Position numbers and translations under genes: made by a program | In this document: one piece after another, positions 1 to 29,059 of the stretch | How the letters are laid out: every line of letters begins with the position of its first letter | Numbering within the stretch: position 1 is the first letter of the stretch | DNA from: a virus | Direction: 5' to 3' (one strand) | Length of the DNA stretch: 29,059 nt | Virus record (IMG/VR): IMGVR_UViG_3300027413_000025 | Notes under the pieces: model-generated | Databases searched by the model: none | What the model was told of the DNA's origin: nothing | Seen by the model: the letters and a program-made list of their open reading frames with translations, nothing else

Positions 1-99
1 CAATCAAAACGCTTGAAACTAAAGATCCAAAGACTACAACAACAACTTAATTCCGAAACCGCTAATCAATAGCGGTTTTTTTTTGTCATTTATTTTTTT
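1..99. repeat. 99-bp terminal direct repeat, identical to 28961..29059. Most simply a circular-assembly overlap, so the genome is complete.
   Basis: Read directly: caatcaaaacgcttgaaact...ttttgtcatttattttttt occurs at both ends of the window. Confidence 0.95.
56..84 (+). terminator. Rho-independent terminator (duplicate copy at 29016..29044)
   Basis: AAACCGCT (56-63) pairs with AGCGGTTT (71-78), with a 7-nt loop and then a T-run. Confidence 0.7.
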
Positions 100-100
100 A

Positions 101-108
101 TATTTTTG
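101..108 (+). promoter_or_regulatory. Bacteroidota-type -7 box TATTTTTG, 4 nt upstream of the terS ATG (possible leaderless mRNA)
   Basis: Matches TAnnTTTG. It has the same 4-nt spacing to the ATG as the box at 8679..8686. Confidence 0.4.
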
Positions 109-112
109 CATT

Positions 113-463
113 ATGGCAACAAAAACCAACATATTAAAAAAGAGTTTGATCGAAGCATTGGAAAAATCCTTGGGCGTTGTGACAACCGCTTGTAAAATTG
201 TTGATTGCAATCGATCAACGTTTTATAAATATTATAATAATGATTCAAAGTTTAAAGCAGCCGTTGACGAATTACAAGACATGACATTGGATTTCGTTGA
301 ATCTCAATTGCATAAACAAATTAAAAACGGAAACACGACCGCGACGATCTTTTATTTAAAAACAAAAGGAAAAAAGCGTGGGTTTGTTGAGCGCCAGGAA
401 ATCCAAATGAATGGCGAAATCGAATCAAAAATTATTGAATGGACTCCGGCAAAGGAAAAATAA
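113..463 (+). CDS. terS: Terminase small subunit (HTH-type)
   Basis: Lies directly upstream of terL and overlaps it. N-terminal HTH-like segment (GVVTTACKIVDCNRSTFYKY) and the ATIFYLKTKGKKRGF motif typical of small terminases. The ATG at 113 is preferred over the TTG at 83, which lies inside the terminator T-run and promoter. Confidence 0.6.
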   Translation: MATKTNILKKSLIEALEKSLGVVTTACKIVDCNRSTFYKYYNNDSKFKAAVDELQDMTLDFVESQLHKQIKNGNTTATIFYLKTKGKKRGFVERQEIQMNGEIESKIIEWTPAKEK

Positions 464-1617
464 AAGAATATTGTAATATTCAATTTTATCAAACATTAAA
501 TTCAAAGGCGCGGATCAAGGTGCATCAAGGCGGAACAAGGTCCGGAAAAACTTATGCAATTGTTCAATACTTAATTTATAAGATGACAACAACAACGGAT
601 CCAATTACGATCTCAATTGTTCGTCAAACATTGCCGTCTCTTAAAAGGTCCGTCATGCGCGATTTTATTTCAATAGCGACAAAACTTGGAATATATTACA
701 AAGGGATCCACAACAAGGCCGACAATACTTTTAAATATAACGGATCAACGATTCAATTCTTATCAACCGACGATCCGCAAAAAATTAGAGGTGCAAAACA
801 CAACATTTGTTTCTTAAATGAAAGTAATGAATTATTGTTTGAATCTTTTCGACAATTAAACATGAGAACAATTGACGAAATGATCATTGACTTTAATCCG
901 TCGGATCCAATACATTGGTTGTACAATGAAGTAATTGAAAGAGACGATTGCGATCTTTTTATAACAACATACAAAGACAATCAATTTTTGCCGTCCGAAT
1001 TAGTTAAAGAGATCGAACGAATTAAAGATCGAGATCCGGATTATTGGCGCGTTTATGGTCAAGGACAAAGGGCCGTTTTTTCACAACGACAAATTTTTGG
1101 TAATTGGAAATCAATTCCTTTTGATCAGTTTCCACAATTTGACGAAATTACGCTCGGACTTGATTTTGGTTTTACAAATGATCCGGCGGCGATTTTATCA
1201 GTTGGACGAATTAAAGACAAATTGTTTGTACATGAATTGTTGTATAAAAAAGGAATGACAAATCGAGACATTGCAAACTTTTTAAAAGAAAACAACCTGG
1301 ATCAAACGTTGTGTTATTGCGATTCGGCCGAGCCAAAGTCGATCGAGGAATTGCGACAAATGGGAATTCTTGCAAAGGGAGCGATTAAAGGACCGGGATC
1401 AATAAACGCCGGGATCAGTATGTTAAAAGAATACGAAGTTTTTATTTCAAACGAATCAACAAATTTAAAACGCGAACAATACTCATATTATTGGCAGCAA
1501 TTAAAAGACAATACAATAATAAACAAGCCGATTGACAAGAATAATCATTTAATCGATTCGTTGAGATATTGCGTTTATTCTAAATTTAAAAACCGAACGG
1601 ATTTTTTTGTAATTTAG
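439..1617 (+). CDS. terL: Terminase large subunit (PBSX/Terminase_6-like ATPase-nuclease)
   Basis: Walker A GGTRSGKTYA near the N-terminus, Walker B-like ICFLNES, and C-terminal nuclease motifs (LGLDFGF, YCDSAEP, HLIDSLRY). Confidence 0.9.
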   Translation: MDSGKGKIKEYCNIQFYQTLNSKARIKVHQGGTRSGKTYAIVQYLIYKMTTTTDPITISIVRQTLPSLKRSVMRDFISIATKLGIYYKGIHNKADNTFKYNGSTIQFLSTDDPQKIRGAKHNICFLNESNELLFESFRQLNMRTIDEMIIDFNPSDPIHWLYNEVIERDDCDLFITTYKDNQFLPSELVKEIERIKDRDPDYWRVYGQGQRAVFSQRQIFGNWKSIPFDQFPQFDEITLGLDFGFTNDPAAILSVGRIKDKLFVHELLYKKGMTNRDIANFLKENNLDQTLCYCDSAEPKSIEELRQMGILAKGAIKGPGSINAGISMLKEYEVFISNESTNLKREQYSYYWQQLKDNTIINKPIDKNNHLIDSLRYCVYSKFKNRTDFFVI

Positions 1618-1631
1618 AAACAAAATTTATT

Positions 1632-1643
1632 TTTGTATTTTTA
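1632..1643 (+). promoter_or_regulatory. Promoter word TTTG-TATTTTTA followed by the leader GAAAATTTTTATC
   Basis: One member of the recurring TTTGTATnTTT(G/A) motif; see findings. Confidence 0.5.
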
Positions 1644-1666
1644 CCGAAAATTTTTATCTTTTACAA

Positions 1667-3397
1667 ATGGCGTCAATCCTGGATCGTTTTACCAATTTAT
1701 TAAAAAAAAATACACAACAAACCGCAGCCGATTATAACAAATCGATTTATAATTGGTTAGGTAATTCAATCGTTTGGAATACTGAAAACGACAATTCTTA
1801 TATTACCGAGGGTTATCAAAAGAATTCAACGATTTATTCTTTAATCAATTTAATTACAAAGGCAGCAACAACAATTCCGTTCCAGGTTTACGAAAAGACA
1901 AACGAAAACGATTATAAAAGATACAAGGCATTGACGTCCGGGATCATGGATTCGTCAACAATACAAAAAGCGGCAATGCTGCAAAAAAGATCGTTGATTG
2001 AATTACATGAAACGGAATTACATAAAATATTAGAACGACCAAATCCGGCGCAAAGTTATAATTCGTTTATGACTGAATTGATCGCGTTCGGTAAATTAAC
2101 CGGGAATCGTTACATTTATGGAATAGGACCGGAAACCGGATCAAATACAAAATATTCCGAATTATACGTCATGCCGTCTCAAATAATGGAAATCGTTTCC
2201 GGAGGGATCATGAAGCCGGTTGATCATTATACTATCGAATATAACGGACAACATAAAATCCCGGCGGAATCAATTTGTCACATAAAAGATTTTAATCCGC
2301 ATTATGACGGGAGCGGATCTCATTTATACGGACAATCGCCATTGAGGGCCGGTTTACGATCATTGACAACAAACAATGAAGCCGTTCAAACCGGAGTTAA
2401 ATATCTACAAAACCAAACGGCGAGGGGATTATTAATGTCCGACGAGGGCGATATTAATGAAGTTCAAGCGAAACAACTAAAAGAAAAATTCAAACAACAA
2501 CATCAAGGATCAAACAATGCCGGGGATATTATTATAACTCCGAAAAAATTATCATGGGTAAATTTTGGATTAAACGCGTCGGACGTTTCTTTGATTGAGC
2601 AATACAATGCGAGTATTAAAGATTTATGTAATATTTACAACGTTCCCGTTCAATTGTTAAATAATACCGATTCAAGTTCCTATAATAACATGAAAGAGGC
2701 GAAAAAAGCATTGTATCAATCGTGCGTTATTCCCGAATTGTTAAAGATTAAAGACGAATTAAATCGTTGGTTGGCGCCAAAGTATGGCGAAAATCTTTGT
2801 ATTGAATTTGATTTTTCAGTTATTCCGGAATTGCAAGAGGAAACGGACAAGATCGTTGATCAGTTATTAAAGGCCTGGTGGATTACGCCAAACGAAAAAA
2901 GGGCCGCAATGAATTACGGACGTGATGACGAAAATATAAATCTTGACGATTATTATATTCCGTCAAACTTAATTCCGGTCAAAGGGATCGACGAATTGGA
3001 AATCCCGGTTGAATCAATCGACGTTGACGTTGATAAATTTTTCAGCAAAAAAGAAACAATAATAAAAGATCAAACGTTTGACAATTATCCGCAAACCGCA
3101 ACAAACAACGCCAAAAGGATGATCGAATGGCGTGAAAAATACAAAGACGAAGTCAAGGCGGGAACGCCAACGGGTTGGAGACGCGCAACAATGTTGTCGA
3201 ATAGAGATCCTTTGACGATTGAAATGTTAAATCGAGTTAAATCATTTTTTTCGAGACATGACGGGAATCAAGTTATTTCGGATCAGTACAAGGAAACGCC
3301 ATGGAAAGACAATGGATTTGTTTCCTGGAATCTTTGGGGAGGGACTGCAATGAAAATTTGGACCGAAAAAACATTGGACAAGATAAACAAAGAATAA
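1667..3397 (+). CDS. Portal protein (HK97-family Phage_portal) with a ~105-aa C-terminal add-on domain
   Basis: Position after terL and a length of 576 aa. Portal-like core (LIAFGKLTGNRYIYG, PLRAGL..L, NVPVQLL). Extra C-terminal segment from about aa 470 (NNAKRMIEWREKY...WNLWGG). Confidence 0.85.
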   Translation: MASILDRFTNLLKKNTQQTAADYNKSIYNWLGNSIVWNTENDNSYITEGYQKNSTIYSLINLITKAATTIPFQVYEKTNENDYKRYKALTSGIMDSSTIQKAAMLQKRSLIELHETELHKILERPNPAQSYNSFMTELIAFGKLTGNRYIYGIGPETGSNTKYSELYVMPSQIMEIVSGGIMKPVDHYTIEYNGQHKIPAESICHIKDFNPHYDGSGSHLYGQSPLRAGLRSLTTNNEAVQTGVKYLQNQTARGLLMSDEGDINEVQAKQLKEKFKQQHQGSNNAGDIIITPKKLSWVNFGLNASDVSLIEQYNASIKDLCNIYNVPVQLLNNTDSSSYNNMKEAKKALYQSCVIPELLKIKDELNRWLAPKYGENLCIEFDFSVIPELQEETDKIVDQLLKAWWITPNEKRAAMNYGRDDENINLDDYYIPSNLIPVKGIDELEIPVESIDVDVDKFFSKKETIIKDQTFDNYPQTATNNAKRMIEWREKYKDEVKAGTPTGWRRATMLSNRDPLTIEMLNRVKSFFSRHDGNQVISDQYKETPWKDNGFVSWNLWGGTAMKIWTEKTLDKINKE

Positions 3398-3400
3398 ATT

Positions 3401-4966
3401 TTGGAAATAAACCGCGACAAATGGCAAACGGAGTTTGAAAAAAACTTGGACAAAGCGGAACGAAAACAAATTTCAAAGGTCAAACGCTTTTATAAAAAAG
3501 AATATGACAAAGGAATTCAATCGTTTGTTTCGCAAGGTCAAACGTCTTTTAAATTATTGTTTGACGAAAAGGATCTTTTAAAAATTTATAGAGATCTATA
3601 TCAAGAAACCGGATTGCAATTCGCAAAATGGTATTCCGGAAACTTTAAAAAATTCATTAAAAAATCATTTGACAAAAATCAAATTGATATTTGGAAAAAT
3701 GCGTTTGGATCTTTTGGATCCGCAATGGGAGCGCAACGCGTGACGTTAGTAAAAGGGACCGCATTAAAAACGTTGCAAAGAATTACGCAACAATTAATTT
3801 CGGATCCGGAATTCATGACAATGGGATCGTCACAACAAGCCAGGATTTTAAGAAATCAATTTTCTTTATATTCACAACAACAAGCCGAAAGATTGGTCCG
3901 AACGGAAACAACCGCGGCCGCAAATTTTGCACAAAAAGAAGCAGCAAATTCAATTTTTCCAGGCGTACAAAAAGACAAGGTTTGGATCGCGGCATTCGAT
4001 GACCGCGTTCGCGATAGTCATGCAGCCGCAGACGGACAACAAGTCAAGGAAAACGATCTCTTTATTGTAGGAGGTCAACAAATGGCGTTTCCTGGAGATC
4101 CGGCCGGAGGCGCGGCCGAAGTTATAAATTGCCGTTGTTCGCATTATTACGTCCCAAGACAAGACGCCCAGGCAGCCGCCGGAATTGACGGATTTGCTTT
4201 GGGACTTGGCGGAGGATCCGCGACCGGATTTGGAATGATCGACGCAATTGCCGCCGTTGGATCAACATTGGTTTCGTCGGCGCAAAGAATGATTTCAGAC
4301 GCCGCAAAGACATTAAAAGAAGCAAAGAATCAATTGAATGATTTGTTTTCGCAATACGGATTTAATATTGACAAAATTACAATGAGTCGATCGTTAACCT
4401 TGGCGCAATACAATGAAAGGATTCAAGAATTGAAAAAATTAATGTCTCAATATAATTTTGGGACCGAGGCAAATTTACAACGGGCAATTATAATTTTAAA
4501 TAAATCAACAAGAGGCGCAAATGGATATGTTTCGAGTTTAAGAAATGGAGGTAATTTAACAAAAATTAATTTCGGGGATGAGGTTAATCGGTGGTCAAGT
4601 CGAAATCGAATTGTTTCAACCGAGGAATTTGTCAAACGATTCGGATCCGCCGTTGACGAAGCAAACAACCATTTGTCAACAATGATTCATGAAATGGCGC
4701 ATGTAATGGCAAGATCAAATGATCCAAGACATCGAGAATTTTTTAATAAATTAAAAGAAATAAGAGTTTCATATCGCGCGGATATTGCAAAATATCAACA
4801 AGCCAACAATTATAAGGCGTACAACGAAATATATTTGGGACGATACGCAAATCATGACATTGACGAATTTTTGGCCGAGGGTTGGACCGAATATCGTTTG
4901 AGTTCAAATCCGTCACAATATGCGCGTTTAATTGGCGAATTGATTGATCAAAACTTTAAATCTTAA
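3401..4966 (+). CDS. Minor head protein of the MuF / SPP1 gp7 family, fused to a C-terminal HExxH metallopeptidase-like domain
   Basis: MuF signature RTETTAAANFA...AAFDDRVRDSHAAADGQ...FPGDP...INCRCS. A Gly/Ala-rich linker follows, then HEMAH (nt 4688..4702) and DEFLAEGWTEY 55-60 aa downstream. The start is a TTG; no in-frame ATG occurs until deep inside the ORF. Confidence 0.8.
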   Translation: MEINRDKWQTEFEKNLDKAERKQISKVKRFYKKEYDKGIQSFVSQGQTSFKLLFDEKDLLKIYRDLYQETGLQFAKWYSGNFKKFIKKSFDKNQIDIWKNAFGSFGSAMGAQRVTLVKGTALKTLQRITQQLISDPEFMTMGSSQQARILRNQFSLYSQQQAERLVRTETTAAANFAQKEAANSIFPGVQKDKVWIAAFDDRVRDSHAAADGQQVKENDLFIVGGQQMAFPGDPAGGAAEVINCRCSHYYVPRQDAQAAAGIDGFALGLGGGSATGFGMIDAIAAVGSTLVSSAQRMISDAAKTLKEAKNQLNDLFSQYGFNIDKITMSRSLTLAQYNERIQELKKLMSQYNFGTEANLQRAIIILNKSTRGANGYVSSLRNGGNLTKINFGDEVNRWSSRNRIVSTEEFVKRFGSAVDEANNHLSTMIHEMAHVMARSNDPRHREFFNKLKEIRVSYRADIAKYQQANNYKAYNEIYLGRYANHDIDEFLAEGWTEYRLSSNPSQYARLIGELIDQNFKS

Positions 4967-4969
4967 AAA

Positions 4970-5158
4970 ATGAGTAGTCCAAAAGAAAAAACATTCATTT
5001 GCAATAATTGCAAACATTTGCGTTTAATTTCCGGGGGTTGCGACGCATTCCCAGGAGACATTCCGTTCGGAATGGGCGTTTTGTTTATGCACGACAAGCC
5101 AATTCCAGGTCAAAAGAACAATATTGTCTTTGATCGAGGCGAGGCAAAAATGGAGTAA
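4970..5158 (+). CDS. Small Cys-containing hypothetical protein (62 aa)
   Basis: Tightly packed between the MuF and protease genes. Contains CNNCKH...GGCDAF. No family recognised. Confidence 0.5.
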   Translation: MSSPKEKTFICNNCKHLRLISGGCDAFPGDIPFGMGVLFMHDKPIPGQKNNIVFDRGEAKME

Positions 5159-5167
5159 TTTTTAAAA

Positions 5168-5179
5168 TTTGTATATTTA
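5168..5179 (+). promoter_or_regulatory. Promoter word TTTG-TATATTTA plus the leader CAAAAATTTTTATC directly abutting the ATG
   Basis: Recurring motif; see findings. Confidence 0.5.
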
Positions 5180-5193
5180 CAAAAATTTTTATC

Positions 5194-5883
5194 ATGAATC
5201 AAATATTATACAAAGCGGCGCCCGTTGGCGAATTAATTGACGCGGACGAAAAGGCCGGAATTATAAAAGGTTACGGAAGTTATTTCGGGAATAAAGACTC
5301 GGACAATGACGTGATCATGAAAGGAGCGTATAAAAAAACAATTGCAGAAAACGGCGATCGAGTTAAATATTTGTATCAACATGACATGAATCAACCAATT
5401 GGAAAAATGACGGAGTTATACGAGGATGACAAAGGTTTGGTTTTTGTTGCAGAAATTGCAAAAACACAATTGGGAAAAGACGTTGTTGAATTAATGAAGT
5501 CCGGAGTTATTACAGAAAATTCGGTTGGTATAATGCCAATTCAAAAAACAAACAAAGACGGATTTCGTGAGATCAACGAAGTTAAACTTTACGAAATTAG
5601 CGCCGTTACATTGGCCGCAAATGATCAAGCCAAGATTTTGGATGTCAAGGGAAATATTGACGTTGAAAAACTTGCAAAAAGATATGATAATTTATCAAAA
5701 CTAATAAGAAAAGGAGAAATTTCCGACGACATGGGATTCGCCATTGAAGCGGAAATATTAAAGTTAAAATCATTATTTATTGAATTCACAAAGCCGACGG
5801 AAATCGTCACTTTGCCGAATGTTGAAATAAAAAACAATGATTCGGAAGTGTTAAACTATTTATTAAATTCATTAAAAAATTAA
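5194..5883 (+). CDS. Prohead (capsid maturation) protease, HK97 family (S78/U35)
   Basis: GYGSYFGNKDSDNDVIMKGAYKKTI...VKYLYQHD...PIGK pattern, located immediately upstream of the major capsid gene. Confidence 0.85.
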   Translation: MNQILYKAAPVGELIDADEKAGIIKGYGSYFGNKDSDNDVIMKGAYKKTIAENGDRVKYLYQHDMNQPIGKMTELYEDDKGLVFVAEIAKTQLGKDVVELMKSGVITENSVGIMPIQKTNKDGFREINEVKLYEISAVTLAANDQAKILDVKGNIDVEKLAKRYDNLSKLIRKGEISDDMGFAIEAEILKLKSLFIEFTKPTEIVTLPNVEIKNNDSEVLNYLLNSLKN

Positions 5884-5887
5884 AAAA

Positions 5888-7072
5888 ATGGACGATAAAA
5901 TGAAAGACCAATTGGATTCAATAAGCAAATCCATTGATCAAAAAATTGAAACGAGTAATATTGAGATCGTTGAAACTTTAGTTGCAAAAACAAATGACGT
6001 TGTTGCGACAGAGGTTAAATCAATTAGCGACAATATTAATCAAAGACTTGATGCGATAGAAGTATCAAACAAAAAGAATTTCAGTTCGCCAAAGAGAGCA
6101 ACGTTTAAAAATGCTTTAAAAGAAGCATTGGACAACGGCGCAATTGAGGGACTGCAAAAGGGATTGGATTCCAACGCGAGATTTGTTGTAAAAGCAAACA
6201 TGACGACGGGAGCGGATTTTACCGGAGAAGTAATTCCGGCGAGTAGAGTTGACGGATATAAATTTGATCCAACAAGTCCAACGCACATAAGACAATTATT
6301 GGCACAAGGAAGCACACAAAGCGACGTTGTTCGTTACGTTAAAGAATCGTCGTATTCAAACGGATCAGCAGCAAAAGCAGAGGGAGCGGAATTGAATCAA
6401 AGTGACTTTGATATGACGGCGGTTGACGCAAACGTTAGAAAAATCGGGACTTATTTCCGAATTTCTGAAGAAATGTTAGCAGATACTCCACAATTGACAA
6501 GTTATATTTCAGCAAGAGCGCCGGAAAAACTTATGCAAGTTGAGGACGATCAAATATTGAACGGAAACGGATCATCGCCGAATTTATCCGGAATTATTAC
6601 GGACGCGGCGTCATTTAGTGCCGGAGATTTAGCAAATTCTGTTGAAAGTGCAAATGAATTTGATGTTATTGTTGCAGCGTTAAACCAATTAGCAGCGTCT
6701 AATTATGAAGCCGATACAATTTTATTAAATCCAAGCGATTTTCACAAAATACTATTGTTAAAAGATTCGTCAAACAACTATTTAAAAGACCAAGTTTATA
6801 ACGGCATTTCGCCGGTATTTATGGGCGTTAAAGTTGTTCTTAATACTGCAATCTCGGCCGGAGATTTCCTAATCGGAAACTTTGGTGTTGGGACTCAATT
6901 GTGGGTTAGAGACGGAATCAACGTTGAGTTCTTTAAAGAGGACGGAATCAACGTCAGAGAGGGATTTGTAACAATCCGCGTTTCTGAAAGAGTTGCATTG
7001 ACCAACTATTTACCGAACGCATTCGTTGCCGGAGATTTCACAACTGCAAAAGCAGCATTGGAGACTCCATAA
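5888..7072 (+). CDS. Major capsid protein, HK97 fold, with an N-terminal coiled-coil delta/scaffold region
   Basis: 394 aa and follows the protease. LNGNGSSPNLSGII motif, with a C-terminal region typical of the Phage_capsid family. Confidence 0.9.
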   Translation: MDDKMKDQLDSISKSIDQKIETSNIEIVETLVAKTNDVVATEVKSISDNINQRLDAIEVSNKKNFSSPKRATFKNALKEALDNGAIEGLQKGLDSNARFVVKANMTTGADFTGEVIPASRVDGYKFDPTSPTHIRQLLAQGSTQSDVVRYVKESSYSNGSAAKAEGAELNQSDFDMTAVDANVRKIGTYFRISEEMLADTPQLTSYISARAPEKLMQVEDDQILNGNGSSPNLSGIITDAASFSAGDLANSVESANEFDVIVAALNQLAASNYEADTILLNPSDFHKILLLKDSSNNYLKDQVYNGISPVFMGVKVVLNTAISAGDFLIGNFGVGTQLWVRDGINVEFFKEDGINVREGFVTIRVSERVALTNYLPNAFVAGDFTTAKAALETP

Positions 7073-7096
7073 ATTCGGGATCAAAACCATGAAATG

Positions 7097-7129
7097 GGGA
7101 TCGCATTAATTTGCGGTCCCTTTTTTTTT
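7097..7129 (+). terminator. Rho-independent terminator after the capsid gene
   Basis: GGGATCGCA (7097-7105) pairs with TGCGGTCCC (7112-7120): 9 bp including one G-U, a 6-nt loop, then T9. Confidence 0.8.
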
Positions 7130-7155
7130 GATTAAATAAAAATTCATTATCTTTG
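7127..7155 (+). promoter_or_regulatory. Promoter: TTTG (7127-7130), 17-nt spacer, TATCTTTG (7148-7155)
   Basis: Bacteroidota -33/-7 architecture. No ORF follows it. Confidence 0.55.
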
Positions 7156-7159
7156 CATT

Positions 7160-7280
7160 GAACGTGTTGATCGGATCCGTTGTTGGAGTTTCCGGTCTTA
7201 GTTTTCCCAACTCAAGCCACGTTCACTTGAAAATCCTGGTTGGCCATTAATTTGGCTTTAATCGGGATTTTCTTCTTTTA
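7160..7280 (+). ncRNA. Candidate structured non-coding RNA 1 (about 120 nt, unclassified)
   Basis: No credible ORF. Helix TGAACGTG 7159-7166 / CACGTTCA 7218-7225 encloses GTTGG 7182-7186 / CCAAC 7207-7211. A second helix, GAAAATCC 7229-7236 / GGATTTTC 7265-7272, encloses GCCA 7243-7246 / TGGC 7253-7256 and is followed by a U-rich tail. Confidence 0.45.
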
Positions 7281-7316
7281 TTCCCTTTTAATTATAACTA
7301 TTCACTATTTATTTTT

Positions 7317-7328
7317 TTTGTATATTTG
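7317..7328 (+). promoter_or_regulatory. Promoter word TTTG-TATATTTG with no ORF downstream
   Basis: Exact member of the recurring TTTGTATnTTTG motif. Confidence 0.5.
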
Positions 7329-7332
7329 CAGA

Positions 7333-7552
7333 GTTCCGCCGAGTGGCTTGTCTTGTCAAAGAGGGCATTTCCGGCACGAAAATCCTCTTGTTTTCCGGCG
7401 GAGTAAAGTTTTGGAGTTAGAATCGTTAATGGCTTTGCAATGCAAATTGTACGGCCGCGATATTGTTTTGGGAGCGCCTTAAAATGTTCTCGAAACTTGT
7501 CAAATGCGATTTTGACTCCATTACGATTTTATAATGAGATCGGTTTTTTTTT
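7333..7552 (+). ncRNA. Candidate structured non-coding RNA 2 (about 220 nt, unclassified)
   Basis: Nested helices: TCCGCCG 7335-7341 / CGGCGGA 7396-7402; AAGAGG 7359-7364 / CCTCTT 7384-7389; a 14-bp helix 7412-7425 / 7507-7520 (2 G-U); TTAA(T)GGC 7426-7433 / GCCTTAA 7476-7482; hairpin TTTGC-AAT-GCAAA 7434-7446. It ends in a T-run at 7544-7552. By eye it is more GC-rich than its flanks. Confidence 0.5.
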
Positions 7553-7650
7553 CTACAAAACAACACGTTGATTTCCAGGAGGTTAAATAAAAATTGAAAA
7601 AATATTTTAAAAAAAACTAAAAAAATTCTTTTAAAAGTCAATAATGTTCT

Positions 7651-7658
7651 TATCTTTG
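7651..7658 (+). promoter_or_regulatory. -7 box TATCTTTG, with the leader AAAATTTTTATC abutting the ATG at 7693
   Basis: Motif match plus the conserved leader. Confidence 0.5.
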
Positions 7659-7692
7659 CATCAAACAAACATTAATAATTAAAATTTTTATC

Positions 7693-8100
7693 ATGCAAAC
7701 ATTAAACGAAACAACTCAAAAAGAAATCAGAACATTCAAAAAGAACGTATTATCAAATCTTGAAAGATCAATGATCGGAGATTTAAAAACAATCATTGAC
7801 GTTGTGAGATACAACGACACAAATCATTCATTGATCAACGCGTCAAATGTATCAACAAACTTTAACAGATTAGAAAATTTCATTTGCGGAATTTATGACG
7901 GGTTTTTATACAACAAAGGAATCAACAAGGAAATCAAAACAATCGAAGATTTTTTCAGATCAAACGAAACGGACGAAAAAGTTATGTTGTATCGAGTATT
8001 TTCAAGCGTTGAAAACCTTGTTAAAACAATAAACAATCGTTTGGATGAAATGCCAGGTTTTGAGATTTCAGAAAACGACGCACATGCGCAAAACTTTTAA
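7693..8100 (+). CDS. Hypothetical protein (135 aa), accessory-island gene
   Basis: Clean ORF with its own promoter, leader and terminator. No recognisable motif. Confidence 0.7.
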   Translation: MQTLNETTQKEIRTFKKNVLSNLERSMIGDLKTIIDVVRYNDTNHSLINASNVSTNFNRLENFICGIYDGFLYNKGINKEIKTIEDFFRSNETDEKVMLYRVFSSVENLVKTINNRLDEMPGFEISENDAHAQNF

Positions 8101-8118
8101 AAAAAAACATTAATCAAA

Positions 8119-8142
8119 GGGATCAAATTTTTGGTCCCTTTT
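8119..8142 (+). terminator. Terminator whose arms nearly duplicate the one at 7097
   Basis: GGGATC (8119-8124) pairs with GGTCCC (8133-8138, one G-U), followed by TTTT. Confidence 0.6.
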
Positions 8143-8155
8143 AAATAAAATCAAA

Positions 8156-8323
8156 ATGGTTACAAGAAACAATTTAACAATTATACATGAAAAAGTAAAA
8201 GGATCAAAAACAATCCATGTTCATGTTTACACAAAAGAACAGATCGAAAATCACAACGCAAAAAACAAATTCAATCGTTTGTTTGAAAACTTATTGTCGG
8301 CGTTTAATATAAAGGGCGTTTAA
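8156..8323 (+). CDS. Micro-ORF, 55 aa, hypothetical (below the ORF-track cutoff)
   Basis: Hand translation: MVTRNNLTIIHEKVKGSKTIHVHVYTKEQIENHNAKNKFNRLFENLLSAFNIKGV. Confidence 0.4.
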   Translation: MVTRNNLTIIHEKVKGSKTIHVHVYTKEQIENHNAKNKFNRLFENLLSAFNIKGV

Positions 8324-8359
8324 AGCGTTTTAAGAGGTTTAATTTAAAAAGATATACAA

Positions 8360-8485
8360 ATGGATTACTTAAATTATTTAGATCCGGCAAACGAGCCGGA
8401 GTTTGAATGTAGCGTTTGCGGACGTCCAATGAGCGAGGACAAGGGAGTTTGCTCAAATGTTTGTTTTGAAGCCGATATGTTATGA
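8360..8485 (+). CDS. Micro-ORF, 41 aa, zinc-ribbon-like (CxxC...CxxxC)
   Basis: Hand translation: MDYLNYLDPANEPEFECSVCGRPMSEDKGVCSNVCFEADML. Its stop overlaps the next start (ATGA). Confidence 0.45.
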   Translation: MDYLNYLDPANEPEFECSVCGRPMSEDKGVCSNVCFEADML

Positions 8486-8622
8486 ATCAAAAACATTTAA
8501 AATATTTAATCGCCGGATCAATGATCTATTTTGGATTAAGACAATTCGTTTTGTTTTATGATTGGTATTGTACAATTTATTTATTATTTATTGCGTTTTG
8601 CGTTTTAAGAGTTAAAGATTAG
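8482..8622 (+). CDS. Micro-ORF, 46 aa, hydrophobic/membrane-like
   Basis: Hand translation: MNQKHLKYLIAGSMIYFGLRQFVLFYDWYCTIYLLFIAFCVLRVKD. ATGA coupling to the upstream micro-ORF. Confidence 0.4.
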   Translation: MNQKHLKYLIAGSMIYFGLRQFVLFYDWYCTIYLLFIAFCVLRVKD

Positions 8623-8644
8623 TTTTATTTATGTTGTTTGATCG

Positions 8645-8674
8645 AGCGTCCGTTTTTATGGGCGCTTTTTTTTT
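8645..8674 (+). terminator. Rho-independent terminator
   Basis: AGCGTCC (8645-8651) pairs with GGGCGCT (8660-8666, one G-U), followed by a T-run. Confidence 0.75.
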
Positions 8675-8678
8675 GTTG

Positions 8679-8686
8679 TACCTTTG
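8679..8686 (+). promoter_or_regulatory. -7 box TACCTTTG, 4 nt upstream of the ATG at 8691 (possible leaderless mRNA)
   Basis: TAnnTTTG match with the same geometry as 101..108 and the terS ATG. Confidence 0.4.
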
Positions 8687-8690
8687 ATTT

Positions 8691-9050
8691 ATGACCACGA
8701 ACATAATTGGTTGTATTGCCGAGTACAAATTTGCAGTTTTTGCAATGGAGCGCGGACTCCAAGTTTCATTCCCTTTATTAAATACGTCGCCTTATGATTG
8801 TATTGTCGAATCGAAAACCGGACTTTATAAAATACAAATTAAATCAGTCAAGAAAACCAGGAAAAACAATCGCGTTTTTTTAAGACATGCAGACGGAAAA
8901 TCTTATAAAAATAAAGACGTTGATTTTTTTGCGGTTTATTTTGAAAGAATGAATGGTTTCTTTATTTTCAGATATGCAGACGTCAAACAATCCGTCAAAT
9001 TAGATTCAAAGAAATATTTAAAAAATTTTAATAACTTTGCATTACTTTAA
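8691..9050 (+). CDS. Small free-standing PD-(D/E)xK nuclease (119 aa), resembling the I-Ssp6803I-type PDDEXK_5 family of homing-endonuclease-like proteins
   Basis: GCIAEYKFAVFAMERGLQVSFP...YDCIVE...YKIQIKS, i.e. E ... D ... (Q/E)xK in the spacing of that family. It has its own promoter and is flanked by terminators. Confidence 0.55.
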   Translation: MTTNIIGCIAEYKFAVFAMERGLQVSFPLLNTSPYDCIVESKTGLYKIQIKSVKKTRKNNRVFLRHADGKSYKNKDVDFFAVYFERMNGFFIFRYADVKQSVKLDSKKYLKNFNNFALL

Positions 9051-9079
9051 ATGTTTTCATATTTGTTTTGATTAAAAAG

Positions 9080-9110
9080 GCGTCAAATTTATGTTTGGCG
9101 CTTTTTTTTT
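9080..9110 (+). terminator. Terminator, a near-duplicate of the one at 8645
   Basis: GCGTCAAA (9080-9087) pairs with TTTGGCGC (9094-9101, one G-U), followed by T9. It shares GCGTC..TTTATG..GGCGCTTTTTTTTT with 8645..8674. Confidence 0.8.
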
Positions 9111-9117
9111 ATCTTTA
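9106..9117 (+). promoter_or_regulatory. Promoter word TTTT-TATCTTTA plus the leader CAAAAAATATTTATC abutting the ATG at 9133
   Basis: Recurring motif. Confidence 0.5.
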
Positions 9118-9132
9118 CAAAAAATATTTATC

Positions 9133-9339
9133 ATGAAAGTAAAATGTAAAACCACAATTTTAAGAGACGGAAAACGATTTGAAGCCGGAGACAAAATTGA
9201 TTTACCGGTTGCAATTGCTGCAAGTTGGATCAAAAAAGGTTTGGCGGAAAAAATATCCAAAAAACAAAATAAAGATCAGATCGAAACCAAGGAATTAAAG
9301 GTCGAACATGTTGAAATAAAAAGCGATGACGGAAATTAA
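9133..9339 (+). CDS. Hypothetical protein (68 aa), first gene of the connector operon
   Basis: The ATG at 9133 follows the conserved leader. The track start at 9091 lies inside the terminator loop. Confidence 0.55.
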   Translation: MKVKCKTTILRDGKRFEAGDKIDLPVAIAASWIKKGLAEKISKKQNKDQIETKELKVEHVEIKSDDGN

Positions 9340-9835
9340 AATCACACAAACCGGGAGCGTTGTCGTCGAGTTATCAGAAATCAAAAATTATTTAAGAATT
9401 GATTTTGATTATGACAACGATTTATTGGAGGCGATTTTATGGCAATCAACAATTTTTTGTGAAAATTATATTTCAAAAGATATTGTTGAAAAAACAAGAC
9501 TTTTATTTTTAAGCGAAACCGAAAAAAATATTCTTTTACCATTTGGACCGGTTAAACAAATTATTTCAATAGTTGACGAAAACGATGTCAACATTCCTTT
9601 TAAAATTTTAGGAATTAACAAAGAAAATATTGAATTTGATTCGCCAAAAAAAAATGTTTTTGTTAAATACGAAACGGAGGGGATCCGAAATTCATTAACA
9701 AAACAATCAATTTTGCAATTTGCCGCGACATTGTACGAAAACCGAGCGGATTTTGATCAAGATTCAAAAAGCGTCCAGGAAATACCAACAAAAGTCAAAA
9801 CACTTTTGACATCACTTAAAACAATGTTTATTTAA
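9326..9835 (+). CDS. Head-tail connector / DNA-packaging protein (gp6-like, Phage_connect_1)
   Basis: LSEIKNYLRIDFDYDNDLLEAILWQSTIFCENYI matches the classic N-terminal signature of this family. Synteny supports it. Confidence 0.8.
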   Translation: MTEIKITQTGSVVVELSEIKNYLRIDFDYDNDLLEAILWQSTIFCENYISKDIVEKTRLLFLSETEKNILLPFGPVKQIISIVDENDVNIPFKILGINKENIEFDSPKKNVFVKYETEGIRNSLTKQSILQFAATLYENRADFDQDSKSVQEIPTKVKTLLTSLKTMFI

Positions 9836-10179
9836 TGCAGCCGGGAAACTTAAATAAAAAAGTTTATTTTTTTAAATTCATAAAACAAAGCGATAATTTC
9901 GGAGGTTTTAAGAATACAAGAAGTTTTTATCTTGAATTATGGGCCAACGTCAATCATAAAGGCGGCGAAATTGTTGATACATTCGGCAAACGCGAAATTG
10001 ATCGACAAGTTGAAATCATTTTGCGAAATGATCCCGGAGATTCTTATAATATAAATATCGGGGATGTTGTTAATTTGAGCGCGTCAGATTCAAAATTTGA
10101 TTACAGAATTAACGAGGTTTTTTTAATAAAAGACGATAATTATTTAATAATAAAAGGAACGCAAGGATCAAAGGAATGA
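9835..10179 (+). CDS. Head closure / head-tail adaptor protein (SPP1 gp16-like)
   Basis: N-terminal MQPGNLNKKVYF pattern, size of 114 aa and synteny. Confidence 0.65.
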   Translation: MQPGNLNKKVYFFKFIKQSDNFGGFKNTRSFYLELWANVNHKGGEIVDTFGKREIDRQVEIILRNDPGDSYNINIGDVVNLSASDSKFDYRINEVFLIKDDNYLIIKGTQGSKE

Positions 10180-10607
10180 ATATAAAAATAAATCAATCGG
10201 ATCTTGGCGCCTTAAAAAATAAAATGGACAAATTAAGGGCATTCAGCGGACAAAAGTTGGCGAATGAAATTGGTCGAACGGGTTTGGAAATTGTCGGAAT
10301 GGCAAAATCACAAGTTCCCGTTGATACCGGTAAATTAAAACAATCAATAAAAGCAGAAAAAAAAGGAAAAAAAGTTGAAATCGTTGCGGCGCAAGATTAC
10401 GCGCCTTATATTGAATTCGGGACCGGGGGAAATGTAGATTTTGACGATATGATCCAACTTGGAATTCCGGCAAGTTATGCATCACAATTTAAAGGTCAAA
10501 GGCCTGGAAATTTGAAGCCAAGGCCGTTTTTCTTTGGATCCGTTAGAGTTGGATTTAATAACATGTTAAATCGATTAAAAAACAATTTAAACAATACTAT
10601 CAAATGA
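10176..10607 (+). CDS. HK97 gp10-family tail-attachment protein
   Basis: VPVDTGKLKQSI ... YAPYIEFGT signature. Confidence 0.8.
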   Translation: MNIKINQSDLGALKNKMDKLRAFSGQKLANEIGRTGLEIVGMAKSQVPVDTGKLKQSIKAEKKGKKVEIVAAQDYAPYIEFGTGGNVDFDDMIQLGIPASYASQFKGQRPGNLKPRPFFFGSVRVGFNNMLNRLKNNLNNTIK

Positions 10608-11038
10608 GGTCATCAATGCGATTTATACGTCAACAAATTATTTCAGCGCTTACAAATCAAGTTGTTGTCAATAGTCAAACAATTGGCGTTTATAATCGAA
10701 TTCCGTCAGACGCAAATTATCCGTTGATTCGGGTTTATTCGGTTTCATTAAATGAATCGGACCAAAATCAATCGTCATTTATTACGCAAGGAATTACAAG
10801 AATTGAAGCGATTGCGAGATACGAGTCCGACGACGGAGGGGATCTCGATGTTAATTTAATGGTTGATCAAATTTTAAGCATTGTCAGATCAAGGCCGCAA
10901 ATGTTTACGCAAGGAAATGATTTTAATATTTTTACAAGCGTAAACAATGGAGTCAAGTATTTAATTGACGATTTAAAAGATCGCACATATTACCGGGCAA
11001 TTATAGAAATACAAAATAAAGTCGAACAATTAAATTAA
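10604..11038 (+). CDS. Tail terminator / tail completion-like protein (DUF3168-like)
   Basis: Synteny and size. VYNRIPSDANYPLIRV pattern. Confidence 0.5.
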   Translation: MRSSMRFIRQQIISALTNQVVVNSQTIGVYNRIPSDANYPLIRVYSVSLNESDQNQSSFITQGITRIEAIARYESDDGGDLDVNLMVDQILSIVRSRPQMFTQGNDFNIFTSVNNGVKYLIDDLKDRTYYRAIIEIQNKVEQLN

Positions 11039-11055
11039 TTAGAAAAAAATATAAA

Positions 11056-11208
11056 ATGACAGATCTAAAAGTTTACGCGTTAAACGCGTTTTCGCTTGTT
11101 GTTTCTTTTACGCACATTGAAAATTCATTAAAAATAATTTTATTAATTGCGTCAATAGTTTACACAATTCAAAGAATAAAACAAGAAAATAAAAACAAAA
11201 AAAATTGA
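11056..11208 (+). CDS. Small membrane protein (50 aa), putative holin
   Basis: Hand translation: MTDLKVYALNAFSLVVSFTHIENSLKIILLIASIVYTIQRIKQENKNKKN. Hydrophobic segments plus a highly charged C-terminus. Overlaps the endolysin start. Confidence 0.45.
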   Translation: MTDLKVYALNAFSLVVSFTHIENSLKIILLIASIVYTIQRIKQENKNKKN

Positions 11209-11630
11209 GGGAAATCAATAAAATAATAATTCATTGTTCGGCCACAAGAGAGGGACAAGAAATGAGCGTTGAAACGATCAGATCTTGGCATTTAAAAAGA
11301 GGTTTTTCGGACATTGGTTATCATTACTTAATCCATTTAAACGGATTGATTTCTTATGGCCGAAACATAAAAAGAAGCGGCGCACACACAAAGGGACAAA
11401 ATAAAAATTCAATTGGAGTTTGTTATGTTGGCGGAGTGGAGTCAAAGAGAGGCGCAAATGGAAAATTTATTGCTAAAGATACAAGAACGCCGGATCAAAA
11501 ATTGGCGCTTTTAGATCTATTAAAAACGCTTAAAAGATTAAGTCCAAACGCGACAATCCATGGCCACAATGAATTCGCCGCGAAGTCATGTCCATGTTTT
11601 GACGTTAAAAATGAATATTGTAATATTTAA
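11205..11630 (+). CDS. Endolysin: N-acetylmuramoyl-L-alanine amidase (Amidase_2 / T7 lysozyme-like)
   Basis: IIIHCSAT, GYHYLI, GAHTKGQN, SIGVCYVGG, IHGHNE..KSCPCFDV. A TTG start is required because the conserved IIHCSAT lies upstream of the first ATG. Confidence 0.9.
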   Translation: MREINKIIIHCSATREGQEMSVETIRSWHLKRGFSDIGYHYLIHLNGLISYGRNIKRSGAHTKGQNKNSIGVCYVGGVESKRGANGKFIAKDTRTPDQKLALLDLLKTLKRLSPNATIHGHNEFAAKSCPCFDVKNEYCNI

Positions 11631-11633
11631 AAA

Positions 11634-12110
11634 ATGCCTGGAGACTACAAAAAAAAGAATGGAACAACGAGAGTCGGAGACGCGATCCGTTGGTTGGTAA
11701 ACCAAGGAAAAAACGTTGCGCCGGAAATTCTTGACATTGCCGGATCAATAACCGGGATCGAGGGATTAAATATTTTAAGCGACAAAATAAAGTCAGACGG
11801 AAAATTGTCAGATAAGGACAAAGAAATGTTGTTGGCAGAGTTGCAATTTGATATGATCGAAATGCAAGAGTTGACAAAACGTTGGATCTCGGACAATTCC
11901 GCGTCATGGTGGACAAGAAATATTCGGCCCATGACATTGGCATTTTTAACCGCAAATTTATTTATTTATATTATACTCGATTCGTCGTTAACAGATTTTT
12001 CGATCAATGAAAAATGGATTGATCTTTTATCAAGTGTTTTATTATTGGTTTATGGCGGTTATTTTGGCGCCAGGTCCGCGGAAAAAATCGTCAAGTCTTT
12101 AAAGAAATAA
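11634..12110 (+). CDS. Membrane protein, possibly a 3-TM holin-like lysis component
   Basis: Adjacent to the endolysin. SWWTRNIRPMTLAFLTANLFIYIIL and C-terminal TM segments resemble the GTA-type 3TM holin family. Confidence 0.5.
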   Translation: MPGDYKKKNGTTRVGDAIRWLVNQGKNVAPEILDIAGSITGIEGLNILSDKIKSDGKLSDKDKEMLLAELQFDMIEMQELTKRWISDNSASWWTRNIRPMTLAFLTANLFIYIILDSSLTDFSINEKWIDLLSSVLLLVYGGYFGARSAEKIVKSLKK

Positions 12111-12147
12111 TTCTATTTTTTAAATATTTACAATCTTTTTTTTAAAT

Positions 12148-12159
12148 TTTGTATTTTTG
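12148..12159 (+). promoter_or_regulatory. Promoter word TTTG-TATTTTTG
   Basis: Exact recurring motif, 18 nt upstream of the ATG at 12178. Confidence 0.5.
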
Positions 12160-12177
12160 CGATAAATCTTTTAAAAT

Positions 12178-13530
12178 ATGTCAATTAGAAACGACGCCTT
12201 TTTTTATTTTAAACCGAGCGCATACAAACAAGGAAAAATTTATACACAAATCCCAATTTCGGGACAAGCGGATTTGGACGTTGAACGCGAAACCTATAAA
12301 AATAGACTTGCAAAAGGCCAGGTTTTACAAAACATGGATCAAAGTGTTCCGACATTATCTTATATTAAAAAGGAGCGCAATTTATACGGAAAACCACAAT
12401 CATGTCCCGTTTTAAATATTGAGGAACAAAAATATAATTATCAATATAATTCACATGATCAAAATACCGGGACTTATTCTTATAGTGGAACGAACGTTGA
12501 TTTTAATGCTAAAAGATTTATTGACGGATCTAAAATTGCAACCTTTGTCGAAAACTTAAATTCAAGTTCACATGTTAGATCGGATTTTGAATTTTTATCG
12601 GAGCAATTTTCAACGAGTTTCACATATTCGGGATATGTTAAAAATCATAAAACATCAAAATTCTTTTATGTTAATATTACAACACAAAGCGAAGATGCCG
12701 ATTTTCTTTTGAATATTGATTCATGTAATGTTGAATCAGTAAAACATTCAAGCGGTATAAAAGCGGGTGCAAGAATTTACACAATAGACGAGGAAAAAAC
12801 GCAAGACGTAAAGCAAGACGGCGTGACTCCAAATCCATGGATGCGTTTTGAATGTACAATTGAATTTCCGAACAATCAATATTCGTTTAATCCGATTCCG
12901 GTCCGAATTTTAATGAAACCAAAATTTGACAATCTGAATCAACTTGAAGATTTAACTCCTGGCGCAACGTGTTTTTATAATGGGTTTCAATGGGAAAACG
13001 ATTTGTTTGCGTCAAGTTTAATTAGATCAAATAATTCGGCCGGTTTTAGAGGTCAAGACAATATTTATAAAGAATTTTCCGGCGTAGAATTAAGGCCACA
13101 AACAACAATTTTTGCGGATTTTAAGCCGTCAAGATTAATCGATAGCAAACAAGGATCATATTTCAGCATAGCAAATTCAAACGGACAAGAACGATTTGAT
13201 ATTTGGGTTTCCTGGAAATATCGAGTTTATTTCCGAAATATAAGAAACGGAAATCAATACTATTCAATTTATGGAGATTTTGATCCGGACCAAAGATTGC
13301 GTTGCGTCTTTACAATGGAATCCGGACGTTGTGTTTTATACATGAACGGCCGCAAGATTTACGAAAAAAATTCATGCGAGATTCCGCTCGGAACAAGACA
13401 TGTTTCATTTCAAAATCACACCTTAACAAATAGGGAAACAATATTTAAAGGCGATGTTCATGAATTTTTTGCTTTGCCGTATGTTGTGACAGAAAATCAA
13501 GCGATTAATTTAACACAATACAATCCTTAA
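12178..13530 (+). CDS. Hypothetical 450-aa protein, possibly a virion/receptor-binding protein (the C-terminal jelly-roll/LamG-like assignment is a guess)
   Basis: Long clean ORF with its own promoter between the lysis genes and the tail tube gene. No firm motif. Confidence 0.6.
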   Translation: MSIRNDAFFYFKPSAYKQGKIYTQIPISGQADLDVERETYKNRLAKGQVLQNMDQSVPTLSYIKKERNLYGKPQSCPVLNIEEQKYNYQYNSHDQNTGTYSYSGTNVDFNAKRFIDGSKIATFVENLNSSSHVRSDFEFLSEQFSTSFTYSGYVKNHKTSKFFYVNITTQSEDADFLLNIDSCNVESVKHSSGIKAGARIYTIDEEKTQDVKQDGVTPNPWMRFECTIEFPNNQYSFNPIPVRILMKPKFDNLNQLEDLTPGATCFYNGFQWENDLFASSLIRSNNSAGFRGQDNIYKEFSGVELRPQTTIFADFKPSRLIDSKQGSYFSIANSNGQERFDIWVSWKYRVYFRNIRNGNQYYSIYGDFDPDQRLRCVFTMESGRCVLYMNGRKIYEKNSCEIPLGTRHVSFQNHTLTNRETIFKGDVHEFFALPYVVTENQAINLTQYNP

Positions 13531-13553
13531 AAAACAATAAAATATTTATTTCG

Positions 13554-13561
13554 TATATTTG
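13554..13561 (+). promoter_or_regulatory. -7 box TATATTTG upstream of the major tail gene
   Basis: TAnnTTTG match. Confidence 0.45.
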
Positions 13562-13594
13562 AAGAAAATTAATAAACTTTAAAAAAATTATAAA

Positions 13595-14002
13595 ATGGCT
13601 ACAACCGGAGTATTTAATGGAACAGATTTAGTTCTTGAAATTGAGGGAAACGTTATTGGACACACAACAAGTTGTTCATTATCATTATCACTTGACACAC
13701 CAGAGGCAACAACAAAAGATTCGGGAGGATTTTCGGAATTTATCGGAGGCGTTAGAGGCGGCGAAATCTCATTCGAGGGACTCGTTGCATACGACGACAC
13801 TTTAAATGCCGTAGAATTAGCGGATTACTTATTAAACAGAACAAGAATAACCGCAGTATTTGGAACGTCCGAAAGTGGAGACGTAATTTATACGGCAGAA
13901 TCTTTTTTATCGAGCGTTGAAGTTTCGGCAGAAATGGAAGCGGCGGTTTCTTATTCGGGAAGTTTAACAATTACCGGAGCGATCGTAAAATCTACCAACT
14001 AA
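13595..14002 (+). CDS. Major tail (tube) protein, TP901-1/phi13-like (Phage_tail_2)
   Basis: GTDLVLEIEGNVIGHTTSCSLSLSLDTPEATTKDSGGFSEFIGGVRGGEISFEGL pattern. Located upstream of the chaperone and tape measure genes. Confidence 0.8.
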   Translation: MATTGVFNGTDLVLEIEGNVIGHTTSCSLSLSLDTPEATTKDSGGFSEFIGGVRGGEISFEGLVAYDDTLNAVELADYLLNRTRITAVFGTSESGDVIYTAESFLSSVEVSAEMEAAVSYSGSLTITGAIVKSTN

Positions 14003-14028
14003 AAGAAAAAAAGTTTATTAAAATATTC

Positions 14029-14064
14029 ATGCCGCCGTCAATTTTGGCGACGGCATTTTTTTTT
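14029..14064 (+). terminator. Rho-independent terminator/attenuator after the tail tube gene
   Basis: ATGCCG (14029-14034) pairs with CGGCAT (14051-14056). An inner CGTC/GGCG pairing follows, then a T-run. Confidence 0.75.
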
Positions 14065-14084
14065 ATCAATTTAATCTTAAAATA

Positions 14085-14459
14085 ATGGCAAACAAAAAAA
14101 GAGGTTTCATCGATTTACAGATCGGAGGCAAAAAAAGAACATTACATTTTTCAATGAATTTTTGGTCGGAATTTACCGAGCAAATGAATATTCCTTTGCA
14201 AGACATTGGATCAGCATTTGAAAAGGGAATTTCATTAAAAGGAATTAGAGCGTTAATTTATTCGGCGATGTTGGCGAATGATCAAGAACAAGGAAACGTA
14301 ATTGATTATACACTTTTTAGCGTTGGAACATGGTTGGACAACCTGGATTCCGAAAAAATTAATGACATTGTTCAAACAATGCTCGAATCGAAGATTTTAG
14401 GAATATCAATGTCCGAAAATGTAAAACCGGGAAAAGCGAAGCCGTCAAAAGCAAAATAA
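14085..14459 (+). CDS. Tail assembly chaperone (gpG-like)
   Basis: Position between the tail tube and tape measure genes, 124 aa, with a slippery site near the 3' end. Confidence 0.75.
   Translation: MANKKRGFIDLQIGGKKRTLHFSMNFWSEFTEQMNIPLQDIGSAFEKGISLKGIRALIYSAMLANDQEQGNVIDYTLFSVGTWLDNLDSEKINDIVQTMLESKILGISMSENVKPGKAKPSKAK
14429..14435 (+). promoter_or_regulatory. -1 programmed ribosomal frameshift heptamer G_GGA_AAA
   Basis: X_XXY_YYZ in the zero frame of 14085..14459. The -1 frame was translated by hand and is open from at least 14402 to the stop at 14791. Confidence 0.65.
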
Positions 14460-14791
14460 ATTTCCTAAAATTAACCGAATATTATATCGGATTAATCGGT
14501 TTAAAACCGGACGATTTTTGGCGGCAAACATGGAGGGAAAACGCTTTAATGGCCGAGGCATATCATAACAAAACGAATCTTGAATGGGAACAAACAAGAT
14601 ATATTTCCGTCATGATTTATAATTCACAATGCAAGAAAAAATCGCAGATGTTAAAACCGCATCAATTGTTTAAATTACCTATTGACGAAAAGCGAAAACA
14701 AAAAAGATTGATCCCACAATCGACAGAAAAAAGAAAAAACGAATTTTTAAAAAAATACAATTCAATGACAAAGAAAACGACGCTAAAATAA
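14429..14791 (+). CDS. Frameshift extension of the tail chaperone (gpGT-like fusion; full product is 14085..14435 joined to 14435..14791)
   Basis: The -1 frame reads ...GKSEAVKSKINFLKLTEYYIGLIGLKPDDFWRQTWRENALMAEAYH... with no stop. The track ORF 14549..14791 is the same frame. Confidence 0.6.
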   Translation, partial: GKSEAVKSKINFLKLTEYYIGLIGLKPDDFWRQTWRENALMAEAYHNKTNLEWEQTRYISVMIYNSQCKKKSQMLKPHQLFKLPIDEKRKQKRLIPQSTEKRKNEFLKKYNSMTKKTTLK

Positions 14792-14807
14792 AAGCGTCTT
14801 TTTTTTT
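14779..14807 (+). terminator. Terminator-like hairpin overlapping the stop of the frameshift product
   Basis: GACGCT (14779-14784) pairs with AGCGTC (14793-14798), followed by T9. Confidence 0.6.
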
Positions 14808-14816
14808 GTATTTTTG
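14805..14816 (+). promoter_or_regulatory. Promoter word TTTG-TATTTTTG upstream of the tape measure gene
   Basis: Exact recurring motif. Confidence 0.5.
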
Positions 14817-14842
14817 TTTCAAGAAATTTTAATTATAACACC

Positions 14843-17641
14843 ATGTCAAGCCAGGAATTAAGAGTCAATTTAACCGGAAATTCGTCAAAATTAACGAGCG
14901 CATTATCAAGCGCGTCGGGAAAATTGGACGCATTCGGATCCAAAATGAAAAGTGTTGGATCAAGTATGACGGCGTCTTTGACTTTGCCTTTGGTTGCAGT
15001 CGCCGGAGCGGCCACAAAAATGGCTTTTGATTTTGACAAATCAATGGGCCAAATTGAATCGTTGGTTGGAATTGCCGGGGACAAGGTCAAACAAATGGGA
15101 GAAACGGCCAAAACAATGGCCGTCAATACCGGTAAAAGCGCAAATGAAGCGGCCGAGGCGTTGTTTTTTATAACGTCCGCCGGATTAAGAGGCGCAGACG
15201 CAACCGATACTTTAAACATGTCTTTAAAGGCGTCCGCAATAGGACTTGGAGAGACAAAACAAATTGCAGATTTAGCGACGTCCGCAATGAATGCTTATGG
15301 CGTTGAAAATATGAGCGCGTCCGCAGCAACCGACATAATGGTTGCAGCCGTTAGAGAGGGAAAATTGGAGGCGTCAGAGTTGGCCGGAGCAATGGGAGGC
15401 GTTATTCCGATTGCGTCAAACATGGGAGTTTCATTTGACGAAGTCGGCGCAGCAATGGCCGCAATGTCAAAAACCGGAACAAATGCAGCAACCGGAGCAA
15501 CACAATTGACCGCAATTTTAGCGAGTATAAAAAAACCAACGGCAGAAGCCGAGGCGGCATTCAATAAAATGGGATTGTCAACGCAAGACGTTCAAGCGTC
15601 GTTGGCGGATCAAGGTTTAATGTCAACACTCGAAATGCTGCAACAAGGTTTGCAAAAAACCGGACAAGATACAACCGCAATTTTTCCAAATATTAGAGCA
15701 TTAAAAGGAGTTTTGGATTTAACGGGAAAAGGGATCGAGGACAACAAAAAAGTTTTTGACGCATTGTCTCAATCAATGGGCGCAACCGATACCGCGTTTG
15801 AAAAAACGGCACAAACGGCGTCTTTTAAAATGGCCAAGGGAATGAATGCAATGAAAGAATCTTTGCATTCAGTCGGTCAAACAATCTTGACGTCAGTCGC
15901 TCCGACAATTGAAAAGTTAGGAAATTTTTTCACATCATTATCCGATAAATTTAAAAGTTTATCGCCGGAGACGCAAAAATTAATTATTGGTTTTGCCGCA
16001 GTCGTTGCAGCAATTGGACCGATCTTGGTCGTTTTGGGAACGCTTATGACAATGGCTCCGGCAATAGGCGCGGCAATCACAATGGCAACCGGTCCCGTTG
16101 GTTTGTTGGTTATAGCATTGGCAGCAGTTGCGGCCGTAATTGCTAAAAATTGGACTCCAATAAAAGCGGCATTGGTTAAAGTTGCTAATTATTTTATTGA
16201 GTTATACAATAACGCTTTGCCGGTCAAATTGATCGTTCAAGCGTTGATCATGCAATTTAAAAATACTTTAGCAACCGGAAAATTTGTTTTTAAAACTTTA
16301 GTCACAATATTAAAAGCATTCGGAAACGCTGCAATGGGTATTTTGGGAAGTTTAGGAGACATTTTAATGGGTATTTTTACCCTTGACATGGGCAAAATAA
16401 AGTCCGGTTTTTCCGGAATTGGAGACGCATTGTCGAGCAATTTATCAAAAGCATTTGACGAAATCGGACAACATGCGTCGGATCTTGGATCAGATGTTGC
16501 CGGAAATTTTAATGATGCATTAAATGCCGGTAAAATTGACAAAATAAAACTTGAAACCGAAACAAGCGAAAAACAAACAACCGAAGTTGAAACAAGTACA
16601 ACAACAGACGCGCCGAGTACAACTCCAGGATCAACAGATTACACCATAAAACCGGCGATTGATCCGGATGCAGCCGCAAAAATTGCAGCGGTTCAACAAG
16701 AAATCAACAACGCTTTAGTCACAAACGACGCGGCCGCCTATGTTGCAAGAAAAGCCGAAGCGACAAAATATTACGACGATTTAATTGCTCAAACAACGGA
16801 GGGATCCGCGCAAGAAATTGCATTGCAACAAGCAAAATCGGCGACATTGGGACAATTAGAAGCCGACGAAAACGCCCGAATGTTGGACGTTAAACAACAA
16901 ATTCTTGATGCAACAAACGCGTCAGAGGAACAACAACAAGCGCTTGAAAAGGAACGCATTGCATTGCATTACGAGGAATTACGAGCAATGGCCGAGGAAA
17001 ACGGATTAATGACCGCAGAAATGAGAGCGGAATTTGACGAAGCCGAAAAGGAGGCACAAATGGCCGTTTATGAGGAAAAAAAGGTCATGTTTATGGGATT
17101 TATGATGACGATGTCAGAGGCCGAAACATTGATGCAAGGAATCGGAACGCAAATTGACGGCGCGTTTGGACAAATAGGAAATTCAATTACGAACGCTTTA
17201 GGAGGCGCAGAATCCGCAATGGGCGCTTTTGTTGGTACACTTGCAAAAGATGCTTTAAAAATAATCGGACATAATTTATCGGTTTCCATGACCAACTCAA
17301 TAACGGGAGCAACCGAATCCGCGAAATCATTCGGACCGGCGGCGGCCTTTGTTTTACCGGCATTAATTGCCGGAGCAACGGCGTTGATTTCAAGTTCGTT
17401 TTCAAAATTTGCGGCCGGTGGTATTGTTAGCGGTCCGACAATGGGACTTGTTGGAGAATATCCAGGAGCAAAATCAAATCCGGAAGTTATTGCGCCATTA
17501 AATAAATTGCAAGGAATGTTGGCAGATAATGGAGGCGGCGGAGGTGGTCAAGTGAATATTGTTGGCGATGTTAGACTTGACGGGCAAGATCTTTTGATTG
17601 CGTTTGAAAGAGCAAACGAAACGGCCGAAAGAATATATTAA
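14843..17641 (+). CDS. Tail tape measure protein (932 aa)
   Basis: Size and position. TP901-type core (SAMNAYG..., Ala/Gly-rich helical repeats), internal TM-like segments and coiled coils. Confidence 0.9.
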   Translation: MSSQELRVNLTGNSSKLTSALSSASGKLDAFGSKMKSVGSSMTASLTLPLVAVAGAATKMAFDFDKSMGQIESLVGIAGDKVKQMGETAKTMAVNTGKSANEAAEALFFITSAGLRGADATDTLNMSLKASAIGLGETKQIADLATSAMNAYGVENMSASAATDIMVAAVREGKLEASELAGAMGGVIPIASNMGVSFDEVGAAMAAMSKTGTNAATGATQLTAILASIKKPTAEAEAAFNKMGLSTQDVQASLADQGLMSTLEMLQQGLQKTGQDTTAIFPNIRALKGVLDLTGKGIEDNKKVFDALSQSMGATDTAFEKTAQTASFKMAKGMNAMKESLHSVGQTILTSVAPTIEKLGNFFTSLSDKFKSLSPETQKLIIGFAAVVAAIGPILVVLGTLMTMAPAIGAAITMATGPVGLLVIALAAVAAVIAKNWTPIKAALVKVANYFIELYNNALPVKLIVQALIMQFKNTLATGKFVFKTLVTILKAFGNAAMGILGSLGDILMGIFTLDMGKIKSGFSGIGDALSSNLSKAFDEIGQHASDLGSDVAGNFNDALNAGKIDKIKLETETSEKQTTEVETSTTTDAPSTTPGSTDYTIKPAIDPDAAAKIAAVQQEINNALVTNDAAAYVARKAEATKYYDDLIAQTTEGSAQEIALQQAKSATLGQLEADENARMLDVKQQILDATNASEEQQQALEKERIALHYEELRAMAEENGLMTAEMRAEFDEAEKEAQMAVYEEKKVMFMGFMMTMSEAETLMQGIGTQIDGAFGQIGNSITNALGGAESAMGAFVGTLAKDALKIIGHNLSVSMTNSITGATESAKSFGPAAAFVLPALIAGATALISSSFSKFAAGGIVSGPTMGLVGEYPGAKSNPEVIAPLNKLQGMLADNGGGGGGQVNIVGDVRLDGQDLLIAFERANETAERIY

Positions 17642-17651
17642 AAATAAAAAA

Positions 17652-19985
17652 ATGGGTTATCAAACAAAATATCGTCTTGATTTTTCAGATGTTGACGGAA
17701 ATCCGTATCGTCTTGAAATATTAAAAAAGGATTATTTATCGACGGAAGTTTTTCCGCTTATTGGAGGTAAAGATCCGATAAAAATATCCTGGCAATCGTC
17801 AGACGATTATTATAAACCAATAATCGGATCTAAATGCACAATTCAATTATTAGAAACCGAATCAACAAATTATGACGAATTTTATAAATTTGACGAAAGA
17901 GAATATAAAGTCAATGTTTATTACGGAAAATCAATTGCAACAAGTTTTGAAAATCGCGTTTTTTCAAACGATACAACGATTGAATCATTGGGATGCATTG
18001 ACGACGTTTTAAATTATGACTCTTTTTATAGTTTTTTCGCAAATCGAGTAAATCAAGATCTTGGAGTAATGGAGGGCGATTTATGTTGGAAATCACAATT
18101 AACGGATTACAAGATTGTTGATTACGATCTTTATTGGACCGGTTTCATGGTCGTTGACAGATACAAGGAAAAACTCCAGGCCAAACCATACAAAATTCAA
18201 TTAAATGCATTTGACGGACTCGGAACGCTTAATGATTTTGACGCGCCTTATTACGAAACATTTGATCAACAAAATGATCTTGGCGCATTAAACGACATTC
18301 AAAGAATTTATAAAATTATTGACGATTTAGATCTTGAAATTCCAATTGCATTTCAACAAGACATTGGAACAATTGCTTTATTTGGATTAAGTTATCCGGT
18401 ACCGGCGCCATTTCCACAACGTTTTCCGTATCATTCAAGCGCTTTTGGTCCGGATGCGGAATTTACCGCAAAATTCGACAACTATTCGTCAAAAAAGACT
18501 TTAGAGGCGTTATTTACTTTAAATAATATGAGAATTTTTCAATCATTTGGGAAATTTTATGTCACACAACATTCAAATTTATTTGATATAAGTCTTAAAA
18601 ATGAAATTAAAGACGAGGTTTCAACGTCAAATCCAACAACAATTCCAACGGAAATTCGAGACAAAATAACACTATTAACGCAGCAACAAAACAACGAAAG
18701 ATTTTTGACCGAAGTTTTTTCCGGGGACAATTATACCGGCGCTTATTTACCAATTTCATTGACAAATGATTACGTTTCAATTTCAGCGCCCGAAAGATTA
18801 ATTCCCGTCTCTAAAAACTTACAAGCGGAATATTTACAACCTTTTGATAAAGTGACAATAAAATGGCAAAGAGGCGATACAATTTTCCCTTTTTACAATT
18901 CCGGATTTGAATACAATAAAGATTTAGCCGGGACAATTATTCCGATTCAATACGAGCAATACAATACATTGACAACTTTAATGACGCAAGAAAATCCAAA
19001 AGCCGGAAATTGGTGCGTTAGAATTCAACCAGGTTTTGACGTTACGACGGCAACGCCGTTGACAATGTTTAGGATCCCAAAAATCGGACAATTTACATTT
19101 CCGTCCGGAGATTTAAGGCCAAAATCAATTGACGAAGTCGGCGATTATGGTTTTAACATGAGTGTTTATAATAAATTTAACACAAACAATTCACAAATCG
19201 GCGGAACAATTTTTGCAAATTTTAGGGTTTCAATGTCAATTAACTGGAACGGACCGACAACATACGTCACAGATTTTTATTATTGGAATCAAGTTGACAA
19301 AAAATGGGTGCAAACGTCGTCATCTCTTACAACATACGTTTTAATGACAAGCGTCAATGAGTATTCAAACGTAAAAATTAAATTCAATACACAAGGAATA
19401 CAACGACGTGACAACCAGGAGGACGCGCAAGGTAATTTGTCAAATGTTGGCACGATTAATTTGACGCCTTTTTTAATGACTCCAACGTGTAATGATGTTG
19501 ATTATAATACAACGTTTTATGACAATGTTACTTTAAACGTTCCGGAACGAGTAAATCCGCCGGACATTGAAAAAACTTATATCACAAAAATAAATTCGCC
19601 AGGAGTTAAAACAACCAAAAAAGAGTTTAAGATTGATTTTGGGGTTTCATTATATCCAAAATACAGATCAAGAGACAATAACATTGGTACCGGGTTTTTT
19701 CCAATTGGCGATTTGTGGAAAGATCCGATACTTTTAAAATCGCAAATTATTGCAAACGATTACAGAGAATTTGTCACACGTTACGACGGCAATTTTAAAA
19801 ACAAAAACAAAAAACCAATTGGATTTCACAATAAAGTTTGGATTGATTACGGCAATTTATTGCAAGAAAAACAATCGTCAATAATTGACGGAATGACTTT
19901 TAATGTGAAACAAAATAATTATAAAATAAAAGCACACGTCCCAAATGACGACGACGACGTTGCAGTTACAACAGATATTCAATAA
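17652..19985 (+). CDS. Large distal tail / tail-tip (host-specificity) protein, 777 aa
   Basis: The only gene between the tape measure gene and the structural-operon terminator. The ATG at 17652 is preferred over the track start at 17598, which overlaps the tape measure gene. Confidence 0.65.
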   Translation: MGYQTKYRLDFSDVDGNPYRLEILKKDYLSTEVFPLIGGKDPIKISWQSSDDYYKPIIGSKCTIQLLETESTNYDEFYKFDEREYKVNVYYGKSIATSFENRVFSNDTTIESLGCIDDVLNYDSFYSFFANRVNQDLGVMEGDLCWKSQLTDYKIVDYDLYWTGFMVVDRYKEKLQAKPYKIQLNAFDGLGTLNDFDAPYYETFDQQNDLGALNDIQRIYKIIDDLDLEIPIAFQQDIGTIALFGLSYPVPAPFPQRFPYHSSAFGPDAEFTAKFDNYSSKKTLEALFTLNNMRIFQSFGKFYVTQHSNLFDISLKNEIKDEVSTSNPTTIPTEIRDKITLLTQQQNNERFLTEVFSGDNYTGAYLPISLTNDYVSISAPERLIPVSKNLQAEYLQPFDKVTIKWQRGDTIFPFYNSGFEYNKDLAGTIIPIQYEQYNTLTTLMTQENPKAGNWCVRIQPGFDVTTATPLTMFRIPKIGQFTFPSGDLRPKSIDEVGDYGFNMSVYNKFNTNNSQIGGTIFANFRVSMSINWNGPTTYVTDFYYWNQVDKKWVQTSSSLTTYVLMTSVNEYSNVKIKFNTQGIQRRDNQEDAQGNLSNVGTINLTPFLMTPTCNDVDYNTTFYDNVTLNVPERVNPPDIEKTYITKINSPGVKTTKKEFKIDFGVSLYPKYRSRDNNIGTGFFPIGDLWKDPILLKSQIIANDYREFVTRYDGNFKNKNKKPIGFHNKVWIDYGNLLQEKQSSIIDGMTFNVKQNNYKIKAHVPNDDDDVAVTTDIQ

Positions 19986-20018
19986 TAAATAAATACTAAC
20001 TTTTTTGTTTTGTTTGCC

Positions 20019-20064
20019 GACGCCAATTTGGAGATTCTTTTTTTCCTTTTTGGCGTCTTTTTTT
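20019..20064 (+). terminator. Terminator ending the structural operon
   Basis: GACGCCAA (20019-20026) pairs with TTGGCGTC (20050-20057), followed by a T-run. Confidence 0.7.
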
Positions 20065-20095
20065 AAAATATTTTTTTTTATTGCAAATTATTTTT

Positions 20096-20103
20096 TATTT
20101 TTG
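20096..20103 (+). promoter_or_regulatory. -7 box TATTTTTG for the replication/recombination module
   Basis: TAnnTTTG match in an AT-rich intergenic region. Confidence 0.45.
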
Positions 20104-20127
20104 CATTAAATCAAAATATTTAAAGAC

Positions 20128-20418
20128 ATGTTTGAAAATCTATTCGTCGCACAAATGAAGCGATTAAAATTAAAGCGTTATGATGTTTGTAAATTGCTAA
20201 AATGCACAATGCCAACATTAAAATCAAGACTCCAAAATCCAACAACATTCACAATTGGCGAGGCCATTATTTTGGCCGAAAACGGGTTTTATTTAAACGC
20301 GATCATGGACTCAATTTTTGAAGTCTATGAAGTGGAATTTCCGCAATTATTAAAAGGAATTTCAAAGGAAAAGAGTAAATTTTTTATTAATTCAAAACAA
20401 GAAAATGAAAACAATTAA
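20128..20418 (+). CDS. Putative HTH DNA-binding protein (96 aa)
   Basis: HTH-like YDVCKLLKCTMPTLKSRLQN. First gene of the module. Confidence 0.4.
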   Translation: MFENLFVAQMKRLKLKRYDVCKLLKCTMPTLKSRLQNPTTFTIGEAIILAENGFYLNAIMDSIFEVYEVEFPQLLKGISKEKSKFFINSKQENENN

Positions 20419-20905
20419 CATCAAAGGGAATGATTATATTCCCGTAAATCAAAGATTGATTTATTTCAGATCAACGGCCATTTATAAAAATTGGCAGATC
20501 AAAGAAAACATTGTTTCGATCAATGAATCGGAGGCAATTTTTAAAGTTACAATTTTAAACGAAAATTCAATTGAAATTGTTTCAGCGCATTCGCAAGAAT
20601 ATCGAGATTCAAGTTATATCAATAAAACATCATTTGTTGAAAATGGTTTTACATCGGCACTTGGTCGCGCATTGGGTTATCTTGGAATCGGAATTGACAC
20701 ATCAATTGCATCAAAAGAGGAAATTGACAACGCTAAAAACAACCAGGATCAAAATATTGAATCAAAGGATTCGCGACCATGGTTGACCGAAACTCAACTT
20801 GTTGCAACATTAAAGGGACAAAAAAGTCAAGCGGAAAATGTTCTTGCCGCTTACAAAATGAAAAAAGAATTTAGAACAAAAATAAAAACAAAGTTTAATT
20901 TATAA
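20405..20905 (+). CDS. Putative Rad52/Sak-like single-strand annealing protein
   Basis: ENGFTSALGRALGYLGIGID resembles the Rad52/Sak (T/S)xAxxRALxxxGxG motif. It neighbours the SSB-like and exonuclease genes. Confidence 0.5.
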   Translation: MKTINIKGNDYIPVNQRLIYFRSTAIYKNWQIKENIVSINESEAIFKVTILNENSIEIVSAHSQEYRDSSYINKTSFVENGFTSALGRALGYLGIGIDTSIASKEEIDNAKNNQDQNIESKDSRPWLTETQLVATLKGQKSQAENVLAAYKMKKEFRTKIKTKFNL

Positions 20906-20915
20906 AAACAAAATC

Positions 20916-21215
20916 ATGAGCAAAAAAACAATTTACGTTGACGGAATAAGATTTTTCCCAAAAGGCGAAACATCAAACGAAAACATTTTGGCAAATGGAG
21001 TAATTACTCCGAACAAATTAATTGAATGTTTAAAAAGAGACGATGTTGTTGACGCAAAAAGCGAATACAACGGAGACGTTCAGTTTAAATTCACTCTTTG
21101 GAGTAATGACGACGGAGGCGTTTCAATGAGTTTTAACACCTACAAACCGAAAGAAGTGTTGGAGGAAAAAACAAGTATTTCGCCAAAAAACAACGATGAC
21201 GATTTACCTTTTTAA
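20916..21215 (+). CDS. Small SSB-like protein (99 aa) with a canonical acidic tip DDDLPF
   Basis: The C-terminal NNDDDLPF matches the SSB client-binding tail. Confidence 0.5.
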   Translation: MSKKTIYVDGIRFFPKGETSNENILANGVITPNKLIECLKRDDVVDAKSEYNGDVQFKFTLWSNDDGGVSMSFNTYKPKEVLEEKTSISPKNNDDDLPF

Positions 21216-21238
21216 TTAAAAATCAATGATCAATCAAG

Positions 21239-21271
21239 GCGGTTTCAATTTATTTTGGAATCGCTTTTTTT
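21239..21271 (+). terminator. Rho-independent terminator
   Basis: GCGGTTTC (21239-21246) pairs with GGAATCGC (21257-21264, two G-U), followed by T7. Confidence 0.6.
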
Positions 21272-21324
21272 AAAGTTTTTTTGCAAATCGAAATAATTTC
21301 TTTAAATTAGTGTTTTTATTATTA

Positions 21325-21357
21325 ACATTTAAACATTTAAAGCATGTCACATTTAAA
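21325..21357 (+). repeat. Three copies of ACATTTAAA (starting at 21325, 21333 and 21349) spanning the ATG at 21344
   Basis: Read directly from ttaACATTTAAACATTTAAAgcatgtcACATTTAAAc. Confidence 0.8.
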
Positions 21358-21532
21358 CAATCAAGCGTCCGGATTTTTGTATTTAAGGACCAAAGCAATG
21401 GAAACAGAAATTGAACGATTAAAGAAAAAAATTCAAAAGCAAAGTTTTAAAAAAAACAAACTTGAATTAAAGATCAGAAAACAAAAACAAGTAATTGACG
21501 AACAAGTTGATTACATTTTAAATCAAAATTAA
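21344..21532 (+). CDS. Hypothetical coiled-coil protein (62 aa)
   Basis: Lys/Glu-rich heptad-like sequence. Confidence 0.5.
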   Translation: MSHLNNQASGFLYLRTKAMETEIERLKKKIQKQSFKKNKLELKIRKQKQVIDEQVDYILNQN

Positions 21533-21542
21533 AAATCAAAAC

Positions 21543-22298
21543 ATGAAAACAAAATTTGACACAAATGAAATTTATCATTCGTCGCCAGGAATAAGCGCGT
21601 CCGGATTAAAATCAATTTACAAAAAATCGGTTTATCATTTTTTAAATCAAAAACCTTTTGAATCGCCGTCAATGGCATTTGGAACGGCCGTTCATGGTGC
21701 AATGTTGGAATCCGAAAAATATTATAATGATTTCCACGTCATGCCAAAAATTGATCGCAGAACAAAAGCCGGAAAAGAACAATTTGAAATTGAACAAAAA
21801 AAAGCCGAGGGAAAACAATTGGTATCTTTTGACGATCATTCAAGGATTACAAAAATTCTTGACAATTTCAGAAACCACGAATTAGCAAAAAAATATTGTC
21901 AAGGCGAAATTGAATTATCACATTATAAAAAATTTGAAAATATTGACGTTAGAATAAGACCGGACGTTTTGAATAGAGTTGGCGATTATATTTCAGACGT
22001 CAAAACATGTCAAGACAATTCGCCAATTGCATTCAAAAGAGATATTTATAAATATTCCTATCATTTACAAGCGGCGTTTTACATGGATCAACTCGGGATC
22101 AACAATTTTAAATTTATCGCCGTTGAATCAAATTATCCTTATTCAATTGAGGTTTACACATTAAGCGATGAATTTTTGGATCAAGGCCGTCGCGCATGGA
22201 AAAAAGCGTTTGCAGATTATAAATTGTATAAAGAAAACGGAATTGTTTCCGGTTATAATTGGAACGATTTTGGCGATGACGGAAGTTTAATATTATAA
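21543..22298 (+). CDS. PD-(D/E)xK exonuclease, RecE/exodeoxyribonuclease VIII-like (DUF3799-type)
   Basis: GISASGLKSI, GTAVHGAMLE, IRPDVL...ISDVKTCQD, YHLQAAFY. Confidence 0.7.
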   Translation: MKTKFDTNEIYHSSPGISASGLKSIYKKSVYHFLNQKPFESPSMAFGTAVHGAMLESEKYYNDFHVMPKIDRRTKAGKEQFEIEQKKAEGKQLVSFDDHSRITKILDNFRNHELAKKYCQGEIELSHYKKFENIDVRIRPDVLNRVGDYISDVKTCQDNSPIAFKRDIYKYSYHLQAAFYMDQLGINNFKFIAVESNYPYSIEVYTLSDEFLDQGRRAWKKAFADYKLYKENGIVSGYNWNDFGDDGSLIL

Positions 22299-22310
22299 AA
22301 ATTTAATAAA

Positions 22311-22784
22311 ATGAAAAAAATTATTTATTGGTTTAAAAACCTTTTTAAAAAACAATCAAAACAAGTGGAAAAAATTGTAATTATTAAAGAATATGACGAT
22401 CCGTTTCAAGAGTTAAACGAATTGATCGTTAAAGTTGACAAACATTTTAATTGTGACATCAGTCAAAACACACGTCAAAGGGAAATCGTAATGGCACGAG
22501 GCGCGTTTTTTTGGTTGGCAAGAAATACAACTTTTTATTCTTTGGCAAAAATTGGAAAATCAGTCAAAAGAGATCATTCGTCGGTCGTTTATGCTTTGAA
22601 ACATTTTCAATCCTGGATTGATCAAGATGTTGTTTTTAAATCGAATTTTGAATCTTTGAAAAAAAATATTTTAAGCGGATTTGAGGAAAAATTTATGACA
22701 AATGACGAATTATTATATCAATATAATTCTTTAAAGATTGAAAACGATATATTAAAAAAAGAATTAATCAAGTTGAAAAAATGA
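22311..22784 (+). CDS. DnaA domain-IV-like HTH protein
   Basis: REIVMARGAFFWLARNTTFYSLAKIGKSVKRDHSSVVYALKHF matches the DnaA C-terminal DNA-binding signature. Confidence 0.55.
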   Translation: MKKIIYWFKNLFKKQSKQVEKIVIIKEYDDPFQELNELIVKVDKHFNCDISQNTRQREIVMARGAFFWLARNTTFYSLAKIGKSVKRDHSSVVYALKHFQSWIDQDVVFKSNFESLKKNILSGFEEKFMTNDELLYQYNSLKIENDILKKELIKLKK

Positions 22785-22889
22785 GCAAATATTTGAATTA
22801 CTTAAATGATAATTATTTTAGGGAAATAAATTTTATATTAATAAAAAGCAAAATGAATGAAAAAACCATAATTGCAAAAAAACGAAAAA

Positions 22890-23120
22890 ATGAAAATAAA
22901 AAAAGATAATAGAGTTCCGGATTATTATATTGGAACAAACAAAAAAAGAAATTATCAAGCGCGTTTTGTTGTTAGCGATTTTGATTGTACTTACAATGTA
23001 GGTACGGCCGTCACTTATTTATTAAGGAGTCCGCGAAAACATGAAAAACCAATTGACGACATTAAAAAAGCAATTGCGCATTTAGAGTTTGAAATCGAAA
23101 AATTAAATGAAAAAAATTAA
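22890..23120 (+). CDS. DUF3310-family protein
   Basis: PDYY...YNVGTAVTYLLRSPRKHEKPIDDIKKAIAHLEFEI. The ATG at 22890 is preferred over the TTG at 22872. Confidence 0.6.
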   Translation: MKIKKDNRVPDYYIGTNKKRNYQARFVVSDFDCTYNVGTAVTYLLRSPRKHEKPIDDIKKAIAHLEFEIEKLNEKN

Positions 23121-23122
23121 AA

Positions 23123-23269
23123 ATGTTTGACGGATTAGAGATCACAATTAAAAAAGTTAAAAAAGATCATTATATTTTAGTAATAATTAAAGGCGATCAA
23201 AAGTTTTCCGAAGTTTTGGAAAAATCACAAATTCGATATTTGATCGGAAAATTAGACAACGAAATTTAA
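23123..23269 (+). CDS. Micro-ORF, 48 aa, hypothetical
   Basis: Hand translation: MFDGLEITIKKVKKDHYILVIIKGDQKFSEVLEKSQIRYLIGKLDNEI. It exactly fills the gap between its neighbours. Confidence 0.45.
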   Translation: MFDGLEITIKKVKKDHYILVIIKGDQKFSEVLEKSQIRYLIGKLDNEI

Positions 23270-23270
23270 A

Positions 23271-23642
23271 ATGAAAAAAAATCCATTTGATAAATATTTA
23301 AAAGGCGAGGATCTTTTACAAAGGGCCGTCATGAATTATATTGAGTTACAATATCCGGGTACTATTTACACTCATCCAATGAACGAGGGCAAGAGATCCA
23401 AATTTGAACAATACAAAATGAAATATCTTGGCGCAAAACCTGGAATTCCGGATCTTTTAATATTTACACCAAATGGAATTTTTAATGGTTTAGCGATTGA
23501 ATTAAAGTATAAGTACAACAAACCGACAGAGAATCAAAAAAAGTGGCTTAAATGGCTTGAAAAGTGCAATTGGAGCGTCCATTGTCATAATGATTTTGAC
23601 GATTGCGTCGAAACGATTAATAAATACTTTAACAAAGAATAA
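23271..23642 (+). CDS. VRR-NUC domain nuclease
   Basis: KPGIPDLLIF...GLAIELKYKYNKPTENQKKWLKWL. Confidence 0.75.
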   Translation: MKKNPFDKYLKGEDLLQRAVMNYIELQYPGTIYTHPMNEGKRSKFEQYKMKYLGAKPGIPDLLIFTPNGIFNGLAIELKYKYNKPTENQKKWLKWLEKCNWSVHCHNDFDDCVETINKYFNKE

Positions 23643-23647
23643 AAAAA

Positions 23648-23890
23648 ATGAAATATAATTCAATATATTTTGACGAAATTAATCAAAAGGTCCGTTGGAC
23701 TAAAGATCTTAAAAAAACAAAAAATAAATATAATTATATCGGCGAAGCAACGCGAGTTGAATTTGATCTTTTAATTGAATTACTTTGGTATAAATACGAG
23801 GACGAAAATATTCCTTTATTAGAATTCAAGTCGGTTTTTGACGAATTAAGAATTTTTTGCGACAAAATAAAAAACAATTACAATATTTAA
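23648..23890 (+). CDS. Hypothetical protein (80 aa)
   Basis: Clean ORF in the operon; no motif. Confidence 0.55.
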   Translation: MKYNSIYFDEINQKVRWTKDLKKTKNKYNYIGEATRVEFDLLIELLWYKYEDENIPLLEFKSVFDELRIFCDKIKNNYNI

Positions 23891-23892
23891 TT

Positions 23893-23984
23893 TATTTTTG
23901 ATCATTGCGTCGCGGCAATAAATAAGATTAAAAATTCTCCATTAATGAAGCGACCGCGACCGCCAAATTTTTGGGGTTTTTTTT
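23893..23984 (+). other. GC-rich inverted repeat in an AT-rich intergenic region: a candidate origin element, attenuator or small RNA
   Basis: -7 box TATTTTTG at 23893-23900. GTCGCGG (23909-23915) pairs with CCGCGAC (23954-23960) around a 38-nt AT-rich loop. Tandem CGACCG x2 at 23951-23962, then a T-run at 23977-23985. Confidence 0.4.
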
Positions 23985-24002
23985 TCAACAAAACAAAACA
24001 AA

Positions 24003-24908
24003 ATGAAAGTCAATAAAATTTATAAACCAAAAAAGTTTTCGAGATTTACAATAATTCCGAATTCAATATTTAGAAACAAAGGAATTTCAGCAGCCGCAAC
24101 CGGACTTTATTGTTGGCTTTTTTCACATACCGACGACGCGGAAATTTGTATCAAATTCATTTGCGGCCATTTTAAGGAGGGAAAAGACGCAATTAATAAA
24201 AGGATCAAGGAATTGTCAGATCTTGGATATTTGGATCGCCAGGAGGTCCGAAACAAGGGAAAATTTGCCGGTTACAATTATTATTTAAGCACAAAACCAA
24301 GTTTAACCGCAACCGGAAAAACCGCAGCCGCAAAAACCGCGACGGAAAAACCGGCGCCGGTAAATCCGCAACAAAGTAATACTATTAATAAAGAAATAAT
24401 AAAAGAAGTAAAAGACAATAAAACAAAATCGCCAATTTATAATGATAATTTAAAAAAGGCGTTTCCGTTTTTTGTCGATTTATTTCCAAAACAATATCAA
24501 CCAAAAACAAAAAATCAAATTAACAAATGGATTGATTGTCTTGATAAAATTGAAAGACTTGATAAATATAATTTAAAGGATGTTTATATTGTTTCAAAGA
24601 ATTTAAGAAATGATCAGTTTTGGCAAAAGAATTTTTTATCAATTTTAAAATTTAGGAATATAGATAAAAACGGGATTAAATACATTGATCGTTTTATGCT
24701 TGATCATAAATCAAAACAAAAACCGATTGCATTTGAAAAGATTAAAAACTTGGTTGATTTTTTTGTTTATAGAAGTCCAACAACGGGCGAAAAAGAAATC
24801 GGAGCAAATACAAAATCCGGAAAAATTCATGAGTTTAATATTAAACAAACATTGCAATCAAATGAATTTGACGAATTAAAAAATTGGATCTTAAATGGAA
24901 ATAAATAA
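24003..24908 (+). CDS. Replication initiator-like protein (N-terminal winged-helix/HTH_36-like domain)
   Basis: FTIIPNSIFRNKGISAAATGLYCWLFSH...INKRIKELSDLGYLDRQEVRNKGKFAGYNYYL. Confidence 0.55.
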   Translation: MKVNKIYKPKKFSRFTIIPNSIFRNKGISAAATGLYCWLFSHTDDAEICIKFICGHFKEGKDAINKRIKELSDLGYLDRQEVRNKGKFAGYNYYLSTKPSLTATGKTAAAKTATEKPAPVNPQQSNTINKEIIKEVKDNKTKSPIYNDNLKKAFPFFVDLFPKQYQPKTKNQINKWIDCLDKIERLDKYNLKDVYIVSKNLRNDQFWQKNFLSILKFRNIDKNGIKYIDRFMLDHKSKQKPIAFEKIKNLVDFFVYRSPTTGEKEIGANTKSGKIHEFNIKQTLQSNEFDELKNWILNGNK

Positions 24909-25404
24909 AAATTATTATTTAAACAAAACGGAACAAGAAATTGTCAAGATCATTTCACAAATGAGACAAGATAACAAAGTCAAAACCGGTTGGAATGGTC
25001 ATGGTTGTTTGACTGAAAATGGCTTTAAAAGAAATTTGATCGGTTTTGGCGCCGAATTCATATTCGCCAGGGAGCAAAATTTATTTCTTGATATTGAAAT
25101 TAAAAATACATCAAAGAAAAAAAAGACCGACAATTTCGATTGTAATTTTAAAGGAATGTCCGTTGACGTAAAAGCAGCAACAAGGGATCGTCAATTAATG
25201 ATCCAAAAAACAAACGTTTCAAGCGTTGATTGTTTTGCTTTTTTCATTTGTGAAAAGTTTCCAAAATACAAATTTAAAGGATATGCAACCAATTACATGA
25301 TCTTTAAAGAATCAAATATTAAAAAAACAAAGGTTTTGTCATATTGCATCGATCAAAATAATTTATTAAATGACGAACAATTGATTTTCTTAAAAAATAT
25401 TTAA
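24895..25404 (+). CDS. Hypothetical protein, possibly with a restriction-endonuclease-like fold
   Basis: GFGAEFIFARE ... D ... VDVKA could be an E...D...(D/E)xK arrangement. Weak. Confidence 0.3.
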   Translation: MEINKNYYLNKTEQEIVKIISQMRQDNKVKTGWNGHGCLTENGFKRNLIGFGAEFIFAREQNLFLDIEIKNTSKKKKTDNFDCNFKGMSVDVKAATRDRQLMIQKTNVSSVDCFAFFICEKFPKYKFKGYATNYMIFKESNIKKTKVLSYCIDQNNLLNDEQLIFLKNI

Positions 25405-25427
25405 AAAATTTTTTTACATTTACGAAT

Positions 25428-25452
25428 CAAAACAAAACAAAACAAAACAAAA
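25428..25452 (+). repeat. (CAAAA)x5 leader running into the primase-helicase ATG
   Basis: Read directly from tCAAAACAAAACAAAACAAAACAAAatg. A shorter copy lies at 23989..24003 before the initiator gene. Confidence 0.85.
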
Positions 25453-27125
25453 TGAAAACTTTTAACGATTTCGGAATTGACGTTGGAAATAAGTCAACCG
25501 GAAAAATCAAAACAAAATGTCCAAAATGCAGCCATACAAGAAAAAACAAACGTGACAAATGTTTGTCCGTTGATCTTGATCAAGGTTTGTTCAATTGTCA
25601 CAATTGCGGATTTAGTGGAACAACAAAATTTCAAGTCAAGCCGGAATTTATTAAACCGGTTGAAATAAAAATTAATTTATCCGAAAAAATAATTAATTGG
25701 TTTTCCAAAAGAGGGATTTCAAAATCAACTTTAATCAATTGGAAAATTGGCGAATCAATTGAATATTTTCCGCAAGTCCAGGAAAAAAGAAATTGTATAA
25801 ATTTTAATTATTATAGAGACAACAAATTGATTAATGTAAAATATCGAGACGGACAAAAAAATTTCAAAATGGTTTCGGGAGCGGAGTTGATTTTTTATGG
25901 AATTGACAATGTTAAAGCAATGGACAAGGTTTTTATTGTAGAGGGCGAAATGGATGCTTTGTCTTTGCATGAGTCCGGAATTTATTCGGTTTGTTCGGTC
26001 CCAAATGGAGCATCAAAAGGAAATCAAAGACTTGAATATCTTGACAATTGTTTTGAATATTTTAAAAATAAAAAAGAAATAATTCTTTGCACAGACAACG
26101 ATTCTCCAGGAATTGCGCTCCGAAATGAATTGGCAAGACGATTTGGATCCTATCGTTGCAAATACGTTGATTTCGGCGATTATAAAGATCCGAACGAGGT
26201 TTTGATTAATCTTGGTCCGGAAAAGTTAAGAGACGTTTTAAAATCGGCCAAAAATTTTCCAATGGAGGGCGTTTTGAGCGTCAATGATATTTGGAACGAT
26301 GTTTTGTCTTATAATGAAAACGGCGTTAAAAATTACTCAATTGGTTTGCCGAATTCCGATAGTTTTTTCAAAATGGAATTGGGACAATGGTCCGTCGTTA
26401 GTGGAATTCCAAATTCGGGAAAATCGGACGTCATGGATCAAATATGTTGCAACCTGGCGACGCGGTACGATATGCGTTGCGCAATGTTTGCTCCGGAGTC
26501 GTTTCCATACGAGGGCCACATTAAAAGAATTGCAAATAAATTAAATGAAACAAATTGTAAAAACGATCAATTAAACCAAACAAAAGATTTCATTCAAGAT
26601 CATTTTTATTGGATAAAAATTGACTTGGAAAATTTAACGTTAAACGGAATATTAAACGCCTTTAAAGAATTAGTATTTCAAAAGGGAATTAATGTTTGCG
26701 TCATTGATCCTTGGAATATGCTTGATCATTCAGCGCAAAGAGATCATTCTTATATCGGAAAAGCGTTGTCACTAATTACACAATTTTGTCAGCAAACAAA
26801 TACACATTTATTTTTAATTGCACATCCAAGAAAAATCGAATCGGAAAACGGATCTTATAAAAAGCCGACATTGTACGACATAAGCGGATCCGCGGATTTT
26901 TTTAATAAAGCATACAACGGATTAATTGTTTATCGTTGTATCGGTCAAAAAACAAAATTCGATTCGGACATTGTTAAAATTTATGTTGAAAAGGTAAAAC
27001 GAAAAGAAAATGGACAACTTGGCGAATTTGACATTGCTCCGGATTTTACAAATGGCGGCGTTTATAAAGACATCGAATTGGCGACGTCAAATTTAAAAGT
27101 TTATAAAGATCAAGTTCCTTTTTAA
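25452..27125 (+). CDS. Bifunctional primase-helicase (T7 gp4/Twinkle-like: zinc finger + Toprim + DnaB/RecA-like helicase)
   Basis: CPKCSH..CHNCGF, Toprim IVEGEMDALSL and CTDNDSPG, Walker A GIPNSGKSD, Walker B-like CVIDPWN, LIAHPRK. Confidence 0.85.
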   Translation: MKTFNDFGIDVGNKSTGKIKTKCPKCSHTRKNKRDKCLSVDLDQGLFNCHNCGFSGTTKFQVKPEFIKPVEIKINLSEKIINWFSKRGISKSTLINWKIGESIEYFPQVQEKRNCINFNYYRDNKLINVKYRDGQKNFKMVSGAELIFYGIDNVKAMDKVFIVEGEMDALSLHESGIYSVCSVPNGASKGNQRLEYLDNCFEYFKNKKEIILCTDNDSPGIALRNELARRFGSYRCKYVDFGDYKDPNEVLINLGPEKLRDVLKSAKNFPMEGVLSVNDIWNDVLSYNENGVKNYSIGLPNSDSFFKMELGQWSVVSGIPNSGKSDVMDQICCNLATRYDMRCAMFAPESFPYEGHIKRIANKLNETNCKNDQLNQTKDFIQDHFYWIKIDLENLTLNGILNAFKELVFQKGINVCVIDPWNMLDHSAQRDHSYIGKALSLITQFCQQTNTHLFLIAHPRKIESENGSYKKPTLYDISGSADFFNKAYNGLIVYRCIGQKTKFDSDIVKIYVEKVKRKENGQLGEFDIAPDFTNGGVYKDIELATSNLKVYKDQVPF

Positions 27126-27126
27126 T

Positions 27127-27360
27127 ATGGCAAAAAAGAAAAAATTATTGTTTCCAACGGATCGTCATTATAAGGCGATTCAATGGTGCATTAATAACAA
27201 CATAAAAGTTGCAGTACATCCAACGAGGGCCGGTTTAAAAGTAGTTATTGACGAAAACGGACTGAAATCAATGTCTCCGGGGACTTACTCGAACAATGAA
27301 GCCAACGACAAAGTTTGGGAATTATATTTGTATCTTTACGACAAATATTGGAAAGTATGA
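27127..27360 (+). CDS. Hypothetical protein (77 aa)
   Basis: Clean ORF, 1 nt after the primase-helicase stop. Confidence 0.55.
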   Translation: MAKKKKLLFPTDRHYKAIQWCINNNIKVAVHPTRAGLKVVIDENGLKSMSPGTYSNNEANDKVWELYLYLYDKYWKV

Positions 27361-27551
27361 GATTAAATTTTAACACGTCAATTTATAATATTATCGGAGT
27401 AGTTTTTGGAATAAATTATTGGTCGTCATCAATGGACGATGAATTTTTAAACGAGGCAACAATTTCCGGCGAAGTTGAACACGAATTGCAATTCTTTTTA
27501 TTAGTTGTTGGTTTTTCTTTTACATGGTACACTTTAAAGGAAAATGACTAA
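27357..27551 (+). CDS. Hypothetical small protein (64 aa) with a hydrophobic N-terminal segment
   Basis: ATGA overlap with the upstream stop. The track TTG start at 27315 is less likely. Confidence 0.45.
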   Translation: MRLNFNTSIYNIIGVVFGINYWSSSMDDEFLNEATISGEVEHELQFFLLVVGFSFTWYTLKEND

Positions 27552-27984
27552 TTGGATTAATATAAAATTAATTAAAGAAACTCCGGGAAATCCGAGGTTT
27601 ATTTCAGATCCTAAATTCAAAAAATTAATAAAATCAATCAAAGATTTTCCCAAAATGTTGGAAATCCGTCCGATTGTTGTTGACGAAAATATGGTTATTT
27701 TAGGCGGAAACATGCGTTTAAAAGCATGTAAAGCGGCCGGAATGTTTGAAGTTCCAATTCAAATTGAAAAGGGATTGTCGGAATCTGAAAAAAAAGAATT
27801 TATAATTAAAGACAATTCGGGGTTTGGCGCTTGGGATTGGGACATCCTGGCGAATGAATGGGACGCAAAAGATCTTGTTGATTGGGGGGTTGACATTCCG
27901 TCTTTTGATATTGATCAAGACGATCAAGACGAAAACGAAACAAAAACAGACGATTCGGATCTTTGCGAATTATGCGGAAAATAA
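27544..27984 (+). CDS. Stand-alone ParB-like nuclease (ParB N-terminal) domain protein
   Basis: PGNPRFI, RPIVVDENMVILGGNMRLKACKAAG. Acidic C-terminus ending in CELCGK. Confidence 0.65.
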   Translation: MTNWINIKLIKETPGNPRFISDPKFKKLIKSIKDFPKMLEIRPIVVDENMVILGGNMRLKACKAAGMFEVPIQIEKGLSESEKKEFIIKDNSGFGAWDWDILANEWDAKDLVDWGVDIPSFDIDQDDQDENETKTDDSDLCELCGK

Positions 27985-28035
27985 TATTTTTTAAAAAATT
28001 CTTTTAATTTTATGTTGTAATTGAAAAAATTCTTT

Positions 28036-28043
28036 TATATTTG
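28036..28043 (+). promoter_or_regulatory. -7 box TATATTTG
   Basis: TAnnTTTG match. It lies inside the track ORF's N-terminus, which argues for a downstream start. Confidence 0.45.
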
Positions 28044-28053
28044 TCTTGTTGCA

Positions 28054-28869
28054 ATGAAGCAACGATCAAATATTTACAACATGAAAAACACAAAACAAAT
28101 CATCGAAACAACGTCAAACCAGGTATTAAAAGCGGTTTTGACTTTAATGCACGATCAAATTATTGCAAGAAAAAACGAAACAATTGCATTTGAGGAAAAG
28201 ATCACAAAAAGAAAAGTTTCTGAATTTGGAAAAGAAATAATTGAATTATCATTGATTCATGATCTTTGCAAATCTGTAATTGTTTATACAAATGACAATG
28301 ACGTTGTTAAAGAATTCACATCGGGAATTTCAGCAAAAGGAAATTTTGAAATTTACGGAACAATCACAAGAGACGGACAAGATTATTCATTTTCAACGGA
28401 AGCAATATTTGCCGGAGGTTATAATATTCAACGTTTACATATTCGATACATAACAAAAACAAAATTGCCAAAAGCAAAGAATCTTTTAATTGCTGCACAA
28501 ATTAAAACGGAATTAAAAAGATTAAACAAGATCCAAAGAATTGAAAAGGAAATTGAAAGATTAGAATTGCAAATTAATAAATACAACGATCAAATTGCAG
28601 TTTATTCAAATTATACGGAACAACAATGGGTTGATTTTTGTAATTCAAAAAGAGATCATAAACTAATTACAAACCGATTCACAAAAGAAACATTCGAGCC
28701 GTTTAATTCATTTAAAACATTTCAAGAATATTCAAATTTTGTAATTGAAGCAAATGAATCGACAATCGGTTACGCAAAAAAACATTTTATTGAATGGCCA
28801 AAAACATGGATGTCAAGAAGCAAAGAAAGTTTGATCAAAGAAAATAAAAAATTAAAATTAGCAATATAA
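28054..28869 (+). CDS. Hypothetical protein (271 aa, central coiled coil) in a monocistronic cassette
   Basis: Own promoter and terminator. Start at ATG 28054 (or 28081). No motif recognised. Confidence 0.6.
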   Translation: MKQRSNIYNMKNTKQIIETTSNQVLKAVLTLMHDQIIARKNETIAFEEKITKRKVSEFGKEIIELSLIHDLCKSVIVYTNDNDVVKEFTSGISAKGNFEIYGTITRDGQDYSFSTEAIFAGGYNIQRLHIRYITKTKLPKAKNLLIAAQIKTELKRLNKIQRIEKEIERLELQINKYNDQIAVYSNYTEQQWVDFCNSKRDHKLITNRFTKETFEPFNSFKTFQEYSNFVIEANESTIGYAKKHFIEWPKTWMSRSKESLIKENKKLKLAI

Positions 28870-28874
28870 ACCAC

Positions 28875-28899
28875 AAGGCGGCGTAAAAACCGCCTTTTT
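28875..28899 (+). terminator. Rho-independent terminator
   Basis: AAGGCGG (28875-28881) pairs with CCGCCTT (28890-28896), followed by Ts. Confidence 0.7.
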
Positions 28900-28912
28900 A
28901 AACACTTTTATA

Positions 28913-29032
28913 ATGAATAAGATAATAAACATGATCCTAAAGTTAAAGTCCATTAAACCGCAATCAAAACGCTTGAAACTAAAGATCCAAAGACTACAAC
29001 AACAACTTAATTCCGAAACCGCTAATCAATAG
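28913..29032 (+). CDS. Micro-ORF, 39 aa, basic, crossing the circular junction (ends at position 72 in start-of-window coordinates)
   Basis: Hand translation: MNKIINMILKLKSIKPQSKRLKLKIQRLQQQLNSETANQ. Its stop sits in the terminator stem. Confidence 0.3.
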   Translation: MNKIINMILKLKSIKPQSKRLKLKIQRLQQQLNSETANQ

Positions 29033-29059
29033 CGGTTTTTTTTTGTCATTTATTTTTTT
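28961..29059. repeat. Second copy of the 99-bp terminal repeat
   Basis: Identical to 1..99. Confidence 0.95.

Follow-up and report, generated by a model that had tools for sequence, protein, structure and literature searches.

The capsid-to-connector region was analysed within a window of 29,059 nucleotides (IMG/VR record IMGVR_UViG_3300027413_000025), the whole stretch of DNA available, from a marine, Bacteroidota-type phage whose relatives are uncultured marine phages. Capsid identity among the relatives compared ranged from 67% to 96%, and the closest cultured capsid match was ~35% identical. With the capsid gene (PF05065) extending to 7072, the DUF7210 gene beginning at 9133 and the head-tail adaptor gene (PF05135 / phrog_40) at 9326, ~2.06 kb lies between capsid and connector genes, as a sequence-only reading of this DNA had described. 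The elements which that reading had listed were all found where it had placed them and in the same order (Table 1). A scan of the window with Rfam 15 gave zero gathering-level matches, the best in 7000-9200 scoring 19 bits vs a gathering threshold of 78.

Table 1. Features of the capsid-to-connector region (positions in the window; promoters, terminators and RNA genes are predictions)
Feature	Position	Strand	Description
Capsid-gene intrinsic terminator	7096-7130	+	GGGGATCGCA-TTAATT-TGCGGTCCC, T9
RNA1 promoter	7132-7159	+	-7 box TATCTTTG at 7148-7155
RNA1	7160-7283 (about)	+	Own predicted promoter and own terminator
RNA2 promoter -7 box TATATTTG	7321-7328	+	Predicted +1 G7333, one base 5' of first helix
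RNA2	7333-7552	+	Two domains and terminator
Conserved slot promoter region	7583-7662	+	A-rich upstream tract and -7 box TATCTTTG at 7651-7658
ORF135	7693-8100	+	Orphan all-helical protein, mobile cargo
Hairpin GGGATC...GGTCCC	8119-8142	+	T4 run; right border of slot
m55, 55 aa	8156-8323	+	N-terminal motif MkT.tgLTIIHdg...VnVYT; in 38/47 complete gaps
m41, 41 aa	8360-8485	+	Four conserved cysteines, zinc-ribbon-like (EFeC.VCg...Csn.Cf.ADq)
m46, small protein	8482-8622	+	Two hydrophobic helices; in 41/47 complete gaps
Terminator GAGCGTCCGT-TTTT-ATGGGCGC	8644-8690	+	T9, then -7 box, 4 nt, ATG
Nuclease -7 box TACCTTTG	8679-8686	+	Directly 3' of 8644 terminator
PD-(D/E)XK nuclease, I-Ssp6803I family (PDDEXK_5)	8691-9050	+	PF11645, PDB 2OST
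Conserved regulatory stretch	9032-9132	+	-7-like box, terminator, DUF7210/connector promoter box
Invariant TATCTTTAC promoter box	9110-9118	+	Predicted to serve DUF7210 and connector genes
DUF7210 protein	9133-9339	+	First connector-operon gene; overlaps adaptor gene start

Promoter use, start sites and termination in this region were predicted from motifs. The extended motif TAnnTTTGCA occurred at six sites in 29 kb, all on the + strand, and four of these fell inside the 2 kb (binomial estimate for clustering ~3e-4). In Flavobacterium, the -7 box has been reported to cover positions -12 to -5 (PMC9723704), which would put +1 at G7160 for RNA1, at G7333 for RNA2 and at the A of the ATG for the nuclease; the +1 of the conserved slot promoter is predicted near 7663. 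Region 7589-7692 could be aligned in nearly all relatives (70-85% identity), in which it lies ~100 bp past the capsid gene. The sequence TTAAATAAAAATT...TTATCTTTGCAT was found at 7132 and 7583, the sole two exact copies of this 13-mer in the window, and the RNA1 promoter segment resembles a truncated copy of the conserved slot promoter; the T-run of the capsid-gene terminator provides TTTG upstream of the RNA1 promoter. A further -7-like box, TAACTTTG, lies inside the last nuclease codons.

Comparison with 47 related loci that have a complete capsid-connector gap established the anatomy and conservation pattern of the region. Gap length in relatives varied from ~1.25 to 3.4 kb, and the minimal gap carried ~135-145 nt of non-coding DNA ahead of m55. 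The 2 kb is two things, a swap-in cargo slot followed by a block of core genes. The single accessory island proposed from sequence alone thus holds for the left half (7131-8155), which was polymorphic for presence or absence among relatives, but not for the right half (8156-9132), which was syntenic in essentially all of them. In addition to m55 and m46, the cysteine-rich m41 was present in 41 of the complete gaps, with a match to phrog_34476 at E = 1e-3, and the nuclease gene was found in all 47, in synteny. DUF7210 matched PF23843 at 9e-5 (under the Pfam cut-off) and phrog_2616 at 3e-7, and its gene was seen in those relatives whose sequence extends that far. The micro-ORFs and nuclease, which had been taken as accessory, therefore proved conserved and syntenic across 8156-9132, an outcome which the sequence-only reading had itself named as refuting it, although these core genes may be accessory and dispensable, their fixation being incidental.

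The nuclease matched PF11645 at 9e-14 (52.1 bits vs a cut-off of 26.1) and PDB 2OST at 8.6e-5 over residues 3-94. Residues E11, D36, Q49 and K51 (window numbering) were conserved in full-length homologues, in an alignment of 37 distinct sequences, one of them (from L019) an aberrant ORF that is not homologous; D36, Q49 and K51 correspond to YD...QVK of 2OST, and E11 stands opposite a glutamine. Where relatives have a hairpin 5' of the gene, the order was hairpin, T-run, TAnnTTT(G/A), 4 nt (5 in L014) and ATG; in L053, L057 and L071 the box-to-ATG spacing was kept without an obvious hairpin, and elsewhere the stems covary. Since 4 nt separate the -7 box from the ATG, the nuclease mRNA is probably leaderless and monocistronic in every relative. 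Rfam gave no intron at the locus, and the capsid protein matched its Pfam profile to the last position (residue 384 of 394). An intron- or intein-borne or sporadic homing gene was rejected on these grounds and on the presence of the gene in every complete gap.

A different possibility is that the nuclease acts as a free-standing homing or marker-exclusion endonuclease whose gene swept to fixation, with divergent alleles competing in co-infection and targets in the conserved flanks. The match above the Pfam cut-off, the retained catalytic residues, and the gene's own promoter and terminators between conserved genes (cf. T4 seg/mob) are in keeping with this, as is the sporadic occurrence of the PF11645-type family in other phage genera. 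The flanking intergenic DNA is also unusually conserved and contains imperfect palindromes, and the target of I-Ssp6803I is a 23-bp pseudo-palindrome (PMC3384342). In addition, nuclease similarity across lineages tracked capsid similarity poorly, so that some exchange within the core module is possible. However, none of the 47 complete gaps offers an empty site for homing, and decay would be expected once such a gene is fixed, yet ORF length and catalytic residues persisted down to 43% identity; compared to L001, the nuclease differed by five base changes and no amino-acid changes (8 of 46 residues differ in m46). The lack of an empty site and of decay suggests that the nuclease function is useful to the phage, and we consider the homing explanation rather unlikely.

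Within the cargo slot, ORF135 had no Pfam or PHROG match, and sets of 5.8 billion and 1.8 billion proteins yielded just 3 clusters and 3 representatives, respectively; its AlphaFold2 pLDDT was 51.6. Its DNA was 88% identical to that of the L035/L164 lineage, whose flanks were only 68-77% identical, and therefore ORF135 has been exchanged horizontally. Identity profiles jumped at the ORF135 boundaries, and the gene was found without RNA1 and RNA2 in both L035 and L164. Slot content differed by relative: L057 carries a C5 DNA methyltransferase, and L053 a structured RNA unrelated to RNA1/RNA2 (z = -4.5). Because of the methyltransferase cargo in L057, an anti-defence or host-interaction role is plausible for the slot generally. 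The GC content was 0.37 for the RNA cassette and 0.316 for ORF135, relative to 0.34 for the genome (sd 0.05 for windows of this size).

RNA1 and RNA2 were present in the window lineage only, as an addition of ~430-460 bp between the capsid terminator and the 7589-7692 promoter region. RNA1 is predicted to form a 7-bp closing helix (7160-7166 with 7218-7224) that encloses helix P2, with a possible pseudoknot (7182-7186 with 7207-7211), followed by a strong terminator of ~17 pairs (7229-7272) and a U-run. The 5' domain of RNA2 (7334-7403) consists of an 8-bp closing helix and two hairpins, the 3' domain (7408-7524) has a long closing helix, and a terminator at 7524-7541 ends in a U9 run. The earlier list of elements had omitted these separate terminators of RNA1 (7229-7283) and RNA2 (7524-7552). 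A coding function for RNA1 was ruled out by frame-breaking indels relative to L001.

These folds outlast rapid sequence change and are strand-specific, with z-scores of -6.5 (+ strand) vs -3.0 (- strand) for RNA1 and -4.75 vs -1.2 for RNA2. Relative to L001, divergence was ~15% in RNA1 and ~15.5% in the RNA2 3' domain, i.e. ~2.5 times that of synonymous sites (6.1% at 4-fold sites, 30/491), but all stem substitutions in both RNAs keep pairing, including 7 of 7 varying pairs in RNA2. The L001 sequences folded at -39.3 kcal/mol for RNA1, vs -28.3 +/- 5.1 for random mutants (p = 0.021), and at -76.4 for RNA2, vs -60.8 +/- 6.2 (p = 0.007). In L162, a partial third haplotype, the apical hairpin of RNA2 showed two compensatory pairs when paired manually on the alignment; with two full haplotypes and one partial, this covariation is statistically thin. 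The faster-than-synonymous divergence could reflect an older allele imported by recombination rather than selection.

It might be argued that 7131-7560 is decaying, non-functional DNA (a pseudogene or recombination scar) in which structure is incidental, given that it diverges faster than synonymous sites, occurs in one lineage and has no homologue in Rfam, related loci or 185,000 genomes. We regard this as extremely improbable, since the RNA2 5' domain showed a single change in 73 nt (1.4%) vs a neutral 6.1%, substitutions kept the folds, and the low z-scores were confined to one strand. Moreover, the spacing of the promoter boxes puts +1 exactly at the first helix, and the five full-length contigs examined, from different samples, all had the same sequence across the RNA stretch.

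The RNAs could instead be cis-acting leaders, attenuator- or riboswitch-like, that tune read-through into ORF135 and downstream genes. They lie directly 5' of ORF135, and RNA2 ends in a weak terminator (a G-U-rich stem of 5-7 bp); CGAUUUU is present twice in all three haplotypes, once in the 3' strand of the RNA2 closing helix and once in the terminator's 5' arm, a duplication that would permit mutually exclusive pairings. However, ORF135 has its own promoter, which is conserved also in relatives that lack the RNAs, the gene itself occurs without them in L035 and L164, the RNA1 terminator is strong, and there were zero matches to riboswitch families in Rfam. A leader role is therefore unlikely, and we infer that RNA1 and RNA2 act in trans as stable RNAs. 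A search for an antisense partner found none; the best internal complementarity was 13 nt (terminase gene), which is not conserved in L001. Because the RNAs diverge faster than synonymous sites while structure is kept, they may be decoys or regulators in phage-host conflict, a tentative suggestion that we hold to be possible rather than probable.

The predicted intrinsic terminators of the region consist of a GC-rich hairpin and a U tract, with stems that vary by lineage and pairing that is kept, and the hairpins are specific to the + strand because of U-G wobbles. The terminator GGCGTC...GGCGC with T9 occupies 9079-9109 (+ strand) within 9032-9132, a stretch where identity in most relatives was 77-87%, usually 80-85%, above that of the flanking genes; T9-ATCTTTAC was invariant in 33 sequences, and the 9079-9109 stem covaries. 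The look-alike stems that had been described, GGGATC...GGTCCC at 7097 and 8119 and GCGTC...GGCGC-T9 at 8645 and 9080, are real. Among 123 within-genome terminator pairs from 34 distinct related genomes, at least five shared bases in both arms were seen in the window lineage only, with the exception of L050, where the shared stretch was mostly A-run and T-run flanks. This resemblance, a post hoc observation, is moderately unlikely by chance (estimated p ~0.01).

The sequence-only reading had explained these pairs as scars, the whole 2 kb being an island of cassettes inserted at, or copied with, terminators. In its favour are the rarity of such stems among relatives, the promoter-like and terminator-like signals of every unit and the presence/absence polymorphism of the left half. 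But all four terminator positions hold hairpins with unrelated stems in relatives: the capsid terminator is found at the equivalent position with other stems (e.g. GGGCCTGGAA...TTCCGGGCC), and in place of the 8119 hairpin there is AAAAACATTAA, then a different hairpin, CCGGCGCG...CGGCGCGCC, ahead of the next conserved gene. As relatives have hairpins at these same positions, the terminators predate the cargo, and therefore the stems came to resemble each other within the window lineage. Furthermore, the RNA insertion is flanked by a partial promoter duplicate, not by a terminator repeat, and the synteny of the nuclease and micro-ORFs in essentially all relatives largely refutes the island for 8156-9132. 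Duplication of terminators through cassette insertion is thus not borne out, and the island as a whole is very unlikely.

Overall, a composite reading, in which a core module and a cargo slot have different histories and the slot holds two independent RNA genes, is probably correct. The core module (8156-9339), rich in transcription signals, would comprise m55, the four-cysteine m41, the membrane protein m46, the nuclease and DUF7210, inherited together with the capsid and connector genes across the group. The nuclease, between two positionally conserved terminators, would be insulated from neighbouring structural transcripts, and the invariant T9-ATCTTTAC module would restart transcription into the connector genes. 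The cargo slot (7131-8155) would lie directly after the capsid terminator, with a conserved promoter on its left and a conserved hairpin element on its right; lineages carry different small genes or structured RNAs in it, swapped most likely by recombination in the conserved flanks. In the window, ORF135 occupies the slot downstream of the conserved promoter, with the RNA insertion upstream, flanked by the partial promoter duplicate. Each RNA gene would begin with a sigma-A-type promoter and finish with an intrinsic terminator, the structured RNA starting at +1, yielding discrete RNAs of ~115 nt from near 7160 and ~220 nt from near 7333. The region is an instructive yet largely ordinary case of phage genome mosaicism.

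The cargo resembles the morons of lambdoid and HK97-like phages described by Juhala and Hendrix (reviewed in PMC3594210). Like morons, RNA1, RNA2 and ORF135 are predicted promoter-gene-terminator units between structural genes, their own signals being present and correctly spaced as judged from sequence, and they are present in some relatives only and horizontally exchanged. They are also extra DNA between elements that are adjacent in relatives, whereas 8156-9132, the right half of the proposed island, is core sequence. In contrast to morons, only one of the three cargo units is protein-coding, the other two specifying RNAs, and the GC content of the cargo is not atypical, so that one classical moron hallmark is absent. 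The window ORFs scanned with Pfam included no integrase, and therefore prophage expression cannot be assumed for the cargo.

The nuclease shares its sequence family and small size with I-Ssp6803I, and E, D and QxK are conserved among relatives (E11 being a glutamine in 2OST), but the I-Ssp6803I gene sits within a group I intron that interrupts a cyanobacterial tRNA gene, whereas no intron was detected here. The free-standing homing genes seg and mob of T4 have their own promoter and terminators and lie between conserved genes, as does this nuclease with its own transcription signals; however, free-standing homing genes are sporadic among relatives, while the nuclease is universal and under purifying selection. 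Phage small RNAs that carry a promoter and a terminator of their own include T4 RNA species C and D, lambda OOP and prophage anti-sRNAs. RNA1 and RNA2 are likewise short, structured, intergenic and, by prediction, independently transcribed, but they differ in having no sequence or covariance-model similarity to families described in Rfam, no antisense partner and a Bacteroidota-type host. Finally, under Botstein's modular theory, hypervariable regions of mosaic phage genomes are bounded by conserved linker sequences. Here, a conserved promoter and a conserved hairpin element similarly bracket lineage-varying cargo, with identity jumps at the ends of ORF135, but the flanks are predicted to be functional transcription signals rather than the ends of coding sequences, and the cargo includes structured RNAs.

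Window proteins were mapped onto 80 related IMG/VR loci, and the ORFs between the capsid gene and DUF7210 were clustered in the 47 loci in which the whole gap was spanned. A single architecture recurred in these 47 loci: capsid gene, terminator, A-rich promoter region, a variable stretch of zero to six small ORFs or non-coding stretches, and then the micro-ORF m55, a DUF3310 protein (28 of 47 loci; not in the window), the micro-ORFs m41 and m46, a terminator with a -7 box, a PD-(D/E)XK nuclease, a further terminator with a -7 box, DUF7210 and the adaptor. The nuclease was present in 47/47 loci, m46 and m41 each in 41/47 and m55 in 38/47; in the shortest gaps (L038, L058 and L065, ~1.25 kb in total), ~135-145 nt of non-coding sequence preceded m55. 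The micro-ORFs are genuine genes, with conserved motifs that include the four cysteines of m41 and a pair of hydrophobic helices in m46. Compared to L001, a related contig of the window lineage, m46, a small membrane protein, differed at 8/46 residues and may evolve fast, while its neighbours were unchanged (nuclease 0/119, m41 0/41 residues).

The sequence-only reading had taken 7073-9132 to be an accessory island of autonomous cassettes. The units that it listed were all in place, thus confirming the observation, but its interpretation was half right: the left-hand slot is variable and its cargo is exchanged, whereas the right-hand kilobase is core for the phage group, since one architecture recurs in relatives. 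The hot spot for accessory content is therefore one small slot 3' of the capsid terminator and not the whole inter-gene region, and possession of its own promoter and terminator is insufficient for calling a gene accessory.

Features of the window, with gene order taken from Pfam and PHROG matches
Feature	Coordinates	Strand	Context
Identical 99-nt ends	1-99; 28961-29059		include terminator at 55-79 / 29015-29039
TAnnTTTGCA	101-110	+	just upstream of 83-463, putative small terminase, first ORF past the genome-end terminator
Small and large terminase subunits			start of gene order, then portal
Portal	1667-3397		then MuF-like protein
S78 prohead protease	5194-5883
HK97-fold capsid	5888-7072
Variable slot	7131-8155
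RNA1	7160-7283	+	predicted RNA gene
RNA2	7333-7552	+	predicted RNA gene
Slot promoter region	7589-7692
ORF135	7693-8100
m55	8156-8323		micro-ORF
m41	8360-8485		micro-ORF
m46	8482-8622		micro-ORF
PD-(D/E)XK nuclease	8691-9050
Conserved stretch behind nuclease	9032-9132
DUF7210	9133-9339		after the region in question
Head-tail adaptor	9326-9835		then head closure protein, HK97 gp10-like protein, tail tube, tape measure
TAnnTTTGCA	20096-20105	+	just upstream of ORF 20128, first of the non-structural, replication-side block
DUF3799 PDDEXK-like protein	21543-22298
VRR-NUC protein	23271-23642
Replication module			last in gene order

The first and last 99 nt of the window are identical, which identifies the window as a complete, circularly assembled genome of ~28,960 bp. 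INPHARED gave no DNA match to the window and the best cultured capsid protein match was ~35% identical, so that annotation and virion proteomics are not transferable from a cultured relative. The phage group is common in marine data, though uncultured: at least 195 related stretches were found in IMG/VR and 176 in metagenomes, and the exact capsid protein of the window occurred on 21 contigs.

On either side of the nuclease, the module of hairpin, T-run and -7 box was positionally conserved in nearly all relatives; the flanking palindromes lie at 8644-8667 and 9079-9102 in the window. In the upstream module the stem varied by lineage with pairing kept (GCCGGTCA/TGGTCGGC, GGCGCTTA/TAAGCGC and CCCAGTTG/CAGCTGGG), and the downstream stem showed good conservation alongside some covarying variants. 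Positional conservation in relatives, with different stems, was also seen for the capsid terminator and the hairpin 5' of m55. Because these positions are conserved, the terminators predate the cargo of the window, which does not support the earlier proposal that the look-alike pairs reflect cassettes that entered, or were duplicated along with, an existing terminator. Both look-alike stem pairs do exist and are unusual when judged by the 123 terminator pairs compared within the genomes of 34 distinct relatives (roughly p = 0.01, a post hoc estimate); both arose inside the window lineage, via local conversion or chance. Terminators of the group (7096-9116 and related loci) shared a house style of a recurrent TTAATT loop and a T8-T9 tail, and their stems carry a U-G wobble whose U lies in the 5' arm, so that the hairpin is strand-specific. 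RNA1 and RNA2 each have a terminator of their own, neither of which had been listed previously.

The stretch behind the nuclease was mostly 80-85% identical in DNA across relatives, above the flanking genes. A -7-like box (TAACTTTG) lies within the last codons of the nuclease (NNFA), with invariant synonymous positions, and is followed by a TTTCATATTGTTTTC tract that is kept in most lineages and deleted in the most distant (L079, L080 and similar), by the terminator and by an invariant T9-ATCTTTAC. This stretch may encode a short conserved transcript (~65 nt) or act as an attenuator ahead of the connector operon.

Promoter-like motifs in the window fit the Bacteroidota sigma-A pattern with a -7 box of TAnnTTTG, and our own reading of the sequence found no Shine-Dalgarno sequences upstream of window start codons. 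The generic TAnnTTTG showed no genome-wide enrichment (37 matches vs 44.6 expected). The extended form TAnnTTTGCA occurred only six times in the genome, always on the + strand, with four sites within the 2 kb; the remaining two, at 101 and 20096, probably act as the principal promoters of the phage. The Flavobacterium -7 box spans -12 to -5, and leaderless mRNAs make up about 5.5% of mRNAs in that genus (PMC9723704). By this spacing, the predicted +1 positions of RNA1 and RNA2 are G7160 and G7333, each the first base of the first helix or the base preceding it. The end of the box preceding the nuclease lies 4 nt from the ATG in every relative (5 in the L014 lineage), a spacing that under the same rule predicts the A of ATG as +1, and the nuclease is thus apparently expressed from a leaderless mRNA.

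The nuclease matched PF11645 beyond the family threshold as well as I-Ssp6803I (PDB 2OST), and E11, D36, Q49 and K51 were kept across full-length homologues. Relative to L001, five base changes left the protein without any amino-acid change. Universal presence argues against ongoing homing, and this member of a homing-endonuclease family seems to be universally retained and domesticated. Holliday-junction resolvases and restriction enzymes are among the closest structural relatives of I-Ssp6803I (PMC3384342), so a housekeeping and a competitive role may stand on equal footing. Two more nucleases of the PD-(D/E)XK superfamily, a DUF3799 PDDEXK-like protein and a VRR-NUC protein, are encoded in the genome, and the nuclease studied here is therefore not the sole candidate for recombination or resolution functions.

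The slot promoter region aligned with nearly all relatives, ~100 bp past their capsid gene, and lineage-to-lineage breakpoints fell just past it. Downstream, the cargo of relatives consisted of unrelated orphan ORFs, a methyltransferase or a non-coding RNA. The methyltransferase (L057:6124-6969) is a 281-aa C5 cytosine DNA methyltransferase (PF00145, 2e-39), which is consistent with an anti-restriction role. The non-coding RNA (L053:1340-1640; also L071, L122 and L139) is an unrelated structured RNA of ~280 nt (fold z = -4.5) that, in a further lineage of this phage group, directly follows the conserved promoter, and it had no credible Rfam match by gathering score or at E up to 10. In the window the cargo is ORF135, the DNA of which was 88% identical to that of the L035/L164 lineage from start codon to stop codon, compared to 72% for the capsid gene, 77% for the promoter region, 70-71% for the nuclease and 68% for DUF7210; this sharply bounded block shows horizontal exchange. 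Pfam and PHROG searches gave no match to ORF135, its homologues were near-identical ones plus two at 34-36% identity, and its predicted structure was all-helical at low confidence (pLDDT 51.6).

RNA1 and RNA2 form a ~430-460 bp insertion that separates the capsid terminator from the conserved promoter, is present in the window lineage only and is flanked by a partial promoter duplicate (TTAAATAAAAATT...TTATCTTTGCAT at 7132 and 7583, with no further exact copy of this 13-mer in the genome). Haplotype A, that of the window, showed no differences among five full-length contigs, those examined out of the 21 with the exact capsid protein; haplotype B was found in L001 and L082, and haplotype C in L162 (partial only). 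Sequencing runs that contain this lineage include ERR864075, ERR864073, SRR26089413, SRR11075748 and SRR18164404. Two independent Logan contigs of this lineage (L162:1-240 and L163:1-131) begin within RNA2 or just past it, and assemblies may break at RNA2 through microdiversity.

Predicted folds reached -44.1 kcal/mol for RNA1 (z = -6.5; complementary strand z = -3.0) and -77.3 kcal/mol for RNA2 (z = -4.75; complementary strand z = -1.2), and 1- and 2-nt indels relative to L001 ruled out a protein-coding reading. Divergence from L001 was 6.1% (30/491) at 4-fold degenerate sites of 11 flanking genes, about 15% in RNA1 and about 15.5% in the 3' domain of RNA2, with 1 change in 73 nt in its 5' domain. 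All substitutions in predicted stems kept pairing. Against window sequences randomly mutated with substitutions matched in number and type, those of L001 folded far more stably for both RNA1 (-39.3 vs -28.3 +/- 5.1, p = 0.021) and RNA2 (-76.4 vs -60.8 +/- 6.2, p = 0.007). These comparisons argue that RNA1 and RNA2 are structured RNAs selected for fold. By our own reading of the alignment, a G-C to A-U double change in RNA1 (7182-7186 with 7207-7211) supports a predicted pseudoknot helix over the small hairpin of the minimum-energy fold.

Rfam searches returned nothing credible in this region, whether the gathering score or an E of up to 10 was applied, and ARAGORN found no tRNA or tmRNA. Homologues were confined to the window lineage in blastn searches of 161 loci (word size 7), to the contig of L001 in an exact 22-mer scan of IMG/VR, and to the window itself when 100 sources were searched with a covariance model built on the 5' domain of RNA2; 185,000 genomes scanned with 32-mers gave no match to either RNA. 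A 20-mer scan gave 13 matches, all coding coincidences in unrelated GC-rich phyla, in genes encoding products with the motifs EIFVPEML or SISGTKIF. The variable loop of RNA1 has 13-nt perfect complementarity to the terminase gene (590-602, E = 0.04), which we treated as chance because L001 changes both partners without compensation; a search for a conserved antisense target of RNA1 or RNA2 found none. A CRISPR-repeat mimic, suggested by a GUUG...CAAC stretch in RNA1, was dropped, as L001 does not keep the 5' GUUG.

A rather unlikely proposal is that RNA1, RNA2 and the L053-type slot RNA form a hitherto undescribed class of marine Bacteroidota phage RNA morons, independently transcribed and outpacing neutral sites with the fold kept. 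If true, such a pattern would fit decoys or regulators engaged in a phage-host arms race, e.g., titrating a defence protein or RNA-binding protein of the host. The leads from this region are two orphan structured RNAs, one horizontally exchanged orphan protein and one universally retained nuclease. As a whole, the region is of a known kind, a moron or hypervariable slot adjoining conserved small genes, and its notable members are the two orphan, fast-evolving and fold-keeping RNA genes and the domesticated-looking nuclease.

Follow-up and report, generated by a model that had tools for sequence, protein, structure and literature searches.

Conserved fold and rapid sequence change in a predicted pseudoknotted small RNA of a marine phage

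Results

The viral DNA analyzed here (29,059 nucleotides [nt]; IMG/VR record IMGVR_UViG_3300027413_000025), referred to as the window, carries on its plus strand at 7148 to 7282 a small-RNA unit, unit 2, that comprises a promoter, a structured RNA, and a terminator and contains no open reading frame (ORF). From these three elements, we predict that positions 7127 to 7282 form an independent small-RNA gene. The pseudoknot domain of this RNA is a hot spot of sequence change in which the helices, the overall length, and the loop lengths are strictly kept. We estimate a probability of roughly one-half that unit 2 is an accessory gene for a trans-acting, structured small RNA with a fast-changing pseudoknot and is not a mimic of a CRISPR repeat. 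To our knowledge, studies of phage small RNAs have been few beyond a small set of model phages, and those of marine Bacteroidota phages are almost entirely uncharacterized.

Predicted transcription unit and its genomic context

Unit 2 lies directly 3′ of the capsid gene in a marine phage. A preliminary description of this DNA had given coordinates for its elements, all of which proved correct when reread in the sequence, including both boxes of the promoter (Table 1). The −33 TTTG is also the end of the T run of the capsid-gene terminator, such that promoter and terminator are fused; the same terminator-then-promoter module occurs at 55 to 108, 8644 to 8686, and 14779 to 14816 in the window. 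The motif TAnnTTTG followed by CAT, a sequence match only, is common to the unit 2 promoter and the other intergenic promoters of the phage. In the alleles compared below, the capsid-gene terminator and the promoter are kept in all four, with the −7 box at the equivalent place in alleles B, C, and D. Read from these signals, the transcript would start at roughly 7159 to 7162 and would be ~115 to 125 nt long.

Two 17-nt promoter repeats bracket a 503-nt block that contains both unit 2 and a second ORF-less unit (unit 1), and the two units are coinherited in all four alleles. This accessory block occupies a variable slot between the capsid gene and a head-tail adaptor gene. The structural genes of the phage are an ordinary terminase, portal, and HK97-type capsid set. 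Homology between units 1 and 2 was considered and rejected: the short words that the preliminary description had found in common between them are at chance level, with 23 to 34% of shuffles doing as well.

Table 1. Coordinates of unit 2 and neighboring features in the window (4/4, all four alleles)
Feature	Position	Strand	Description
Capsid-gene terminator	7096..7129	+	Hairpin 7096-7121, then nine-T run; terminator scan
Bacteroidota-type promoter	7127..7155	+	−33 TTTG (7127-7130), 17 nt, −7 TATCTTTG (7148-7155)
17-nt imperfect direct repeat, left copy	7147..7163	+	Promoter and start region
P1 5′ strand	7159..7166	+	TGAACGTG; pairs with 7218-7225; in minimum-energy fold, 4/4
S1 5′ strand	7169..7175	+	GATCGGA; pairs with 7191-7197; in minimum-energy fold, 4/4
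Loop L1	7176..7181	+	6 nt in 4/4 (segment alignment); sequence variable
S2 5′ strand	7182..7186	+	GTTGG; pairs with 7207-7211; crosses S1 (H-type pseudoknot)
Loop L2	7187..7190	+	4-6 nt; first nt A in 4/4
S1 3′ strand	7191..7197	+	TCCGGTC
Loop L3	7198..7206	+	9 nt in 4/4; pattern nnnnUUnnC
S2 3′ strand	7207..7211	+	CCAAC
Junction J	7212..7217	+	6-8 nt; first nt U in 4/4
P1 3′ strand	7218..7225	+	CACGTTCA
P3	7229..7272	+	18-bp hairpin, 7229-7246 with 7253-7272; 2-nt bulge; loop TTAATT
U-rich tail	7273..7282	+	TTCTTTTATT; presumed RNA 3′ end, read from sequence
Unit 1	7321..7555	+	ORF-less neighbor; own promoter, structured RNA, terminator
17-nt imperfect direct repeat, right copy	7650-7666		Second copy of the repeat at 7147-7163

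A pseudoknot inside the closing helix, followed by a terminator-like hairpin

The RNA had been described as ORF-less, promoter driven, and composed of two hairpin domains. Sequence, folding score, and alleles bear out this description except in one respect: there are two domains, but the 5′ domain is not a mere hairpin, since an H-type pseudoknot lies inside P1. This domain (7159 to 7225; 67 nt) consists of the 8-bp closing helix P1 around two helices, S1 and S2. The outer helix was correctly placed by the preliminary description and is kept in all four alleles; S1 had been missed and interleaves with the GTTG​G/CCAAC stem, S2. Classification as an H-type pseudoknot follows from the crossing of S1 and S2, from standard pairing at every pair in all four alleles, and from changes on both sides of pairs in both helices. 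Nested minimum-energy folds leave both S2 strands unpaired in alleles B, C, and D, and in allele A they place parts of both strands in small alternative hairpins.

The second helix, GAAAATCC (7229 to 7236) with GGATTTTC (7265 to 7272) around GCCA/TGGC, likewise lies where it had been reported and forms the base of P3. P3 with its U-rich tail has the form of an intrinsic terminator. In allele B, the two basal pairs of P3 are changed on both sides (G-C to A-U and A-U to G-C), and the tail stays U-rich in alleles B and C. At the equivalent position, allele D has another hairpin, AGGGCC...GGCCCU, with a U-rich stretch after it.

The folding energy is −44.7 kcal/mol for the plus-strand RNA (z = −5.65; equaled by 0 of 200 shuffles) and −32.9 kcal/mol for the minus strand (z = −2.55), and G-U pairs are confined to the plus strand. 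This strand specificity, together with compensatory changes that include G-U intermediates, argues against an element acting as DNA (an inverted repeat bound by a protein, for instance, or the boundary of a cassette or recombination event), even though inverted repeats are present and the block is bracketed by direct repeats. Nor does the locus look like a short protein-coding gene. We consider it noncoding because the alleles are separated by single-nucleotide, frame-shifting indels and the plus strand of the unit contains no ATG; its candidate ORFs had no family match, and gene callers predicted no gene in the capsid-downstream gap of any contig. We give a DNA-level element or a short coding gene next to no credence. 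A tRNA and tmRNA scan found none.

Helices are maintained by compensatory changes in four alleles

We compared the window's allele (A) with three others (B, C, and D) from related phage contigs; alleles A to C are closely related. MAFFT misaligned the helices of allele D, which was therefore placed segment by segment with a script. The helices of the domain are kept in all four alleles, with compensatory changes in every helix. In P1, such changes affect pair 6 in allele C and pairs 5, 6, and 7 in allele D. Pair 7 of S1 is A-U in allele A, G-U in B, and C-G in C. Of the six aligned S1 pairs of allele D, five are a different standard pair (two G-C/C-G swaps, two G-C to A-U, and one U-G to G-C), and the seventh pair is gapped. 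The proposed GTTGG/CCAAC stem is upheld by two independent compensatory changes, both from G-C to A-U: allele B has one at 7186/7207, and allele C has the other at 7182/7211. Three pairs of this stem are changed in allele D.

Between alleles A and B, 9 of the 18 substitutions fall at paired positions and none breaks a pair (chance probability 2.5 × 10−5 under random placement and 3.7 × 10−4 given 9 in stems). When A, B, and C are taken together, pairing is seen in 99.1% of cells and four pairs are changed on both sides, a result reached by 4 of 500 shuffles. The unit of allele D has no BLAST similarity to that of the window, yet it has the same order of helices and the same lengths of L1 and L3. 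A search for this architecture, with tolerance ranges set after allele D had been seen, returned 0 of 5,000 shuffles of D and 5 of 20,000 random genomic 89-mers; among 1,323 promoter boxes in related loci, it returned the known alleles only.

The pseudoknot domain changes faster than its surroundings

Alleles A, B, and C differ from one another in the 5′ domain at 13, 21, and 22 of 68 columns (19 to 32%). Among the three close genomes, the neighboring capsid DNA differs by ~4%. The difference at 4-fold degenerate sites is 6.8%. P3 differs by ~2% between alleles A and C, and the 5′ part of unit 1 differs by 1 to 2%. Of the unpaired nucleotides, the four alleles have only about five in common.

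This rate of change bears directly on an earlier suggestion for the segment at 7179 to 7211, the position of which we confirm. The segment had been likened to a type VI-B (Cas13b) direct repeat and proposed as an RNA anti-CRISPR (Racr) decoy; as a mimic of such a repeat, it would soak up a host Cas protein. The type VI-B repeats have a length conserved at 36 nt, 5′-GUUG and CAAC-3′ ends, and a poly-U loop (bioRxiv 10.1101/092577). In allele A the segment does begin with GTTG, end with CCAAC, and contain U runs, a Flavobacteriaceae 36-nt repeat ends in CCAAC, and solitary repeat units usually lie just downstream of a promoter, as this segment does. However, its length is 33 nt in alleles A and C and 34 nt in B versus 36 nt, and the GUUG/CAAC ends occur only in allele A: allele B has GTAG in place of the outer 5′ GTTG, and the stem is AUUGG/CCAAU in allele C and AUGGU/ACCAU in allele D. 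An internal duplication reported within the segment, AGTTTCC/AGTTTTCC, is likewise not conserved in the other alleles. The GTTG...CAAC end signature is found 13 times in the window, i.e., at chance level. In isolation, the 33-mer reaches only −2.8 kcal/mol and leaves a 20-nt loop open; a Cas13b repeat reaches −11.3 kcal/mol. It matches the PspCas13b repeat in 23 of 37 aligned columns (62%), and 10.8% of shuffled-interior controls did as well. An exact scan of 185,579 species genomes with the conserved core returned one chance hit and no repeat array. For reference, the screen used to find Racr RNAs (SRUFinder) accepts only sequences that match a host CRISPR repeat with identity and coverage of 90% or more, and the Racr study includes no type VI examples (PMC10651486). 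The segment also interleaves with S1, one strand of which falls outside it; the 33-mer is therefore not a folding unit. Finally, it is the fastest-changing segment of the locus, whereas a mimic of a conserved repeat should behave in the opposite way. On these grounds the repeat likeness fails and the decoy proposal is not supported, and we regard mimicry of a type VI-B repeat as exceedingly improbable.

Unit 2 is confined to one narrow phage lineage

Seventy-eight relatives with 67 to 78% capsid identity lack the unit, and unit 2 is an element confined to one narrow phage lineage. Many samples from oceans and estuaries contain the phage itself, among them Tara Oceans runs and others from ENA, Logan, and JGI. 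A tie between unit 2 and a 135-amino-acid (135-aa) ORF was rejected: relatives L035 and L037 carry this ORF directly after the capsid terminator, lack the 503-nt block, and thus have the ORF without the RNAs.

An Rfam search of the window, 20 relatives, and the new alleles, with both gathering and E-value thresholds, found no match; the best subthreshold score in the unit was 15.7 bits against a threshold of 55, and no family recurs across alleles. No relative was found in GenBank phage DNA. A pattern scan for P1 in viral contigs returned chance palindromes only, one for P3 in public collections returned only allele B, one of metagenomes returned only alleles A and B plus six chance hits, and one for unit 1 returned allele B and one chance hit. 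In 80 relatives, a covariance model built from A and B matched only terminators with a CAUUAAUUUG loop and nothing corresponding to the 5′ domain.

Discussion

A conserved shape in a fast-changing sequence is what would be expected if a molecule were in direct conflict with a partner that also changes. We infer that the unit 2 RNA is functional and under diversifying selection, although recombination with unsampled alleles, instead of selection, could also produce the fast change. The RNA may act in trans through its shape, and its probable binding partner is a protein or other molecule that is undergoing change as well. Its likely role would be in phage-host interaction (counter-defense or takeover) and not in virion assembly, which is unlikely because close relatives lack the RNA.

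A more specific proposal places the 67-nt domain in an arms race as an RNA specificity module, one that binds and blocks an immune protein or some other host factor that changes rapidly. We offer this only tentatively, as we do the variant in which the domain represents a new class of aptamer or ribozyme. If the specificity proposal is true, the arms race explains why surface nucleotides change several times faster than silent sites and the fold stays constant; the locus would then provide RNA-based counter-defense independent of CRISPR-repeat mimicry and an entry point to a previously undescribed type of RNA-based phage-host interaction. Even if the proposal is wrong, unit 2 represents a cleanly defined new family of structured RNA. 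The analysis also removes a tempting, unsupported claim of CRISPR mimicry.

Base pairing offers another route to a trans-acting function. As a regulatory small RNA, unit 2 would pair through L1, L3, and J with host or phage mRNAs or with unit 1, the loops setting the specificity, in the manner of phage and plasmid antisense immunity RNAs. Having its own promoter and terminator agrees with this, as does the concentration of variable positions in the loops, where 10 to 13 of 28 unpaired positions differ between allele pairs; there is also a 13-nt perfect complement to 590 to 602 in the window. However, that site does not covary in allele B, none of the loops is consistently complementary to unit 1 in all four alleles, and the best duplexes with the rest of the phage genome are no better than expected at random. 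About two-thirds of the RNA is base paired, and it has no long single-stranded seed region. We judge a base-pairing regulator to be unlikely.

Many transcriptional riboswitches share the layout seen here, of promoter, P1-closed pseudoknot, 3- to 4-nt linker, and terminator. In addition, the genes are all on one strand, with several terminators downstream. Unit 2 might then be a cis-acting leader, either a riboswitch-like aptamer with its terminator or a processive antitermination signal, that would set read-through (attenuation) into unit 1, the 135-aa ORF, and the downstream genes. Against this, the sole candidate antiterminator (CCAAC with GUUGG in P3) is lost in allele B by alignment, and both unit 1 and the 135-aa ORF have promoters of their own. 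The scarcity of conserved unpaired nucleotides is unlike a ligand pocket, and the Rfam search matched no riboswitch family. Both forms of the leader hypothesis strike us as rather improbable.

Several small ribozyme classes are pseudoknotted and phage associated, and the unit 2 fold, which is compact, pseudoknotted, and constant in size, could be that of a catalytic RNA that the phage carries as cargo, for instance a new self-cleaving ribozyme. The handful of unpaired nucleotides shared by the four alleles and the lack of a ribozyme family match in Rfam speak against catalysis, which we consider very unlikely.

Comparison with known systems

Like Racr (PMC10651486), unit 2 is predicted to specify a small phage noncoding RNA just 3′ of its own promoter in an accessory region. 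It differs in that we found no repeat matching the RNA, the ends likened to those of a repeat vary among alleles, and the segment is part of a pseudoknot. Type VI-B repeats are conserved in sequence and fold on themselves into an extended hairpin, whereas the unit 2 segment is variable and folds weakly alone (bioRxiv 10.1101/092577). The likeness to them, in allele A only, consists of the pairing 5′ GTTG and 3′ CAAC ends and U-rich stretches.

Antisense immunity and copy-control RNAs (P1/P7 c4, P4 CI, and ColE1 RNA I) are constitutively expressed and have a covarying target in their own element. They resemble the unit 2 RNA in being small and highly structured, with loops that differ between close relatives and stems that are kept. 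In contrast, no covarying complementary target was found within the phage for unit 2, and there was no Rfam C4 match.

Riboswitch classes such as preQ1, SAM-II, and fluoride are pseudoknot aptamers with a terminator platform. Unit 2 shares with them a compact, promoter-proximal pseudoknot directly followed by an intrinsic terminator form but has no conserved ligand-pocket sequence or antiterminator, no regulated ORF in the unit, and no Rfam match.

Type III antitoxin RNAs (ToxI-like) are pseudoknots in tandem repeats of ~34 to 45 nt beside a toxin gene, and phage-borne mimics of them exist. No tandem repeats were found within 7148 to 7290, and the unit 2 RNA is single copy, unlike a type III antitoxin; the neighboring 135-aa ORF has no toxin family match and also occurs without the RNA. 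The resemblance lies in a pseudoknotted RNA followed by a terminator and in the fact that these antitoxins are partner specific and take part in phage-host conflict.

The pRNA of the phi29 family is essential and universal in its phage family and serves a different packaging motor, whereas the unit 2 RNA is missing from close relatives and belongs to a phage with an ordinary terminase, portal, and HK97-type capsid. Nevertheless, both are phage RNAs of ~120 nt encoded near head genes, and in both the secondary structure is conserved and the sequence has strongly diverged.

Location and relatives of the transcription unit

A stretch of sequence recurs at the two ends of the window (55 to 79 = 29015 to 29039), which indicates a complete phage genome, circular or terminally redundant, of ∼28.96 kb. 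All long open reading frames (ORFs) lie on the + strand, and a 620-nt ORF-free gap between the capsid gene and a 135-amino-acid (aa) ORF contains unit 2, a promoter, structured RNA, and terminator. Gene callers called no gene in this gap in any public contig carrying it, and the neighboring small ORFs gave no informative family match.

Features of the post-capsid region and order of elements in domain 1 (P1, closing helix; S1 and S2, crossing pseudoknot helices; L1 to L3, loops; J, junction)
Feature	Position	Strand	Composition
HK97-type major capsid gene	5888–7072	+	
Promoter-like boxes in gap, Bacteroidota type (TAnnTTTG)	7148, 7321, 7651		
Unit 2	7148–7282		promoter, structured RNA, terminator
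Domain 1 (5′ domain of unit 2)	7159–7225		
Domain 1, from 5′ end			P1, 8 bp; spacer, 1–2 nt; S1, 7 bp; L1, 6 nt (4/4 alleles)
Domain 1, after L1			S2, 5 bp; L2, 4–6 nt; S1 return strand; L3, 9 nt (4/4 alleles)
Domain 1, after L3			S2 return strand; J, 6–8 nt; P1 return strand
P3 (3′ hairpin of unit 2)	7229–7272		
Unit 1	7321–7555		promoter, structured RNA, terminator
135-aa ORF	7693–8100	+	

No DNA relative was found among GenBank phages. A capsid protein search of IMG/VR returned 195 relatives, and only one of the best 80, which were retained for comparison, carried unit 2 (capsid 96% identical; allele B, the window being allele A). In the others (capsid 67 to 78% identity), the slot past the capsid terminator was ∼190 nt or occupied by small ORFs. 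Exact-protein look-ups recovered allele A, identical, in at least 10 contigs from ENA, Logan, and JGI; allele B is also clonal and includes GenBank MK892646.1 and Tara Oceans run assemblies. Two more alleles came from a search of a large protein collection: C (one locus, capsid in the same 90% cluster) and D (L225 and L231, capsid 89% identical to that of the window). Gene order was constant in all four: capsid terminator, promoter, unit 2, promoter, and unit 1, the second ORF-less unit. Unit 2 is present in one narrow phage lineage only, in which it and unit 1 are inherited together within a 503-nt block. Separately, five relatives (L053:1330–1730, L040, L042, L052, and L071) have in the same post-capsid slot a different ORF-poor stretch of ∼270 nt, preceded by a promoter and lacking an Rfam match, which may represent a further noncoding cargo.

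At least 10 short contigs from independent samples (L207 to L209, L233 to L235, and L242 to L246; window ∼5710 to 7100) end ∼6 to 38 nt past the capsid stop codon, and several begin ∼165 to 190 nt 5′ of the capsid start. Such contigs might derive from metatranscriptomic assembly of the capsid mRNA, or the assemblies might have broken at the variable unit.

Promoter modules and a predicted noncoding transcript

Rechecked on the window sequence, all coordinates in the preliminary description were correct. The unit 2 promoter is built like others of this phage: a hairpin terminator (7096 to 7121), a T run whose last bases are the −33 TTTG, a 17-nt spacer, TATCTTTG, and then CAT. The same terminator-promoter module recurs at 55 to 108, 8644 to 8686, and 14779 to 14816. 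The loop CATTAATTTG is common to the capsid terminator (7104 to 7113) and the unit 2 terminator (7245 to 7254), and distant relatives (L054:5462–5550 and L004:6384–6470) have terminators with closely similar loops; this suggests a family-specific terminator module or binding site.

The 503-nt block is flanked by 17-nt imperfect direct repeats (7147 to 7163 and 7650 to 7666), which are the promoter itself, and in loci L035 and L037 the capsid terminator is followed immediately by the 135-aa ORF. Given this arrangement, the block may be gained or lost via recombination between promoter copies. Those two loci also led us to reject a link of the 135-aa ORF to the RNA units. In allele B, the bases right after both −7 boxes are changed in parallel (7156 to 7158, CAT to TCG; 7659 to 7662, CATC to TCAA), which hints at exchange between the two copies.

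The + strand RNA of 7156 to 7300 has a folding energy of −44.7 kcal/mol (z = −5.65), which no shuffled sequence matched; the fold of the opposite strand, at −32.9 kcal/mol (z = −2.55), is weaker because several pairs are G-U. Unit 2 has no ATG on its + strand, and single-nucleotide indels separate its alleles. The ORF-less structured unit proposed earlier is thus borne out, and a DNA-level or coding element is highly improbable. The 7- to 9-nt words that units 1 and 2 were said to share are at chance level (equaled by 23 to 34% of shuffles).

A pseudoknot preserved across four alleles

We aligned the four domain 1 alleles (67, 68, 67, and 68 nt) segment by segment. The crossing of S1 and S2 makes domain 1 a predicted H-type pseudoknot closed by P1. 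Standard pairs occupy every helix position in all alleles, the terminal P1 pair excepted. Between A and B, 9 of 18 substitutions lie at paired positions, yet all pairs stay intact (P = 2.5 × 10−5 for random placement; P = 3.7 × 10−4 given nine stem substitutions), three pairs being changed on both sides (7186/7207, 7229/7272, and 7230/7271). Across A, B, and C, 99.1% of cells in the comparison were paired, and both partners had changed in four pairs, of which P1 and S1 each contribute one and S2 contributes two; just 4/500 shuffles equaled these values, and slid controls dropped to 26 to 56% paired.

Within unit 2, BLAST finds no similarity between D and A (flanks ∼85% identical); D nevertheless fits the same architecture. 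A descriptor of this architecture, with tolerance ranges set after D had been seen, matched 0/5,000 shuffles of D, 5/20,000 random genomic 89-mers, and, on 1,323 promoter boxes from all related loci, the known alleles and nothing else. Nested folding of each allele alone recovered P1 and S1 and left both S2 strands free in B, C, and D; in A, small alternative hairpins take up parts of these strands. Conserved loop positions are few (L2 first base A, L3 nnnnUUnnC, and J first base U). The check for conservation and covariation in related phages that the preliminary description had proposed favors its domain 1 helices, which are kept in four alleles by compensatory changes.

Domain 1 as a local hot spot of change

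Genome-wide, A and B share 94.8% identity and differ at 6.8% of four-fold degenerate sites. In domain 1, by comparison, 13/68 (A-B), 21/68 (A-C), and 22/68 (B-C) columns differ (P from 8 × 10−4 to 6 × 10−10 against a 7% rate), as do 36 to 46% of unpaired positions. A-C identity of the neighbors is 95.9% for capsid DNA, 97.9% for P3, and 98.9% for the first 90 nt of unit 1. Domain 1 differs far more than these neighbors with its fold preserved and is therefore a local hot spot of fold-preserving change. This may reflect either diversifying selection or recurrent exchange with alleles outside the sample; the data do not separate the two.

The 3′ domain consists of an 18-bp hairpin followed by a U-rich tail and is near-identical in A and C; its two basal pairs are compensated in B, and D has a different hairpin at this position. 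The first 90 nt of unit 1 are 98 to 99% identical among A to C, in sharp contrast to the fast-changing unit 2 alongside, and its helix GAGGG...AAUCCUCU is retained in distant allele D (L225:4437–4608). Elsewhere, part of a 450-aa ORF (12178 to 13530), at 12442 to 13041, is just 67 to 80% identical between the A and B genomes, compared to ∼95% outside it; the product may be a host-recognition protein.

Alternative readings

In type VI-B repeats, the length is 36 nt, the loop is poly-U, and the 5′-GUUG and CAAC-3′ ends pair with each other (bioRxiv 10.1101/092577). The GTTG...CAAC segment at 7179 to 7211 had been likened to such a Cas13b repeat and proposed as an RNA anti-CRISPR decoy. However, it departs from such repeats in all these features. 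It measures 33 to 34 nt, and its ends are not conserved (allele B has GTAG in place of the outer GTTG; C and D have the stems AUUGG/CCAAU and AUGGU/ACCAU, respectively). The GTTG-N22-30-CAAC signature occurs 13 times in the window, a chance level. In isolation, the 33-mer has a folding energy of −2.8 kcal/mol and leaves a 20-nt loop open, compared to −11.3 kcal/mol for the PspCas13b repeat; the two agree in 23/37 aligned columns, as many as in 10.8% of interior-shuffled controls. The 33-mer also leaves one strand of the conserved S1 helix outside. When the conserved core TTCCGGTCTTANTTTTCNCAAC was sought in 185,579 species genomes, a partial test restricted to near-exact matches, the one match lay within GC-rich coding sequence of an alphaproteobacterium, and no repeat array was present. 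A published screen for solitary repeat units, demanding ≥90% identity and coverage, found none for type VI (PMC10651486). Finally, an imitation of a conserved repeat should be conserved too, yet no other part of the locus varies as much as this segment. Length, unconserved ends, weak lone fold, and high variability count against CRISPR-repeat mimicry, which we regard as extremely unlikely.

No Rfam family matched any of the four alleles, no tRNA-like gene was found, and unit 2 contains no tandem repeat; a ribozyme is very unlikely. A cis-acting leader, doubtful but less so, might act through antiterminator pairing of CCAAC with GUUGG of P3; this pairing is lost in allele B, and no conserved one was found. 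Slightly less doubtful, although still improbable, is a small RNA that acts by base pairing. Unit 2 (7173 to 7185) has a 13-nt perfect complement at 590 to 602 inside a 392-aa ORF (439 to 1617), but this site is changed in allele B in a way that does not match the RNA, so the complement is probably due to chance. No covarying target was found, and no complement to the unit 2 loops recurs consistently in unit 1 across the four alleles.

Proposed role and comparison with known systems

Unit 2 is very probably an independent noncoding promoter-to-terminator unit whose RNA contains a P1-closed pseudoknot. We suggest, with low confidence, that this RNA would act in trans by virtue of its shape and would probably do so by binding to a partner undergoing change of its own. 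Since close relatives are without unit 2, its role would be accessory. We assign a probability of about 0.5 to the combined statement that unit 2 is a pseudoknot small-RNA gene, subject to fast fold-preserving change, with accessory trans action by shape. Small structured RNAs encoded by phages are an already known kind of element. Judged from four alleles, the predicted fold of unit 2 matches no described family, and its fast fold-preserving change appears unusual.

Follow-up and report, generated by a model that had tools for sequence, protein, structure and literature searches.

A probable stand-alone structured RNA gene in a two-unit cassette behind the capsid gene of an uncultured marine phage

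Positions 7317-7552 of the marine phage DNA analysed here (29,059 nt, referred to throughout as the window) probably form an expressed, selected and stand-alone gene for a structured noncoding RNA, judging from the sequence and its comparison with relatives. This stretch, unit B, begins with a phage promoter word, continues as an ORF-less region with a stable fold on the + strand and ends in a hairpin followed by a run of nine T residues. It is preceded by another ORF-less structured unit, unit A. Together the two make up what the comparisons indicate is a two-RNA, moron-like cassette, limited to one small clade of uncultured marine phages with Bacteroidota-type promoters.

Genome context, promoters and terminators

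At about 29 kb, the window is an essentially complete phage genome. Contigs of 28.4-29.2 kb that are identical to it or nearly so recur across many marine assemblies, one of them being GenBank MK892646.1 ('Prokaryotic dsDNA virus sp.'). All genes are carried on the + strand. The large terminase (Terminase_3; 439-1617), identified by Pfam and PHROG scans, is followed by a Phage_portal-type portal (PF04860; 1667-3397), a head-morphogenesis protein (3401-4966), a protease (5194-5883) and an HK97-type major capsid gene (5888-7072). A 2.2-kb variable island separates the capsid gene from the head-tail adaptor (9326-9835), behind which come the tail genes and then a replication module of primase-helicase and nucleases. 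The variable island behind the capsid gene is a hotspot in this phage family. Pfam and PHROG scans, run on part of the ORFs, recognised no integrase, reverse transcriptase, Cas protein, TnpB/IscB, RNA-guided nuclease or antiterminator. Relatives of the capsid number more than 1,500; its identity to that of any phage isolate in GenBank is at most 35%, and no isolate is close. The post-capsid gap gave no match in GenBank phages by blastn in distant mode.

This gap (7073-7692, 620 nt) runs from the capsid gene to the next protein gene (ORF 7693-8100) and holds the capsid terminator and then units A and B, in that order. The terminator scan placed the capsid terminator at 7096-7129, where a G+C-rich hairpin of 10 bp precedes a T9 run. 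It is kept in every relative, whether the cassette is there or not, and forms the upstream boundary of the cassette. The downstream boundary is the promoter of ORF 7693-8100, TTATCTTTGCAT at 7650-7661. Unit A has a near-copy of this promoter, TTATCTTTGCAT at 7147-7158 with a -7 box TAnnTTTG at 7148-7155, and the two lie in a direct repeat (D2, 7147-7163 and 7650-7666, 88% identical). We take the TAnnTTTG consensus to be a Bacteroidota-type promoter box, and the promoter-like boxes of this phage match that type. A preliminary description, made from the window's sequence, had placed unit B directly behind the capsid terminator; unit A (7148-7283 with its promoter) in fact sits in between, and unit B is one half of the cassette.

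The promoter word of unit B, TTTGTATATTTG, lies at 7317-7328 with its -7 box, TATATTTG, at 7321-7328, and is the sole exact copy in the window. The word is non-random in the phage genome. Its degenerate form, TTYGTATWTTTR, occurs six times (1632, 5168, 7317, 12148, 13550 and 14805), exclusively on the + strand, against 0.49 expected, and none of 100 shuffles reached six. The other five copies lie 26-45 nt 5' of the ATGs of the portal, the protease, ORF 12178, ORF 13595 and the 932-aa ORF at 14843. The copy ahead of the protease precedes the protease-capsid pair, and three copies precede ORFs downstream of the head module. Of the six, the copy at 7317 alone is not followed by an ORF. Because unit B has its promoter word in common with the structural operons, the sequence suggests late expression of unit B.

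Transcription would start near 7334, 6 nt 3' of the -7 box, from this structural-operon-type promoter. At the other end, a hairpin at 7524-7542 (CGAUUUUA-UAA-UGAGAUCG) is followed by a G and then by T9 at 7544-7552, a T run that the preliminary description had already reported. The hairpin has 8 bp, is A/U-rich and weak, and contains two G-C pairs, too few to be listed by the terminator scan. Together, hairpin and T9 would end the transcript at about 7552, giving a two-part folded RNA of approximately 215 nt. The promoters and terminators of both units are predicted at consensus level. From the T9 run to ORF 7693 there are 140 nt, and the independent promoter of that ORF lies in between, 100 nt past the terminator.

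Folding of the two units and its conservation

On the + strand, the RNA of 7329-7552 has a minimum free energy (MFE) of -77.3 kcal/mol (z -4.64), and none of 200 shuffles was as stable. The - strand reaches only -44.1 kcal/mol (z -0.77). G+C content is 0.38-0.43 in unit B versus 0.15-0.29 in the spacer at 7550-7700, in agreement with the earlier impression by eye of a GC-rich unit. In the MFE structure, domain 1 (7334-7403) consists of P1 (8 bp, 7334-41/7396-7403) enclosing P2 (7 bp with a 17-nt loop, 7359-65/7383-89). Domain 2 (7404-7520) is closed by P3, a 14-bp stem with two G-U pairs (7412-25/7507-20). Inside it lie P4 (7431-34/7453-56 and 7436-41/7446-51), capped by the GNRA loop GCAA (7442-45), and P5, a 12-bp hairpin (7465-76/7485-96, with a base at 7459-62/7498-7501) whose loop, CCUUAAAA, occupies 7477-84. 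Some three quarters of the nucleotides are in pairs, and there is no long single-stranded seed.

The preliminary description had proposed five helices, and all the sequence elements that it listed for 7317-7552 are present at their coordinates. Three of these helices, P1, P2 and P3, are in the MFE structure and are supported; P1 (described as TCCGCCG/CGGCGGA) and P2 (AAGAGG/CCTCTT) are real but, at 8 bp and 7 bp, longer than had been proposed. The two inner helices did not stand. The strings TTAA(T)GGC/GCCTTAA and TTTGC-AAT-GCAAA exist but are outside the MFE structure and are broken in the close relative described below, and P4 (7431-7456) and P5 (7465-7496) form instead. It had also been argued from the two G-U pairs of P3 that the unit folds solely as + strand RNA. 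The strand difference in z-score agrees with this, but both of those pairs are Watson-Crick in the relative.

No known RNA family was recognised, and the preliminary description had likewise matched the unit to none of those it considered. Rfam 15 at gathering thresholds gave no match anywhere in the window, including to 6S-Flavo, Flavo-1, IMES, pRNA, Y RNA-like, riboswitch and small ribozyme families. In E-value mode over 7050-7720, the best hit scored 19.4 bits against a threshold of 78. Rfam searches of the gap of the more distant relative L081 and of the L053 unit returned nothing but noise, and ARAGORN found no tRNA or tmRNA gene in the window.

Unit A (7160-7283 without its promoter) is a second ORF-less structured RNA of approximately 120 nt. 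It has a closing stem (7160-66/7218-24), internal helices at 7169-74/7192-97 and 7182-86/7207-11 that may form a pseudoknot, and a terminator hairpin (7229-41/7260-72) followed by a T-rich tail. Its MFE is about -44.7 kcal/mol, with z -5.0 on the + strand and -2.8 on the - strand. In the close relative L001 it still folds at -43.1 kcal/mol, against -44.5 kcal/mol for the window in that comparison, despite 15 substitutions and eight gap columns, whilst random mutants average -29.9 +/- 5.2 kcal/mol and 1% of them match the stability of L001. The stability of the - strand is not kept in L001, where 42% of random mutants are as stable. Within the unit, GUUGG/CCAAC is replaced by GUUGA/UCAAC in L001. 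Pairing between units A and B was considered and rejected, RNAduplex giving only meaningless full-length duplexes. An 8-bp complement between the units (7213-20 and 7343-50) is only partly kept in L001.

The closest relative is L001, whose capsid is 96% identical to that of the window. L001 has 24 aligned differences in unit B, four of which represent an offsetting 1-nt insertion and deletion, plus a 2-nt deletion. Its MFE is nevertheless -75.9 kcal/mol versus -77.3 kcal/mol in the window. When 500 random mutants of the window's unit B were given an equivalent load over the same span (20 substitutions, a 2-nt deletion and a 1-nt insertion and deletion), they averaged -59.6 +/- 4.9 kcal/mol and 0.2% of them reached the stability of L001; in an earlier run with 24 substitutions the figure was 0.25%. 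The - strand of unit B in L001 folds fairly well (-59.8 kcal/mol), with the + strand 16 kcal/mol more stable. Conservation is uneven. Domain 1 is 98.6% identical (one change) and domain 2 82.1%, compared with 90.9% at capsid third codon positions and 94-96% in the flanking spacers.

The changes in L001 respect the helices; a fold ignored by mutation, which the preliminary description had named as grounds for rejecting the RNA, was not what we saw. Counted over the window and L001, 97.4% of helix cells pair; variation is confined to one side in six pairs and affects both sides in one. The three unpaired cells are all at loop-adjacent helix ends, one of them within P3-P5. In P3 the two G-U pairs become C-G and A-U. 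One pair of P4 is altered in a compensatory manner from C-G to U-A, another goes from G-U to A-U, and the P4 tetraloop changes from GCAA to GUAA, still a GNRA loop. In P5, U-G becomes U-A and G-C becomes G-U, and the loop CCUUAAAA is identical. The terminator hairpin keeps 6 bp and shows one U-A to U-G change. A shuffle control of the pair counter (257/500), run on two sequences only, is uninformative, so we claim selection for stability rather than significant covariation. On this comparative evidence, the fold of unit B is kept by selection.

A more divergent lineage, L081/L135, has a capsid 89% identical to that of the window. The gap of L081 contains, in order, the capsid terminator, a promoter, a structured unit A', the promoter TTATATTTG, unit B', a terminator, an A-rich tract and the next promoter. 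Its units gave no blastn alignment with those of the window. Unit B' has the same layout as unit B, running from promoter through 6 nt, P1, P2, a long stem and a loop hairpin to the terminator. The P1 of L081 is formed by CAUCAUGA and UCUUGAUG, 8 nt each with seven of the eight pairs Watson-Crick; it again begins 6 nt past the -7 box, and five of its eight pairs are altered on both strands relative to the window. It is in the MFE structure if folding begins at the inferred 5' end. P2 retains AGAGGGC-N13-AAAUCCUCU, with the same 16 specified bases and spacing as in the window, and this core is invariant across all three lineages. The pair below it changes from A-U in the window to G-C. The P2 pairing of L081 is outside the MFE structure, and a fold forcing P1 and P2 is 2.8 kcal/mol worse. 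Overall, unit B' has a z-score of -2.05 on the + strand and -0.48 on the - strand.

In domain 2, the long stem of L081 (8 + 6 bp) is unrelated in sequence and encloses a single hairpin with the 8-nt loop CCUCAAAA. P4 is missing, and the P5 loop consensus CCUYAAAA is kept while the stem differs. For a terminator, L081 has a stronger hairpin of unrelated sequence (AAAGCCG-UUC-CGGCUUU) and then U8; the ORF after the cassette also differs, encoding 98 aa in L081 versus 135 aa in the window. A covariance model of domain 1, R1, searched against 0.5 Mb, matched L001, L081 and L135 besides the window and nothing else. Its MAFFT alignment places the 3' strand of the L081 P1 one column out of register, which makes that alignment (A5) unusable for pair counts, and pairs were therefore counted by hand. 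The domain 2 of L081 escapes a covariance model of that domain made from the window and L001 sequences, and for this reason we do not claim homology of domain 2 as demonstrated. From these sequence comparisons, homology between the window and L081 is secure for domain 1, whilst for domain 2 it is architectural, consisting of the layout and the 8-nt loop. A swap of the cassette between near-identical phages was rejected, the L135 capsid being 99% identical to that of L081.

Distribution of the cassette

All collections searched yielded three sequence types of the cassette. The first comprises the window, L082-85 and L128. The second comprises L001 and L130-L134, six loci from independent assemblies, MK892646.1 among them, that have one and the same gap sequence. 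The third is the L081/L135 type. Units A and B were missing from the 79 IMG/VR loci with capsids 67-78% identical to that of the window (L002-L080), as searched by blastn, nhmmer and the domain-1 model. Most of these 79 loci have a gap of approximately 190 nt after the capsid gene, and longer gaps hold small ORFs. In about 75 cassette-free relatives, whose capsids are at most 78% identical, the A-rich tract and the next promoter follow directly behind the capsid terminator. Blastn and nhmmer searches of 80 IMG/VR relatives matched L001 alone. Pattern scans for the P2 motif, alone or combined with the promoter box or the P5 loop, returned only copies of the window and L001 types and chance matches from IMG/VR, JGI metagenomes and 185,579 species genomes, and members of the capsid cluster contained no type beyond the three. 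With just three sequence types, an R-scape-type covariation test is impossible. For a family of three alleles, the internal evidence is unusually strong.

Possible function and comparison with known systems

The conserved P2 hairpin, a P5 loop kept while its stem changes, and a body that diverges at least as fast as synonymous sites with its fold retained fit a trans-acting RNA that is recognised by a partner. P1 closing around the invariant P2 hairpin would form the functional core. Domain 2, with its fast sequence change and retained fold, would probably act as a scaffold or stability module that presents the CCUYAAAA loop. The RNA is expected to work in trans, and action on its neighbours is unlikely because a separate promoter precedes the next gene, relatives have the same downstream module without the cassette and the downstream gene differs in L081. 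Since little of the RNA is single-stranded, a protein partner is favoured. The likeliest mechanism, which we put forward tentatively, is that a protein binds unit B RNA by way of P1-P2 and the P5 loop, with the RNA acting as its decoy, sponge or cofactor. Among the roles suggested in the preliminary description (anti-defence decoy, regulatory RNA, RNA component of another system), the results decisively favour none.

Nearly as likely, and ranking below such a protein-bound role, is a base-pairing sRNA in which the P5 loop CCUYAAAA, the 3' part of the P2 loop (GAAAAU) or both seed host or phage mRNAs. Bacteroidota sRNAs use loop-exposed seeds and no Hfq. The predicted promoter and intrinsic terminator of unit B, its size and layout, and the retention of the loop sequence while the stem varies all suit such an sRNA, but its extensive pairing does not. 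ATTTTRAGG turns up at just one other place in the phage, which does not exceed the chance expectation, and the best complementarity to a phage mRNA is a single 13-mer inside P5, directed at the ORF 24003-24908 and at chance level; mRNA targets within the phage genome were accordingly rejected. An action in cis is distinctly improbable. By analogy with lambda Q or a terminator riboswitch, the late promoter, ORF-less leader and terminator would gate expression from 7693 onwards. This would account for a promoter word of the structural operons followed by a leader of approximately 215 nt ending in T9, with all downstream genes on the same strand, and the 5' arm of the terminator has its complement in AAAAUC (7380-85). 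However, that complementarity falls outside the terminator stem in L081, and the separate promoter of ORF 7693, the roughly 75 relatives with the same downstream module and no cassette, and the replacement of the downstream gene in L081 are all difficult to reconcile with gating. Unit A has the same promoter-fold-terminator layout with no gene behind it, and no antiterminator appeared in the Pfam scans, which covered part of the phage ORFs.

We regard it as equally improbable that 7317-7552 has no function as RNA and is a structured spacer, the remnant of a decayed gene or a DNA element such as a primase or packaging signal. The very narrow distribution and the fairly good folding of the L001 - strand would fit, but domain 1 is more conserved than synonymous-like sites, the fold is kept at 18% divergence of domain 2, the promoter word stands 6 nt before P1 in two divergent lineages, the - strand of the window has a z-score of only -0.77, and no protein similarity was found. 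Less probable still is a role as RNA anti-CRISPR (Racr, rAcr) or as some other mimic of a guide or repeat. Small structured phage RNAs with this activity do exist, for example rAcrIIA1 (bioRxiv 10.64898/2026.06.03.729762), and unit B is a candidate small structured RNA in an accessory island. Positions 7179-7211 of unit A have GTTG...CAAC ends like those of Bacteroidota repeats, and the P5 loop is the complement of the type VI-B repeat core UUUUGARGG (PMC5395568). The resemblance to the two Flavobacterium type VI-B repeats and the type II-C repeats listed in PMC5395568, which may not be those of the host, is however confined to 8-14 nt in antisense orientation, that is, to the reverse complement. 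The positions concerned vary in L001, including the repeat-like ends of unit A, and repeat mimicry appears improbable. Unit B bears no resemblance to the sgRNA layout of rAcrIIA1, and the genome scan, made with P2 plus the promoter box as its sole motif, gave chance matches only. By far the least probable reading is a small-protein gene. ORFs of 25-43 aa are present on the + strand, and the longest ORFs overlapping unit B are 7240-7482 (80 aa, TTG start) and 7440-7571 (43 aa), neither of which has a Pfam match. The 80-aa ORF starts 5' of the unit B promoter and is frameshifted in L001 by two single-base indels; in L001 the 43-aa ORF reads ATG-TAA, an immediate stop, and also carries a frameshifting 2-nt deletion. 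A 26-aa TTG ORF begins within the -7 box, and L081 contains neither a counterpart of it nor a shared peptide. No ORF at unit B is thus in frame in the relatives, and the conserved small protein that the preliminary description had offered as a competing explanation was not seen. Its view of an ORF-less unit behind a phage promoter word is upheld.

About 400 nt of a tightly packed 29-kb marine phage genome are given to the two candidate RNA units, and an invariant hairpin and a conserved loop, combined with a body whose rate of change equals or exceeds that of synonymous sites, make a testable pattern. If a partner is found, the known biology of marine Bacteroidota phages would come to include an interaction based on RNA, and the post-capsid variable island would be seen to hold RNA cargo besides small proteins. 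To our knowledge, RNA-only phage effectors have barely been recognised so far, the few characterised including RNA anti-CRISPRs and a handful of sRNAs. It is conceivable, if rather unlikely, that the two units represent the first members of a phage RNA effector class not yet described, tandem 'RNA morons' transcribed alongside the structural genes. On this view their fast-changing bodies with retained folds and the invariant P2 hairpin would reflect an arms race with a host factor. Candidate roles would then be a decoy or inhibitor of a marine Bacteroidota defence or RNA-degradation protein, or an RNA cofactor of virion assembly.

Phage morons, first described for HK97 and lambdoid phages, are autonomous promoter-gene-terminator units between conserved genes. 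The cassette resembles them in that each unit has its own promoter and terminator, as predicted at consensus level, and in that it lies in a single clade, between head-module landmarks that are adjacent in related phages with otherwise collinear flanks. It differs in that the payload is RNA rather than protein and that two units stand in tandem. No integrase was found in scans of part of the ORFs, so the rationale of lysogenic conversion does not obviously apply. The PR'-6S RNA-tR' region of lambda combines a late promoter, an ORF-less transcript of approximately 200 nt, a strong terminator and same-strand genes downstream, and is subject to Q antitermination. Unit B likewise has a late-type promoter, an ORF-less stretch and a terminator with same-strand genes after it. 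Unlike the lambda leader, it is followed by a gene with its own promoter, belongs to a cassette dispensable in relatives and has no Q-like factor among the phage ORFs scanned. Nor does it fit the layout of a terminator riboswitch or attenuator, ORF 7693 being separated from it and the alternative pairing not being kept in L081.

The pRNA of the phi29 family (Rfam RF00044) is a two-domain RNA of tailed phages tied to head morphogenesis. Unit B is also a two-domain RNA of similar size in a tailed phage, but it has no Rfam match and its phage has a conventional Terminase_3 large terminase and a PF04860 portal, whereas pRNA works with a packaging ATPase and connector of the phi29 type. Among RNA anti-CRISPRs, which are decoys for a host protein, Racrs mimic solitary repeats and rAcrIIA1 mimics an sgRNA (bioRxiv 10.64898/2026.06.03.729762). 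Units A and B share with them a small size, a phage origin and a position in an accessory region as candidate stand-alone structured RNAs, with a decoy role among the possible ones, and differ in having no demonstrated similarity to a CRISPR repeat or guide scaffold. Intergenic sRNAs of Bacteroidota have been mapped in B. thetaiotaomicron (PMC7366714). Compared with these, unit B is phage-borne, far more structured and unrelated in sequence or by Rfam, and it resembles them in its TAnnTTTG-type promoter, its intrinsic terminator and its possible loop seed. Standing outside the known families, unit B is a candidate member of the broad kind of phage-encoded stand-alone structured RNAs.

Structure of unit A and a 9-mer shared with unit B

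Unit A, the predicted structured RNA lying between the capsid terminator on its 5' side and unit B on its 3' side, runs from promoter through terminator at 7148-7283 on the + strand and is ORF-less. Its + strand fold scored z -5.0 (folding energy against shuffled sequence), and in L001, a relative whose capsid is 96% identical, the unit had diverged by 18% from the window and kept the fold. A pseudoknot in unit A is possible because two of its predicted helices, 7169-74/7192-97 and 7182-86/7207-11, cross each other. The second of these carried a compensatory change, from GUUGG/CCAAC in the window to GUUGA/UCAAC in L001.

Units A and B also have a 9-mer in common, GAAAATCCT, which lies within the 5' arm of the unit A terminator (7229-7237) and on the 3' side of helix P2 in unit B (7378-7386). 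A third exact copy was found at 13725-13734 on the - strand. With up to one mismatch allowed there were 7 matches against 6.2 expected, and the sharing is thus probably due to chance.

Repeats and promoter words around the cassette

Three repeat pairs flank the cassette formed by the two units in the window: a perfect 9-bp inverted repeat (7161-7169 / 7561-7569; AACGTGTTG / CAACACGTT), a 13-nt direct repeat (7132-7144 / 7583-7595; TTAAATAAAAATT) and a duplicated promoter (7147-7163 / 7650-7666; TTATCTTTGCAT). These pairs may be traces left by an insertion or duplication event from which the cassette arose. The inverted repeat was absent from L081, a lineage with an 89% identical capsid and a divergent cassette.

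The 12-nt word TTYGTATWTTTR stood at the start of every structural-gene block (1632, 5168, 7317, 12148, 13550 and 14805). Its TTTG directly adjoins the TAnnTTTG -7 box and is not placed at -33, and the word may represent a late promoter class specific to the phage.

The post-capsid site in other lineages

The same site, just past the capsid terminator, was occupied in L053 (1330-1560) by a TATATTTG box followed by approximately 220 nt without an ORF. This stretch ended in a hairpin and T6, was unrelated to the window cassette and folded with z -2.2 on the + strand and -0.3 on the - strand; a search of it against Rfam returned zero matches. Stretches of this type were also present in L071, L052 and L042, which together with L053 make up a different lineage with capsids 71-72% identical. 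Since an unrelated ORF-less unit occupies the same position, the post-capsid hotspot may be a site repeatedly loaded with RNA cargo.

In three independent samples, short contigs (L086, L087 and L088) broke off at the base of the capsid terminator hairpin, 26-32 nt beyond the stop codon of the capsid gene. They could be transcript-derived assemblies, or the assembly could have broken where lineages diverge.

Small genes downstream of the capsid gene

On the 3' side of the capsid island, a 41-aa zinc-ribbon-like ORF (8360-8485; C-x2-C ... C-x3-C) was conserved in many relatives, where it takes the form MWGLD..PDDEPEFEC.VCG. Inside the head module lies a 119-aa PD-(D/E)XK endonuclease of family PDDEXK_5 (8691-9050), kept across relatives and preceded there by its own hairpin-plus-T-run terminator. 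One possibility is that the protein works as a free-standing homing endonuclease and adds to island variability; the PDDEXK_5 family includes a homing endonuclease encoded by a group I intron.
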